Of a DNA stretch of 64,000 nucleotides, positions 1 to 64,000 are shown in pieces; position 1 is the first letter of the stretch; the number at the start of each line of letters is the position of its first letter. The DNA comes from a virus (Duplodnaviria > Caudoviricetes). The stretch spans positions 5,147 to 69,146 of the IMG/VR virus record IMGVR_UViG_2901040167_000002; one strand, given 5' to 3'. Position numbers and translations under genes: made by a program. Below the pieces are notes generated by a model, which saw only the letters and a list, made by a program, of their open reading frames with translations, made no database searches and was not told where the DNA came from.

Positions 1-3000
1 TCCTCCACTTGCAATGTTGCTATTTACACTATTAACTATTGCATTAGGAGTTATTTTACTTTCAGCATTACTAATTCTATTGGTGTTTGATGTAATTTTC
101 CCATTTAAAGTATTAGTAGTTGATTCTATTTGTGATACTTTAGAATTTATACTGTTAGTTTTTTGCGTAAAACTACTTTCAGCGGTATTTATTTTTTCAT
201 TTGATAATTTAATTTGATTATTAATATTAGTAACTGTTTTATCTATATCACTTTTAGAAACCTTTGTATTTATTTCATTTTTCAACACATTTAAATTGCT
301 CTGAACATTACTTACTTTACTATTAACAGTATTTATTTGTGTATTTGTGTACCCATTAGCTTCATTCTTAGCTGTATTAGCTTTAGATTGTGAACCTTGT
401 GTATCTTCTATTTGAATCCATCCACTCCAAGTAGTATTACTTGTACCATGTCTTTGATACGTTGCTGTACTATTACTTCTAAAAGTTTGTACTGGATAAC
501 CACCACTTGCATCTCCCCAAGGGACTTTAGTCTCTAGAGTACCATATGGATTACCACTTGCTGTTATACCTATAGAATTTGAATATTTAAACTCAGTAAT
601 AGATTGATTAGGATAAGTCTTAAAATACCAACCTGGACTTTGATTATCATTTCTTGTATCTGGAATATTTCTTGATCCCCAAATAGCCTCATTCTTTTTT
701 TGTTCAGCAATTGAATTAGCATGACTATTTGCAGAATCAATAGCTTGTTGTTTAGCTGAATTAGTATAAGAATTAGAACTATTAATGGCTTCACCTTTTG
801 CACTTTCAATATTACTTCTTGTGTCTTCTACAGCAGGTTTCCAATCAGTTATCTTGCTTCCTATCTCATATTGAATCCCTGTCACCCATGCTTCTCCAGC
901 AGAAGTTCCTTCAAGTAAAAACTTAGCATTAAGCCCAGTTATAGTTTTACCATCACAATTTGATAAATCTATAAAACCTCTATATTTAGTCCATGTTTCA
1001 TTAGTACCGACCACACTTAATATACCTGGATACCAAGCATATGAATCAGTTCCAAATACATCTAATTCTCCAAATCTTAATCTATTCCAGTCATTCACGC
1101 CTAGTGTTACATTTCTATATTTCGCCCAAAATGATATTGCAATTTTTTTACCGTTAAATGCGTTAGGATTTATATTAAGTCCAGGAATTAAGTCGTAACC
1201 AGAAATTCCTTGCTTATTAGATAAATACAAACATTTTTTAAACGGAACTTTTTTAGATCCCTCACCAGTTACGTCTACTATTGTCCCAGCTCCTGATATA
1301 ATAGGCTCTGAGAAATCTCCATTAATAAAATAATTTCTTGATCCTATAGTTATTTCATTAATTTTATTATTTGTATTTTGATTTGCAGTATTTATTGCCT
1401 CATTCTTTTTTGAATCAGCTATTGATTTCGCCTGATTAACTGCATTATTTATCGCATCTATCTTAGCCTTATCAATTTTCCCGTTTAAAAGTGTACTAGT
1501 ATTGCTTATATTTGTTTCTATAGTCGAAGTCTTGCTATTTAAACTATTTACACTAACTCCAAAACTCTCTTTTGTTTGTTTTAATTCAGTAGAAACTTGG
1601 TTAATTTTCTCATCTGTTTTCTTAGCTAAATCAATTATAGCCTTTAAGTCATCAGGTGCTGGTGTCCAATCGGAACATTTTGTACCTTTTTCTATCTTTA
1701 AATTCCTATAGTCTAAATAAACATTAGGGCTGCTATCTAGAGCAATTATTAAAGCCTTATTGGTTGTACTAGGTAGCGTAAACCCTTCTAGCTTGATTCT
1801 AGTCCATTGGTCTTTTGATAAAGAAACTTGTTTCCATTTTTCATTTTCAAAATTAAATCTAGATACAACTGAATCTTTAGATACTCTAACATCTAATGAC
1901 ATAGAATATAATGTTTTTGAGTCAGTTACTAGCTGTTCACTTATATTATCGCCTGTACAAAAATAATATAAAGAAACTGTTTTCCCCACATCTGGAATAG
2001 CTCTATAAAACTTTCCTGTATTATCACTCTGTAAAGTAGAAGTTCCTAACCCAGTATTATTAGGATTAAATTTAAGTAAATCTGATTTTAAAATTAAATT
2101 TCTTCCACCAAACTCTATATTCGAAATACTTCTATCAACATCAGATTGACTTACTTTAGTAGATATTTGTTCTTTTAATATATTAACCTCACTTGTAGCT
2201 TTGCTAAGATTAGTATTTACAGTTGTTATTTGAGCTGTTGTATAAGCATTAGCGCTATTAATTGCATTGTCTATATTATCTTGAATATCTTCGGGCGCAG
2301 GTGTCCAATCTGTAGGTTTATTTCCTTTTTCTATTTTAACATTTTTAAACTTCAAGGTTGCCCAAGCATTGTATTGAATATCTACAAAATTATAAGTATT
2401 GGAAGAATAATTATTTATATAAGCAGTTTTTACTATCTTTTTATATGAACCAAAATCAGCTCCTCCACCGCCAGCAGGTATACTAATATTTTCAATATCT
2501 TTATCACATATATCAATATTCATAGTGGGACTTCCTGTTGCATTTGTAGAAACTAAAGCACTAAATGTCCAATAACCATTCTCTGTAATTACTCCTGAAA
2601 TTCTAGCTATATTTTCACCTGTTTGATTACCTTCAAATATAAATCCATTCTCATTATTATTTCTAGTTAAAGTTACTTTACCCGCCAATTGATTCATAGG
2701 TGTAGTTTTCTTAAAAAAGTTTCTTCCACCTATTTTAATATTATTTATAGAATCAATAGTATTTTTATTGGCTTGTTTTATAGCATCTTGTTTAGTAGTA
2801 TTAATATCAGTGCTAATAGTATTTGTAAACTGTGTAAATGTTTGATTATCTACTTTTAACTTAATAGCATTGTCTAAAGCTTGTATTGTAGTTTTTTGAG
2901 TTGATAATTCCTTACCATGCTCTGTAATAGTGTTATTTTGAGTTGATAATTCAACATCTAAAGTTCTATCACCTATTTGAACCTTAGTACCTTTAATAGT

Positions 3001-4953
3001 TTCAGTAGATCCATTTACTTGTCTTACTATGCTATTCTTATCAAACTTAGATGCATCTAAAGAATTCTCATCAATTTTTCCATATCCGTTAGTGAATCCA
3101 GCATCAGTCAAACCATTTTCATCAATTAAAGTAGTTTGTCCATCTTTACCCCTTAAAGCTAAAGTAGACTTATTATTGTCATCTATCCCTAACATAATTC
3201 TTTCATATAGTTTTCCATCTTTATTATCTAGGACTTGAAGTTTATTTCCTACAATTCTAAATCTGCCAGTTGACCCAGCTATAGTCACTTTAGATGTATC
3301 AACCGTTCCAAAGTTCAACTTGTTACCACTTAAAGAATTAATTTGTGCATCTCCTATAGCACCTTCTGCAATTATTCCACTTCCAGCAGTGATAGAATTT
3401 GCATGAAAATTATCTGCTGTTAAATTCCCAGCTAGGGCATTTTCAAAACTTGCTGTTTTACTTTCTAATACTCCAATCTTTCCTACAGCAGCATTGAGTC
3501 CAGTTATATCCGCTTTTTCGGCTTTTAGTGTCGTTATTTCAGCATTTGTTGCTTTTAAATTTTCTATAGCTGCATTCTTTATATTTGCATCTTCAGCTTT
3601 TAACTTTGTTACATCCTCATTAATTACTTTTAAATCATTAACTTCAGCTTTTTCTACCTTCAAATTCTTTATATTAGCATTTATAGTAGTTAAATCATGA
3701 GTCTTTAAATTTTCTATATTAGCATCTGTTACATTAAGCCTTCTGATTGTAGCAGTTCCAGTTACTTCAAGATCATTTATTTTAGCTTTTGTTGCATTTA
3801 GTTCTGCTACATTTACTTTATTTAAATTCATCTCATCTATTTGAGATAATATTTTATTTACTTGAGCTGCATCACTAACTTTATTTTTAAAATCTTGAAT
3901 CTGATTAACATCTATATTGTCTATTACTTTTCCATTTATAGTTCCATCATCTAGTATTGCATTGCTTACTAAATTAGCTATTTCTTTAAGTTTTTCTTCT
4001 GGCTTTGGAAAATTTAAAGTACAATTTGATATAATAGCTAAATTATTATAAATGTTATCAGGATAATTAATTAGTCTAATTATTGTTAAAATCTCTGTTT
4101 TAATTAAATTCTTATGTGTTAATTTATCTCCAACTCTATAATCTAAGATATTAATTTTACTAATCTGAGATAAATCGCTTACCTTTACAATAAAAGTCTC
4201 TCGTGGTTTTGCCAATTGAGACAACCGAATTTCAGCATCTTCCTTAAGATCTTCTGGATTAGAATAATTAGTGTTTTTCCAGTATATACTTTTTATCTTA
4301 TTTGAGTGGACATGATTTTCTACGAAATTCTTTCCATTATTTATTTTACTTATATCGAGGTTATTAATCCCTTTAGGAATCATTCTAGTTGCATAATCAT
4401 ACGAATTATCTCCGATTCTTTTTATATTTATTTCATCGAAATTATATACTCCTTTTTCCTCGCTAATCCTTATAGAAATAGTTTTTGATAATGTATTAAA
4501 AATCGGTTTGTAATTATAAACTTCAAATATATTCTTAATCACATCCAAGACGTTACTATCTATCCTTAAGATTCTTCTTATTTTTTTTGAATTTGTTACA
4601 TTAAAGCTCCATCCTGTATTTAATAATACTTTATTCATAGTTTCATCTATATTTATTCTATTATTATCAAATTTACTTAATATAATTGCTTCTAAATCTT
4701 CTAAATTAAGTTGGCACTCTAATAAAGCATATTCCTCATTTATTATCTTCTTATTTTTTATGACATACTCTTGTTCACCAGTTTGTACATAGCATTCTTC
4801 CAATATATTATTATAAAATTCACTATTTCTTCTCATATAAAAAGAGAGCGATTCATCACCGCTCTCTAAGAAAGATTCTATCTTTATATTTTTATATTCT
4901 TTTAAATCACAAATTTTCTTTTTATTAATATCAAATATTTGTATTATTTTCAC
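1..4953 (-). CDS. Large tail fibre/host-recognition protein, 3' end runs off the window (>1650 aa; missing from the ORF track)
   Basis: GGGAG RBS then GTG at 4953 (MKIIQIFD...). The same frame at the window edge reads ...NRISNAESKITPNAIVNSVNSN, similar to EAENKITPTAIINSVN in 5709..7928. Repeated GGRNFF/GRNLIL/GSRNYF modules and coiled segments are typical of Firmicute phage tail adhesins. The frame was spot-checked, not translated end to end. Confidence 0.8.
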   Translation of the reverse strand, partial: MKIIQIFDINKKKICDLKEYKNIKIESFLESGDESLSFYMRRNSEFYNNILEECYVQTGEQEYVIKNKKIINEEYALLECQLNLEDLEAIILSKFDNNRINIDETMNKVLLNTGWSFNVTNSKKIRRILRIDSNVLDVIKNIFEVYNYKPIFNTLSKTISIRISEEKGVYNFDEINIKRIGDNSYDYATRMIPKGINNLDISKINNGKNFVENHVHSNKIKSIYWKNTNYSNPEDLKEDAEIRLSQLAKPRETFIVKVSDLSQISKINILDYRVGDKLTHKNLIKTEILTIIRLINYPDNIYNNLAIISNCTLNFPKPEEKLKEIANLVSNAILDDGTINGKVIDNIDVNQIQDFKNKVSDAAQVNKILSQIDEMNLNKVNVAELNATKAKINDLEVTGTATIRRLNVTDANIENLKTHDLTTINANIKNLKVEKAEVNDLKVINEDVTKLKAEDANIKNAAIENLKATNAEITTLKAEKADITGLNAAVGKIGVLESKTASFENALAGNLTADNFHANSITAGSGIIAEGAIGDAQINSLSGNKLNFGTVDTSKVTIAGSTGRFRIVGNKLQVLDNKDGKLYERIMLGIDDNNKSTLALRGKDGQTTLIDENGLTDAGFTNGYGKIDENSLDASKFDKNSIVRQVNGSTETIKGTKVQIGDRTLDVELSTQNNTITEHGKELSTQKTTIQALDNAIKLKVDNQTFTQFTNTISTDINTTKQDAIKQANKNTIDSINNIKIGGRNFFKKTTPMNQLAGKVTLTRNNNENGFIFEGNQTGENIARISGVITENGYWTFSALVSTNATGSPTMNIDICDKDIENISIPAGGGGADFGSYKKIVKTAYINNYSSNTYNFVDIQYNAWATLKFKNVKIEKGNKPTDWTPAPEDIQDNIDNAINSANAYTTAQITTVNTNLSKATSEVNILKEQISTKVSQSDVDRSISNIEFGGRNLILKSDLLKFNPNNTGLGTSTLQSDNTGKFYRAIPDVGKTVSLYYFCTGDNISEQLVTDSKTLYSMSLDVRVSKDSVVSRFNFENEKWKQVSLSKDQWTRIKLEGFTLPSTTNKALIIALDSSPNVYLDYRNLKIEKGTKCSDWTPAPDDLKAIIDLAKKTDEKINQVSTELKQTKESFGVSVNSLNSKTSTIETNISNTSTLLNGKIDKAKIDAINNAVNQAKSIADSKKNEAINTANQNTNNKINEITIGSRNYFINGDFSEPIISGAGTIVDVTGEGSKKVPFKKCLYLSNKQGISGYDLIPGLNINPNAFNGKKIAISFWAKYRNVTLGVNDWNRLRFGELDVFGTDSYAWYPGILSVVGTNETWTKYRGFIDLSNCDGKTITGLNAKFLLEGTSAGEAWVTGIQYEIGSKITDWKPAVEDTRSNIESAKGEAINSSNSYTNSAKQQAIDSANSHANSIAEQKKNEAIWGSRNIPDTRNDNQSPGWYFKTYPNQSITEFKYSNSIGITASGNPYGTLETKVPWGDASGGYPVQTFRSNSTATYQRHGTSNTTWSGWIQIEDTQGSQSKANTAKNEANGYTNTQINTVNSKVSNVQSNLNVLKNEINTKVSKSDIDKTVTNINNQIKLSNEKINTAESSFTQKTNSINSKVSQIESTTNTLNGKITSNTNRISNAESKITPNAIVNSVNSNIASGG

Positions 4954-5023
4954 TTGGTCTAACTCCCTTCTTTTAAATATTTTAATTAAAGGTCTTAGCC
5001 AGACCTAACGATCTATATTTTAA

Positions 5024-5287
5024 TTAAAATATTATATTTCCTAATTCATTTGCTCTCTTTTCAGCTAAATCTTTGAATTCTTTGTACTTAGCTTGTACTT
5101 CTACTGCATTTGCTTTATACAATTCTTTATCATTTACTACAACGTTTATATTTGCTCCAAATGTATCACGATTTAAACTACATGACATATACATTATTTG
5201 TATACCATTATCAGTGTTTACACTCCCACTTATGTTTATATCTTCTCTTATATTTGAAACTATCTTACTTGTTGTTTCGTTTTCCAT
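5024..5287 (-). CDS. Small phage protein of the tail-fibre region
   Basis: 87 aa ORF, AGGAGG RBS, tightly packed in the late operon. Confidence 0.7.
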   Translation of the reverse strand: MENETTSKIVSNIREDINISGSVNTDNGIQIMYMSCSLNRDTFGANINVVVNDKELYKANAVEVQAKYKEFKDLAEKRANELGNIIF

Positions 5288-5299
5288 TACAATTCCTCC

Positions 5300-5509
5300 T
5301 TAAATATAATTATTTTTAAATTTTATCTTACCATTTTCCGTATATAATTCTAAAAGCCTATCATTTAATATTGGAATATTGTATATATCCATGTTCCAAG
5401 CTATAAATAGCTCTCTTATTAAATGATAACCCCCTATAAAATTACTTCCATTTTTTAAATCTATTAAGATTTGACTCTTTAATTCATCTGAAAGTATATT
5501 TTTTCTCAT
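5300..5509 (-). CDS. Hypothetical phage protein
   Basis: 69 aa ORF with AGGAG RBS, adjacent to the upstream stop. Confidence 0.55.
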   Translation of the reverse strand: MRKNILSDELKSQILIDLKNGSNFIGGYHLIRELFIAWNMDIYNIPILNDRLLELYTENGKIKFKNNYI

Positions 5510-5510
5510 C

Positions 5511-5708
5511 TTACGCTCCTAATAAATTAGTTTTTACATAATCTTGGACTTCTTGAATCTTCTTTTTAAGATCTTCATCCATAACTATTCTACTTTCTCT
5601 CTCATTATTTCTAACAATTACACCTTCTGAATTTATTTCAGAATAAGTAAACGTTATCATCTTTCCTTCTACGACCTCACTTATTGCTAATCCTGTTAAT
5701 GTCTTCAT
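5511..5708 (-). CDS. Small conserved-looking phage protein
   Basis: 65 aa, start abuts the stop of 5709..7928. Confidence 0.7.
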   Translation of the reverse strand: MKTLTGLAISEVVEGKMITFTYSEINSEGVIVRNNERESRIVMDEDLKKKIQEVQDYVKTNLLGA

Positions 5709-7928
5709 CTATAAATCATTCCTTTCATCTAATAATAAATTATTTTTATTTGTATTTTTAATCATGTCTTTTAAATTATCTATATTTTGATTCTTGTTTA
5801 CATGACTTAATGATACTAATTCTAATAATGTTTGTTGATTCTTATCTAAATTTTCCTTTGATATATCTTTAATTGTATCTAAGTTTCCATTGTTCAATCC
5901 ATTATCCATGAATACTTTTTCTCTTGTTCTATCTAGTCTATTTGTCTCATAATTTCTTCTCTTGCACTTAACTTCCCAATCAAATTTAGTTCCAGGTGTT
6001 CCAATTACTTTAAAATAATTAGCTTGCTTTTCACAACATTGAACTTTGGCTTTTAAGTCATCTGAAATTATATCAATGTGTACCCTATATTCTATATCTG
6101 TGTTTACTGTCTTAACAAATATAGGATCTAAATAAATATAACAATAACCTTTTTCATTTATAGTGCCTCCACCATTGTCGCCAAATTGTGGTTCTGCCAT
6201 TTCATACGCATGAAGTCCTATAAAACCCAGTTCTTTTGTGTTAACTATATTATGCTTGCTACCATGAACCCATAAATCTTGACAAACCAATTGTCCATGT
6301 TGTCCATTATTCCATCCTCTACCTATTCTCACATTAATATCATCCTGATGTGCATTATATGTATCTATACCCTTACCATAGTTAAGCCATAAGTTACCAT
6401 CTGCTGAATTTGTATTTACCTGATTTCCACTTACGCATATACTATTCATCAAAGTATCCTCTTTACCCCAACGATTTATTGAAGTTAATCCTCTAACTTG
6501 ATTATCATGAAAATCTAGTGTTGTATACACATGTCCCCAACCTTTTTTATTAAAGGTAATATACTCATCATATTTGCTATCATCACCCCATATATCATCA
6601 TGTCCCAAGGTAAGATATCCTGCATAGTCACCTGCAAATATACCAACTCCTTTTATATTTCCTCCTGGAGTAGTTAATGATACACCATCATTTAAAGTCT
6701 TTTTATACACCGAAGTAATTATCCCAAGCGGATCACTATTATCCTTGGAGCATATACCTATTTCACTATCGCTCATATAATAAGTTTTTTTATTTGTTGT
6801 ATTGTAAGCAGTTATATTTCCTTTTTCTAGTTCTACTCTAGAATTATCTACATCCTTAACAACAAATTTATTCTTATCTAAAACTGTCGATGTTCCCCCT
6901 AACACTTCACCATTACTTAAACTTTCATTCACACTGTTAATTATAGCTGTTGGAGTAATCTTGTTTTCTGCTTCATTTATTTTTTTTACATTTGATTCAA
7001 GCAACTCATTAAGCCTTTTAGTTGCATCAGCCTGAGTCTTTATATTTCCTTGATTTACTTTTATATCATCAATTATTGGATCAGTAACTTCTTTAACTTT
7101 AACTCCAATACTTTTTTCAGTCTCACTTATTGATATTTTAGTTGTATCGAGACCTTGTTTAATCTCATCTAATTTTTTCTCAACATCTAATTTTATATCC
7201 TTTAATTCACTAGCTTCATCTATAGCAATATTTAATTCTTTAGTAGCACCTTTTGCACTAACAGTTGTTGTTTTTAAAGTTTCGTTGGCTTTATTTGCTA
7301 TATCCACATTTTTAGGTAATTCTTTATTTAGCTCCACTCCTGTATTTACAACAGGCGTTAATTTATCTAGTAGTGGTTGCCCTATATTTATGTCACTTTT
7401 TAATGCTAAGTCTAATGGAGTTCCAACTCTTATATCTTCTGCAAGTTTAGGCTCTAGTATTTTTGCTTCATTTACTGTATCTTTTAATTCTTTTGTTACA
7501 ACTATAACATCCCCCATAGTCTTTATAGCATCTAGAACTATTTTTCCTTCTTTTAAAACATCCCCTAATGTTTCTATAACATTTCCATTAGCATCTAAAA
7601 CTGTATATATCCTATCTGCACCAATAAGTTCTACCCCAATACCATGAAAATCAATTATTACGTCTTTACCAGCCATACTTTTATCAAAATATATAGTAGA
7701 ATTATTATTGATATAATATGAGTTAGGTTCAATTTCATCAAAATTGAATACTTGATACATTCCTTCTGGCTGTATAATACTAACGCCTTTAAATTCATCA
7801 GGTATCTCTTCTAATAATACTTGATTATGTACTGGTGAAACTTGACATGGTTTTATTATATGTATTGACTGCGGATTTCCATCTTTATCAATATGATATT
7901 TAGTTATAATCTTCTCAATATTCTTCAT
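5709..7928 (-). CDS. Tail/baseplate-associated fibre protein with C-terminal intramolecular-chaperone-like domain
   Basis: 739 aa; central coiled coil; C-terminal YEMAEPQFGDNGGG...LDPIF...FDWEVKCKR pattern seen in Firmicute phage tail proteins; follows the tail-tip gene. Confidence 0.7.
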   Translation of the reverse strand: MKNIEKIITKYHIDKDGNPQSIHIIKPCQVSPVHNQVLLEEIPDEFKGVSIIQPEGMYQVFNFDEIEPNSYYINNNSTIYFDKSMAGKDVIIDFHGIGVELIGADRIYTVLDANGNVIETLGDVLKEGKIVLDAIKTMGDVIVVTKELKDTVNEAKILEPKLAEDIRVGTPLDLALKSDINIGQPLLDKLTPVVNTGVELNKELPKNVDIANKANETLKTTTVSAKGATKELNIAIDEASELKDIKLDVEKKLDEIKQGLDTTKISISETEKSIGVKVKEVTDPIIDDIKVNQGNIKTQADATKRLNELLESNVKKINEAENKITPTAIINSVNESLSNGEVLGGTSTVLDKNKFVVKDVDNSRVELEKGNITAYNTTNKKTYYMSDSEIGICSKDNSDPLGIITSVYKKTLNDGVSLTTPGGNIKGVGIFAGDYAGYLTLGHDDIWGDDSKYDEYITFNKKGWGHVYTTLDFHDNQVRGLTSINRWGKEDTLMNSICVSGNQVNTNSADGNLWLNYGKGIDTYNAHQDDINVRIGRGWNNGQHGQLVCQDLWVHGSKHNIVNTKELGFIGLHAYEMAEPQFGDNGGGTINEKGYCYIYLDPIFVKTVNTDIEYRVHIDIISDDLKAKVQCCEKQANYFKVIGTPGTKFDWEVKCKRRNYETNRLDRTREKVFMDNGLNNGNLDTIKDISKENLDKNQQTLLELVSLSHVNKNQNIDNLKDMIKNTNKNNLLLDERNDL

Positions 7929-7946
7929 TTAACACTCTCCTTTCTT

Positions 7947-10900
7947 TTATATTGATACAAATTCATTTAATGAAAGTAGAGCATCTATTCTACCATTTGT
8001 ATCGGATTTTATTTCTATTATATTTACACCGTTTAACTTTAGATGTCTACCAATATTTAAATTAATATCTTCATTTATACCGCTTGTTACTAATTTTCCA
8101 TTAACCACCACTTGTACATTTCTAGGCATGCCGTATTCAACTATAGAATATATTGGTTCATGTCCGTGATTCTGCATATTAACAATATGATTATGTGTAT
8201 CGTCTTGATAAATATCATTAGTAATATTTTTTCTAGCACTTTGTTTAAAAGTAGCAATATTACCTAGTGTCTCAAAATTATCGCTATAGCTGTTTAAAAT
8301 AAAATAGTCAGTCCCATTAGAGTCTATTGACGTTACTACCTCTTTCTTTCCTCCATCTTCTACGCCTTTAAAAGAAGATCTATATTTATCTAAATGAACA
8401 AACAAATTAGCACTTCTAATTTCTTTTACTCCATTCGATATAGGGCAATACATTTTTAATGGATGATATTTACCAATATTATCTGTTTTAGAAATAGTAT
8501 CAATTTGCGCCATACCATCACCGCTAATCATAATTCTACCTTTGCTGTCATACATCAAAAAGCTACACATTGTTTTCCCATTACTTTCATAGAATCCTAA
8601 TCTAGCTTTTAATGTTTTATCTTCGTTATAGACACTAAGCCCATTTTTATCTATTCTAAATGTATTATTTGGGTTTGCTAAATTCATCCTTTCTCCCACT
8701 ACACCAGTTCCAAAAATACTTTTAGCAACAACCCCTTTATCATCAGCTATTACTTTACAATTAGTCCAATTATCTTGTGTAACTGCCATAAACCCACTAC
8801 CAATATACATTTGATTATTAGTAGTGCCATTGCTTTTATCTGTACACCATACCCCTGAGTCTGTAATATCTGTTTGATTTGTATTTGATCTACTTGTAAT
8901 TGCAACATTAGATGTATCAATACCTTTAGTTTTTATATCTCTAATAACCATGTTTGTAGATGTACTATCTATCCATGTATTTTTCCAAGTTGATATTGCA
9001 TTTTTACTATAATCAGCTTTTCTAGCTACATTTCTTATAGTTTTCAAGTCATGATATTTCTTTAATTTATTTTCTAAATCAACACTGTCTATTTTTCCAC
9101 TCACATTATTCTTAGGCGGGATATATTTAAATCCAGTTACAATTACTGTTCCATCTTCAATATCCTCATTACCATCTTCATAGACTATATGAGCCTTATT
9201 ACCAAGTGAAACTACATTTTTCCAACCTCTAGGGTGTTTAGTTAATCCTGCTACATTACTTTTAAAAGATATAGGTATCTTATTTCTTTCCTCAAGAACC
9301 AATTTAGAATTACGATACAACTCATCTGAATCTGTATAATAATCATCTTGTTGTCTTTCGGAATATATGAATTCGTCTAACTCATTAAGATCCTCATCTG
9401 TGAATATAATTCCATCAGAATCTTTAGCATCTTTTTTAATTATTTTTTTATTGCATTCTTGCATTTTATCATCTATTATTCTTATACTATCTTTTAATGA
9501 TGTTAAATCCTTCATTGTTTTAGATATAGAATTCATTAATTTATTTATTTCTTCTTCTATTTTCTTATAATCATCAGCAGCTAACTCACTTTTTTCTTCA
9601 CCAGCTTTTATATATGCTACTTTTAAAGAATCTTGAACCTTCTTTTTTTCATTTAAATCTGAAAGCTGCGCTTCTAAATATAGGCTATCTTGATACTTAC
9701 TATCTTTCTCTTCCTTAAGTTTATGCCACTCATTGAATACTTCTTGAGTTAATTTTTCATATCTCATTAGAGCTATTTGCAATTCATTACTTATGTTCCC
9801 TTGTCTTATAATATAACTAAAATCCTCTATATAGCTTGTGCCAAGTGGATTTACCTCATTGATACTAATACCATCTTTACCTTCTACTACAAGTCTAGTG
9901 ATTACTTCATCTACCCTTAAATCCTTTTCTACTCCAGTCATATATTGATCGTAATACAAATAGAATCCTGAATCTCTACCCAAATTATCTCTACTTATTA
10001 CATTTATTATTTTATTATAAGTATCGAACTCAAATAAACAATCATATGCAGTAGCGGTTATATCCCTTAAAAATGGCAACCATTGATGAGTACCTTTATC
10101 CATAGTTCTATATTTAGTCTTTGTTCTTACTACTTTATTTCCAGTATTATAAGTCAAATATATGCTTTTTATATCAACATCTAAGTTTTCTAAATATGTA
10201 AAGTCTTTTTTTATTTTTTTTACAAATCCATCTTTAAGTTTGAATTCATATTTAATAACACATTTATAGTCATCACTTATACCATAACTGGCTTTTATAT
10301 TAACTATAGGTTGTCCAAATTTATCAAAGTCATGCTCATAGTTTTCTTCTTTAAGAACATCACTACTTCTATTATCCGTAGACTTTATATTTGAATATTT
10401 TATACTGAATTTTAATGCCTTATTTCCAATGTCTATATTAACTGGTATGTCATAAAGCACAGTATCCCTCTGTACATTTTTAACTACTAATGGCTCATAC
10501 AATTTTATATCTTTTGTTTCATCATAAAAACCAGTGTCAGCTTTAGCCATAGAATCAACATATCCTATTTTCCATGTAGTCTGAGTTTCAATCCAATTCA
10601 GTATCCCTTCTTCTACATCAATTTTTTCATCTTTGGCTTTATATAATTGAAAAGTACCATCTGGAACTGATATATCTTTCTTAAATAAATCAAATTCAAA
10701 AGATTTAGCAGTAACTTTCTTTTTGGATATATCTTTATTACCTTCGATTTTTATATCACTAATTATATATCTTTCACTTTCATTAACTACTATAAATCTC
10801 TTTGGTTTAACTTTATCGTATATTAAATTTTTAATTGTTTTTTCTTTATGAGTAACCTTACTAGGTATAGTTAATGTCATAACACTAAAGTCTTCTAATT

Positions 10901-11018
10901 TATAATCTATGCTCTCTATAAACTCATTAGGTATTTCGCATATTTCTTCTCTACAGTTTTTATATAAAATAGCTTTAAAAACTTCATCCCTTGAATTTAT
11001 CTTTACTTTTCTGAAAAT
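7947..11018 (-). CDS. Tail-tip (Tal/prophage endopeptidase-like) protein, probable ATT start at 11018
   Basis: VITRLVVEGKDGISINEVNPLGTSYIEDFSY motif of SPbeta-type tail proteins; frame open 46 codons upstream of the ATG at 10880 to an ATT 7 nt after GGAGG. Confidence 0.8.
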   Translation of the reverse strand: MFRKVKINSRDEVFKAILYKNCREEICEIPNEFIESIDYKLEDFSVMTLTIPSKVTHKEKTIKNLIYDKVKPKRFIVVNESERYIISDIKIEGNKDISKKKVTAKSFEFDLFKKDISVPDGTFQLYKAKDEKIDVEEGILNWIETQTTWKIGYVDSMAKADTGFYDETKDIKLYEPLVVKNVQRDTVLYDIPVNIDIGNKALKFSIKYSNIKSTDNRSSDVLKEENYEHDFDKFGQPIVNIKASYGISDDYKCVIKYEFKLKDGFVKKIKKDFTYLENLDVDIKSIYLTYNTGNKVVRTKTKYRTMDKGTHQWLPFLRDITATAYDCLFEFDTYNKIINVISRDNLGRDSGFYLYYDQYMTGVEKDLRVDEVITRLVVEGKDGISINEVNPLGTSYIEDFSYIIRQGNISNELQIALMRYEKLTQEVFNEWHKLKEEKDSKYQDSLYLEAQLSDLNEKKKVQDSLKVAYIKAGEEKSELAADDYKKIEEEINKLMNSISKTMKDLTSLKDSIRIIDDKMQECNKKIIKKDAKDSDGIIFTDEDLNELDEFIYSERQQDDYYTDSDELYRNSKLVLEERNKIPISFKSNVAGLTKHPRGWKNVVSLGNKAHIVYEDGNEDIEDGTVIVTGFKYIPPKNNVSGKIDSVDLENKLKKYHDLKTIRNVARKADYSKNAISTWKNTWIDSTSTNMVIRDIKTKGIDTSNVAITSRSNTNQTDITDSGVWCTDKSNGTTNNQMYIGSGFMAVTQDNWTNCKVIADDKGVVAKSIFGTGVVGERMNLANPNNTFRIDKNGLSVYNEDKTLKARLGFYESNGKTMCSFLMYDSKGRIMISGDGMAQIDTISKTDNIGKYHPLKMYCPISNGVKEIRSANLFVHLDKYRSSFKGVEDGGKKEVVTSIDSNGTDYFILNSYSDNFETLGNIATFKQSARKNITNDIYQDDTHNHIVNMQNHGHEPIYSIVEYGMPRNVQVVVNGKLVTSGINEDINLNIGRHLKLNGVNIIEIKSDTNGRIDALLSLNEFVSI

Positions 11019-11034
11019 AATATCACCTCCTTAC

Positions 11035-11826
11035 TTACATTAGTGCTATTGGATGTTGGTTTATAAATTTAATATTGCATTCACCAATTATTTTAAGTCT
11101 ATTTCTACCATAATTTAGCTTTAGCCATTCTTTATTAAACTTATTGAATATATTTCTATTTTTATCATTCATGCTAACCACATCTTTAAGACCATCATTG
11201 TAGACATATATATGTTCGTTAAATTCTAAGCCATCAAATATAACTCTCTGATTAATAGACTCATTTATAATCTCTAATCTTGTAGTTCCATTCAGTAATT
11301 CAACTTCTATGTCTGGATATATAAACTTCTCTAAATTAGAGCTATTATATATTTCAACTCTTTTTTCTCCATTTACTCTAAAATAATCAATTAATTGATT
11401 ACTATATGCATGTGGTGCATTTAATCGCATTTCTAAATTTATATATCCTTCTTTAGCTGCATTTTCAAAATTTCTTCCTTTGGTAAAAATAACATAATAA
11501 ACTATTCCTGTATTATCAAAACTCACAAAGGGCTTATATTCCTTTTGGAATAACCACCTACATATTTCTTCTAACTCACCTTTTTTATATGGTTTAGCTA
11601 TGTTGTATTCATTCATTTTCATTATTGTAATTGGTATTGTAGGAACTTTCCTTTTAACGCCTAAATATATCGGAATATCTGTTGCAGAATCATATTCTTT
11701 TATTTCTTGCTCAACTCCAAATATAATATCTTTATTTCCACCATCAACACTAACTATTTTTAAGTTTTTATCCTTACTGCTTTTACCATCAAATTGAAAG
11801 TATCCATCTCTAAATTGCAATATCAA
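11035..11826 (-). CDS. Distal tail protein (Dit)
   Basis: 263 aa directly after the tape measure; FQFDGKSS start and WLKLNYGRNRLKI end typical of siphophage Dit. Confidence 0.8.
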   Translation of the reverse strand: MILQFRDGYFQFDGKSSKDKNLKIVSVDGGNKDIIFGVEQEIKEYDSATDIPIYLGVKRKVPTIPITIMKMNEYNIAKPYKKGELEEICRWLFQKEYKPFVSFDNTGIVYYVIFTKGRNFENAAKEGYINLEMRLNAPHAYSNQLIDYFRVNGEKRVEIYNSSNLEKFIYPDIEVELLNGTTRLEIINESINQRVIFDGLEFNEHIYVYNDGLKDVVSMNDKNRNIFNKFNKEWLKLNYGRNRLKIIGECNIKFINQHPIALM

Positions 11827-11890
11827 TCACCACCTTTTACTTTAAAATTTATATTTTAAGGAGAGTCCTTTGAACCCTCCTTAAATTTAA

Positions 11891-14800
11891 TTAATATATT
11901 CCATTTTCTTCTCTTATCTTCTTCATGAGTTCTCTGTTATTCTCATCAAGCATTTTTCTAACATCTTCTGGCTTGCTTTCATTTAAAGTCCCTATATGTA
12001 AATCTGATTTGATATCAATGTTTTTACTTGCTGGCATTGCCATCATTGATATAGGCACTGGTATTTTAGGCATTTCAATCACTGTTCTTCCAGCGTTATT
12101 TATTCTATTAATATCTTGAACTCCTAAGTCCTTATTCATTTTATTTAACTCTGAATATAAGTTCTTAGTAGCTTCCAACTTATCAATGAACTCTTGCATT
12201 TTCAATGAAGAATCTGCAAATAATTCACCTTGATCCTTATAATAACCACTAATAGCATCTCTTAGCTTAATAACATGTCCTTCTATTTCTACAAAACCTT
12301 TTTGAATCATACCTTTTGCTAATTCTGCAATTTTATCATCAGTATAGTTTTCATCTAATGCCTTTTCCTTTTCATCCTTTATCTTATCTATTTTATCCAT
12401 CTGGTCGTCAAATGCTTTATCTGCATCTTCTCTTTGTTTATCTCTAATAAACTTATTAAGATCCTTTTGAGCATCTTCTTGTTCCTTTAGATAATCTTTT
12501 AATTTGGATTGACCTTCAGCACTTAAATCTCTTCTAACTGATTCTATTTTAGAATTTATTTCATGTAATTTCTTTTGCTTTTCTGCTAATTCTTCTTCAA
12601 AATCTTCATTTTTGTTTTTGTTATCATATAAATCTTTTTGCTTTTGGACTTCTTCTCTTCTCTTATCAGTTTCCTTTTCCCAAGCCTTCTTACGATTTTC
12701 TATTTCATTTTTTATAACTTCTGTTACTTGTCTTTCAGTATCAGCCATCATATCAATAAATTTCTTTCTGCTATCTTTTATTGCTTTATCAACTTCTATC
12801 CATTCCTTTTTTAATTTTGGTAATTCAGATGAAGTTAATTCAAAATATCTATTAGCTGCGTCTTCTAGTTCTTTGAAGTCTTTCTTAGCTTTTTCTTTAG
12901 ATTTATCTGTATTAGCCATTCTATTTACTCTAGCCTTTGCATCTTCTAAAGCTTTGGTATAGTTATCAATGTCTCCATTGTGGGCATGTAATCCCTTGGA
13001 ATTAAGTTGTCTTTCTAATTCTCTTGCTTCTTTTTGTTTTGCACCAATGATATCATCTATAGCATTTTTCTTTTTTCTATATAATCCTATCTCATTGTTT
13101 ATATATTTTATTCTATCTTTATTGTTAGCTAACTCTTCACGAGTTGCATTTTCATCTAAAGCATTATTTACATCATTAAGCGCATCTTGTAAAGATTTGT
13201 ATCTATCTATCTTTTCATCGATATCTTCTATGTTTACTGAATTAGTCGAAGATGAACTTTTTCCTGAGCTACCTTTACCACCACCTCCAGAACTAGACTT
13301 ACTTGGCTTATAGGAACTCTTCTTTGGTTTATATGAACTTCTTCGTCCTCCGCCTGAACTTCTAGGACTATAATTTGATGATATAGGAGTATAAGATGAA
13401 TCTCCTTGTATTGGAGTAAACCCGCCACCTCCATCTCTTAATGGCCCGACTTTTTCCCTTTCTTTCTCTTGTCTATGTGCTTCAGCATCAGCTAATAACC
13501 AAATACCTCTTGGATCTCCTGCGGAATAAACCTTAGTATCACCAATTTTCATTTCTTGTCCTGGTTTTAAACTGTTATACATTCTCATTGTTTGGCTTAC
13601 AAATTGTGATGTAGCACTTAACTTACTAGATAATGCATTACTATAATTAGTTACATCTGTGCCATATACACCGCTAAGGTTATTAGCCATTTGGTCGTGC
13701 ATACCGACAATTGAGTTAACTACTCCAGATGTTTTTTCTCCTTTTGCATCTCCTGCATTTCCATGATTTGTTACATCAGTTCCATATCCTACTCCAAGTC
13801 CATTAACTAGATTATTATATCTTGCAAATATAAAATCACTAGTCGACGCTGCATTTTGCCCTTTTGTACCTTCTGCATTGCTATGATTTCCTACGTCTGT
13901 AGCATATGAACCAGATTTATTATTTATTTCATTATTAGTTATTCCTGATCTATTATTAGCACCTACAGCTGCATTTTGAGTTTTATTGTCCTCTGCTGTA
14001 GTCTGGTTATTAACATCATCATTATATGTACTATTTTTATTATTTGCTTCATCCTGTGCTATTTGTGACCTATTATTAGCACCTTGAGCTGCTACACTAT
14101 TCTCTCTTTGTTGAGCTATAACTGCTTCATCAACAGCACTATGATAAGCATTAATCTTTTCTTTACCTACATCTCTAAGTCTTCCTTTCATTACACTTAG
14201 CATAGAATTCGCATCACCTAATGAAGCAATAAGTTTATTATCATTAGTTCCTAATATCTTAGATATCATATCTTCACTTAACTTACCAGTCTTCTGAAAT
14301 TCATCCATTGCATCTTTAATTACTTTTTCCTCTGATGCAAATCCATCGAATGCATCTTTTAAAGATTTTATTTGTTTCTCAGTTTGTTCTGCTTTATCTT
14401 GAAGATCCATTAATCCGTTCCCAAAATCATTTGTTCCACCTTTAGCTTCTTCACTTGATTTATTTACATCTTTTAATGAATTCTCATAATCTTTCAATGC
14501 ACCTACAGCATTAAATCCAGCTATATTATTTATGTCATAGTCGGTTTTTCCAGCACTCCTATAGGCTTGTATAGCCTGTCTCAAACCTTCAGCCTTTTGA
14601 GCAGTATCAGACATTTCTTTCTGCATCTTTTTCAAGTCATCAGTGCCTTGTCTAGCCCATGCAACCGCACGACCATTGCCAGTTTTAGATATTGCTTTAA
14701 CTGTTTCACCATTTTCTAAATCTTTTTGAAGATCTTTAAACTCTTTTACTTGCTTTTTATAACCTTGCAAATCTTTCTCAAGGCTTTTGTTCTTCTTAAA

Positions 14801-15807
14801 GAAATCTAATGCATCAGTTCTTGCTGCTTCTTTCTTTAAATCTATTTGTTGTCTAATTATTTCATTATTTGTAGCTAGTTTCTTTCCTTCTTTATCTAAT
14901 CCTGTATATGTTTCTGGGAAAGTATCAGCCATCTGCCTTTGTAAATCAATTAATTGTTTTTGCAACTCAGCTCTTTCTTGTTCATTTTTGGTATCAGCCA
15001 TTTGTTGCTTTATTTTTTCCATCTTGCTTAAATTATTTTCTGCTTCATTTATTTGCTTTGATGAAGCATCAGCATTTTTAATATATTCTGCATTAAAATC
15101 TGCAAGCTGACTTTTTGTCATATGAATTGATTTTTGTAATTTACTAAATCCTTCAATGGCCTTTTCTATGACAAATGAGGCTATTAGGGCTATTCCAAAA
15201 CTTAAAGCTGATTCTAATAAAAGTGCTGCTCCTCTAGTTGCTATCATCGCTACTTTAGTAGCCGCTAGTTTACCTTGTAACGCTATCATAGAAGTTCCAT
15301 AACTTATTACTGATTTTTCACCATTCTTATATGATTGACTAAGTTTATCAATTGCTCCTGCTTGTTTTATTGTTCCATCGGCATTTCTTTCACCCTGAAT
15401 ATCAATTATCTTATCTTGGCGTTTTTTGATCATTTCATCAAATTTACCTTTTAACTTATCCATTCCCCAGACATTTTCTTCTATTCTCTTTCTGAATTTA
15501 TCTGAAAATAACATGAACCCAGCTGTTACAGATGCTAATATCGACGGAAGCGCTCCAAATGTATCAACTAATTTCTTCACAACATTAAGAACTCCTGTAG
15601 CTCCGCCTATCATGCCTTTAAGAAAATCTGTATTTGCGAGATCCATAGTAAGACCTTTCCATGTTTCTTTTAGTGCATTAATCTTTCCTTTAAGACTGTC
15701 CATATATGCTTTTTGTTCTAGTTGGGCTGAATTAATGCTGTTATTGGATTTCTCTTTTACTTTTTCTAAATCTTTAGCATTTTCCATTATGCTAAAGAAT
15801 ACATTTG
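11891..15807 (-). CDS. Tape measure protein, exon 3
   Basis: Frame is open upstream of the ATG at 15787 as (A/V)NVFFSIMEN, continuing the ...EQIAGKHQ motif of exon 2; long coiled coil; three exons sum to 5838 nt (1945 aa plus stop). Confidence 0.85.
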
Positions 15808-17423
15808 CATTATCTTCTATTTAACCACGCTAAAGTTAAATATTTATATTATGTTTTTAATAAAATTATTAAGTATATCTTTATAGTCTTCATCTTTGAA
15901 TTCCCAATAAGGTATTCTTAGCATTGGTATATTATTTCTTTTTGCGAAATCATCTTTTATTTTATCTATATTTTGTTGATGTTTAAATCTTTCTTCTCCT
16001 CCAAAGACGTCTATTTTGCTAAAATGCTGACTACCATCAGTTTCTATAAGACCAACTATTTTAGATTCTTTAAATAGTGCAAAATCTATTGGCAATGCCC
16101 TTTTGAGTTTACATTCCTTATTTTTATATTGATATTTATATTTAATATTATTTTCCTTTAAAAATAATTCCGTTTTATACTCTAAAGATGATTTCCTTTT
16201 AGAACATATATCACATCTGTTTTTTCCTGATATAAAAGTACCCCATCTTGTGTAAAATATATTACCACATTTACATTTAAAAATTAATTTTTCATCTCTT
16301 GAATGATATTCTTCTGATAATAGTTCACAATTTAAATTATTATGTTTAATATATAATTTTACATTGTATATTGTATAAGGATTAGAAGGGTGTACAATAT
16401 AAGAAGAAAAACCTAGTTTTACATTATTATAGGTTGAATATATTAAATATCCCTCTTCATTTAAAGCAGTAACCTTTTGGTCATTTCTTTCTACCTCTTT
16501 AAATAAAGGAGTAAAACCATTTTTTATAAAAACTCGTTTTACATCTTCTATATTATTTCTTCTATTATTTATCTCCTTGACTTTTGAACATTTATTACAT
16601 AAATGTTTTTTATTATTCTTTATATGTTGGAAGCAAACCTCAAATATATCACCACATTCTGAACAATACCATTTCATTTTTTCTATTAAAGATATATATT
16701 CATCAGAAATAGTATATGTTTTTATATTATTTCTTTTTAAATATAAATTTATATTATAGATTGAATAAGGATTACTCTTATGCCACAATCGATAAGAACC
16801 ATTATTAATTTTAAGAAATTCTAATGATATGTATGCTAAATATCCATCTTTATCTATAGCTGTGAACTTAGTTTTACTATTTCCAATTTTATTACCCAAT
16901 AATTTTAAATTATATTTATTGAAAATGTATTCTATATCTTCTAATGTATACATAATTTTTCTCCTTGTTAAATTTATTTTTTATTTATTTTATTATATCA
17001 TAAATATATCTTTTTTTATTGTAGTTTATTAAAAATTAACATAATATTTTCTCTAGCTTTCACTAGATGTTGAGACTATTTCTTCACCTTCACCATTACA
17101 TGTTAAGGGCAGACCTTTTCGATTTAAGGGATTCTCACCCACTACTTTTATATAGCGTATTGTAGCCCTACTCCTATTGCTTATCTCAAAGCTCATGGAT
17201 AGTCGTTGAAGATTCTTCTATTCGAAGCTTTCCTGCATGAACAACCATTGTTTATGAATACTTAGGATTTAACCATATATTCATCTCTAAACTTTTTTCT
17301 ACTTTCGTAACATTCACGCATAGGTATATTTCATCCTTACGTTGTAGTATTAGAGCTTTAGGTATTACCTGCAATTAAATCTGATTTACACGCAAATTTC
17401 TCTACGTGCAAGGCATATTGTTA
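15808..17423 (-). mobile_element. Group I intron 2 in the tape-measure gene, carrying an endonuclease ORF in the P9 region (boundaries +/-1 nt)
   Basis: P1 AGGU/GCCU with U.G; P2 UUGCACGUAGA-GAAA-UUUGCGUGUAA; P AAUUGCAGGUAA; Q UCAUGCAGG; R UUCAACGACUA; S GAAGAAAUAGUCU; P9 UCUAG/CUAGA; terminal hairpin UAUUUAAC/GUUAAAUA followed by GAAGAUAAUG. Confidence 0.9.
15844..16953 (-). CDS. Intron-encoded putative homing endonuclease (Zn ribbons plus C-terminal Vsr/DUF559-like nuclease domain)
   Basis: CxxC repeats, duplicated SNPY(S/T)IYN unit, C-terminal S.LE...DFAL...IETDGSQHF...DKIKD...LRIPYW; own AAGGAG RBS and upstream TGATATAAT. Confidence 0.85.
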   Translation of the reverse strand: MYTLEDIEYIFNKYNLKLLGNKIGNSKTKFTAIDKDGYLAYISLEFLKINNGSYRLWHKSNPYSIYNINLYLKRNNIKTYTISDEYISLIEKMKWYCSECGDIFEVCFQHIKNNKKHLCNKCSKVKEINNRRNNIEDVKRVFIKNGFTPLFKEVERNDQKVTALNEEGYLIYSTYNNVKLGFSSYIVHPSNPYTIYNVKLYIKHNNLNCELLSEEYHSRDEKLIFKCKCGNIFYTRWGTFISGKNRCDICSKRKSSLEYKTELFLKENNIKYKYQYKNKECKLKRALPIDFALFKESKIVGLIETDGSQHFSKIDVFGGEERFKHQQNIDKIKDDFAKRNNIPMLRIPYWEFKDEDYKDILNNFIKNII

Positions 17424-17688
17424 CCTGATGTTTACCAGCAATTTGTTCACCTAGCATTGCTTTTTGCTGGTCATTTAAATTTCCCCAGACCTTGGAAAGG
17501 TCATTTAAAATATCATATGTACTTTTGAATTCTTTATTCCCATCTTTGCCTAATTGAGTTATTTTAACTTGACCATCGGTAACACTATTCATCATTTTCT
17601 CTAATTTTGGTTTTGTACCTTCGGCAGTCTTTTTCATTCCTCTTAAATTCATCGAAATTGTTTTTAATCCATTACCAACTCTACTTGG
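17424..17688 (-). CDS. Tape measure protein, exon 2
   Basis: Reads PSRVGNGLKTISMNLRGM...FKSTYDILNDLSKVW...EQIAGKHQ, the expected continuation of ...AANSVVQD in the TP901-type tape-measure core. Confidence 0.9.
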
Positions 17689-18053
17689 CAGTAATATTAT
17701 CCATAAGACTTTTTATTCCTATGTTCTAGGAGTTTCCTCCATTACACTATGTTAATTCATAGTTAGCTTAGCATACATTTTCACCCTCGTTTAACGTTAG
17801 GCTAATCTAAATGATTAGGATATACCTTTAATATATCGTGGAGAACACTCTTGGAAGGGTTATATTCTATTATAATAGCTTCACCTTCTATGCGTTACGG
17901 TACAGTAGGGTTTTAAACCTATCAATTATATCACTATAATTTAGTTTTACTAGAACCTGTTACCTCGGTATTTTCATATCTTATAGACTTAGAATTCACC
18001 GATTTTGCTCTCTAATTATATTAAGTATTTCTACTTAACACGACCTGTATTTG
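17689..18053 (-). ncRNA. Group I intron 1 (365 nt, no ORF) in the tape-measure gene
   Basis: 5' exon ends GAU, intron ends G; P1 GAUC/GGUC with U.G; P AAAAUCGGUGAA; Q AAUACCGAGG; P7 GCAUA/UAUGC; P9 GGAG-GAAA-CUCC; removal gives in-frame VVQD|PSRVGNGLK. Confidence 0.92.
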
Positions 18054-19709
18054 ATCTTGTACTACTGAGTTGGCTGCTGTTATCATTGCTATAGACTCTG
18101 ATACATCATTTCCAGCAACGTGTAATGCTGAAGCTGATCTCTGTAATGCATCCCCAATTCCGCCAGCTGAAATTGCAAAAGAATTGCTGACTCCATTAAA
18201 TTTATCAACAACACTTAATGCATCCTTAGCTTCTATGTTAAAACCTTTCAATGTACTAATCATTGATTTTGTAGCTTCTTCTCTACTAACATCACCAACA
18301 TTAGAATATATTAAAGATGTTTTAGCTAACTCCTTATCTTCATTGAACTTATTGAATCCTGCTTGTGCGAAATCCGCTGTGGCATTAATAATTTCTTGTG
18401 TGCTATGTCCAATTTCTATAGCTGTACTATTAGCTTGTTTTTCAAATTCTTTATATGTACTTGTTGTTTCCGATGTAACCCTCTTCAGATTAACCATTGC
18501 AGAGTCCATCTCTATAATATTATCTATACCAGTCTTTATTGTATTAAATCCTGCAAATAAAACACTTCCACCTATAGCAAATGATGCTATGTCTCTTATT
18601 GTGCCTCTTATTTTACTTCCATAAGCGACCAATTCATTTGTTTCTGCTTTTATTGCATTTGTTGAATTTTTAATTCTATTTCTTTCAACATTACCTAATA
18701 TCTCATTCTCTTGAATTAATCTTTGATATTGCGCTATCTGTTTTTCTAGTTCAACATTTAATTGTGCCTGTTTTTCTTTGTTACCATAACCTGAATTAAC
18801 TTTTTCTTTTAAACCAGTTAAGATAGATATTTGTTTTTCTAAAAATTGAGTAGATTTATTTACTTCAGCAGCATATCCACTTTCCTTCTTAACTAAATTG
18901 TCTAGTTCTATAACTGATTTATTTAGAGTATTTCTCTCCTGTTCACTTAATAAATTCCCTTGACTCTTTAATTCATTGATTCTATTTTGAAGATTAGCTA
19001 TTTTCTCTAAATCAGAAGAATTATTATAATTCTCATTAGTTCTATTACCTCTTACAGATAACTCTCTTACTTTATTTAATTTCATAGCCAAGTTATCTAA
19101 ATATCTTTCTTGTGCTAAAAATGAATTCTCAGCTTTTTCCTTATTATCAACTATCTTTTTAGATATCAAGTCAAAAACTTGTACGACTTTACCGCCTTCT
19201 TCTTTAACTGTCCAACCATACTTTTCTACAGCTTGTCTAGCTTGATCATATTTATAAGTTAAAGTAGTAGATTTAACTGATCCATTTTTATCAGTTATAG
19301 TATTCATTTTAGCTAACTCACCATTTACTAGTTTGAATTCATTTCTCGCTAAAGTAGCATATCTTAAAATATTCTCAAAATCACCTTTTACTGATTTTAA
19401 GTTTGAACTTGGAGATAGTTTTATATCCTGAGTATTTAATGATTGTTTTATCTGTTTATTTAGATCTCTAAGTACACTATCTGCATTTCCTAATTTCAGA
19501 TTTTTTATATTTATTGTTAATTGCTTAGAAATTTTATCTAATTGTCTTTGTATTTTATCAGTAACTTTATCAACATCTTTAAATTCCACCTTTGAAATAG
19601 ATAAATTAAGTTTCTTACCTAGCTTATCTACATCTTTTTGTAATTTATTTTGTACTTCTTCAATATCTTTTAACTTTAATCCAATTAAAATATTTGGGTT
19701 ATTTGCCAT
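18054..19709 (-). CDS. Tape measure protein, exon 1 (552 codons)
   Basis: MDSAMVNLKRVT...ATADFAQAG...GIGDALQRSASAL...AMITAANSVVQD tape-measure core; the last 10 aa of ORF 18021..19709 are intron read-in. Confidence 0.92.
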
Positions 19710-19720
19710 CTATCCACCTC

Positions 19721-20170
19721 CTACTCTGTCTCAAATCCTAATAAATTCAATTCTTTTTTTACTACTTTTTCTAAAATTCCACTTTGATTTAATTTTTGTT
19801 TAGTTATATCAAAGACTGGTCTTTCATCTGGTTGTCTATTCCAACCATAAGATTCACCATATTCTATAATGCTATCTAGTCTTTCTCCCTTTTCATCACC
19901 ATTTGCTAATGTCTCATTTGTGATTTGTATAATTCCAGGAGAAATTATTTCAGTATTTATATTTTCCCTATCACCATATCCTTTATTTTTATATCTTCTT
20001 TCATAAAAATTAGGTTGAAAATCACCATCGTATACAACTTTTTCTATAGTTTCATCTAATACGTCACTAGCTACTTCCCCTAATGTTTCTAATATGATTT
20101 CACGTTTTTTACTTATATCAGAATATAAATCTTTTAAATTATTGAAGTCCATTGTCATTTCCTTCTTCAA
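19721..20170 (-). CDS. Phage tail/neck-associated protein (HK97 gp10-like)
   Basis: VYDG...YERR and IIEYG...RP motifs; immediately upstream of the tape measure. Confidence 0.55.
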   Translation of the reverse strand: MKKEMTMDFNNLKDLYSDISKKREIILETLGEVASDVLDETIEKVVYDGDFQPNFYERRYKNKGYGDRENINTEIISPGIIQITNETLANGDEKGERLDSIIEYGESYGWNRQPDERPVFDITKQKLNQSGILEKVVKKELNLLGFETE

Positions 20171-20684
20171 TATTATCTACTAGCTTTTCAAGCTCACTAA
20201 AATCAGCCTTTTTAATTTTAGATATTTGTTTATTTATTTTCTTTTTAGCTAGTTCAGATCTCTCTATTCCACAAGTTGTATCATAGCAATTACTTATAGC
20301 TAATTTTAAAGCTGTATTCATTAACTCAACTTCTTGTTTTTGAACTTGTAAGAGTTGTTCTCTGATTCCACTTTTAACTATTCTAGTAACCCACATGCCA
20401 ACATTAAAACATAGCTCCTCAAAGACTTCATTTACATGTTCTGAATTTAGCAATGCTTGGAAATCCTTAATTTTCATACCCTTAAACTTTATTTTTCCGT
20501 TACATTCAATAATCTCTTTAAACATTTCAAGTGTAAATTCATCATCTGTAATTTTCTTACCTTTTGCTTTTAGTTTTTCTATTTTTTTATATATTTTTAA
20601 TTGCTCTGATTGGGATAGATTCTTAACTTTGAATCCCCATTCCTCATCCTCAAAACAATACATTCCTTCTAATAATTCTTCCAT
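20139..20684 (-). CDS. Putative tail assembly chaperone
   Basis: 181 aa, AGGAGG RBS, lies between tail tube and tape measure. Confidence 0.5.
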   Translation of the reverse strand: MEELLEGMYCFEDEEWGFKVKNLSQSEQLKIYKKIEKLKAKGKKITDDEFTLEMFKEIIECNGKIKFKGMKIKDFQALLNSEHVNEVFEELCFNVGMWVTRIVKSGIREQLLQVQKQEVELMNTALKLAISNCYDTTCGIERSELAKKKINKQISKIKKADFSELEKLVDNIEEGNDNGLQ

Positions 20685-20713
20685 ATTAACTTTCCTCCTT
20701 ATTTTTTTGCATT

Positions 20714-20750
20714 AAAAAAGAACCTAGCTTGTCTACTTGCTACGTTCTCT
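20714..20750 (-). terminator. Intrinsic terminator of the repeated AGAA..TAG/CTAGGTTC family
   Basis: Hairpin plus T6 after the GNAT gene; relatives at ~21726, 30673, 31783, 32105. Confidence 0.65.
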
Positions 20751-21296
20751 TTATATTAACATATATAATGGTATACAATCTTTAATATACTTTCCTTCAT
20801 CCCTTTTCATATATTCATTAAAATCTTTAAACCCATGCCTATTATAAAAATTATAAGCTTTAGCAACAGAATATAAAATAATATTATGAACACCACAAAC
20901 TTCTTCTGATATTTTACGTATTGAACTTAGTATATCAAAAAACATCATATTACTAAAATTATTTAATTCCTCTTCACTCTCATCATATTTCAATCCTTGA
21001 TATTCCTTATCTATGGCGAAAAATTTAATTTCTATTGATGGTAAATAATGATTTTTATTATTTGATTCATATATCAAAGCAGTTGTAGATAATGTATAAA
21101 AGCCTATAATCTCTTTATTATCTGAATTAATAATAATCTTAGTTACTCCTTTATTATTAAAATAATCTTTAAGAGCTGTTTCTTTAATGTACGTATTAAT
21201 ATTTTCGCTTGCACAATCAAATTGATCAATAGCATACTCTCTAAAAGATTTTTCATCTAAAAGTATTACTTCATATTTAATATCTTTACCTAACAT
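20751..21296 (-). CDS. GNAT acetyltransferase, putative toxin
   Basis: FDC...INTYIKETA, IIGFYTL, FAIDKEYQG, AYNFYNRHGF as in TacT/AtaT-like GNATs; abuts a small upstream ORF. Confidence 0.8.
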   Translation of the reverse strand: MLGKDIKYEVILLDEKSFREYAIDQFDCASENINTYIKETALKDYFNNKGVTKIIINSDNKEIIGFYTLSTTALIYESNNKNHYLPSIEIKFFAIDKEYQGLKYDESEEELNNFSNMMFFDILSSIRKISEEVCGVHNIILYSVAKAYNFYNRHGFKDFNEYMKRDEGKYIKDCIPLYMLI

Positions 21297-21297
21297 T

Positions 21298-21501
21298 CTA
21301 TTTAATTATTAAATTCTTTCTTAATATTTCTGCTTTTTTTTGTATTTTATCCCACATATTATTATCTCTTTTTTGACTTAAAAAATCATCAACTTTATCT
21401 TCTCTAATCATTAAAATCCTATCTACTGGTTTTGCCATTACTGCCATATTAATCAACTCCCTTTTTCCTATAACTTGACCATCCCATCTCTTAATATCCA
21501 T
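21298..21501 (-). CDS. Small putative antitoxin with two in-frame starts (21501 and 21447)
   Basis: GGGTGA-ATG and GGGAG-ATG starts; directly upstream of the GNAT gene; N-terminus shared with 32747..32947. Confidence 0.65.
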   Translation of the reverse strand: MDIKRWDGQVIGKRELINMAVMAKPVDRILMIREDKVDDFLSQKRDNNMWDKIQKKAEILRKNLIIK

Positions 21502-21958
21502 AACACTCACCCCAACTTAATATAACTAAGTTTAGTTTATCCTAATCTAGCCAAATAACTTGTAGAACTGTAAATATTATGTTTATTTTTTTTCAGTCAA
21601 ATTTCTTAATTAATCTTGATTATTTTACACAATTATATTTCTTTTTCCAATTATTATATTATAATAATACCATTCAATCCGCTAATTTTCAATATTTAGC
21701 TATGATTCTTAACAATTTTTGTATTAAAAAAGAACTTAGCTTTTACTAAGTTCTAAAATATGATATATTATTTAATTTTAACAGATTCCTTAGTGTCAAT
21801 TTCTTTTGGTTGTATCTCTTTCTCAAAAGATAATATATCATTACTCTTAAAAATTACTCCAACAAACTCAAAAATACTATTTGTATCTGTAATATTTGTT
21901 ACATAATACATCTTTTATTCCTACCATATCTCATAAACTAGATTATTCCTTATAATAT

Positions 21959-22059
21959 AAAAAGCAGAGGTTATACCTCCGCTTAGTCTTCAGCAAGCTT
22001 TTACAAACTCCCCTACTTAATATATAATCTTCAGCGAATTTTTACAAATTCCCTTACTT
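21959..22059 (-). ncRNA. Two-repeat hairpin RNA followed by a terminator
   Basis: 32 nt direct repeats at 21987-22018 and 22028-22059 (27/32 identical, stem changes keep pairing), then AAGCGGAGG-TATAA-CCTCTGCTT-TTT. Confidence 0.6.
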
Positions 22060-22372
22060 TATAATCTTAATTACTCTTTATATTTATACTAATAATATGA
22101 TTTTTCACAGTTTACTCTGGCATGGAAATGGGTTTAAAGTCTCCATTCCGACTTATATGTTTTTCTTTCAGCATATGCCTATCGTATTTGTGGTTATACA
22201 TATAAACCCTATTAGAATTCCATAAGAAACAGCATATACGAACCACTTCTTACTTCAACATTCAACAGATACACATGTTATCTGCTCTCTATTAATATAT
22301 GCAATTTTGCATAATTGATATTCTTTTAAAATCTAATTGAAAAATAAATTATTAATTATTCTTTATATCTAT

Positions 22373-22400
22373 ATTATACTCACATTTGATTACTTTACAA
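22373..22400 (-). promoter_or_regulatory. SigA-type promoter TTGTAA-16-TATAAT with no downstream ORF
   Basis: Consensus-like hexamers; near-duplicate of the promoter at 22599-22626. Confidence 0.55.
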
Positions 22401-22415
22401 TATTTTCACACCATT

Positions 22416-22592
22416 TTGTATATAAAACAGCCGGTTTATACAATCCCTCTCAGAATTATACTTCTTCATTTTTATAGAGGGAAGTGCCTCTTGAATTATA
22501 GTCCTTCAAATATTTATAGAGCGAAGGGACTCTTGAATCTATAGACCGTTTATTAAAGTAAAACAGCGAAAACCTTGAATTATCTTATCTAT
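22416..22592 (-). ncRNA. Tandem pseudoknot array (type III antitoxin-like RNA), three units plus a partial unit and a terminal hairpin
   Basis: AUUCAAG/AUUCUG starts at 22580, 22538, 22496, 22456; each full unit can be drawn as an H-type pseudoknot; AT-rich hairpin at 22416-22443. Confidence 0.65.
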
Positions 22593-22598
22593 ACTTAT

Positions 22599-22626
22599 AT
22601 TATACACATATTTGAGTACTTTGAAA
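22599..22626 (-). promoter_or_regulatory. SigA-type promoter TTTCAA-16-TATAAT upstream of the pseudoknot array
   Basis: Perfect -10 box about 20 nt before the first repeat. Confidence 0.55.
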
Positions 22627-22685
22627 TACCATTTGCACCCTTTTGAGGATTCTTATAAATTGCTATATTTTTTTATTTATATACC

Positions 22686-23477
22686 TTAAGCTACATTATG
22701 TATATCATTTTCAACCTTTTTAATTAATTCAGAATATTTTTCTTTACTAATTTTATTATCTTTTATTAATCTTTTAATTATGTAAAGAACTCCTTTAGGT
22801 TTTATCATAGTCTTATTGTGCCATCTTCCATCTCTCCCAAATACCTTAACAACTTTGAAATAATCATGATATCTTTGATAAGGAATATTACCCTCCATTA
22901 GTATACTTTGATCTCTCATCCATTTGAATAAGTTTGTTCTCCCTAGATGTGGTATATCTAATATCTTTGATAGTATTTTTATTTCTATTAAACCGTCAGT
23001 ATTAGTGAATTTATCAGCTAAGATAACTTTAGGTTGTTGGTCTTCTATTAATTTTTTCTGCTTCTTAGTTATTTCCTGCTCTTCTTTTAATTTAGTTAAT
23101 ATCCCTATCATAAAATCTGGATCTTCAACAGCTTTTTCTAAAACATTATCAGTCATATATGCACCATGTTTACGAATTGTTGGTAATACTTCATCCATAA
23201 CCCAACTTTCAAACTGTTGAGCTTTAGGCAATTTAGACTTTATTATTAACCTATAGATATCACCTTCTGGAATTAATCCAATCATTTGACCACCTTCTTT
23301 AAAGCTGTCGTGTTTTACGACACCTTTACAATGTCTTGATATAGCATCTCTTGGGTTAGAATAGCCTAAGCACTTTGCAATATCCTTTCCAACAAAATAA
23401 GGTTTTTCATCAATCATTAATGATCTTACCTCTCCAAACTCTTGATTCTTAAAAATTTCTAATTCATTATTTTTCAT
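22686..23477 (-). CDS. BRO-N/KilAC phage antirepressor
   Basis: FKNQEFGEVR...PYFVGKDIAKCLGYSNPRDAI...FESWVMDEVLPTIRKHGAY and GRTNLFKWMR. Confidence 0.92.
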   Translation of the reverse strand: MKNNELEIFKNQEFGEVRSLMIDEKPYFVGKDIAKCLGYSNPRDAISRHCKGVVKHDSFKEGGQMIGLIPEGDIYRLIIKSKLPKAQQFESWVMDEVLPTIRKHGAYMTDNVLEKAVEDPDFMIGILTKLKEEQEITKKQKKLIEDQQPKVILADKFTNTDGLIEIKILSKILDIPHLGRTNLFKWMRDQSILMEGNIPYQRYHDYFKVVKVFGRDGRWHNKTMIKPKGVLYIIKRLIKDNKISKEKYSELIKKVENDIHNVA

Positions 23478-23566
23478 TTTTATACCACCTTTATTTTTTA
23501 ATTATTTTATTATTAGATGCGCATATTGTGCATGTCCGAATTTGTTAGTTGAATTTTTTTCTATCA

Positions 23567-24367
23567 TTAAATTAAACATTCTTCTATAAAACTGTATACT
23601 GAATTTTGCTTTAAAGCGGGTATATCCTCCCACTTACTTACATGAAATTCGTTAAAAATCCTATTCTTATACTTTATGTATACATCATCTGTGGCTTTTA
23701 TTTTTCTATTATATCTTTCTTCTAATACATCCTTTAATTTTAAAGACATTGCCTTAGTATTAGCAGCTTTAAAACCTATTAACCTTTTTAATTCTGCTCT
23801 ATCTTCATCATATAATGTTGATTGAATATGTATTGCTTCTTTCATCTCATCTACATTTTTTTTCGATTCCTTTACTACCTCACCGAAAGTTTTACCAACT
23901 TCAGTTATTAATGTAGGTAGAACTCCTTTAATAGTTTCAGTTACCATTTGAGTCAGTTGATTACTATTTACTTGATTAGATAATTCTCCATGCTCTCTTT
24001 TTTCATCCAATGTTGCTAAAAAGTTCTTATAAGCCATAGCTTTTTCTGAGTGACACTCCATAGCCAGTCTCTTGCTCAACCAGCTGCTCATAAAGATTGA
24101 ATTTCTATCATCAGTATTCTCTATTAAATCTGAAATATAACTAACTTCTTCTTTGTATCTTTGTGGGGTGCTATTTTGCACCACGCTTATTTTAGATAAT
24201 TTATCTTTTAAACTTCTCCAATATATTTTAGTGCTACCTTCTCTTCTTCCTTTTTGGGTCAATCCACAGCATTTAGCTGTATGCACTAAATTTACTAATG
24301 TCTCTCCTTTATCAGTTTTTACTTTTACTTCATTTCCTTCAAATAATACGATTTGTTCTTCTTTCAT
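23567..24367 (-). CDS. Antirepressor-like DNA-binding protein (ORF6C-like C-terminus)
   Basis: FEGNEVKV...AKCCGL N-terminus; IFNEFHVSKWEDIP C-terminus. Confidence 0.6.
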   Translation of the reverse strand: MKEEQIVLFEGNEVKVKTDKGETLVNLVHTAKCCGLTQKGRREGSTKIYWRSLKDKLSKISVVQNSTPQRYKEEVSYISDLIENTDDRNSIFMSSWLSKRLAMECHSEKAMAYKNFLATLDEKREHGELSNQVNSNQLTQMVTETIKGVLPTLITEVGKTFGEVVKESKKNVDEMKEAIHIQSTLYDEDRAELKRLIGFKAANTKAMSLKLKDVLEERYNRKIKATDDVYIKYKNRIFNEFHVSKWEDIPALKQNSVYSFIEECLI

Positions 24368-24542
24368 TTTTATTCCACCTTTATATTTTAATTATTTTAT
24401 TATTAATTTTATCTCTCTTACAATTTTTATTATACTACTCTTGAATTTTAAGTCAACATTATTTTTTAATTATTTATATACTATTATGAAATAACCTTAA
24501 TTATCTCATAATAGTATATATTTTTCTAATACTAAAGTCTAT

Positions 24543-25979
24543 TTACACATTATTTTCCTCTAGCTCTTTTAACTTCTCATCTATATTGTATTTGATTCTT
24601 TCCTGTTGTATAAGATCTTTTATATATTTGAAATGATATCCTTTATGGTGCTTTGATTTATTATTACAAACCATAGATATTTGTCCTGGTAACAATTTTA
24701 CACCAAATAAACTTTCTGATTGTCTTGCTAATTCATTGCACCCTGAGAATATTCTATTGTTATCTATACATATTATAGGTTTACAACTTTTCTTTATATA
24801 GGAATAATCTTTTTCACGCATACACCACTGTGAATAGTTGCTCCACCCTAAATCCTCACCGTGCTTAAGATAGTTACGGATAGTATTACATGATAATTTA
24901 AAGTAATTAGATACAATTTTTATATCTTTAGTTCCATTATTCCAAAAATCACAGACTTCTTTTACTCTACTTGAACAAGCATATTCATGACACTTTAACC
25001 AATCTATTTGAGATAAATCATATATATTACTAAGTTCTGAATTTGATATTTCATATTTAATATATTCCATATCACTTTTTTGGCAATCCAATTGTAAATA
25101 TGTTTTTATATTGTTCTTTATAGCTAATTTCTTTTTATCTTCATCATTTTTCTTAATAAATTTCAATGATCTAGCTTTTTCAAATTTTGATTGTTTATAA
25201 TGTAATTCTCCTTGCACTTCTATTAAAATATTATCCCCCTCTATATAGAAATCATAATAGTATTGCGGAGCATTAATTGTATTTAATGGGATCCATTCAA
25301 AATTAGATTTTTGATATTGAAACTTTACATTTAATTGATTTAATACATTGAATACAAATTTTTCAGGATAACTAATACCGTCAGAACACTTAGGACATGA
25401 AAACCTTTTATTTGTTAAATCTGCTATTCTTAATATTTTTTGATAACCACAATCTGGGCATTCCATTAAAACCTCCTTGCTACTAGAGTAACTATACTTA
25501 TAAGAATCCTCTACATTAACAAAATACTTAACTAACTGTGGATGTGTTGTAGCTATATCATTAATACCTTTAATTATTTTTCTATTTGCACAAACAGGGC
25601 ATTTTCTTCCTGCATTATATATTTTGTTTGGAGCAACTTGATATTCATAACCACAGCTGTGTCTTATTAATATTTTTGTATTTGCATTTATATACTCCCC
25701 TATAACTAAGTATTCTCCATGATACTTTTGTTGAAGTTTTTTCTCAAATTCGTCTTGGGAAATACCATTTTTTATTCTTAATCTTTTATTCTTACAATGC
25801 GGGCATTGCTGTCCATGTAAAATATTAGCTGGTGTCATATAAAATTCCTTTCCACAAATATTATGCTTAAATAATAACTTTGTATGAGTATTTGTGTAGT
25901 TTTCTAATACCATATACTCTTCCCCATATTTCTCTTCAAATTCTTTTCTAAATTCTTCATTAGTTTTTCTTCTTCCCAT
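24543..25979 (-). CDS. Free-standing Zn-ribbon/Vsr-like putative homing endonuclease
   Basis: Multiple CPxC motifs, SYPEKFV...YDFYI...IEVQGELHY, NUMOD1-like end; likely start MGRRKT after GGTGA. Confidence 0.8.
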   Translation of the reverse strand: MGRRKTNEEFRKEFEEKYGEEYMVLENYTNTHTKLLFKHNICGKEFYMTPANILHGQQCPHCKNKRLRIKNGISQDEFEKKLQQKYHGEYLVIGEYINANTKILIRHSCGYEYQVAPNKIYNAGRKCPVCANRKIIKGINDIATTHPQLVKYFVNVEDSYKYSYSSSKEVLMECPDCGYQKILRIADLTNKRFSCPKCSDGISYPEKFVFNVLNQLNVKFQYQKSNFEWIPLNTINAPQYYYDFYIEGDNILIEVQGELHYKQSKFEKARSLKFIKKNDEDKKKLAIKNNIKTYLQLDCQKSDMEYIKYEISNSELSNIYDLSQIDWLKCHEYACSSRVKEVCDFWNNGTKDIKIVSNYFKLSCNTIRNYLKHGEDLGWSNYSQWCMREKDYSYIKKSCKPIICIDNNRIFSGCNELARQSESLFGVKLLPGQISMVCNNKSKHHKGYHFKYIKDLIQQERIKYNIDEKLKELEENNV

Positions 25980-26069
25980 AATTACATCACCAATCATTCA
26001 TATTTAATATATTTTTCTTCATATGTATCCAATACAGCTTAGATCAATAAATACAGTTATCATCTATAT

Positions 26070-26306
26070 TTATTTTATTAACACCAAAGCTGTTCCAAAG
26101 CTTGTCCTATTAAAGCTTATTAAATTCTTATCTAATAGTTTAAAAAGTGTATATTTCTCTAAATCAATATTGATATCATTTATACTTAATATTTTATTTT
26201 CTATATGTATTTCTTCTATAACACCGTCTACTCTACCATTTAGATCTGCATATCTAAATCCTTTGCCTATGCTTTCTTTTAATAAATTAGCTATCTCATC
26301 AATCAT
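26070..26306 (-). CDS. Hypothetical protein
   Basis: 78 aa, GGGGAG RBS. Confidence 0.6.
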   Translation of the reverse strand: MIDEIANLLKESIGKGFRYADLNGRVDGVIEEIHIENKILSINDINIDLEKYTLFKLLDKNLISFNRTSFGTALVLIK

Positions 26307-26320
26307 ATTTATCTCTCCCC

Positions 26321-26620
26321 TTATACCAATGTGAAATTATATCTAAAGTGTTCTTTCGAGGTTGTTATTTTAAGTCCTGCTCCCAGTCTAACAACTATTG
26401 TTTCTCCATCTATGCTCTCTATAACTCCACGTATTCCGTTCCATGTCCCTACTAGACAAATTACTTCACGTTTATCTTGTTCTATGTATTTGTCTACTTT
26501 TTTAATAGCTTCTCTTTGCATACCTTTCAACATTGCTGCTAGTTCTATAAGTTCATCGGAACTTTCTGTGTTATTTATTTTCTTTTTGACTTCTTCGATT
26601 ATAGATTCTTTGTTAATCAT
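26321..26620 (-). CDS. Hypothetical protein (KOW/SH3-like C-terminus), divergent from the XRE regulator
   Basis: GAGGTG RBS before MINKES; GTWNGIRGVIESIDGETIVVRL. Confidence 0.6.
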   Translation of the reverse strand: MINKESIIEEVKKKINNTESSDELIELAAMLKGMQREAIKKVDKYIEQDKREVICLVGTWNGIRGVIESIDGETIVVRLGAGLKITTSKEHFRYNFTLV

Positions 26621-26671
26621 TTCTCTCACCTCATAATGTATTTTCATTCGTTGAACTTAACTTATGAGTTT

Positions 26672-26824
26672 ATTATAATCTTCATTATTCCGAATTTCAA
26701 TATCTTTATTCGGAATAATGAATGAAGATATTGAATTTTCTCTTGTATACTCTATAGTTCTCGTGTTTCTATACTTTTTTAATTAAAATAATTATGTTCA
26801 CTATTCCGAACTTTATGTTATAAT
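26672..26824. promoter_or_regulatory. Divergent promoters with three 14 bp operator copies
   Basis: TTCATTATTCCGAA 26681-26694, its exact inverse 26709-26722, TTCACTATTCCGAA 26797-26810; minus-strand TTGAAA-17-TATAAT and plus-strand TGTTATAAT. Confidence 0.7.
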
Positions 26825-26841
26825 ATCATAGAGGTGATTTT

Positions 26842-27192
26842 ATGCTTTCAGATAATTTAAAACATTTTAGAAAAATCAATGGATTAACATTAAAAGAATT
26901 ATCTATTAAGTCTAAAGTAGGTGCAAGCACCATAAGTGAGATAGAAAGTGGTAAAAATGTCAATCCTAGAACTGAAACTTTATCTAAGATAGCTTTGGCT
27001 TTAAATGTAGACGTGAATACTCTTATTAACGGTGAAAATAAGGATATTATAAATATTATTTCTAAAACTTATGAGGTAGATGATGATTTAGCTGAATTTA
27101 TTCATTTATATCTTCAATTGGATGAAGATATGAAAGTTTTAATTAATAACTTTATAGAAAAAATACTCAATAAAAAAGAAGCTATCAAATAG
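26842..27192 (+). CDS. XRE-family HTH repressor
   Basis: LKHFRKINGLTLKELS...STISEIESG...PRTETLSKIALAL; GAGGTG RBS; the only credible plus-strand gene. Confidence 0.92.
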   Translation: MLSDNLKHFRKINGLTLKELSIKSKVGASTISEIESGKNVNPRTETLSKIALALNVDVNTLINGENKDIINIISKTYEVDDDLAEFIHLYLQLDEDMKVLINNFIEKILNKKEAIK

Positions 27193-27212
27193 CTTCTTAA
27201 TTTATATATATT

Positions 27213-27758
27213 TTATTCTTCACCATAATTATATAATATACTGTTTGCTAATTCCTCATCATTATCTTTCTTTTTGACATCATTATAGTTATATTGCTTA
27301 ATTAATTTATTTACCCTTGTAACGAAATCTCCATTTTTATCTTTGAAGCTAAGTATGAATTCTGTTTTTTCTCCCCTAAATTCACATTTAATTATAACAT
27401 AATCTTTATTTATCTCTTCTTTTTTCTTTGATGCTAATCCTAAAGCACCAAATGCTATTACCCTACCAGCTGAAACAGCTGAAACTAATTGTGTCTCGGT
27501 CTTTATTCTACAATCTTCAATATCCTTTATAAATATATCATCACCATATAATCTAACTCTATCTTCAAATAAATATGCACTACCGCCCTCTATGAACCCT
27601 GATTCTTTAAAACCTCCATAGTGATTTACATTAACATAGAACTCAATATATTTTAATCCCTGCTTTTCATAACCTTCTATTTTTTTCTTATGATCTTTAC
27701 TTACTGATATACATGACAAAACAATAAATATAGCAACCAATATTAGAAATATTACCAT
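27213..27758 (-). CDS. Membrane-anchored accessory protein (PH-like domain)
   Basis: N-terminal hydrophobic helix; SAGRVIAFGALGLASKKK motif; own TTGCTT...TATAAT promoter. Confidence 0.65.
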   Translation of the reverse strand: MVIFLILVAIFIVLSCISVSKDHKKKIEGYEKQGLKYIEFYVNVNHYGGFKESGFIEGGSAYLFEDRVRLYGDDIFIKDIEDCRIKTETQLVSAVSAGRVIAFGALGLASKKKEEINKDYVIIKCEFRGEKTEFILSFKDKNGDFVTRVNKLIKQYNYNDVKKKDNDEELANSILYNYGEE

Positions 27759-27856
27759 CTACCTACACTCCCTATTCTTTTGTTAAAAATATACTTACAT
27801 TATACAATCCATCATAATTATAAGCAAATTATTCCATAAAAGAGGAGTAGCTAATA

Positions 27857-29791
27857 CTACTCTCCATTTAACCTTAAATATTTTTCATTTAGAAAATCTA
27901 ACAAGATTTTTAAATTACTTATCTTAATCAAATCTTTTTCTTCTGAAATAACCCCATATAAAGAATCTATGAGTTCTTTAATTTTTTCTATATCCTTAGA
28001 ATAAAATTCCCTTATATTATCAAAATTATATACAAATTTAATAGAAAGAAACAAATTATAAATATTTTTTGCGTTGGATGATCTAATTCTATTAACTAGC
28101 TTACTAATATCAAACTTATTTATAAACTCATTATCACTAATTAATATATTATTACAAGTTCTTACATAAAAATATATATTTTCGCCCCATAATTCATTAT
28201 CACCTAAATAATCATTTATTTCTTTATTTTTTATTATAGTATTTTTATTATCTAAAACTTCTTTAATTTTCTTTATAATTTTATTATATTCATCCCTAAT
28301 CTCTTCATTTATAGGTTGATTATATAAATCTAGATAAATGGCTTTGCCCTCATATTTATCTATTATATCTAGCATGATTTTTTTAACTTCTTCAACCATT
28401 TCTTTGTTAAATCCTATGCTTTTTAGCATTAAGAAATATGAAAGTATCCTTGGAAAAAAATTTATACTATATTTTTTATTTTTTAAAAGAGTGATAATTT
28501 CAAAACATGCATTCCTAATTTCTTCTTCATTAAATAACCAATAATAGCAATAAACATTTAACGGATCCTCATCTTGTAGTTTTTCATATAAATAACTATC
28601 TAATGTAAATCTTATTTTTTCAATATCCAACCTATTACTTACAACATATTCATCAACAAATTTATATCCATATTCACCTTCAAACATCCCTGAATTCGGA
28701 TCAATTGAAATATAACCATACAAGTTCTCCTTTCCCCACTGATTCTTATATATCCCAGATTTATATATAACACAGACTTTAAAGCAATAATCACCTATAC
28801 TCTTTATTAAACTACTGTATTCCTCATAGTTAAATGCTTTTATAATATCATTTAATTTACTAATTTTAAATAAGAAAAGTTCATATGTTCTAAAATTAAT
28901 ATGATTTTGTTTTTCTTCGTATTTAATGTTTAATTCTATATTGCCTATTAATATATTTTTAAGATTATTGTCTTCTATATACTTATTAATTAAACTTATC
29001 TTTACTTCTCTTAAATCCGGATAATACCTTATTGTTGCACCTATTAATTTTTCTTTTATCTTCTCATAAATTATATTTTGATTAAAAATAAATATAGCTC
29101 TTTCCCTTAACTCATCTATATTTATTTTACAATTTCCTTTACTATAATCTGTGAATGCATTACTTTCTAAATTCTTATTTTCTAATTCTTTAAACTCTAT
29201 TCTCTCATTACAAGCCAACATATACTTAAGCTCTAAATTCTTTTCTTCATTACATTTTCCAATTTCTTTTTCATTGGCAACTAATATAACTTTAATCCCA
29301 TCATGCTCAACAAAGTTATTTATATATCCCAATACCTCATTAATATCACAATTACAACGTTCTAAATCATCAAAAATCAATATATAATTTTCTAAACTAC
29401 ATATACATTCCAATATATCTTTTAAATTATTAATATCTATTCCCTTACTCTTGATAAAATCTGATCCTAAACCAGCTAGTGATCCTAAAATTTTTTTAGT
29501 TTTTCCATTTTTATTATTTATAATATTAGCATATATAATATTTGATATCTCTTCGCCTGACTTTATCCCATATAAAGATACATATATAACTTTCTTTGGA
29601 ATATAATTTTCACTTTTCTTACTTTCCTCATATTGTTCCAAATCTTTAATTAGTTTTTCTTTTATGAAATATGTCTTACCACAGCCCCATTCACCATCAA
29701 TTAAGATAGCGTGATTATATATATCATTATTAATATAATCTTTAACTACCTCAACAATTTCATTATCATTTAAATAACCTTGTCCATTCAT
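27857..29791 (-). CDS. KAP-family P-loop NTPase
   Basis: Walker A IDGEWGCGKT, YVSLYG, Walker B LIFDDLERC, YEKIKEKLIG. Confidence 0.88.
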   Translation of the reverse strand: MNGQGYLNDNEIVEVVKDYINNDIYNHAILIDGEWGCGKTYFIKEKLIKDLEQYEESKKSENYIPKKVIYVSLYGIKSGEEISNIIYANIINNKNGKTKKILGSLAGLGSDFIKSKGIDINNLKDILECICSLENYILIFDDLERCNCDINEVLGYINNFVEHDGIKVILVANEKEIGKCNEEKNLELKYMLACNERIEFKELENKNLESNAFTDYSKGNCKINIDELRERAIFIFNQNIIYEKIKEKLIGATIRYYPDLREVKISLINKYIEDNNLKNILIGNIELNIKYEEKQNHINFRTYELFLFKISKLNDIIKAFNYEEYSSLIKSIGDYCFKVCVIYKSGIYKNQWGKENLYGYISIDPNSGMFEGEYGYKFVDEYVVSNRLDIEKIRFTLDSYLYEKLQDEDPLNVYCYYWLFNEEEIRNACFEIITLLKNKKYSINFFPRILSYFLMLKSIGFNKEMVEEVKKIMLDIIDKYEGKAIYLDLYNQPINEEIRDEYNKIIKKIKEVLDNKNTIIKNKEINDYLGDNELWGENIYFYVRTCNNILISDNEFINKFDISKLVNRIRSSNAKNIYNLFLSIKFVYNFDNIREFYSKDIEKIKELIDSLYGVISEEKDLIKISNLKILLDFLNEKYLRLNGE

Positions 29792-29951
29792 CTCATATGT
29801 TCCTTTCTTTGTTTAAATAAGTACAATATCTCAATAAATATAATACTATATCCATACAATTAAGGAAATATATCAATATAAACATAAGCAAATTATTCCA
29901 TAAAAAAGAACATCAATCAATGATGCTCTTAAAATTTATTTATCTAATTAA

Positions 29952-30533
29952 CTATCTAAACTTACATACGTATTTTTCATCGCCTATTGTTAATGTTATT
30001 TTTACTGGCTTTTTAGTTTCTTCTACTTCTTTTGGTAACTCTACTGCCCATCTTATTCCCATTGTCTCTAATGGTTTTATAGACTTAATATTGGCATAAG
30101 AAAATCCTGTTTGAGAATCCTCTGGAATCAGCCATCCTTTATATTCATATCCGTTATCATAGTCTAACTCTATTCTACCTATCTTTTCAACAACCTGATC
30201 TTGTTTATTAGTATTTTTTATATCTGTATCTATTTCTAAATAAACTTTATCTTTATCAGCAGGAAAATGATTATATACGCCCTCTGTTTTATCAGGTAAT
30301 ATATCATTAGTAAACTTTATATTTTTCACTGTGATTTTTAAACCGTCTACATCTAACTTACTACCTTTTTCAAAATTCTTTACATTTTCTTTTACTGTGC
30401 TTTCATCATTTGCTTCACTTTTAGAAGCATTATTACCATCATTAGAATTCTTTTTACTAGAGCTACATCCAGCAACCAGACTCATTAAAAGTAACATTGA
30501 AATTAAAACACTAATTATTTTTTTCTTATTCAT
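29952..30533 (-). CDS. Lipoprotein (DUF4352-like Ig fold)
   Basis: Signal peptide with lipobox LVAGC, S/N/K linker, beta-rich domain ending IKPLET...VELPKEV. Confidence 0.75.
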   Translation of the reverse strand: MNKKKIISVLISMLLLMSLVAGCSSSKKNSNDGNNASKSEANDESTVKENVKNFEKGSKLDVDGLKITVKNIKFTNDILPDKTEGVYNHFPADKDKVYLEIDTDIKNTNKQDQVVEKIGRIELDYDNGYEYKGWLIPEDSQTGFSYANIKSIKPLETMGIRWAVELPKEVEETKKPVKITLTIGDEKYVCKFR

Positions 30534-30716
30534 TTGTATTTCCCCCTATAATTAAATCCTTTTACATTATAAGAAAACTATTACAAATATTCAATATACT
30601 TCATCAACTGTTTACATATAGAATCAATTAATTCTATAAAGTATCTGCTTTAATACCATTCAATTTTTCCCATAAAAAAGAACCTAGTTTGTACACTAGA
30701 TTCTCAATATGTATTG

Positions 30717-31418
30717 TTATTCTTCTTCCATTACCACTTTAAAATAGAATGTAATTATAGATTCACAATAATATGGAACTAACCATAGAAGTCCTACTCC
30801 TAATGATAATACTGATAAGATTCCCCATCCTATGAATGAAAGTTGTAGCTTAAACAATCTCCATTTTTTACCTCTCATAAGCCTTATAGAGTCTCCTATG
30901 CTTTTAAATACACCATTACCTTGAACAACTAAAAATGGTGCAGCAAAATAAAACAATACTATAAATATAAATATAATTATAATACCTATATATATAATAA
31001 TTAATGAAGGTAAAATATTACCTAGGTTACCTAGATTAAATAAATTATTAAAATCAATTGCCATAGCAACTCCTATAAAACCTAAAGCTGATAAGAAAAA
31101 TATTATTAAAGTTATTATAATAAGAACTGCACACAATAATAAATAAAGCCCAAAATATCTTAAAAAAACTTTTATATTAGGAAATCCCTTTTTTAAATCA
31201 ATCTCTTTAGTCTTATAAAAGTTAATATAAAATGCTTTGTAAAAAGTCCCCACAATTGCATTTATAGCTAAGCTTATTAATAAATGAAAATTAAAATCAT
31301 CAGTAAAATATCTAGCTGCAATTGTTATTGCAAAAGTTATCAACGTAAATAAAGCTAATTTTAGCCACTTCCCTTGTAAATCTAATCTTGATTGTTCTCT
31401 TATTTGTTTATTTGTCAT
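30717..31418 (-). CDS. DUF975-family integral membrane protein
   Basis: IREQSRLDLQGKW N-terminus; SIRLMRGKKWRLFKLQLSFIGW...GLLWLVPY motif. Confidence 0.85.
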   Translation of the reverse strand: MTNKQIREQSRLDLQGKWLKLALFTLITFAITIAARYFTDDFNFHLLISLAINAIVGTFYKAFYINFYKTKEIDLKKGFPNIKVFLRYFGLYLLLCAVLIIITLIIFFLSALGFIGVAMAIDFNNLFNLGNLGNILPSLIIIYIGIIIIFIFIVLFYFAAPFLVVQGNGVFKSIGDSIRLMRGKKWRLFKLQLSFIGWGILSVLSLGVGLLWLVPYYCESIITFYFKVVMEEE

Positions 31419-31540
31419 ATGTTTCCCCCTGTAATTAAATTCTTTTACATTATAAGAAAGTTATTACAAGTATTCAATGTAATTCATTAATTGTTTACAT
31501 CTAGAATATATATGATTTAATACCATTCAAATTATTTCAT

Positions 31541-31698
31541 AAAAAAGGAGCAGTAATTAACCACTCCTTTTTAATACTGCCTGTTTTACCAGCTAGAATC
31601 CTGCCTATGCTTGAATAATAAACATAAAGCAATAGATCGATTCAACAGAACCTCTTAAATAAGATTTACATTTTTTGTTTATTTCACTTATTATTATA
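31541..31698 (-). ncRNA. Candidate ~140 nt small RNA cassette
   Basis: TATAAT at 31693-31698; nested stems CUGUU/AACAG, GAAUC/GAUUC, CUAUUGCUU/AAGCAUAG; terminator AAAAAGGAG..CTCCTTTTTT; no meaningful ORF. Confidence 0.45.
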
Positions 31699-31833
31699 CT
31701 ATTAGAGAACAAACTTTTAAATACTTACTTTGTAAAATTATGTTAAATGTTATTTAACATAAACTAAATCCATATTTTCATATAAAAAAAACCTAGTTTA
31801 TCTATTCACTAAGTTCTTTTTAAACAGCTTCTA

Positions 31834-32013
31834 TTATTTCTGACGCTTGGATAATAACATTGCTAATAGCATTCTACCTTCTCTCATATTTTCCTCTATA
31901 TCAATGCTAGACTTCTTACTAGGCATTCTTTTTGCTTTTTCTATTTGAGATATTAAAATATCAGCAGATTTATTATCAATAACTGAATCTGTCATAAATG
32001 AAATTGTTGCCAT
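31834..32013 (-). CDS. Orphan small antitoxin-like protein
   Basis: Same GGGAGTTGATTAAT-ATGGCA start as the two GNAT-linked small genes, but followed by a terminator instead of a toxin. Confidence 0.6.
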   Translation of the reverse strand: MATISFMTDSVIDNKSADILISQIEKAKRMPSKKSSIDIEENMREGRMLLAMLLSKRQK

Positions 32014-32137
32014 ATTAATCAACTCCCTTTTTCTTAATACTTTTACATTTCATCTCTTTATTTTCAATATTTCACGATTGTTTTAATAGATTATTCCATA
32101 GAAAATAACCTAGCTTGTACACTTGTTAGATTCTTAG

Positions 32138-32734
32138 CTATATGTTTAAGTTACTTAAATACTCATCTACATTTAGTCTTAAACTAATTGGACTATCTGA
32201 TTGCCTATTTTCTCTTTGTACTTTATTTTCTTGAAATCCGAGGTTCTCATAATAGCTAATCCTATGTTCATAACAATCCACTGTTAAAAATTTAATACCC
32301 AATGAATCTCTTAATTCAAATACGGTTTTTACCGCAAAATTTATGAGTAAAGTTCCTACTCCCATTTTTTGATGTTTAATATCAATAGCCAGTCTAGCTA
32401 TTTTAAGTGATGGTATATTCAAGTATGGAACCTTTTCACTTTCTTTTTCGCTTAAGTCTAGTCGAATTGAATCTGCACATAATGAAATAAAGCCAGCTAA
32501 TTTACCATCAATAAAAAATAGATGTGTTGTATTTAAGAATTTCGCTTGTTCTTTTAAAGCTTCCTTCTTAAAAAACTCATCTATTTCCTTTGAGTGCTTT
32601 TTGAACTTTTTCTTTTTTTTTGACTTAAATCCAATAAACTCCTCATTTTCATCTAAACATGTAAATTTCTCAATATGTTCTTCATGTATTTCATTTAATT
32701 TGATTATTTTTATAGATTTTGAATCGTCCTGCAA
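32138..32734 (-). CDS. GNAT acetyltransferase, putative toxin
   Basis: FTC...IDEFFKKEA, LAGFISL, PSLKIARLAIDIKHQKMGVG, FLTVD, YYENLGF. Confidence 0.85.
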   Translation of the reverse strand: MQDDSKSIKIIKLNEIHEEHIEKFTCLDENEEFIGFKSKKKKKFKKHSKEIDEFFKKEALKEQAKFLNTTHLFFIDGKLAGFISLCADSIRLDLSEKESEKVPYLNIPSLKIARLAIDIKHQKMGVGTLLINFAVKTVFELRDSLGIKFLTVDCYEHRISYYENLGFQENKVQRENRQSDSPISLRLNVDEYLSNLNI

Positions 32735-32746
32735 TGAAACTACACC

Positions 32747-32947
32747 TTATTTCTCTTCTAATTTCTTGAAAAAATCAATTAATTTATTCCCTTTGATAAT
32801 TGATTCCTTACTTGTTTTCCTATTTAGTTCATTTAATACGTTTTTCGCTTCAACTCCATATAAAATTGGTGTTGGTGCTAATTGTGTTGCCATATAAATC
32901 AACTCCCTCTTTTTTAACACTTCCCCATTCCATCTCTTAATATCCAT
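32747..32947 (-). CDS. Small putative antitoxin with two in-frame starts (32947 and 32893)
   Basis: MATQLAPTPILYG..A motif; directly upstream of the GNAT gene. Confidence 0.65.
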   Translation of the reverse strand: MDIKRWNGEVLKKRELIYMATQLAPTPILYGVEAKNVLNELNRKTSKESIIKGNKLIDFFKKLEEK

Positions 32948-33378
32948 ATATATCACCCCATATATTTAGTTTAATCTATGAGCTATATAAATATTTGTCA
33001 TAAACTGACGTTATGATGGCAATGTTATTAACTTATTTTCTTCTAAAATAATGTATTATTTTGTATTACATTGTATTACATACCTTTATTATACGTATTA
33101 TTATAAGTATTTACAAGAAATTTATGGTTAATTTTGTGTATAATTCCGATTAACTATTATTTAATATAAGTATATATTTAATTAAAATCTTTATTTTAAT
33201 CTTTTTTCTAATTATAATTATCATTTACGAGTATATTATATAAGATTATTATTTTCTAGTCTATTACTACTTATACTTTTAAAAATTACATTTATAAACC
33301 ATAAAAAAGAGTAAGTAAAATAAATTACCTACTCTCCTTATAAACTATCTATTACTCTTTAATTGACAATTGTCAAAA

Positions 33379-35688
33379 TTAAATTAATATATCTTTTTTA
33401 TTCCCTTTTCCTTCTAATACTTTTTTAAAACTCTCAGAGGTAATTATACTACTTTTTTCATTATTACTATATCCTAATTCTATTTTTGCTGCTTGCTTTA
33501 TTATATTTAATACCTCAGTCTTCCCATGCGTATTATTTACTAGCCACTCTATGAGATCTATACTTCCGTTCTCTAATATTATTTTATTACAAAATAACAA
33601 GTCTTTTGTTATTTTTTCTTTATTAATTTTCAAAAATCCTTCTCTCAATTTCATATCAAAAGCTTCATCAAAAGCCTTTTTGTCAAAAATTTCTTCAAAC
33701 GCCTTTTTGTCAAAAGATTCTTCATTTAATTTTTTAAAATCATTTAATGTATATTTAAATAACTCCTCAAATGATATATAAGATTTTTTTTCATTCTTAT
33801 ATATATTGTTATTTATATTATCAACTATATTATTAAATATAGTTCTTACATCATCTTTTCTTACATCTATACTAGTATGCTTTGATGATAACATTAAAAT
33901 ATTAGCTATATAATTATTAATTTCAAAATCATAATATTCATAATTGTCTATATCAACTATCAATTTAAACTGAATATTTTCTGAAATATTTATAATTTCT
34001 AATGAGAAATTTAATATATCCATATACACATCATATATATCATCAGTCGTTATAGAAAGTTTTTTCTTGAAAATACTAATATCTATAGGTATTAATACTT
34101 TTCTATTTCCCATTTCTTCATCTAGCTTAACAATTCTTTCAATTACTGAACTTTTGATGTTACTAATATTTTCTGAAAAAATTTCATCATGAATATGATC
34201 AACTTTTTCACTTCCAACTTCTTGTTTATAAATATATTTTTCTATATTAGCAATAAAGTTTGCAAGTAAAAATGATATCATATAGGAATAATAAGTTCTA
34301 GCCTTTACCTTTGTATGATCTCTTGTGAATTTATTACAATTAAATTCTATATCCAATATATCAAATTTTTCTTTCTCTTCTACAAAATTTTTAAATATAG
34401 ATTCTATATCTGATTTACTATCTTTTATTATAATATAGTTACTTTTATCAATAATCTTTTTTTCATCATTTGTAAATATACTGTCAAACTTAAAGCCATC
34501 TTTCAATAATTCTAATATATTATTGCATTTATCTTTATTATCCATTATCCACATTCTATTATTTTCATTAATTTCATCTTCTAAGATAATATCACTTAAT
34601 TTTTTAAATCCAACAAGCTTTTCTTCTATAGGATATCTATTTTCTATTGCTATAGTAGAATCATAATATATACCTATAAATTCTTGTTTTATATTAACTT
34701 CATTGAATAAGCTTTCAGCTTTTTCTCTACCTAGTACTGAACCATCTATTCTAGAAAAAACAACTGTACATTTTTTATTTTCTCCAAGCATATCTAAAAT
34801 TAGATTAGTTCCTTTAACATTCTCTTCATTAGGATATGCTAATAAAAATACCTCATCAGCTATTTCACCAATAGATAACGCCCCCCAATTATTTATACCA
34901 GTTCTAGAATCTATCAATACATAATCTATATTATACTGTCTATTCATTTCATTTATTAAGTCTTCAATATATTGATTTTCAGAAATTCTTCTTTCTTTAA
35001 GCATATCTAATCTCTTAACATACTTAGGACTTATTTCACCAGTTGGTAAAACATATACCTCTCCTTTTGCACTTAAAGGGAGTTTAGTCATCATTGACGA
35101 TAATTGTATCTCATCTAGATCATACATTTTATTATAAAGATACTCTACCAATCCATTTTTAGATTTAATTTCATTCTTAAAAATTTCATTAAAACTAGGT
35201 GCTTCTATATCCATATCTATTAATGCAACTTTTTTTCCTTCTGCCGCTAGTAGTGTTGCTGTATGAATTAATGCAACCGTTCTACCAACCCCACCTTTAT
35301 ATGAGTAAAATGATACTACCTTAGGTTCTGTTTTCTTTTCTTTTTCCAATAAATTATTATTTTTATTATCTATAATTGCTCCAAAGCTTGAATTATTTAT
35401 TTCTTTTTTTATCTCAGGTTTTTCGATTCCTAAAAATTCAGCTTCCTCAGGACTCCAAATATTTATAAATCCACTATGTATTTTCTCATCATTTTTTAAA
35501 TCTTCATTATATAAATCTATTTTTTCTTCTATAAACTTATTAAAATCTTTTATTGTTTTATTATTAGATGTAACTATATCTAAATCTAACCTATTAATAT
35601 TTACTATATTTATATCTATCCAATCTATATCTTCATTAATAATAAAATATTTAATCAATTCATTTTTTAAATCCTGTATGTTTTTCAA
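33379..35688 (-). CDS. ParA/MinD-like ATPase with KGGVGR variant Walker A and long C-terminal extension
   Basis: SFYSYKGGVGRT, LIDMDIEAP, YVLIDSRTG. Confidence 0.85.
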   Translation of the reverse strand: MKNIQDLKNELIKYFIINEDIDWIDINIVNINRLDLDIVTSNNKTIKDFNKFIEEKIDLYNEDLKNDEKIHSGFINIWSPEEAEFLGIEKPEIKKEINNSSFGAIIDNKNNNLLEKEKKTEPKVVSFYSYKGGVGRTVALIHTATLLAAEGKKVALIDMDIEAPSFNEIFKNEIKSKNGLVEYLYNKMYDLDEIQLSSMMTKLPLSAKGEVYVLPTGEISPKYVKRLDMLKERRISENQYIEDLINEMNRQYNIDYVLIDSRTGINNWGALSIGEIADEVFLLAYPNEENVKGTNLILDMLGENKKCTVVFSRIDGSVLGREKAESLFNEVNIKQEFIGIYYDSTIAIENRYPIEEKLVGFKKLSDIILEDEINENNRMWIMDNKDKCNNILELLKDGFKFDSIFTNDEKKIIDKSNYIIIKDSKSDIESIFKNFVEEKEKFDILDIEFNCNKFTRDHTKVKARTYYSYMISFLLANFIANIEKYIYKQEVGSEKVDHIHDEIFSENISNIKSSVIERIVKLDEEMGNRKVLIPIDISIFKKKLSITTDDIYDVYMDILNFSLEIINISENIQFKLIVDIDNYEYYDFEINNYIANILMLSSKHTSIDVRKDDVRTIFNNIVDNINNNIYKNEKKSYISFEELFKYTLNDFKKLNEESFDKKAFEEIFDKKAFDEAFDMKLREGFLKINKEKITKDLLFCNKIILENGSIDLIEWLVNNTHGKTEVLNIIKQAAKIELGYSNNEKSSIITSESFKKVLEGKGNKKDILI

Positions 35689-35691
35689 AGA

Positions 35692-36231
35692 CTATCTCAC
35701 CTCTATACTTTTACTATTTTTAATAATCCATCTATATAACTCTCTAAAACTTTTCTCCCATCGTTCAAATAAATCATCAATACCATCAATATCATTATAA
35801 GATTTATATCTCAAGTCTATATATCCATTTTTCTCTCCTAATGGATTATTAATTAGTTTTAAATTTTTCTCCATATCAATATCATCAGTTAATAACTCAT
35901 TCAATTCAACGATTTTCTGTATTGCTTTTTCTATATCATGTCCTGGATTTTCACATGTTGCCTCTGGAAAATCTTTTGGTTTAATATTCCCTCTAGACAT
36001 AATATCTTCATGTGTAGCTGAATTATACCACTTTTTATTTCCGTGACTTTTTTTTATTCCATTAACTTTTACTAAAATAGACTTTAGATATATTTCTATT
36101 ACTATGCCTCCCCAATGCATTAAGAAAACCTTCATATCATCATCTATTTTTTTCATGCATAAATACTCATTAAGTCTTTCATTATAAGCCTCATGAAAAT
36201 TTTCTATATCCCTAAATCCTTTACTATCCAT
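35692..36231 (-). CDS. HEPN-like protein
   Basis: GGIVIEIYLK helix, GHDI and DLRY motifs; 3 nt from the ATPase start. Confidence 0.6.
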   Translation of the reverse strand: MDSKGFRDIENFHEAYNERLNEYLCMKKIDDDMKVFLMHWGGIVIEIYLKSILVKVNGIKKSHGNKKWYNSATHEDIMSRGNIKPKDFPEATCENPGHDIEKAIQKIVELNELLTDDIDMEKNLKLINNPLGEKNGYIDLRYKSYNDIDGIDDLFERWEKSFRELYRWIIKNSKSIEVR

Positions 36232-36461
36232 CCCTTGCTCCCATTTATATAAAATATAGAATAATTATAACATATTAATTAATGGATTAATAACCATATA
36301 TATCATAGTAACATTATTTGGAATAATTTTACATATTTATTTTGTTTTATTTTCCGACAATAAATTTTATTTTATCTATTTCTAACTACAATTATCATTT
36401 ACGAGTATTTATAATAAGATGATAATTCTAATTAAAAAGGGCTAAAAAGCCCAATTTAATA

Positions 36462-37313
36462 TTACTCTTTAGGAGCAGCCTTCGGTTCTGACCCTTTTCC
36501 AGCTAACCCCATACTAGCTAAATCCTTTTTATCTAAAGAATCAATTGGGAATATAATTATTTGTCCCATAGATTGTCCATTATTAGGGTTCATAATTTCT
36601 ATCTTAGAATCAAATTTTCCTCCGTCTGATTTAGATTTTAAATCATCTTTGAAGTTACCATCTAATCTTCCCATTGGGAATCTGTATTGTTTTACAAACT
36701 TAGTTGATGGAACACCATCTTGTATAATAACAACTGGCGCAGATACTATAACTTCAAATGACTTTGCAAATTTGTTTGCATCTATGTCTATAGATATACC
36801 AGTTGACTCAATGTTATGTCCCCATACATATACTTTTTTACCATCTTCTATTGTTCCTGATCCAAAAGTAATCTTTTTATTATCTTCAGATACAGTTATT
36901 TTACTTGTATCTATTAAAGCACCCGTTTCTTTGTTAAATATCTTTAAAGTCTTAGGATCAATTGGTGCAGCATCTAAAGTTATGAAACCTCCTTGAACTA
37001 CATAATCTTTAGCTTCTTTGAATACAGCTACTTCACCCTTCTTAATTTGTTGACCTAATTTAGCAGCTGTCCAGTCCATTCTAGTAACTGCATCACTTAA
37101 TGATATTGTAATTTGACGGTTTTCTCCCCAAGAATATAATGTTGGATTTCCTATACCACCTTGTATCTTCTTATTATCTTCTTTAAAATCAATACCTACA
37201 TCTTTCATAGTTTGTGAAAAGTATTGTACACCAGTTTCTTTATCAATAAGTGTTATATTAGCTGTTGTTGTACTAACACAATACTTTAACATTTCTTCAA
37301 TATTTAAATCCAT
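36462..37313 (-). CDS. Major tail (tube) protein
   Basis: IQGGIGNPTLY motif, position after neck genes, GGAGG RBS, downstream terminator. Confidence 0.75.
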   Translation of the reverse strand: MDLNIEEMLKYCVSTTTANITLIDKETGVQYFSQTMKDVGIDFKEDNKKIQGGIGNPTLYSWGENRQITISLSDAVTRMDWTAAKLGQQIKKGEVAVFKEAKDYVVQGGFITLDAAPIDPKTLKIFNKETGALIDTSKITVSEDNKKITFGSGTIEDGKKVYVWGHNIESTGISIDIDANKFAKSFEVIVSAPVVIIQDGVPSTKFVKQYRFPMGRLDGNFKDDLKSKSDGGKFDSKIEIMNPNNGQSMGQIIIFPIDSLDKKDLASMGLAGKGSEPKAAPKE

Positions 37314-37375
37314 ATAAATTCCTCCTTTTATTATTTATTTTATTTATATAAAGCTTTTGCTTTTTATCATATTGT

Positions 37376-38212
37376 TTATTTATTTTGTATTTTTTCATCA
37401 TTTTCACCAACTACTGGTTGATTAAAATCAAATTCCTCTGGATGCCTATTTAAATCTATTTTTTTATCCAACTTTGGAACTTCCACATCTTTGCTTCCAT
37501 ATCCGCTAGTCTGTATGAGCTTTACCCAATCATAATTCTCTAAAGTTTGAAATCTTGCGAACTCTGCCATAACCTGATAATATGTATACTCTTTAAAATC
37601 TTTTGGGTGTATGCCTTTTTTTAGGCTTAATATTTGTAGTATAGCTTCTAAATCAGAAGCTTCTTCCTTTACAGTCCTTTGCTTTTCTCTTAATTGTTCG
37701 AGCATGCTTTGAAGTATAAAATCATCATAATAAAGAGGTGCAAAAAGTAGATTTTGTCTCATAACAACTTTTCTGTATTCCTCAAAGTTTTCGCTATTAA
37801 TTTCATCATCATCTAAAACACTCTTCTCAAGCTTTACTTTCATATTTTCCTCATCTATAATAACCTTACATTTTAAAGTCATTTCTAGAATTTCTTTAAA
37901 TTCTTCCATGTTCATTTTATATTTATAATCTACCTTGTTTAAATTCTTATAAAATTTCTTATCAGAGTCACCTATAAAAGCATTTAGTAATGTTTCATCT
38001 TCAGCTATTTCAAATTGTTTAATCTGACATATAATTATCTCTAATAAACTAAAATCAAGTTTTTGCCCTATAGTACTTTCTATAGATCTCTTATCTGGTA
38101 TCAAATATTTCTCAGCTAAGAATTTGAATCTATCATATTCAGCAATAGATATAGGATAAATATTTCCCATTCCTTCTACATATTCTTCAATACCTAAGTA
38201 ATCATTAATCAT
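37376..38212 (-). CDS. SPbeta-type virion morphogenesis protein
   Basis: GNIYPI, INSENFEEYRKVVMRQN, YTYYQ motifs; synteny. Confidence 0.6.
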   Translation of the reverse strand: MINDYLGIEEYVEGMGNIYPISIAEYDRFKFLAEKYLIPDKRSIESTIGQKLDFSLLEIIICQIKQFEIAEDETLLNAFIGDSDKKFYKNLNKVDYKYKMNMEEFKEILEMTLKCKVIIDEENMKVKLEKSVLDDDEINSENFEEYRKVVMRQNLLFAPLYYDDFILQSMLEQLREKQRTVKEEASDLEAILQILSLKKGIHPKDFKEYTYYQVMAEFARFQTLENYDWVKLIQTSGYGSKDVEVPKLDKKIDLNRHPEEFDFNQPVVGENDEKIQNK

Positions 38213-38843
38213 TTAATAACTCCCTATCTGTTAGAGGTTTCGCTATTAACCTAATTATTTTACCCATATTGCCACCAGTACCTATTTTTACAGATTGGAT
38301 ATTAGAAACCGTAAACTTTAACTCCCCTATTTCTTTTTGAGACTCTTCATCATTATATTTTTCATCAAAATCTTTGCATACCTGATCTGCAATCTTTAAG
38401 GCTCTCTCCTCTCCATAAGGTTCAAGTATATTATATGTTGGTGTATAAGCTATAACTATATCGAAAATATATTTACCTGTCGTATACTTACTGTTAAATT
38501 TGGCATTATAGCTATCTACAAAAATTAATATTTGTTCCTCTGGTTGTAATGAATCATCAAACGCATAAGGAATTAATATTCTATCCCTTGATTGTACCAT
38601 TGGGTATTCACCATCTTTCAATATAGTTAATAACCCACAATCCAAATCAGATTGTTTTATCATATTATTATTGTAATCAACACCTTTTTTTAGTAGAGGT
38701 GTTTTAGTCAAATATCTGCACAATCTCACTATGCTTTGATTATTATTTATTGTTCTAACTATATGCCTTTTACCACTTTCTACTATCTTTATTTTATTAG
38801 AAAATGGTATGCTTTCATTGTATTGCTGCGTATAATAGCTCAC
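38205..38843 (-). CDS. Putative tail terminator/neck protein
   Basis: 212 aa in the neck module, overlaps the next gene. Confidence 0.5.
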   Translation of the reverse strand: MSYYTQQYNESIPFSNKIKIVESGKRHIVRTINNNQSIVRLCRYLTKTPLLKKGVDYNNNMIKQSDLDCGLLTILKDGEYPMVQSRDRILIPYAFDDSLQPEEQILIFVDSYNAKFNSKYTTGKYIFDIVIAYTPTYNILEPYGEERALKIADQVCKDFDEKYNDEESQKEIGELKFTVSNIQSVKIGTGGNMGKIIRLIAKPLTDRELLND

Positions 38844-38862
38844 TAAATCATCCCTCCATTCT

Positions 38863-39780
38863 CTAATAGATTAATATATATTCTTCTTTTAATAATTTAT
38901 CTTCTTTAACAAGTTGTAATGTTGCATAATCACCACTTTTAACCCCTGCAAAACTATATTTACCTGGACTAATTAATGTTAATTTTCCATAATCATCTGT
39001 TTGTAATGTTGCATTTATTGGCGTTATAGAAATATCTATTATTTCTCCTACCTTACACTTATCAGTGTTTAAAATAATATTAGGCTCTGTTGTATCATCG
39101 CTAGGTCGCTCTGCATTATCATCAACTGATTTTAATAAATTTTTATTGTAAGCTATATTATCTTTTAAATTATCTAAAGAAGTTATAGAATCTAGTATAC
39201 ATTCCATTACATATATGCCATCTAGTACTGTATCATCTATTTTAGTTATTTCATAGCAAGTTCTATGATTAAATACAAATCTCATATTTTCTTTATATCT
39301 ATCTGTCCATTGGTTTTTTTGAACCCATATTTTTAATCTTGCATCACGTTCTTCAAAATAATTGTTATCCTTTACACCTTTTGTACCATAGGTAGTGTTA
39401 TCTGCTACACATGGAATTGGATAAGGTTGTCCCTCACACATTAAAGTTTGATTACAATATCTAATCTTCGTCTTCAAATAGACTTTATGATTATCTACCC
39501 TACTTAAAACAATATAAACAACTTCTTCTCCATTATCCTTATACTCTATATAATCTCCTCGTTTTATAGGTATTCCCATCTCTACTTGAATGCTTCTTTC
39601 TTCTTTGGATTCAGTCATTGGATTCAATGTATTTCTAATTAATGCTCTTACTGTATCATTAGAGTTATTGATTTTTATATCTTCCCCTTCTGTGCCACTC
39701 AATTGTTTCTTAAATATAATTTTCCCACTATTTATTTTTATAGAGTTAGGTGATGTTTTATAATAATCTAAACGTTTCAT
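38863..39780 (-). CDS. Putative head-closure protein
   Basis: IKRGDYI...IRYCNQTL pattern of SPbeta-type neck proteins. Confidence 0.55.
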   Translation of the reverse strand: MKRLDYYKTSPNSIKINSGKIIFKKQLSGTEGEDIKINNSNDTVRALIRNTLNPMTESKEERSIQVEMGIPIKRGDYIEYKDNGEEVVYIVLSRVDNHKVYLKTKIRYCNQTLMCEGQPYPIPCVADNTTYGTKGVKDNNYFEERDARLKIWVQKNQWTDRYKENMRFVFNHRTCYEITKIDDTVLDGIYVMECILDSITSLDNLKDNIAYNKNLLKSVDDNAERPSDDTTEPNIILNTDKCKVGEIIDISITPINATLQTDDYGKLTLISPGKYSFAGVKSGDYATLQLVKEDKLLKEEYILIY

Positions 39781-39790
39781 TATCTATCAC

Positions 39791-40222
39791 CTACACTTCA
39801 TACCCAAGATCTTCATCTTGTATTAATGCCATATATTCATTCTTAAAATCATTTATAGTTTTCAATCTACCACTACATTGAGCTTTATAATCCTTCATAC
39901 CTAAATCATTTGCGACAACATTATACAAAGAAGTAAACTCAGTAAATTTAAATTTAGCAAAGTTATAAGCTATAATATTTGCTAATATTGTTATTTCATT
40001 TTCATTGAGCTTAAAATTAGCTTCTTCACTTATATCATCTAACTTTAAGTTACCAGTAAAAGTAGAATATTTATTGGCCAACTTATTATATCTAACAGAA
40101 GCATTATTAATCATATTTTTCATAACATTTTCATTAGTTGGTATTTCTTCATAATTGTAACCACATACTCTAATAAACGTTTCCCATATTTCATCATAGG
40201 TAGTATTCATTTTGCTCACCAC
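39791..40222 (-). CDS. Putative head-tail adaptor
   Basis: TTYDEIWETF...FKLNENEITILA; position after the capsid genes. Confidence 0.6.
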   Translation of the reverse strand: MVSKMNTTYDEIWETFIRVCGYNYEEIPTNENVMKNMINNASVRYNKLANKYSTFTGNLKLDDISEEANFKLNENEITILANIIAYNFAKFKFTEFTSLYNVVANDLGMKDYKAQCSGRLKTINDFKNEYMALIQDEDLGYEV

Positions 40223-40231
40223 CCTTTTCTA

Positions 40232-40699
40232 TTATTCTTCACCGAATAGCTCTTCTATTGATAATCCTGACCCTAATAAATCTTTTATCATTTTTTGCTT
40301 ATTAGCATTTTCTATTTTTATTTCTTTGGCCACCTTGTAAATAAATTGTTTGGTAGCAGCTTCTTCTATTTCGCTAAAAGCTTTTTCTAAAGACTTTAAA
40401 TTTCCCTTTAACATTTTTTCAACTTCTTCTTTAGTTAATGCATTTTTTTCATACTTTTCAACATCTGGTATTTCCTCTAATAAGTCTTTCTTTAATTCAT
40501 CAGATATTTTTTTACCTAAAACTAGTTTGCCGCTTTCTAATGCAGAAGTACCCATAGCTATAAAATCATAAACTTCTCTTGGTACTTTTTTTACGCTTGG
40601 TACTCCATTCCTAGCCCCCAACCATTCATACTTTTTATTTTCATAATTTACCGTATACGGATTCTGTCTATGTCTTTCTAAAATTATTTGTTCTTCCAT
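40232..40699 (-). CDS. Conserved phage protein downstream of the capsid gene
   Basis: 155 aa with RBS; synteny with the SPbeta head module. Confidence 0.6.
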   Translation of the reverse strand: MEEQIILERHRQNPYTVNYENKKYEWLGARNGVPSVKKVPREVYDFIAMGTSALESGKLVLGKKISDELKKDLLEEIPDVEKYEKNALTKEEVEKMLKGNLKSLEKAFSEIEEAATKQFIYKVAKEIKIENANKQKMIKDLLGSGLSIEELFGEE

Positions 40700-40774
40700 T
40701 TTCTTCTCTCCTTTGTTATTAGCACTTTATTTTAATAAAATAAGAGATGGAATTAACCATCTCTTGTAAGTTTA

Positions 40775-41824
40775 TTAAACAGTTATTGTATCCTCTTCTA
40801 CAACACCTAAAAATCTACCATTTAATAATGTAACATCAGCATCAAACTTAACTAATATTTCTACTCTTTCAGATTCTTTATCTATTTCTGAATACTCTCT
40901 TCTATTACCATACTCAGTAATACCGAATGGTTTGCCTTTAGCATTTGAAGGGAACATAAAACCTTGCTTTACATTAAACTTAACTTCTGAATTTTTTTCA
41001 TCTATCCAAGGGTTAGGGAATGACATAGCTAATGATTTAGATATTTTACTTGGTACAAGATCCTCTCTTAACATATCCCTTACATCATCAGTTAATAAGT
41101 TAACTTGTGCTGTTGGTATTTGATTAGCAAAATGATTTATTAATGATGTATCAGCTATGAATAGCGGTCTACCTCCACCTAATCTTATCATTACATTCTC
41201 TACTTTTTGGAAGTCTGATAAAGTTAAATTTGAACCTTCTTTAACATTATTACTAGGTATTTGAGCATTTTTAATAGATTCCTTCATGCACTCAAACATT
41301 AGTTCAAAGAACTTTTCAATCTTGGCATTTGCAAGTTGTGCTACCGCATCCTTGAAAGCTTGTTCTGGATTTCCCATAAAACTAGTTATTTCATAATATC
41401 CACCATAACCAAAAGTCTTTCTTTGTGCTAATTTTTTAGTTTCATTCCCACTTAATCTTACTAAGTCTACACCTGAACCATTAGCAGCATATAATATTTT
41501 TGGCTTAGTAGTCTTAGGGATGTCATACATAACCACAGCATCTATATCTGCATTCTTATATTGTGCTAGTAGATTTAATATACCAGTTATTTTGGGCTCT
41601 GCTATAGTTTCAGCAGTTTCAACTATTAACTTGTTAAATCTTTCTAAATTTTCTCTTGAAGGCATCCCATGCCCCCATGTTTTTTCGCAAATGTCCATGA
41701 AATCTTTTTCATCAACATTAACATCCTCTCCATCTACTTTTTCAATTATCATTTTATTTTTAAAAACTCTAACACCTAGATTTTTTAATTTATCATCTAT
41801 TGACATCTTTTGTATTCTACTCAT
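40775..41824 (-). CDS. Major capsid protein
   Basis: 349 aa after protease and decoration genes, AAGGAGG RBS, followed by hairpin AAGAGATGG/CCATCTCTT. Confidence 0.8.
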   Translation of the reverse strand: MSRIQKMSIDDKLKNLGVRVFKNKMIIEKVDGEDVNVDEKDFMDICEKTWGHGMPSRENLERFNKLIVETAETIAEPKITGILNLLAQYKNADIDAVVMYDIPKTTKPKILYAANGSGVDLVRLSGNETKKLAQRKTFGYGGYYEITSFMGNPEQAFKDAVAQLANAKIEKFFELMFECMKESIKNAQIPSNNVKEGSNLTLSDFQKVENVMIRLGGGRPLFIADTSLINHFANQIPTAQVNLLTDDVRDMLREDLVPSKISKSLAMSFPNPWIDEKNSEVKFNVKQGFMFPSNAKGKPFGITEYGNRREYSEIDKESERVEILVKFDADVTLLNGRFLGVVEEDTITV

Positions 41825-41853
41825 AATTGTTGTATTCCTCCTTTATTTTTTAT

Positions 41854-42381
41854 TTATTCTAAAATTTCTAATCTTATAGTTTGTTGTCCAGCTAAAGTAT
41901 TTGCTTTTGCATCTACAACAACATATTTATTTCCAGCAGTAGCTAGTTTTTCATCTTCACCCTTAGTCACAGCTACAAATGCTTTTTTACTTGGATCAAA
42001 ATAAACAGATTGTCCAGCTTTAATAGGAGCTGAATTATCAGAAGGGACTACATTAGAACATTCAAATCTTTGACCAAAATCTTGAATTACTAATCTTCCT
42101 CTTTCTCCAACTCCATTATAAAATGAAATCATTGTTTCACCTAAATCAGCCATAACATTTTCTGGAGAAGCTAATAAATATCCTTTCTTAGTAATATCAG
42201 TTAGTAATTTAAAAGTTCTTTCCCCTTCCTCATTAAAACCTGTTTCAACTATCATATAGTTATCAAGATCCGCTTCTGCGATAGCACCTTGATTTATCAT
42301 TCTTATTCTCATATTATTTAAAGAACCAACTGTATGTTTATTCCCTTGTCCTGTTAAGACTTTTAAAATTTCACTTGCCAT
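41854..42381 (-). CDS. Putative head decoration protein
   Basis: 175 aa between scaffold and capsid; ADLDNYMIVE motif. Confidence 0.6.
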   Translation of the reverse strand: MASEILKVLTGQGNKHTVGSLNNMRIRMINQGAIAEADLDNYMIVETGFNEEGERTFKLLTDITKKGYLLASPENVMADLGETMISFYNGVGERGRLVIQDFGQRFECSNVVPSDNSAPIKAGQSVYFDPSKKAFVAVTKGEDEKLATAGNKYVVVDAKANTLAGQQTIRLEILE

Positions 42382-42409
42382 ATATAATTTCCTCCTTAAT
42401 ATTTATTAA

Positions 42410-43615
42410 TTATTTAAACCCATATTTAGTAGCACCATTTTTTTCTATTTGTATTAAATTATTCATATCAGTACTATTATCTATAGATATTTTTTTATTT
42501 AGTTTATTATTATTTATTTGTATTAAATCTACTATCATTGAATTAAGATCATTTTTCTTACTTTCATCTTTGACAGCATCCTTAATCAAACTTTGAACTT
42601 CCTCTGATTTAAACTTTTTAGAAGCATTAATCATATTAAACTTACTTTCATAATCTTTCATTAAATCCTCTAATGCCTTCTCTTCTTCTTTAGCTTTCTT
42701 TTCATCTTGAAGTTTATTATAATCATCAACTAAAGGCTTCATTAGAGTTATTTCTTTATTCAATGCTATTATTTTTTCATTTGCTTCATTTAGCTTAATA
42801 GCAACTTCATTTTTCTCTTCAACTAATATATCTCTTTCATTTGATAAAATTTTGACCTCTTCTTTTAAACTCGAAATTTTATTTTCTAATCCATCAGTTT
42901 CTGTTTTATTACCTTTACTATTATTATTTTCTTCGTCTTCTGGTTCTTCACTAGATACCTCATTCGCTATTTTTAACAACTCATCTGGTACATTAGAGTA
43001 CTTATTAAATACTTCTTTATCTACGCAGCAAGCTATCTTTCTTTCATCCTCTAATAAAGTTACATTAAATATTTCTTGAATCTCATTAGCATTAAGCCAA
43101 GATTCATTTGACATTTTTTCTCTTAAAATGTCTTCTGTTATCCCGTCTTTTGCCTTTTCCATATATAAAGGTATAATCACATCATTCTCAATCTTATCTA
43201 ATACCTCTATTTCTTTTTGCATCTCATCTGAATTTCCATACACCATACATAGAGGTTTATGTATCATCATAATTGATTGAGGATAAATAAATATCTCGTC
43301 AGCTATCATTGGAAGCCAAGAACCACATGAAGCAGCTAAACCATCTATATAAGCATTAATTTTCACTCCTCTATCCTTTGCCCTTCTTATCATTGCAATA
43401 GATGATTGAGTAGTAAATACATCCCCGCCTGGAGAATTTATATACATATTTAAAATTGAACCTTTTGACATCTGTTCTAAAGTATTCTTAAAATCAGTAA
43501 AAGTCACATCAGACTCATCCCATTTATCTGCGCCACCAATAATTACACCGTACACATATAAATCTTTATTGTTATCAATTATATTTGTAAACTTATAAAA
43601 TTTATTTTTAGCCAA
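42410..43615 (-). CDS. ClpP-type head maturation protease fused to a coiled-coil scaffold
   Basis: INSPGGDV, IDGLAASCGS, MMIHKP, ESWLNA; C-terminal coiled coil. Confidence 0.9.
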   Translation of the reverse strand: MAKNKFYKFTNIIDNNKDLYVYGVIIGGADKWDESDVTFTDFKNTLEQMSKGSILNMYINSPGGDVFTTQSSIAMIRRAKDRGVKINAYIDGLAASCGSWLPMIADEIFIYPQSIMMIHKPLCMVYGNSDEMQKEIEVLDKIENDVIIPLYMEKAKDGITEDILREKMSNESWLNANEIQEIFNVTLLEDERKIACCVDKEVFNKYSNVPDELLKIANEVSSEEPEDEENNNSKGNKTETDGLENKISSLKEEVKILSNERDILVEEKNEVAIKLNEANEKIIALNKEITLMKPLVDDYNKLQDEKKAKEEEKALEDLMKDYESKFNMINASKKFKSEEVQSLIKDAVKDESKKNDLNSMIVDLIQINNNKLNKKISIDNSTDMNNLIQIEKNGATKYGFK

Positions 43616-43661
43616 CTATCGTCAACTCCTTTCTAATATTTTTTAATATAAAAAATCAACC

Positions 43662-45179
43662 TTAAACACTAGGTTTAGGTTGTTCATTTCCACCATTTTC
43701 TTCAACCGTAATAGTTGAATCGTTATTTGATTGTTCATCCAAACCTGGATTACCATCTTCTCCTGTCATTGTATATGTAGACATAGGAGGTCTAATTTTA
43801 TCTCTAAGACCCATATTATCAATTTCATATACTGAATTTTCAATATAATCATCAAAATCTTCGCCTAATAACTCAATAAGAGGCTTTAATGAATATCCAA
43901 GCATATGTAATTCTTTAAACATTTTAGCTTTTTCAGAAGTAGATAAAGGATAACCCTTTTCATATTCTAAATAATAATCTTGTCCAATAGTATTAGGTAA
44001 AATTATTTTAAATAGCTTATTATATACTTCTGTTTCTACTGTTTCTAATAATTCGGAGATTCTATTGTATATTATTTCAAGATTTAAATTAGCACTAGCA
44101 TAATTACCACCTTGTCCATTAGTTAAAGTTCTTGCTATTCCAATATCATTTCCAATATCAGAATTAATAGATTCAAACTTATCTGGATTCAATACATTAG
44201 TTTGAGGTGCTTTTTGCTCTAAATCACAAAATTCAGGTAATACAACAGCACTCATGTCTCCCTCTTTATTGTTATTTAACCCCTGTTGTACTCCATCAGC
44301 TATATTTTTTCTAGCAGTTTTACCTATAGCTTTCCAACCATATTCACTAGGGTTTTTATCATTCCCAATAGTTAATACAGTTACAGCGTTCATGACTTTA
44401 TTAGCTGCTACTTTTTCAAGATTTTTTAACTTCTCTTGGTGCTTAATATCCTTTATAGCGGGAGTATTCCAAGGTATCCCAAATCTTTGATTTCTTCTTA
44501 AAACATGAGTCCTAATACAAATACTTCTCTCTATAGGGAATTCAACATATCTATGTTCTGGATCTTTATTGTATTCATTTAATAATTCTTCCGTTATATA
44601 TGGATTTAATTCTTCTAGTAAACCCTGTTTATATGAGTTAAAATCTATATCCTTAAAATATTCTAAATCACACCATATAGTCCATTTCCCTCTTTTTCTT
44701 CTTGCTGGGAAGAAATATTCTAAATCATTAAATAATATTGGATATGGATATTCTTTATCAAATTTTTTAGGTTTCCCTATCCATACACCGCATAATGTTC
44801 CAGCAGATATAGTTTGAGATAATATATCTCTGGTAAGCTCTTTATGATTTACTTCTTTCATTACCCTTCTACAACTTAATGTATAAACATCATTCTTATT
44901 ATTTAATTTTAAAGTTTTAATGCTATAGTTAAGTTTAGGTAATATCCTCATTAAATCAAATAATTGAAATATATCTCCATTACTTATATATTGGTATATA
45001 GCATATTTTTCTAATTCTTTTTTATATTTTTGAGGACTAGCTAACCATTGTTTTATAGTGTCCATACTAACTTCATTAGTAACCCCTTCGGCAAATATAT
45101 TAGAAGTAAATGTTAATGGTACTCCTTCATTTATATAATCACATCCTAATCCTGGATTGCCTTCTTTTGTTATGGTCAT
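43662..45179 (-). CDS. Portal protein
   Basis: 505 aa between terminase and protease; RFGIPW and GGNYASANLN motifs. Confidence 0.8.
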   Translation of the reverse strand: MTITKEGNPGLGCDYINEGVPLTFTSNIFAEGVTNEVSMDTIKQWLASPQKYKKELEKYAIYQYISNGDIFQLFDLMRILPKLNYSIKTLKLNNKNDVYTLSCRRVMKEVNHKELTRDILSQTISAGTLCGVWIGKPKKFDKEYPYPILFNDLEYFFPARRKRGKWTIWCDLEYFKDIDFNSYKQGLLEELNPYITEELLNEYNKDPEHRYVEFPIERSICIRTHVLRRNQRFGIPWNTPAIKDIKHQEKLKNLEKVAANKVMNAVTVLTIGNDKNPSEYGWKAIGKTARKNIADGVQQGLNNNKEGDMSAVVLPEFCDLEQKAPQTNVLNPDKFESINSDIGNDIGIARTLTNGQGGNYASANLNLEIIYNRISELLETVETEVYNKLFKIILPNTIGQDYYLEYEKGYPLSTSEKAKMFKELHMLGYSLKPLIELLGEDFDDYIENSVYEIDNMGLRDKIRPPMSTYTMTGEDGNPGLDEQSNNDSTITVEENGGNEQPKPSV

Positions 45180-45194
45180 ATAATCACCTCCATT

Positions 45195-46988
45195 CTATAT
45201 CCACATTACATAATCATCATCATCTTCAAAATCTATTTCTTCTTTTCTTAAATTATTTTCTAATTGTTTTGTAACATATACCCCGTAACCTAAAGAACTA
45301 TATCTATCTTTTCTTTTTGTTGATGGTTCTTTAAGTTTAATTAGCATATTACCAGTATCAACTCTTTCAAGGTTAACCATCTCTTGTATTAATAAGCTTG
45401 TTTGTAGATATGGTGATACCATTTTGGTTTGATCTTCTACTGGTAATGCTTCATAATTTTTATATTTCATTAAAATATCTTTACATTCATTTTCATTTAT
45501 AAGGAAATTTAATTTTCCTTGTTTTAAGCTATCTCTAACAAACATATGCATATCACTATTTAAATTTGGAGTAGCTTTTATACTCCATATAACTTTTGGA
45601 GCATCTTGAGCGAAGCATCTTTTAGCCATAGTTTCATCATTAATACAACTTAAAGCTGGATAAGGTTTATTTAATTCTTTATCATATAAATCAGTAACTA
45701 AGTTATCATATACGCCTAATCCAAACGATTGTGTATCTATTACTATATAATCACAATCAAATTCTTCATATAATCTTCTTATTTCTATTGCTTGTGTTAA
45801 TGAGTGTCCACCTTCCGAGCTTTCTATATATGCAACATACATATTATAGCTTTTCTTATTCTTGGAAGGTATTAATCTAATTATTGTATAAACAGAAGCA
45901 TCATTGTTGTTTTTTTCCGAACTCATACCTGATATGTCGCAAGTTACTAATCTTATTTCTTCCTTATCTTTTGCTTCATATTTAAAATTTTTATCCTTTA
46001 ATAAATTATAAAAAGATTTAGGATATAATGCATTTGGTAAAGCTCTATTTTTATCCAAGTCAGCAAATTTAAAAAATGCTTTTTCAGATTCACCAAAGAA
46101 TTTAGCTTCCATTTCCATTAGCCAAGATATTTCAGAGAAATCTGCTTCTGACATTTCATCTTCAACCTGTTCTCTCATTAATAATCCTTCTTTTATAGGT
46201 AATTGATAAGGTAAACTGCATAAAAAATAAGACTTCCCATCTAACATTGATTTAAAAAAAGCATTGACTTTTTCCCAAGACCAGTGATGTTTAAACCATG
46301 CAGAAGAAAGATATAATTCTTTGTTTCTTTCTTGCATATGTTTGTATTCAGGTTTACTTAAGTATCCAGGTTGTCTAGGTGCTGTCATAAACTTTCTTAA
46401 AACAGAATCAATAATATCTTTTGGTATCATACGAAACTCATCACATACAATTACGTTAGCCCTTTTAGACCTTGATCCTTGATTAGAAGCAACCGCTCTA
46501 ATCCAACTACCATTTTTAAATATTACTCTTGCATCATTTGAACCAACTCTCAAGTCATCAATTTCTCTAGCTAAATTTGGCGAATTATTTCTTAGCTCAG
46601 ATATTTTTTCTATTATTTCAATACTTTGAGATTTAGTACCAGCTGCTAATATTATCTTAGATTCTGGAAACAATATAGCCCTAGTACAACAGAATATTGC
46701 CGTCAAGAAGGATTTACCTTGCCCTCTTGAAGCTATATACATAAAATAATTAAAATGCATCATAAAATATATCAATATTTGTTGAAACACCTTTAATTCT
46801 ACACCAAGAAAATCTTTAACAAATATATGTGGAAACAACCTATAAAAGCTAGTCCATAGCCCTACCCCATTCATCAATCTTTCGGATTTTGTCATGTTCT
46901 CAGTATCTTTATTTAATACCCTTCTTTGTTTGAATAAATCATGTTTTTTTTGTTGTTTATTTTTTGAATAATTATTATGTGAAGTCAT
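45195..46988 (-). CDS. terL: Terminase large subunit
   Basis: Walker A ASRGQGKSF, Walker B VCDEFR, nuclease CDIS and KDRYSSL. Confidence 0.93.
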   Translation of the reverse strand: MTSHNNYSKNKQQKKHDLFKQRRVLNKDTENMTKSERLMNGVGLWTSFYRLFPHIFVKDFLGVELKVFQQILIYFMMHFNYFMYIASRGQGKSFLTAIFCCTRAILFPESKIILAAGTKSQSIEIIEKISELRNNSPNLAREIDDLRVGSNDARVIFKNGSWIRAVASNQGSRSKRANVIVCDEFRMIPKDIIDSVLRKFMTAPRQPGYLSKPEYKHMQERNKELYLSSAWFKHHWSWEKVNAFFKSMLDGKSYFLCSLPYQLPIKEGLLMREQVEDEMSEADFSEISWLMEMEAKFFGESEKAFFKFADLDKNRALPNALYPKSFYNLLKDKNFKYEAKDKEEIRLVTCDISGMSSEKNNNDASVYTIIRLIPSKNKKSYNMYVAYIESSEGGHSLTQAIEIRRLYEEFDCDYIVIDTQSFGLGVYDNLVTDLYDKELNKPYPALSCINDETMAKRCFAQDAPKVIWSIKATPNLNSDMHMFVRDSLKQGKLNFLINENECKDILMKYKNYEALPVEDQTKMVSPYLQTSLLIQEMVNLERVDTGNMLIKLKEPSTKRKDRYSSLGYGVYVTKQLENNLRKEEIDFEDDDDYVMWI

Positions 46989-47899
46989 TATTCCCCTTCA
47001 CCTTCTTCATCCTCCCCAGGACGTTTCACTGTATATTTAGCAACTTCCTCGTCATATTCGTCTTTAAATGGATTATGCTTCCCCATCATTTCGCATAAAT
47101 TACCGAAGAACCATACACATACATATTTTTTAATCCAATTTGCAGCCATCCATTCTGGTAAAGGAGGAGGTACTGGCTTTTCATTTTCAAATTTTTTAAT
47201 TAAAGTACCAAACGTAACTTGCTCCGAAGCCATACTAGCATTTTCTTGGGCTGGTTTAATATTTGCAGATCCTAGTAAATCCTGTAGTGTTTTAAGTTCT
47301 TTATCTACACTTTTTCCAAGTTGCCTTTTCTTTCTTATATCCAATCTTTGAAAAGCTATATCTTGGAACAGCATTTCTTGTGAGTATGAATCACATTCAA
47401 ACCTTGTTGTTAAATTCTCGTATTCCTTCATTAAAAATCTATATTCATCTTCTGAATAGCCTTCACCCCAAAAATCAATTAAATCAACTTCACTAACTTC
47501 TTCATCCTCTAAATTTCCGTTATAAGTAATTTCTAATTCATAGGGTTCACTATCAATAAACGTTTTTTCTTTGTATTGATGCAATGAATTTACCTTTTGA
47601 AGATATGTTGCAAATATATTATTTACCCTACTTCTATTATTTTCTTCATTAAGTTGGTTGTATAAAGTTTTAGAATAATAAATATCAACTAATCTACATA
47701 TTTCATATAGTGCTTTATTTTCACTATTGTGAGTATTTTTGAGTTTATCTGCATACTCTAATAGGCATTTCTTACAAATACACATTCTATTTTCATGATT
47801 TCCTTTAAATAAAGGACTAAATGACTTATAAAAATTTGCCGAAGTGGATTTTTTCTCTTCCCCACACATAGTACATTTTTGTAAAGGTGATGCCATAAC
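46988..47899 (-). CDS. Putative terminase small subunit (N-terminal Zn finger)
   Basis: CTMC..CKKC, FWGEGY, FGTLIKKFENEKP; overlaps terL by 1 nt; GGGAG RBS before MASPL. Confidence 0.65.
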   Translation of the reverse strand, partial: VMASPLQKCTMCGEEKKSTSANFYKSFSPLFKGNHENRMCICKKCLLEYADKLKNTHNSENKALYEICRLVDIYYSKTLYNQLNEENNRSRVNNIFATYLQKVNSLHQYKEKTFIDSEPYELEITYNGNLEDEEVSEVDLIDFWGEGYSEDEYRFLMKEYENLTTRFECDSYSQEMLFQDIAFQRLDIRKKRQLGKSVDKELKTLQDLLGSANIKPAQENASMASEQVTFGTLIKKFENEKPVPPPLPEWMAANWIKKYVCVWFFGNLCEMMGKHNPFKDEYDEEVAKYTVKRPGEDEEGEGE

Positions 47900-47970
47900 C
47901 ACTCCCCCCTTTCTTAAATTTTCAAATAATCTCAATAAAAGACACCTAAATTAGGTATCTTATCTTTAAG

Positions 47971-48813
47971 CTATTTATTATTTATTTTATTAAAATTTTC
48001 TCTAATATTTTTATATTTCATATTACAATAATTTTCTAAGAATTGTTTTCTAATTTCAAATTCCATATTATTAGCTAAAAGCATACTATTATTATTCTGT
48101 AAATCTGATAACGCTTTATTAACTTCAATATCAAGATTGTCCCTAGTTTGGTTGTCTATAATACCTTTAATAAATCTAAGATCTATTGCTCTTTGACCTG
48201 TTAGTACAACATTTAACATATTTCCTTCTCTACTATAAAATGTTTCATTCAAGCAATCATAACCTTTTCTAATGCACCACTCATATATTGCTTGCTTCAT
48301 TTCTTTATATCCAGCCCTTTCAGGATTTCTCTCTTTAATCCAATCTTCATACTCTTTAAGTATCTTTTCTATTAATATAAAGTAATCTCTAACTAATCTA
48401 CCTTTATTTCTGACTTCTTCACTTGAATTTTTAGTAGTACCTATACTTAATGCTAATGCTTTTGCAGTTTCTAATGTTAATATGTAATTTTCTTCTGGTC
48501 TACCACCTTTAGAGTTTTTCTCAAGTTTGCGAATAACCTCAAAATCCTTATTTTCTCTATAAATTCCTACTATTTTTCTCTTAACCCAATCTGCAAATTT
48601 CCCCTGGGGTTCTCCTAGTTCACTCCATAATATTCTAGCATCAATAATAAATCCTTCTACATCTTGTAGTAGTAATTGTGGAAATGTATTTTGGTATTGG
48701 TCTATTAAATTCCATTCCTTTTCTGAACGGTTAAATTTATTAATTATGTCTAACCTTTCAAACTTCTCTCCTTTGTATTTTTCTCCATTAATTGTCTTTT
48801 GAAATTTCTTCAT
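47971..48813 (-). CDS. AntA/AntB antirepressor-like protein
   Basis: IDARILWSELG...FADWVK...GGRP..YILTLETAK...GRLVRDYFI. Confidence 0.85.
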   Translation of the reverse strand: MKKFQKTINGEKYKGEKFERLDIINKFNRSEKEWNLIDQYQNTFPQLLLQDVEGFIIDARILWSELGEPQGKFADWVKRKIVGIYRENKDFEVIRKLEKNSKGGRPEENYILTLETAKALALSIGTTKNSSEEVRNKGRLVRDYFILIEKILKEYEDWIKERNPERAGYKEMKQAIYEWCIRKGYDCLNETFYSREGNMLNVVLTGQRAIDLRFIKGIIDNQTRDNLDIEVNKALSDLQNNNSMLLANNMEFEIRKQFLENYCNMKYKNIRENFNKINNK

Positions 48814-49047
48814 AAATCTCATCCCTTCTTTGTTTTAATTTCTTATTTTGAAGTATCTCTATACACTCCAATCGTATTTTAACTTTCTTATTTCAACGAC
48901 AAATAGAGTGAGTAGCTACTCCCACTCATTTCATCATTTACACTTCAAAATAAGAAAGGTGTTAAGGATAAAACACCATTGCAATATATAAGAAGTCTAG
49001 ATTTATTGCTAGACTCCTTTTTTATTTATTTTATTAAGGCTGCTATT

Positions 49048-49374
49048 TTAATATAACCAAATTAAATCTTTATCTACTAAAAATCTATCTTCTTGCACTT
49101 TTGACATAGCATCTTGTAACACTTCATCATCTATCCATAACATTTCTGTATCGTGCCAAATATAATCTTCATTTTCATCTTTTATTTTCTCAACATTAAT
49201 GCAATCACCTAGTCTAGTTAAGCATAAGAATTCATCAGTAAATTCAACATTTGTTGAAACTATAAATTCTCTCTCATTGCATACATCAAAAAATAATTGT
49301 TTGATAAACGGTTCGTTTCCAATTACACTTATATCTTCATTTTCTAGTATCTCATTTTTTAAATCTATATTCAT
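49048..49374 (-). CDS. Acidic hypothetical protein
   Basis: 108 aa, GGAG RBS. Confidence 0.65.
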   Translation of the reverse strand: MNIDLKNEILENEDISVIGNEPFIKQLFFDVCNEREFIVSTNVEFTDEFLCLTRLGDCINVEKIKDENEDYIWHDTEMLWIDDEVLQDAMSKVQEDRFLVDKDLIWLY

Positions 49375-49386
49375 ATTCTATCTCTC

Positions 49387-50946
49387 CTAAAATTCAATAT
49401 CTTTTATATATTCTCTTTGTCCATTTGAGTAAATATATAATCTTTGTCCAGGTGTAGAAGTTTTTCTAATGTCTTTTGAATAAGTATCTGTTCCTGCAAA
49501 GGATCTTGACATAAATACTTCACAACAATGGAACTCCTCCATTTTATTATGATGATAATGTGCTGTATGTATTTCATCAGACCTACCAAACATCATACCT
49601 AAATCACTAGCCATTTTATTAAATTTATCTAAATGTCCATGAGTCTCATAAATCTTAACACCTTCTATTTCTTTCATTATTACGCCATTGTCTAATAAAT
49701 TCTTTTCAAAAAATACATTGCTGTATTCAGATCTATCTTTGAACATCCATCCTAAACCTAATGAAACAAATCTTTCAAAATTTTCTTTCTCTGTAGATGC
49801 ATCTTTATTTTTATATACTCTTCCATGATTCCCCACTAAATCTGAATAGATTACTTTATCAAATACTTGAGAAAATTCAATAAGCATTTTACCTATAATT
49901 TCAACTGCTACTGCAACTTGGTCATCAATAAGTATTTCACTTTCTTTGATTATCGAGTCATGTATAATACCAGATATAATATCCCCTAAGTTTGAGACAT
50001 GTATTTCTGTGATACCTAATTCGGCAGCAGTTTCGATAACTTCTTTAGTTAATTCTTCTGCTCTACTATATGCTTCTGCAACATCATATGTATTAAAATA
50101 GTTATCACATTTAATTCCTATATGTAAATCAGCCAAATCTAATAAGGCAACCCTTTTATTTTTATAAGGTTTAATTTCTATATTATAATTGCTAGGGTAA
50201 ATTTCAATTTTATTAATTTTCTCCATTGCTTTGTTGTATAGATAATCTTTATCTCTATATATATTTAATTCTTTCTTCATTTCAGAAATTTCTTTCTCTT
50301 GAAGTTTGATGAAATATTCATTTTTCTTTTGTTCTAAAGTTTTATTTACTAAATTATCGATATTTCCTTCTTCTAATTCTGAATCAAGAAAAGGCACATC
50401 ATCATGAACTATATTAAAAGCATATTTGATTAGCATAAAATCTCTTCTAGGAATATTTAAAGTCCTACAAACCTGAGATACCCCTATTCCTTGACCACAA
50501 TAAATTTCTTTTATTCTTTTAACAGTATCTTTTTTAACCTTTAATTGTCTATCAGAAGAATAAATGGTATAGTATTCACCAGTTTCAACTACTTTCATAG
50601 TCTTTTCTTCTTTAGCTTCTAATTTTTGAAGTTCTTTTTCATATTTCTCTTTTTCTTTTATAATGTTTTCTAGTTCTTTTTTCTCATCTCTAATTAATTT
50701 TTCACTATTTTTAACTTCATTTACTATTTCATCTTTGGCAAACCTTACATTCTTGCCTACATGATTTGAAAACTCTTTATAAGCATAACTAAGTTTTCTT
50801 AAATGATCTGGTGAACAATTAACACCCAATATATTAACAAGTTCCTCCCATGAAACTCTAATTTCTTTATCTAATTTTAAAGTACATAATCTTACTTTAT
50901 ATTCAAAATCTGATTCATTAACTCTCCTTTTTAATAAATCTTCCAA
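49387..50946 (-). CDS. Calcineurin-like metallophosphoesterase with N-terminal HTH/coiled coil (SPbeta YonJ-like)
   Basis: DLHIG, LGD, GNHG, THGH, HYHH metal-binding motifs. Confidence 0.85.
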   Translation of the reverse strand: MEDLLKRRVNESDFEYKVRLCTLKLDKEIRVSWEELVNILGVNCSPDHLRKLSYAYKEFSNHVGKNVRFAKDEIVNEVKNSEKLIRDEKKELENIIKEKEKYEKELQKLEAKEEKTMKVVETGEYYTIYSSDRQLKVKKDTVKRIKEIYCGQGIGVSQVCRTLNIPRRDFMLIKYAFNIVHDDVPFLDSELEEGNIDNLVNKTLEQKKNEYFIKLQEKEISEMKKELNIYRDKDYLYNKAMEKINKIEIYPSNYNIEIKPYKNKRVALLDLADLHIGIKCDNYFNTYDVAEAYSRAEELTKEVIETAAELGITEIHVSNLGDIISGIIHDSIIKESEILIDDQVAVAVEIIGKMLIEFSQVFDKVIYSDLVGNHGRVYKNKDASTEKENFERFVSLGLGWMFKDRSEYSNVFFEKNLLDNGVIMKEIEGVKIYETHGHLDKFNKMASDLGMMFGRSDEIHTAHYHHNKMEEFHCCEVFMSRSFAGTDTYSKDIRKTSTPGQRLYIYSNGQREYIKDIEF

Positions 50947-50986
50947 TTTAATTACTCTCCCTTTTTATTCTTTATTTATTTTTATA

Positions 50987-52390
50987 CTAATTATTTTCAT
51001 GACTAAATATAAAACCTTTATAACTCTTCAGCCTACCTGTACAAACTCCAGATATGCCTGCTGTATCAAACTTTTCTCCAAAAATCTCCTCACTTTTGTT
51101 TGCTAATTCTTTATTAGATTTAAAACATCCTAATAAATCATCATCCTTAAAAACATAAACTTTCTTTTCATGCTTTTTATGATTTTTTACTATTGTCTTT
51201 CTACTTTCAAGTGCTGGATCATATATGCATAACCCCATACTTGCTCCAATTTTTAAATGTCTAACTATTGTACTCCTTGCTATCATAGTTTTATTACTGA
51301 TATTCTCTACGGTCTCATTTTCTTTTTTGCTATTCCAATAGTCACATATTTGTTTTGTTGTATTCTCAATAGCAAACTCTGCACATTTGAGCCAGTCCAC
51401 TTTTAATAAATCGAATAACTTAGACAGTTTTAATTTTAAAATACTATTTTTTATATATTCTAAGTTACTTTCTCTACAATCTAATTCTATATAGTGTTTA
51501 ATCCCATTTTTTAATGCACTTTCTCTTTTATATTTATCATTTTGCTGTTCTTGTTTTAAAGTTCTACCTCCAAGATGTTCAAAAGTATGATCTTCATAAT
51601 GCTGTCTACCATGAGTTTCTATGATACAATTTAAATCTTTAATATAGAAATCATACCTCTTATTTTCTGCCCATTTAGGTGAATATTCTGTTTTGAAACT
51701 TATATTTAATTGTCTTAACATATTAAATATAAATTTTTCTGGATAACTCTTACTATTCCTACAACTACACCCTATTGATTTTCTTTCATAAATCTTCTTT
51801 ATAACAACTTTTCTTTTGTTATTACAAATAGGACAGATAACAGTTGTTTTTTGTCCACTTCTACTACTATATTTCTTAGCATCCTCTTCACTAATTCCTA
51901 AATCGCACATCCATCTATCAGTATCCCATATGGTATTAATACCTAACTTAATCTTCTTTTTAAAACTATTACAAACATTGCATCCATGCTTTTTTAATAA
52001 GCCATCTTCTATTATCCAATCTTCATTTCCACATTTATTACAATGATATTTATAATACCTTCTTTTTATATTTTGATTATCTTTTCTTCTTGATCTATCT
52101 ATAATTAAAAAATCTTGTTTTTCATTTTTTAAAAGAGTATCTATTTCAATTCTATATTCGCCATTAATTTTCCCTACAATTTTTCCAAATTCACATTTTT
52201 TAAATCCATCTGTAGATATTTCATATTGTTTGCCGTTATATTTAATTGTTAAATAATTATTTTCTTTAGACGCTATATAAGCTTCCCCCTCTATATCATC
52301 ATATATAAAAGGCACGTTACATCCTACTGATTTCTTCCAATCAATACGATTCCCTCTTTTAGGCAAATCTTCTAAAAATACTTTTCTCAT
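50987..52390 (-). CDS. Free-standing Zn-ribbon/Vsr-like putative homing endonuclease
   Basis: IDWKKSVG, CNKC/CPIC, SYPEKFI...YDFYI...IETHGRQHY; paralog of 24543..25979. Confidence 0.8.
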   Translation of the reverse strand: MRKVFLEDLPKRGNRIDWKKSVGCNVPFIYDDIEGEAYIASKENNYLTIKYNGKQYEISTDGFKKCEFGKIVGKINGEYRIEIDTLLKNEKQDFLIIDRSRRKDNQNIKRRYYKYHCNKCGNEDWIIEDGLLKKHGCNVCNSFKKKIKLGINTIWDTDRWMCDLGISEEDAKKYSSRSGQKTTVICPICNNKRKVVIKKIYERKSIGCSCRNSKSYPEKFIFNMLRQLNISFKTEYSPKWAENKRYDFYIKDLNCIIETHGRQHYEDHTFEHLGGRTLKQEQQNDKYKRESALKNGIKHYIELDCRESNLEYIKNSILKLKLSKLFDLLKVDWLKCAEFAIENTTKQICDYWNSKKENETVENISNKTMIARSTIVRHLKIGASMGLCIYDPALESRKTIVKNHKKHEKKVYVFKDDDLLGCFKSNKELANKSEEIFGEKFDTAGISGVCTGRLKSYKGFIFSHENN

Positions 52391-52428
52391 TTTATTTCAT
52401 CAATCCTTTCATCACATTTATAATTTAT

Positions 52429-52587
52429 TTATTTTGTTATTTCTTTTAAATCTTCCATCAATCCATTCGTTCTTTTAAAAAGAAATATTAAATATTTTCT
52501 ATTATTTTTATCTCTATCTATTTTTAATAACTTGTGTCCTCTACTTAAAAGTATGTTTGCATCATTATAATTTCTTACTACTTGCAT
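52429..52587 (-). CDS. Small DUF5659-like protein (52 aa)
   Basis: GGAG RBS before MQVVRN; ANILLSRGHKLLKI...IFLF pattern. Confidence 0.6.
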   Translation of the reverse strand: MQVVRNYNDANILLSRGHKLLKIDRDKNNRKYLIFLFKRTNGLMEDLKEITK

Positions 52588-52606
52588 AATATACACTCCA
52601 ATATTT

Positions 52607-52777
52607 TTATTTTGATTCGTAATGTGAATATTCACAATTAGGACAATTATAAACCACACCTAACTTAATATGGTCTATATAACCCATATCTTCTAATTCG
52701 CTTGTCAAAAATTTCTTCCCACAACTTGGACACATATAGTCCCAAAATTTATGTTTTTCATTTCTTTTTTCTCCCAC
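52607..52777 (-). CDS. 56 aa zinc-ribbon protein (not in the ORF track)
   Basis: GAGAGG RBS, GTG start, ...YMCPSCGKKF...YNCPNCEY. Confidence 0.65.
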   Translation of the reverse strand: MGEKRNEKHKFWDYMCPSCGKKFLTSELEDMGYIDHIKLGVVYNCPNCEYSHYESK

Positions 52778-52937
52778 TTTTATCTTCCTCTCTTGTCTTT
52801 TTTATGTTATAATGTTATTTGTGAAAATAGACGAATACGAAAAGGTCGCTATATAGTTTATATAAATAAAAAGCACTCACTTAATTATGAGTGCTTTATA
52901 ATTCATATATTTGTTTTATTTTTTTTAATTTAATGTT

Positions 52938-53489
52938 CTATTTCTTTTTTTTACTTTTCGTTTTGGTTTTTGTTTTTGTTTTGGTTTTTTCTTCTTTAGC
53001 TTCTTTAGCTTCTTTTTGTTTTAATACTTCTAATCTTAATTTTATAATTTCTATTTTTGCCTTATATACTCTATTTCTTATACTTTTATAAAAATTATAA
53101 GAAAGTGAAATAATTATTAAACCTATTAAAATTTTTACACCATTTACAAGTGTATAATCTCCATTAGATAGTAAATTAAACATAGTATTTATAACTGTAC
53201 TATTAAATAAAAATGAAGCAAATGCTAAAGAAAGAGAAATATATACCATAGTGCTATCTACAGGGTAGATCTTTGATTGTAGCTCAATTCTCATAAAATT
53301 TAAATTATCGATATCATAATCTTCAATTTCTTCTTTATAGTCCTCATAATTTTTTTTAGTAATTCTATAAAATTTTTTCTTCTTGATTTTTTCTAATTTC
53401 TCCAAAGTTTTCTTCTTGATTTTTTCTAATTTTTCCAAATTTTTCCCTCCCGTCTTATGTATATTAACATAATCTTTGGAAAAGGTCAT
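52938..53489 (-). CDS. Two-TM membrane protein with Lys/Thr-rich tail
   Basis: AAGGAG RBS before MTFSKD; the longer ORF call overlaps the tRNA. Confidence 0.6.
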   Translation of the reverse strand: MTFSKDYVNIHKTGGKNLEKLEKIKKKTLEKLEKIKKKKFYRITKKNYEDYKEEIEDYDIDNLNFMRIELQSKIYPVDSTMVYISLSLAFASFLFNSTVINTMFNLLSNGDYTLVNGVKILIGLIIISLSYNFYKSIRNRVYKAKIEIIKLRLEVLKQKEAKEAKEEKTKTKTKTKTKSKKKK

Positions 53490-53525
53490 CAAAAACTCCT
53501 TGTTATATAATTTTATATTAAAATT

Positions 53526-53599
53526 TGGCAAAAATGCAGAGAATTGAACTCTGATTAAATGGTTAACAGCCATCCGTTCTACCATTGAACTACATTTCC
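53526..53599 (-). tRNA. tRNA-Asn(GUU), CCA encoded
   Basis: GGAAATG TA GTTC AATGGTA GAAC G GATGG CTGTTAA CCATT TAAT CAGAG TTCAATT CTCTG CATTTTT GCCA cloverleaf. Confidence 0.9.
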
Positions 53600-53716
53600 A
53601 TATTAAAAGGATACAAGACTCATCTCATACCCCTAATAACCCTACCATCCTTGTGAATATCATCTCCGTATTGAATTAACCTCCATTTTTAAAAGGTTGG
53701 ATATAACCTTGAATCA

Positions 53717-53911
53717 TTATGCTAATGGTTGTTCAATCTTTTTCTTTAATGTAAACTCAACTTCTGTTCCATCAAAATTCTTAATTATATCAGTTAAAGA
53801 AACTTCTCCTTCTTCTGATTCAACTACCATATTTTCTAAATCTTCTACATTAAGAGTACCTACTAATTTATACTCATCAGAAGTTGTTCTAATATTTTTT
53901 GCTTTTGCCAT
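53717..53911 (-). CDS. YonK-like small protein
   Basis: LTDIIKNFDGTEVEFTL motif; follows HU as in SPbeta. Confidence 0.6.
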   Translation of the reverse strand: MAKAKNIRTTSDEYKLVGTLNVEDLENMVVESEEGEVSLTDIIKNFDGTEVEFTLKKKIEQPLA

Positions 53912-53995
53912 TAATTCCACCTACTCTTCATTTATTTTGATTAAAAGTCTTATTTTAATAGGAAAGTCCGAAGACAATCCTATTATTTATATATT

Positions 53996-54271
53996 CTACT
54001 TATTCACTTTTTCTTTTAATGTTTTACTAGCCTTAAATGCTGGAGCTTTTTTAGCTTCTATGTGCATCTTTTCTCCTGTTAATGGATTGTGACCTTCTCT
54101 AGCTGCTCTTTCTCTAGTCTCGAAAGTTCCAAATCCAACTAATTGAACTCTTTCACCATTTTCTAAAGCTTCTTCAACACTTTCTACAAATGCTTTTAAA
54201 GCTACTTCTGTTTCCTTCTTTGTTGATCCTGATTTTTCTGCCATTCTTCCTATTAATTCTTTCTTATTCAT
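53996..54271 (-). CDS. hup: HU histone-like DNA-binding protein
   Basis: MNKKELI...VQLVGFGTFETRERAAREGHNPLTGE...PAFKASKTLKEKV. Confidence 0.97.
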   Translation of the reverse strand: MNKKELIGRMAEKSGSTKKETEVALKAFVESVEEALENGERVQLVGFGTFETRERAAREGHNPLTGEKMHIEAKKAPAFKASKTLKEKVNK

Positions 54272-54612
54272 AATTATCTACTCCTTTTTCTCTCTTTTTT
54301 TATTTATTTTATTAAGCCATAAGGCTTTTGGTTTACTTGTTTAACTTTATACCTTTAAAAAATAACTTTCTCTTTTGTGATAGGATAGTCCTTACGCTCT
54401 GACTATCCCACACAAAGAGAGAAATAAAATTTGAGAGGTATAAAAATGAAATGATAGAGTAATTGTTTATTTATTTTATAAAATATTGCTTTTATTTACT
54501 CTACCATAAGGTATCGTTTAGAGGGTTCTTATATAAAACGCTACAAGCGTTGATATAACTAGCTTTAAGAGGTATTACTTAAATTTATTTTTTAAAAACG
54601 TAAACGAAATTA

Positions 54613-57432
54613 CTAGATTTTCTCTGATTTTTTTATTATTTTATAAGCATCACACCATATAATCTCAGATCCATCTGTGTCTAATACGAGTGTTTTATCA
54701 TTTAAAATATTATTACTTTTGAAACAATTTAATACATATTCAGAATTAACATTATACAACAATGTTAATGTTAATGAAGTCATATCTGAGAATTTTTTTT
54801 CTGTATCTTCCTTAACTACCCCAAAAGCCTTCCTTAATATCATCATTATAGTCTTATTTGTCAACTTTAACTTTTTAATATTTTCTATAGCTTTCTTTTT
54901 TGCATTCTTACTTATAGTATGTCTTGCTTTATCTCCATACCTTTCTTTGCAATTAATTGTTTTACACCAATTTACAGTCCTATTACATTTAATTATAATC
55001 TGTAATACTTCTTCTATATGTCTTGTGTTTTTTATTCCATTTAGTGATGAATATGGTTCTAATAAAGATTTCATTTCAATTAATTTTGTTGGTAGCGTTT
55101 TCCCTAACTCATTATCCATTACATCTTGTAAATAATCCATTCCGCAATCTAAATGTTTTAATATCCTAAATTGATTATTAGCTATTTCTCCAAAAAATTT
55201 AGGAACTATCATTTTTTTAATAGAAGTTTTCTTACCATTTTCATCTTTTAAAATCTCTTCATTAAAATATAATATATTGTTACCTTTAACTTCCCATTTA
55301 TTTATTTTCTGCATTTCCATTAATAAAGACATTCTTTTTCCATTGTTATCCATGAAGGATTTTTTAGCCATATCTATTGCTATTTGAGAAAATGAAGATA
55401 ACATTGAACTAGCATCATATAATTTTTGAATTAATTCTTTGTCCCCACTATTGGCAATGTAATGCCACATATAAGCATTACATATAGCGCTTTTATTAAC
55501 TATTTGTCCTATTGTTCTAGTAGATTGTCCTAAATAATTATCTAATTCAGCTAACTCTTCTAACGTATCTCTTTTGAGATCTATTTTACCTTTGATAGCA
55601 TTAATGGGTGTGTGATACTTGTCCATACATTCCTTAGCTTTAGCTACTATTATAGGTTGTTCTGATAGTAAAGCAGAATCTATATCGAAATCACAACCTT
55701 GTAATCTATTCATTACATCTACATCATATGTATTAAGCACAACTACAAAATCCGAAAGATTAAACCATTTATATTCATTGTGATATATGTTGGTTACATG
55801 TGCTATATTTCCACTATTAATTTGTGGATTTCTAATCATGCATAGCTCCTTATTATTATCGAATCTAGGACAATAAACTTCCCAACCATGACTTATACTA
55901 TCTGTCATCATTTCTTTCTGTGTAGTTTGCTTTAACATTGTATAAGGGCAAGAGAATAAGATTGAATATAATGAATTACTTATTCTTACCTTTCCAGTCC
56001 TAACATCTCTTATATAATTATCTATTTGATTCTTTTTATATTCTTTAAAAGCTTTAGTAAATCTATAGTCACTATTAACAGATATTAAATCACTTATTAT
56101 TTCTCCAGATGATAATTCAGAACCATTATTCCCTATATAGTGCATGAAATAGGTCATATCGTTTTTTAACTTAGTTGCTTCCTCTCTTTGTTTTTTACTT
56201 AATTTTTGTCCTATTGTTTTATTATCTATTAGACAATTATTTTTTAACATTTTTATGTAATTTATTTCTTCTTGTGCTATTTGTTTAACTTCATCGTAAT
56301 TTAATTCTAATGAATTAATCATTTGATAAGATAACCTATTGGCATATCCATAGTTACCAATGTGATCCGTTTTAACTACTCCAAACATTAAATCAATATG
56401 TGACCACCAATGTAAGTAACATTCTTTTTTAGATTCAAACTTATTAGTAAATTTTAAGAATTTACAACTTGAAGGTGTGATAACCAATTTAATATCTTTA
56501 CTATCAACCCATCCTCTATATATATCATAAACCTGCGTTATGTTATTCTCTTTATAATATTCTTGTAATTTTGTATTGAAAGCTGCACACTTTGTGAAAT
56601 CATTTCTAAGTAAAGCTACTGAATGTCCTTTAATTATTTTATTATTCTCAAAAACTGATTCGTCCAATAACCCTTGTCCATCTGTCATATTGTTTTGTAC
56701 TGGATAATCTTCGTATTCATTAACCACAATCTCATTATCTTCATTTCTTTCCGTAACGGATGCTTTAACTTTCATTTTTTTTCCCATTACATCATCAATG
56801 ATAAGTATTTCTTCTCTTTTTATATCAATAGTTCCTATAATTCCAGACATTATTAATGATATATAAGCATTCTTTGAAGTTAAATCACAGTAATCATCCA
56901 CTGGAAATTCTAACCCTAATAAACATTTATTATATAATGTTTTAAACATTTCTTCTTTTACAAAGATAGCACTAGCTGTTCTCGCCTTACTGCCCCCTCT
57001 TTTAAACATACAATATTTTATACCATTTATTTTAAATCCCTCTGTATATAATCTATGTCTAATTTTCTTCACATCTAATACTTTTATGTATTTATGTTTT
57101 TCTTCTGGTATATCTGATTCCTCTTTATATTTTTCATTCTTTATTTTATAGTGTTTGGTAAAATTAACATTTACAAATAAATCGGTATAATATTTCTCAT
57201 CTTCTCTTCTCCATTCATCAGGATATTTTTCATAAGCTCTTATAGTTTCTAAACTGTATGGTATTGTTGCTGAATATAAAATATCTTTTGTAAATAAAGG
57301 TTCTTTTGTTTCCTTACCATCCTTATCTATTTTTTTCTGATTCGTATTATATCCAATTACTTCATTTTCTAATTGTGCTTTATATATGTATGCTGCTTCT
57401 AAATTTAATATATATGTATTTTCTGCTTTCAT
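54613..57432 (-). CDS. YonO-like single-subunit (RdRP-like double-psi-barrel) RNA polymerase
   Basis: MTDGQG, LSYQMINSL, IRNPQI, LQGCDFDID, IGQIVN, QIAIDMAK; upstream of HU and the late genes as in SPbeta. Confidence 0.88.
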   Translation of the reverse strand: MKAENTYILNLEAAYIYKAQLENEVIGYNTNQKKIDKDGKETKEPLFTKDILYSATIPYSLETIRAYEKYPDEWRREDEKYYTDLFVNVNFTKHYKIKNEKYKEESDIPEEKHKYIKVLDVKKIRHRLYTEGFKINGIKYCMFKRGGSKARTASAIFVKEEMFKTLYNKCLLGLEFPVDDYCDLTSKNAYISLIMSGIIGTIDIKREEILIIDDVMGKKMKVKASVTERNEDNEIVVNEYEDYPVQNNMTDGQGLLDESVFENNKIIKGHSVALLRNDFTKCAAFNTKLQEYYKENNITQVYDIYRGWVDSKDIKLVITPSSCKFLKFTNKFESKKECYLHWWSHIDLMFGVVKTDHIGNYGYANRLSYQMINSLELNYDEVKQIAQEEINYIKMLKNNCLIDNKTIGQKLSKKQREEATKLKNDMTYFMHYIGNNGSELSSGEIISDLISVNSDYRFTKAFKEYKKNQIDNYIRDVRTGKVRISNSLYSILFSCPYTMLKQTTQKEMMTDSISHGWEVYCPRFDNNKELCMIRNPQINSGNIAHVTNIYHNEYKWFNLSDFVVVLNTYDVDVMNRLQGCDFDIDSALLSEQPIIVAKAKECMDKYHTPINAIKGKIDLKRDTLEELAELDNYLGQSTRTIGQIVNKSAICNAYMWHYIANSGDKELIQKLYDASSMLSSFSQIAIDMAKKSFMDNNGKRMSLLMEMQKINKWEVKGNNILYFNEEILKDENGKKTSIKKMIVPKFFGEIANNQFRILKHLDCGMDYLQDVMDNELGKTLPTKLIEMKSLLEPYSSLNGIKNTRHIEEVLQIIIKCNRTVNWCKTINCKERYGDKARHTISKNAKKKAIENIKKLKLTNKTIMMILRKAFGVVKEDTEKKFSDMTSLTLTLLYNVNSEYVLNCFKSNNILNDKTLVLDTDGSEIIWCDAYKIIKKSEKI

Positions 57433-57444
57433 TTCTTACCTCTC

Positions 57445-58266
57445 TTATGCTACATTATTTTCAGTTTTAACATTTTTATCATATGTTGGATTTTGCTTAT
57501 TAAAAAAATCTTTAGCATAGATAAAAATTAATTGTTTATTGTTATGTATTAATCTTTTCTTTAAATTGCCTTGTAATTGTCTAGTTATCGTACTTTTATG
57601 TAATCCATAATAAAGAGTTGCTTCTTTTAGACTATAAAAAATTTTCATACTGTTTATTTCTATAATCGGTTTTCTACTCTTACATTCTGTCTGTCCAAAT
57701 AAATATCTAAAACAAAGTACGCTACCTTGTTTTGTTTCTATACTATATTTCTTATATCTCTTCATACCTCCTTGGAGCTTTTTATTATCTAAATTATATC
57801 TTTCAGAAGCTTCTACGCTAGAATAAAAACATTCTTTTGTAGTTATACAATAAATAGGATGAGCCACCTTCTTGTAAAACCTTATTTTACTTTCCTTGTT
57901 TCTTTCTTTATTGCATCCACCTTGTGCATTATTATATCCATATGAAGGATCTACACTGTTATAGAAATTTATATATTTTTCTTCTTTTTCATTTAATTCT
58001 GACATACTGTTCGCTGTATCTAATTCTTCTATTACTTCAAAATTATTCATTCCATATTTATTAAATGAATTACATAAATGCTTATTTTTCCATTGATGAG
58101 TTTCATAATATTCTTTAACTCTTTCTATTCCTTCACCTCTACAACAATATCTATCTTTAAAACCTCTTGCCTGAGTAGTTTGTCCTATGTATACTTTATT
58201 ATTTATTTTATTTTTTATTCTATAAATGATTCCAAATACTTCTCTACCATCATGTAATTTAACCAT
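57445..58266 (-). CDS. GIY-YIG homing endonuclease with NUMOD1-like repeats
   Basis: GIIYRIKNKINNKVYIGQT, E..YI, GYNNAQGG. Confidence 0.9.
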   Translation of the reverse strand: MVKLHDGREVFGIIYRIKNKINNKVYIGQTTQARGFKDRYCCRGEGIERVKEYYETHQWKNKHLCNSFNKYGMNNFEVIEELDTANSMSELNEKEEKYINFYNSVDPSYGYNNAQGGCNKERNKESKIRFYKKVAHPIYCITTKECFYSSVEASERYNLDNKKLQGGMKRYKKYSIETKQGSVLCFRYLFGQTECKSRKPIIEINSMKIFYSLKEATLYYGLHKSTITRQLQGNLKKRLIHNNKQLIFIYAKDFFNKQNPTYDKNVKTENNVA

Positions 58267-58497
58267 TTGTATTTTGATTCACCTCTCTCATTTTTAGTTT
58301 TTATAATTTTTGAATATCCTCCGAGGTCGCATTCCTTGGTTAATATTTTTAAAATACTTGTTTGTAATAACCTCGGAGGTATAATTTATCATATGACCTA
58401 AAATAAAGTCAGTATTCTAATTTATATATCTTTTTTTACGTAAATATATTTATTTAAAATTACTATTTTATTTATATTTTTTATTTATTTTATTATT

Positions 58498-59349
58498 TTA
58501 TGCTATCTTCTTTCCTATTTGTATTTCTGTGTAAGACTTGATCGAATCTAAATAATTATCTATTAATTCTTTAACTAGCCCAACAGTATATACAACTTTG
58601 ATTTTATCTCCCTTTTGAGTTTTACCAGTCATAGAATAACCTTCTTTTGCTATAAGTTGAAGAAATTTTTCTGATGGTTGGAAACATCTTTTTTTTTCAC
58701 CTTGTTTCTTCATCATTGTTCCAAAACCATTCAAACAAAACCATTCATTAAGTATAGTGGTTGTAAGTTCTGAAATTTCTAACTGATTTACAACCTGTCC
58801 ACAAGTTAAGACTTTATCATTCCCATCTTTTATTTCTTTAGTTTTTTCTTCTATTTCTATTTTTGCTATCCTTTTTGCACTTTCTATAGCCTTCGTTCCT
58901 CCACCATAGACATCTAATAATAGATTTTTCTTCAAGTCCTCATTATCCTTAATAACCTTCCTCATGGAAAAGTACTCTCTTCTTAATTTCTTACGTATTT
59001 CTTTGGCTTCTTTAGTTTTCATAAAACCAACTAACAACATATAGCCTTGCTCGGATAATAAATAAATATTTTTACTATTAGATATTTTTTGTTTTGTATA
59101 CCCTAAATTTTCTAAAAGCGAATCGCAATTTGCGATTGAGTTTTTTAAATCAATTATATCAATTCCATCTTCAAATTCATCTCTATTTCTATTAATAATT
59201 TCATTAACTCTTCTTAATTCTTCATTATGGACTTCTGCTACTGTCTTAGCTAATATGACTTTCTGATTTTCTCCAAAACCGCCTTCAAGATTTGGGACTT
59301 CTATCCCCATAAAATTTGTATTTCCTTTAATTTGTATTTCATTATTCAT
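58498..59349 (-). CDS. ORF6N-domain antirepressor-like protein
   Basis: EGGFGENQKVILAKTVAEVH...IYLLSEQGY. Confidence 0.8.
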   Translation of the reverse strand: MNNEIQIKGNTNFMGIEVPNLEGGFGENQKVILAKTVAEVHNEELRRVNEIINRNRDEFEDGIDIIDLKNSIANCDSLLENLGYTKQKISNSKNIYLLSEQGYMLLVGFMKTKEAKEIRKKLRREYFSMRKVIKDNEDLKKNLLLDVYGGGTKAIESAKRIAKIEIEEKTKEIKDGNDKVLTCGQVVNQLEISELTTTILNEWFCLNGFGTMMKKQGEKKRCFQPSEKFLQLIAKEGYSMTGKTQKGDKIKVVYTVGLVKELIDNYLDSIKSYTEIQIGKKIA

Positions 59350-59597
59350 ATGTATACCTCTTTCTTCTTTATTTATTTTACTGTACCTTTATAAGCTATC
59401 AAATCCAATTCTAAGACATTCCATTATCAAGTAATAGAATTTGTCTAGTCAAATATTAAAGCCTCTTAGAATTAGCCTTAGTCACTTTATATTTGATTTT
59501 AAATCCCCTTGACAATATCTAGTATATTACTTCTAAATTATAATGTCAATATTATTCTTTATTTATTTTATAATTGTTTTAAAAAACCATCTAAAAT

Positions 59598-59671
59598 AAA
59601 ACAGGTATATACAGCTTAACCCTGTTTTCTTGAAATTTTAAAAAACAGGTATACGTAGCTTAACCCTGTTT
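59598..59671. repeat. Two direct ~30 bp repeats, each internally inverted
   Basis: AAAACAGGTATATACAGCTTAACCCTGTTT and AAAACAGGTATACGTAGCTTAACCCTGTTT. Confidence 0.8.
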
Positions 59672-59775
59672 GGGGTATAATAATAATAAAATATATTAAT
59701 AAAAATAAAATAAAGTTCTTACTCGCACGAATGGACACTACGTTATTCGTTTGAGTAGTTTTTGTTCTCTTGTTA

Positions 59776-60525
59776 TTATATTTTATTATTTATTCTTTTT
59801 TCCCAATACCTATATTGTTTTAATCCCTCTTTAAGTTCACCTTTTACATCTTTACTTATTTTTGTTAAAGCATAAATGTTATTATGTTTAATTTTATTAT
59901 TTTTGTTTCCAGCATTAATATAATCAATTAATCCTATCTCTTTTAAATTGGTTATTGCTTTTTCTACCGCACTTACTCCAGTATATTTAGTTATATTATC
60001 ATAACTTTTCCATGTTACCTCTGCTTCTCCCATACATCGTTCATATATATTCCTACTACCATCTATCTTTTTCACTCTTGCTTTAAGATAGCAATATACT
60101 TTCAGTTGAGTCATAAAATTTTGATTGTTAGTTGTATTGGATCTTATTAATTCTATTTCTTCTTGTTCAAGTTTGAAGAAATTAAAATATCCATCATCTT
60201 TATCAATTAAATTGCTGCAGTTTATTTCTAAAAAAGTATTTTTATCTTTTATCTCCTGTTGAAAATCAATTATATGTATTTCTTTTAATTTATATAGTAT
60301 ATCTTTAAAAGAATTTATATTTTTGGGCACATCACTATATTTACAACTTTCTATCAGCTTTTTTAGAGTAGTATTTGCAACATCAAGTCTATTAGTTAAA
60401 TAATATAAACTGTTTAAAATTAATATCACTTTCCCATCCTTTTTATTTATGTTGTTTAGTATACTCTCATCTTCCTTATCATATAATTTATAAAAAATCC
60501 TATTTGTAATGATACTATTTGACAT
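59776..60525 (-). CDS. Putative winged-helix DNA-binding/replication-related protein
   Basis: GGAG RBS before MSNSII; SYDNITKYTGV..EKAITNLKEIGLIDY HTH-like segment. Confidence 0.55.
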   Translation of the reverse strand: MSNSIITNRIFYKLYDKEDESILNNINKKDGKVILILNSLYYLTNRLDVANTTLKKLIESCKYSDVPKNINSFKDILYKLKEIHIIDFQQEIKDKNTFLEINCSNLIDKDDGYFNFFKLEQEEIELIRSNTTNNQNFMTQLKVYCYLKARVKKIDGSRNIYERCMGEAEVTWKSYDNITKYTGVSAVEKAITNLKEIGLIDYINAGNKNNKIKHNNIYALTKISKDVKGELKEGLKQYRYWEKRINNKI

Positions 60526-60924
60526 AATTATCTCCTTCCAAATTATTAACACGCTATTGTAAAGCTCTACAATCAATTCTAAGCAACTATTACTTGTTTA
60601 GTAGTGTAAATTTATTTCTAAGATTTATAGTCTCTTAGAATAGGTTTTAAAGCTTTCTATACATATATGGCTATAAGTAAATTTTAAAACTATATCCCTC
60701 TTTTGTCAAATAAGTTTTTTATTTATTTTTATATTATTGTTTAAAATATACTATGCCTTTAAATCTCATCAAAATCCATTTTAAGACATTTTATCCCTCT
60801 AATGTCTATTTACTATCATAATTGATTAAAAACGCTTACAGAGGACATGAGGTATCTTAGAATTGATTTCATTATTATATATTATTTTCCAGTTTAGAAG
60901 CCATATACATTATTAATATCTAAT

Positions 60925-61360
60925 TATCATTAAAATACATTATGTTTTTATAAAATAAGCAGTCTATACCCTATTTAGTATATTAAAAATACATTATTTG
61001 TTATTTTAGAATTTAAATACATTAACTTTGATATATTTTCTTACTATTTAACTAATAAGAGTTTATGTTTATGTATTTAAATGATATTTTTATAGATTAT
61101 TATCTTTCAAATACATGATCTTTATGAAAAAACATATTAAATATACACACTTTTAATTATGATTATGTATTTGAACTCTAAAAAGATGTGATATTTTAAA
61201 TATTATCACTTAAATACATGATCTTTTTTATAATTTTATTTAGTTTGTGTATTTGAATGATAATATATACAAAAAAGTGATTCATATAATTATGAACCAC
61301 TTTAGTTATTTCAAAGTATTTAGCTATAAAATTTATATTTATCATTTAAATACATGATCT
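60925..61360. repeat. Dispersed iteron-like motifs downstream of repA
   Basis: TATCANTNAAATACAT and its inverse at ~60926, 61071, 61101, 61204, 61247, 61340, matching the upstream iterons. Confidence 0.65.
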
Positions 61361-62569
61361 TTAATCCATGAATTGCCCAACATCCCACTTTGATCTTCCG
61401 AAAGCTGATAGTAGATATTCTTTAGGATTTGTTTTATTCTCGCCTTTCACTTCTTTTCTATATCTTAAACTTCTAAGCACAGCTATTACATAGTCCGTTG
61501 ATTCTTTCTCCATTAACTTCCCTATTTCTTCGTATTCCAATCCATAAGATCTAAGCTCAGGTATAATATCATTCGTATTTTTAAATAAATGCTTATAATT
61601 AGCCTCATCTAGTTTAAATTGGTTGAATATTATATTTATCCCTTGATTACGTAATATATCAAAGCTATCTATATATCCTACGTCAACTAACTCCTGAAAT
61701 GCTTTATTAATCTGTTTAATTGCATAATATTGCTCTTTCTTTTCTTTAAAATCTAATCCGATGTAATCAGCTAGTACCTGATATGTTATAAATTTAGAAT
61801 TCCCTTTAGACCATGTATTAAGAATTAAAAATATCTTTTTTGCAATAGCCATATTTAACCCTTTATATTTTTCGTAATCATATATCTTATAGTAATTATT
61901 ACACATATTGCTTAAAAAGAAATCGTCAATTTCAACACACTGAAAGTCTTTTACTTCATAAGGATTCATCAATTTTCCGTTTTCTCTTTTATAATCTTCT
62001 TTAGAATAGCTCTTATACCTTTTTAAAATTCTACAACTTTCTTCTCCTTTGAACTTAGATACAAATTCACCCTTTTCTGCATCCAATATAGCAAATTTAT
62101 TATAAATTGTAGTTTCATTTAATTTTTTTACACTTTTCTCAAGTTTCTTTTTTAAAAATCCACTTTTTGTTTTATATCCTAGCTCATCAGCTAACATTGA
62201 ATATGTAAAATGAATTTTTTGGGGTATTTTTAATTGATTAGTATCTTTATTTTTGAAAAATCCATTTTTATTATTCTTTAAATGAATTCTAAATAAGGCT
62301 AATAATACATCTAATTCTGCAATTTGAGGTACACCATGCTCCCCTCCAACTACCTTCATAGAAACTACCTCGTCATTAGATTTCTTCCAAACCCTTTCTA
62401 TGGTAGGTTCAACCTTTCTTTTTAAAGATATAAAAGGCAAAGTCATAAGATTTGTTTCATTTATTCCATGACTTTGCTTTATTTTAAAAAAAGTTAATTG
62501 TTCTTGTGAGTTATCCACAACTTCTTCATTGGTATTACTAACTTCTAGCGAGTTATTAACATTTTCCAC
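61361..62569 (-). CDS. repA: Plasmid replication initiator protein
   Basis: INETNLMTLPFISL, GVPQIAELDVLLAL, FTYSMLADELG motifs; flanked by iterons. Confidence 0.8.
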   Translation of the reverse strand: MENVNNSLEVSNTNEEVVDNSQEQLTFFKIKQSHGINETNLMTLPFISLKRKVEPTIERVWKKSNDEVVSMKVVGGEHGVPQIAELDVLLALFRIHLKNNKNGFFKNKDTNQLKIPQKIHFTYSMLADELGYKTKSGFLKKKLEKSVKKLNETTIYNKFAILDAEKGEFVSKFKGEESCRILKRYKSYSKEDYKRENGKLMNPYEVKDFQCVEIDDFFLSNMCNNYYKIYDYEKYKGLNMAIAKKIFLILNTWSKGNSKFITYQVLADYIGLDFKEKKEQYYAIKQINKAFQELVDVGYIDSFDILRNQGINIIFNQFKLDEANYKHLFKNTNDIIPELRSYGLEYEEIGKLMEKESTDYVIAVLRSLRYRKEVKGENKTNPKEYLLSAFGRSKWDVGQFMD

Positions 62570-62603
62570 AGTGTTCTCTCACTCCCTTTTACTTTCTATC
62601 CAA

Positions 62604-62733
62604 AGATAATGTATTTTAATGATAATCTTAATGTATTTCAATGATAATTTCAATCAAAATTTAATGTATATGAATGATAATTTTTCTTAAGATAATGTAT
62701 TTTAATGATAAACTAATGTATATGAATGATAAT
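62604..62733. repeat. Five iterons AATGTAT(T/A)TNAATGATAA, probable origin
   Basis: Five ~18 bp direct repeats at ~21-22 bp spacing or multiples, immediately upstream of repA. Confidence 0.8.
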
Positions 62734-62913
62734 TTGTCCTCTGTACCCATTGATATAACTGGTTTTGACAAAAGTAGTATACAGTTTAGTATATATTGTT
62801 ATATAGTATCATTATATTGTTATTAGAGTCGAGTTATAGTATCTTACGAAAAAAAATGAACACTTTTCCACTCTATTTATTAATATGAAATTTATTAACT
62901 AATTATGATAAAG

Positions 62914-63690
62914 TTACTTAAATATTTTTTTAAACCAAGATTTTTTATTAGTACTTTCTTCTTTACGTTCTTCCATTAATCTTTTTAAATTATCACATAA
63001 CTCTATTTCACGTTTTGAATCTTCACGCTGTATAGATAAAATCTCATCTAATTTTTGTGATTGTTCTTTTGAAGACTCTTGTATTCTATTTTCTACAGAT
63101 TGAGATAAATCTTCAAGTTTTCCTTTTATATTATCAGTGAGTGCTTGATCTACAGTTATAGCTATTTCTTGTTTAAGTATTTGATTTACTTCTTTTTGCT
63201 GTAAAATTAATTCATTATTCTTTTCTTCCATAGCTAGTAAAACTTTTTCTACTACTCTATTTTCAAAGTTAGCTAATTTATTTTCCATTTCTTGAGTTAA
63301 GCCTGATATAAAAGCTTGTAGAGCTAATGGATTATCTGTTTGTAATTCTTTAGTATTAGCATTAAACCCATTGACAGTTGTATAGTCTTTAGCTTGTTGT
63401 AATGTCATACCATCTTTTTCAATTAATTTTTTCATATACTTAAGTTTTTCAATGTTATCAGATGTATATGATCTGTTTTTGTTTGTATATTCTACCTTTA
63501 TCATATCATTACCATTGCTATCTAAAGCAAAGAAATTAGTCCAATATCTAAGCTTAGAATCACTTAAATTAAGCATTTTAGCTACTTGACCAGTTGTATA
63601 ATATACTTTACTTTTATCAAGTTCATCTGTAATTATCTTTATATTCTCATCTGTATAATCAACGTCTATAAATTTTTCCTTATTATTCAA
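62914..63690 (-). CDS. MerR-HTH/coiled-coil protein with amphipathic C-terminus (TubY/RacA-like partition factor)
   Basis: YYTTGQVAKMLNLSDSKLRYW, long coiled coil, KKSWFKKIFK end. Confidence 0.75.
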   Translation of the reverse strand: MNNKEKFIDVDYTDENIKIITDELDKSKVYYTTGQVAKMLNLSDSKLRYWTNFFALDSNGNDMIKVEYTNKNRSYTSDNIEKLKYMKKLIEKDGMTLQQAKDYTTVNGFNANTKELQTDNPLALQAFISGLTQEMENKLANFENRVVEKVLLAMEEKNNELILQQKEVNQILKQEIAITVDQALTDNIKGKLEDLSQSVENRIQESSKEQSQKLDEILSIQREDSKREIELCDNLKRLMEERKEESTNKKSWFKKIFK

Positions 63691-63729
63691 GTTAAATCAC
63701 TCCTTCTTTAATGTAAAGCTACATAATGA

Positions 63730-64000
63730 TTTAATATTATTAAAGTTAAAGTATCATATAACTTTAATGTTGTCAAATATTAGGTTAAACATAAACTTAA
63801 CTTTAAGTATTGTTAGGTTTAATAAAGGTTAGGTTTAGAATATAAAATGTTTAAGTTGAGCTTAAGGTTAAATTACTTAATCTTTAACGTAGCTTTACTT
63901 AAATTAATGAATAATATAGTACAATAAGATACAAATTAAGTACAATATAATACCTATATACTACAGTTAAAAATAAAATATGTACAATACAGTACAATAA
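63730..64000. repeat. Short phased repeats (AGGTTAA-like and GTACAATA), centromere/operator-like
   Basis: Several A(A/G)GTT(A/T)A units at 63740-63870; GTACAATA at 63919, 63940, 63982, 63992. Confidence 0.55.

Follow-up and report, generated by a model that had tools for sequence, protein, structure and literature searches.

What is a tandem array of small, pseudoknot-like repeats doing in a prophage when no toxin gene follows it? The question is raised by a stretch of DNA of 64,000 nucleotides (hereafter the window; positions are counted from its first letter), which corresponds to a large prophage whose long ORFs lie almost all on the minus strand. The prophage is located on contig C18 of a Clostridium-type genome (3.93 Mb, 100%-complete) and is distantly SPbeta-like, its terminase region being 63–64% identical to that of SPbeta-group Bacillus phages. 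The array lies inside a 1.2-kb gene-free stretch of the minus strand, from 22685 to 21511, in which this strand is devoid of ORFs of 60 aa or more. The stretch is part of an accessory island within the tail module. A sequence-only reading of the locus had described a TATAAT promoter, units of 42, 42 and 40 nt separated by a conserved linker, a partial fourth unit and an AT-rich hairpin, and had proposed a stand-alone decoy RNA directed against several type III toxins. The promoter, the units, the linker and the partial unit were all found on the minus strand. The features of the region are as follows:

Upstream of the gene-free stretch: HNH/homing endonuclease gene and two anti-repressor-like genes
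22599–22627, minus strand: promoter P1, with TATAAT at 22604–22599 preceded by TGTG
About 22627–22621, minus strand: weak -35-like element of P1, TTTCAA/ATTTCA
22539–22580, minus strand: unit 1 of the putative ToxI array, 42 nt
22497–22538, minus strand: unit 2 of the putative ToxI array, 42 nt
22457–22496, minus strand: unit 3 of the putative ToxI array, 40 nt, an additional, diverged copy of unit 2
22441–22456, minus strand: partial fourth unit (AUUCUGAGAGGGAUUG), which gives unit 3 its 3'-side linker
22373–22400, minus strand: promoter P2, TTGTAA-16-TATAAT, 10/12 consensus matches, driving the drum RNA
22152–22263, minus strand: drum RNA (Rfam RF02958), 73 bits against a cut-off of 43
21962–21984, minus strand: first strong intrinsic terminator past P1 and P2 (-14 kcal/mol, z -4.7, with a U tract)
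Downstream of the gene-free stretch: 70-aa ORF and GNAT acetyltransferase gene, then the tape-measure protein gene

The three units (42, 42 and 40 nt) and the partial fourth represent approximately 3.3 copies on the minus strand. The motif ATTCAAG was present at positions 22580, 22538 and 22496 of this strand with a spacing of exactly 42 nt, and a degenerate linker, ATTCTGAG, was found at 22456, after the third ATTCAAG. All four linkers needed for the release of three units are present. The double-linker pattern TATA(N0-1)ATTCAAGR-N24-34-TATAATTC gave two matches in the window and none in 100 shuffles. TRF reported a period of 42 with 2.2 copies, 82% matches and a score of 115; it missed unit 1, which is too diverged. 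Being paralogues with identity at 34 of 42 aligned positions, units 2 and 3 are not independent of each other, unit 1 being independent in sequence. Unit 3 differs from unit 2 at six positions and by a 2-nt indel. Two of the changes, one on each side, turn the S1 closing pair from U.G in unit 2 into G-C, and three changes, as read from the alignment, re-create a 5-bp S2 in a register shifted relative to unit 2. The predicted start of P1 is near 22592. Owing to its weak -35 element, P1 was not picked up in the consensus promoter scan.

The folding of the units was assessed with an exhaustive enumerator of H-type pseudoknots based on summed stacking energies. The best structure in unit 1 combined the stems S1 AAGGU/ACUUU and S2 GCUGUUU/AAACGGU (loops 4/1/3), the best one in unit 2 was made of S1 AGAGU/GCUCU and S2 CCUUC/GAAGG (loops 1/0/10), and in unit 3 the optimum was S1 AGAGG/CCUCU with S2 ACUUC/GAAGU (loops 1/0/11). 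The stems drawn earlier by eye were thus recovered as the optimum in each unit, S1 of unit 2 being one pair longer than drawn. Among 1000 dinucleotide shuffles, 0.3%, 0.3% and 0.2% equalled or surpassed the energies of units 1, 2 and 3, respectively, and so did 1.7%, 0.5% and 0.5% of 1721 natural windows of 42 nt taken from this strand; with 1000 mononucleotide shuffles the corresponding fractions were 0.042, 0.010 and 0.000. Each unit of the window has an unusually strong H-type pseudoknot potential. The nested minimum free energy of the whole array was unremarkable (z -0.28), as expected if the signal in the array is pseudoknotted. As a positive control, the same metric flagged the units of two of five toxIN arrays from the same genus (L343 and L345: -14 to -19, p<=0.007), and few units in the three others.

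The array was compared by blastn with a collection of plasmids. A single match was obtained, in the C. perfringens record NZ_CP120752.1, where positions 1824–1912 correspond to window positions 22583–22492 (88% over 92 nt, covering units 1 and 2). This 36-kb circular record encodes terminase, portal, capsid and tail proteins together with ParM and DnaD, which indicates a phage-plasmid. The next gene (1961–2497) starts 49 nt downstream of the match and is annotated "type III toxin-antitoxin system ToxN/AbiQ family toxin"; it scored 117.5 bits on Pfam PF13958 (ToxN_toxin). The order of the elements at this locus (L351) is a TTGACA-type promoter, three units (u0, u1 and u2), a partial unit running into a terminator, a ribosome-binding site and toxN. 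The units measure 36, 40 and 41 nt, are all different and are joined by AUA|AUUCA linkers, and the terminator is strong (-13.3 kcal/mol, z -4.8, U tract). A search with an exact 23-mer from unit 2 revealed two more loci with the u0-u1-u2 arrangement and toxN: L357, from IMG/VR, in which toxN has an in-frame stop at codon 42 and ToxI is intact, and L358, from a metagenome, in which toxN is intact.

The correspondence with these cognate loci is unequal along the array. The P1 -10 element and the leader of approximately 30 nt aligned with their promoter and leader. Unit 1 was identical to u1 of the C. perfringens phage-plasmid at 33 of 42 aligned positions, and unit 2 matched the u2 of L351, L357 and L358 at 40 of 42. 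The extra copy of unit 2, that is unit 3, was absent from all three cognate loci, and the partial fourth unit is the counterpart of the partial unit which forms the 5' arm of the terminator there. The linker of the cognate arrays reads AUUCAGAG. A more distant locus, L352, encodes a ToxN 45% identical to the cognate ToxN and has units of 35–37 nt with the linker AUAU|AUUC, as in the family of the window. When the phage-plasmid was compared with the genome of the window (E<=1e-5), the similarity consisted of the array and two 74-nt matches at 80–81%, which fits the capture or exchange of a small module.

A common architecture appeared across the units of the window, L351 and L352. The same H-type topology was computed for all nine units (shuffle p<=0.048), with S1 beginning 4–5 nt past AUUC, a second loop of 0–1 nt, and the 3' arm of S2 ending 3–6 nt before the next linker. 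The reverse complements were weaker in 9/9 units, which fits an RNA read from the minus strand and using G.U pairs. The sequence of the stems varied from unit to unit, and the linker was the conserved part. The stems observed across these units were:

S1: AAGGU/ACUUU, AGAGU/GCUCU, AGAGG/CCUCU, AAAGGU/ACCUUU, AAGG/CCUU, GGUG/CGCC, GGUG/CACC
S2: GCUGUUU/AAACGGU, CCUUC/GAAGG, ACUUC/GAAGU, UCUG/CAGA, CUGUUU/AAAUAG, UUCGC/GCGAA

The presence of homologous arrays directly upstream of ToxN in three other loci points to ToxI by descent, and bears out the earlier assignment to the type III antitoxins. The length of the repeats and the copy number are inside the ranges given for toxIN in Table 2 of PMC3401426 (31–62 nt repeats, 1.9–5.6 copies). 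We consider it very probable that the array belongs to the ToxI family of type III antitoxins and stands apart from any toxin, as an orphan ToxI. The other families named by the sequence-only reading, CptI and TenpI, are unlikely, as the toxin preceded by the homologous arrays is ToxN.

The 3' side of the locus looks different. The type III layout held for the promoter and the tandem pseudoknot repeats and failed at the terminator expected after them. The AT-rich hairpin that had been taken for this terminator has a folding energy of -4.7 kcal/mol (z +0.97), no better than that of shuffled sequences (167 of 200 were as good), and has no U tract. A consensus scan of the minus strand found no terminator before 21984–21962. 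Homology to the cognate locus stops inside the partial fourth unit, and the 3' arm of the terminator, the U tract and toxN are gone. As anticipated, no candidate toxin gene follows: the minus strand has no ORF of at least 60 aa before 21510. A search with PF13958 (ToxN) over the whole 100%-complete genome gave nothing at E<=1, and the cognate ToxN protein had no match in this genome at E<=1e-15. In 383 genomes of the family, no ToxN closer than 45% identity to the cognate protein was found. Among 143 TRF arrays of period 25–70 in the window's own genome, inspection by eye of the ORFs next to 13 intergenic-looking ones detected no ToxN-like gene. With neither a terminator nor an adjacent ToxN, the locus belongs to the ToxI family by descent and is not a toxin-antitoxin system.

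The difference between the units had been read as a sign of a multi-specific decoy, on the assumption that type III repeats are normally near-identical. This argument is not supported by the cognate arrays, each of which serves a single toxin (L351, L357 and L358) and contains three equally different units. Mixed units are thus normal in this ToxI family and no sign of multi-specificity. Nor are near-identical repeats the norm in the genus. Eight toxIN loci were found among 124 same-genus genomes, with within-array TRF matches ranging from 74% to 100% and one array too mixed for TRF; three of the eight were at 74–76% or too mixed for detection. None of these eight arrays resembled the units of the window. 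In the crystal structure of ToxIN, the single-stranded tails of ToxI reportedly make much of the contact with ToxN. Such a role of the tails would explain conserved linkers combined with freely varying stems. For the ToxI of phage ΦTE, PMC3475682 describes changes in the pseudoknot core as tolerated, including a compensatory pair, and two contact nucleotides as critical.

Two further sources, X2 and X3, contain the array. The X2 contig covers window positions 22212–22734 and the X3 contig positions 22126–22681, both with the array, P2 and drum and without a toxin gene. The X3 contig (5.6 kb) diverges from the window upstream, just past the stop codon of Ant, which shows that the upstream context differs. 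The counts given here concern the variants listed for X2 and X3, beyond which 17 further entries exist:

Units 1–3, 124 nt: 1 change among the variants listed
Drum, 112 nt: 2 changes among the variants listed
Other non-coding sequence within 22264–22681, 294 nt: 17 changes among the variants listed (13 substitutions and 4 indels)

Among these variants, the comparison between units 1–3 and the flanks gave a Fisher p of 0.018 (0.075 with substitutions only), in a test of little power as the orphan copies are only 2–4% apart (n=3). The sole listed variant in units 1–3, at position 22548 in unit 1, changes a G-C pair into G.U and keeps the base pair; the G.U state of this pair is also present in the cognate u1. 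Another variant, at 22452 in both X2 and X3, turns the last linker into AUUCAGAG and makes it match that of the cognate arrays. It had been asked earlier whether the array was only the decayed leader of a deleted toxin gene. As to the origin this is right, the cognate loci showing that the array is the 5' part of a toxIN; the conservation, the intact pseudoknots and linkers, and the extra unit speak against mere decay.

Behind the array come a second promoter and a second RNA. P1 and P2 are paralogous over approximately 70 nt, and no terminator separates the array from the drum RNA downstream. In 5 of 8 other drum loci, drum adjoins the gene of the nuclease PBECR4, with the layout drum, terminator, gene in four of the five. 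Seen from the protein side, drum adjoins 3 of the 13 PBECR4 genes in the genus. No PBECR4 was detected in the window's genome at E<=1. None of the eight other genome loci of drum had a tandem array upstream, and neither did L310 or L359; L310 is one of three drum-like sequences, judged by eye, among the 26 matches of a pattern search for drum in viral_contigs. Elsewhere both RNAs occur directly upstream of a ribonuclease gene, ToxI upstream of ToxN and drum upstream of the BECR-fold nuclease PBECR4 (in the five of eight loci). It is conceivable, and in our opinion rather improbable, that P1-ToxI-P2-drum would be a dedicated phage "RNA antidote" cassette, co-transcribed against two RNase-based defences, drum/PBECR4 then being an RNA-antitoxin (type III-like) system. 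This two-RNA island would depend on drum also being an orphan antidote.

Searches for other families or for relatives of the array gave little. No Rfam family was found at the array at the gathering threshold. At E<=10, the only matches there were preQ1, on the minus strand, and psRNA6, on the plus strand at 22385–22426 (9.3 bits). Like the units, the preQ1-I riboswitch (RF00522) is a small pseudoknot of the H type whose third loop is rich in A, and unit 3 has AGAGG...UCCCUCUAUAAAAA like the riboswitch of the host. Unit 3 was nevertheless rejected as a preQ1-I riboswitch, with 10.8 bits against a cut-off of 39 and a loop of 6 nt where the model has 12; no fewer than 20 sites of the genome outscored it, the true riboswitch with 52.6 bits and 19 others with 13.6–22.5. 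At the DNA level, the "phages" collection gave no match to the array and 61 relatives gave only short ones, AT-rich and promoter-like; none of the 123 genus genomes that were scored (seven more being unscored) matched over the array. A loose linker pattern hit at least 119 loci, of which those inspected were coding sequences or giant-virus repeats. With a corrected pattern, 31 viral and 112 genome_contigs loci were obtained, and the inspected ones were single chance matches except L207, an array of approximately nine copies of 44 nt between Crp/Fnr-like and ferredoxin-like genes, which is unrelated. Both patterns are unable to find the cognate arrays, in which the linker is AUUCAGAG. The small ORFs near the array had no match in Pfam (44 and 47 aa) and belonged to no family in NCBIfam or PADLOC (24, 44 and 47 aa).

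Several known systems can be set beside the array. The C. perfringens toxIN array (NZ_CP120752.1, and also L357 and L358) shares with it homologous sequence, the AUA|AUUCA linker, a related -10 element and leader, pseudoknot units that differ from one another and an incomplete last unit. It differs by the extra first unit u0, the strong terminator and the ToxN gene, all absent from the window, whereas the window has the extra copy of unit 2, followed by the second promoter and drum. Canonical toxIN, as presented in PMC3401426, resembles the window in its promoter and tandem repeats, and the topology is that of two of five same-genus ToxI arrays; the canonical locus also includes a terminator and a toxin gene, and the window has neither. 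[quoted passage not shown]

By analogy, the closest functional counterpart of the array is the pseudo-ToxI, or the hijacked ToxI, of ΦTE. ΦTE evades ToxIN by expansion of its pseudo-ToxI repeats or by the capture of ToxI through recombination (PMC3475682). The wild type has 1.5 repeats, the escape mutants 4.5–5.5, and one mutant captured ToxI. The expanded or captured arrays suppress ToxN-mediated abortive infection, the RNA being expressed during infection. The likeness to the window lies in phage-borne ToxI-type repeats without a toxin gene. The differences are that ΦTE is a lytic Gram-negative phage, that its wild type lacks one full RNA and that its active forms are lab-selected (PMC3475682), whereas the window has three full units and its own promoter in a natural, temperate Clostridium phage. 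To date, the mimicry of a type III antitoxin by RNA has been described for a single lytic phage, of Pectobacterium, and for the most part in lab-selected escape mutants (PMC3475682). In the literature searched, supplementary tables being outside its scope, we came across no prophage described as carrying a natural orphan ToxI array. PMC12283969 does not use the terms "orphan", "solitary" or "mimic", and "orphan" is absent from PMC5086642. What appears to be new here, judging by homology and gene content, is the natural occurrence of a full-length ToxI without its toxin on a temperate phage of Firmicutes; the ToxI kind itself was already known.

We propose that the array may be a working anti-ToxN RNA, like the pseudo-ToxI of ΦTE, and regard this as an even call. 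In this model, the ToxI array derives from a toxIN carried by clostridial phage-plasmids and, in the SPbeta-like prophage, has lost the terminator and the toxN gene. It would still be transcribed from P1, probably with read-through into drum. If the cell contains a ToxN of the cognate subfamily, encoded for example by a toxIN phage-plasmid that is co-resident or was already there, this enzyme would cleave the linkers, and the released pseudoknots of 40–42 nt would trap it. ToxN-mediated abortive infection or plasmid addiction would in this way be neutralised in trans. The proposal is modelled on the mechanism shown experimentally for ΦTE. A function is supported by the persistence of the array in X2 and X3, the pair-keeping variant, the intact linkers and the double change in unit 3 which preserves S1. 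Against it stand the weak -35 element of P1, from which we infer transcription, and the lack of any ToxN closer than 45% in the 383 family genomes. Unit 1 is also only 33/42 identical to its cognate, and single base changes abolished the antitoxicity in ΦTE (PMC3475682). The nonsense codon in toxN of L357, next to an intact ToxI, shows that a toxin can be lost while the array survives passively.

A possible, if somewhat doubtful, rival explanation is that the array is an inert remnant. The terminator and toxN would have been lost by recombination or by replacement with P2 and drum, and the promoter and array would not yet have decayed. Such a history agrees with the ancestral promoter-units-terminator-toxN order of the cognate loci, with a homology which breaks off within the partial fourth unit, at a place occupied elsewhere by the terminator, and with the P1/P2 direct repeats flanking the array, which resemble a recombination scar. 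Besides the inactivated toxN of L357, there is a precedent in L348, where a ToxI-like array of two units has been left without a toxin, upstream of another toxIN. Inertness is harder to reconcile with a pseudoknot potential in the top percentiles in every unit, with linkers that are all intact, with one pair-preserving change in 124 nt as compared to 17 in 294 nt of flanks (variants listed, three sources), and with the two-sided change in the extra unit that keeps the S1 pair. The array has, moreover, been kept in three sources despite direct repeats of approximately 70 nt which could delete it. The absence of a terminator between the array and drum, and the fact that P1 and P2 are paralogous, would also allow the array to belong, together with drum, to a longer non-coding RNA, in which it might be a 5' leader, stabilise the transcript or serve as a processing platform, in a role unrelated to ToxN. 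The array, P2 and drum are indeed found together on single contigs in X2 and in X3, the latter diverging upstream after the Ant stop. We find this improbable, given that drum has its own promoter and that no such array exists at other drum loci (0/8 genome loci, L310, L359).

Little remains of the multi-specific decoy, in which each unit would target a different type III toxin (ToxN, CptN or TenpN). The stem sequences do differ between units, and ToxN-family toxins are present in 8 of 124 genus genomes. We hold this version to be very unlikely, since the arrays serving one adjacent ToxN (L351, L357, L358) are just as mixed, a single linker is common to all the units and also to the L352 subfamily, and there is no resemblance to any of the eight genus ToxI arrays. 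Least credible of all, in our judgement, is an element not acting as RNA, either protein-binding repeats at the DNA level or a 24-codon ORF (22469–22395) with repeats upstream. The spacing of 42 bp amounts to four helical turns, and the ORF exists, with two of three of its X2/X3 variant sites (among the variants listed) being synonymous. Its start has no ribosome-binding site at a normal distance, however, and it matches no family. The homologues are, judged by their layout, transcribed antitoxin arrays, and the pairing relies on G.U and loses strength in 9/9 units when the opposite strand is read.

If the array is indeed a working anti-ToxN RNA, the capture of an RNA antitoxin would be a standing counter-defence or anti-addiction strategy of the mobile elements of Firmicutes, and the array would identify the ToxN subfamily that is targeted, a phage-plasmid-borne one. 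Should the cassette with drum also prove true, drum/PBECR4 would be a previously unrecognised type III-like system. Mixed ToxI units are ordinary in clostridia, which matters for searches assuming near-identical repeats.

The window carries a drum RNA (RF02958, 73 bits) downstream of its toxin-less ToxI array, on the same strand, with further elements on both sides.

Features around the ToxI array and the drum RNA
22575-22650, minus: P1 region, containing the promoter of the array; paralogous to the P2 region over about 70 nt
22395-22469, minus: 24-codon ORF, starting in ToxI unit 3 and ending in the -35 box of P2
22345-22425, minus: P2 region, containing the promoter ahead of drum; paralogous to the P1 region over about 70 nt
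22152-22263, minus: drum RNA
21985-22059, minus: two related hairpin units of 41 and 34 nt after drum; the changes between them preserve stem pairing
21962-21984, minus: strong terminator, 3' of the hairpin units
21768-21911, minus: 47-aa ORF, preceded by a plausible ribosome-binding site
20751-21510, minus: 70-aa ORF and 181-aa GNAT acetyltransferase, the former ending 1 nt before the GNAT start codon

A gene for the BECR-fold nuclease PBECR4 (PF18813) adjoined drum in five of the eight other drum loci considered here (L021, L023, L024 and L304-L308). The order was drum, terminator and PBECR4 gene in four of these five, with a promoter upstream of drum in three of the four (L305 is truncated at the end of its contig), and in the fifth locus the gene was convergent with drum. 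[quoted passage not shown] No PBECR4 gene was present beside drum in the three remaining loci or in the window, and none was found in the whole genome to which the window belongs. Counted from the protein side, drum stood beside 3 of 13 PBECR4 genes of the genus. The literature search returned no published link between drum and PBECR4; the supplement of Weinberg 2017, which possibly names an associated protein, lay outside that search.

The ToxI array is bracketed by the P1 and P2 regions as direct repeats, copies of a single promoter region. The repeats may be the scar of a recombination event, or they may be a means of co-regulating the array and drum. Beyond the terminator that follows the hairpin units, the 47-aa ORF had no family match in Pfam, NCBIfam or PADLOC, and a contig of sample X3, which has the same toxin-less arrangement, lacks positions 21731-21892 and with them most of this ORF. 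The 181-aa acetyltransferase belongs to phrog_1758, with weak matches to Pfam GNAT families; the pair that it forms with the 70-aa ORF looks similar to a module of a small antitoxin and a GNAT toxin, and it had no match in NCBIfam or PADLOC.

Other ToxI arrays were found with a broken toxin or with none of their own. In the cognate toxIN locus L357, on an IMG/VR contig, the reading frame of toxN (which begins at locus position 659) is interrupted by a stop at codon 42, while the three-unit ToxI array and the terminator of this locus are intact. In the same-genus genome of L348, a promoter and a two-unit ToxI-like array similar to the L344/L345 type, without its own toxin, occupy locus positions of about 1095-1175 (plus strand). 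Directly 3' of them come another promoter, a dissimilar array with 2.1 copies of 52 nt, a terminator and toxN. L348 is thereby a further case of a stranded ToxI array, here adjoining a second RNA-toxin unit.

Another tandem array is unrelated to the ToxI array. It lies in L207, from an Anaerocolumna MAG, at about 1250-1620 (minus strand), between genes for a Crp/Fnr-like regulator and a 4Fe-4S ferredoxin-like protein; its approximately nine 44-nt repeats, each with TATAATTCAAGAAG, may represent promoter or operator units in multiple copies.

Unit 3 of the ToxI array shares the stem AGAGG/CCUCU and the 14-nt run UCCCUCUAUAAAAA with the true preQ1-I riboswitch of the host (L335, G000:C2:32857-32901, 52.6 bits). 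The likeness probably reflects convergence on a pseudoknot whose A-rich loop docks on the stem. The 24-codon ORF that starts in this unit has no ribosome-binding site nearby; its three variant sites in samples X2 and X3 comprise two synonymous changes and one Cys to Gly replacement.

A further drum RNA (59 bits) was located at positions 2506-2633 of L359, on a 404-kb plasmid of C. perfringens (NZ_CP013615.1), within an array of 11 tRNA genes and a 2.9-kb stretch without annotated proteins. Four tRNA genes also flank L369, one of the PBECR4 genes of the genus. Together, these two locations hint that drum, PBECR4 and tRNA biology are connected.
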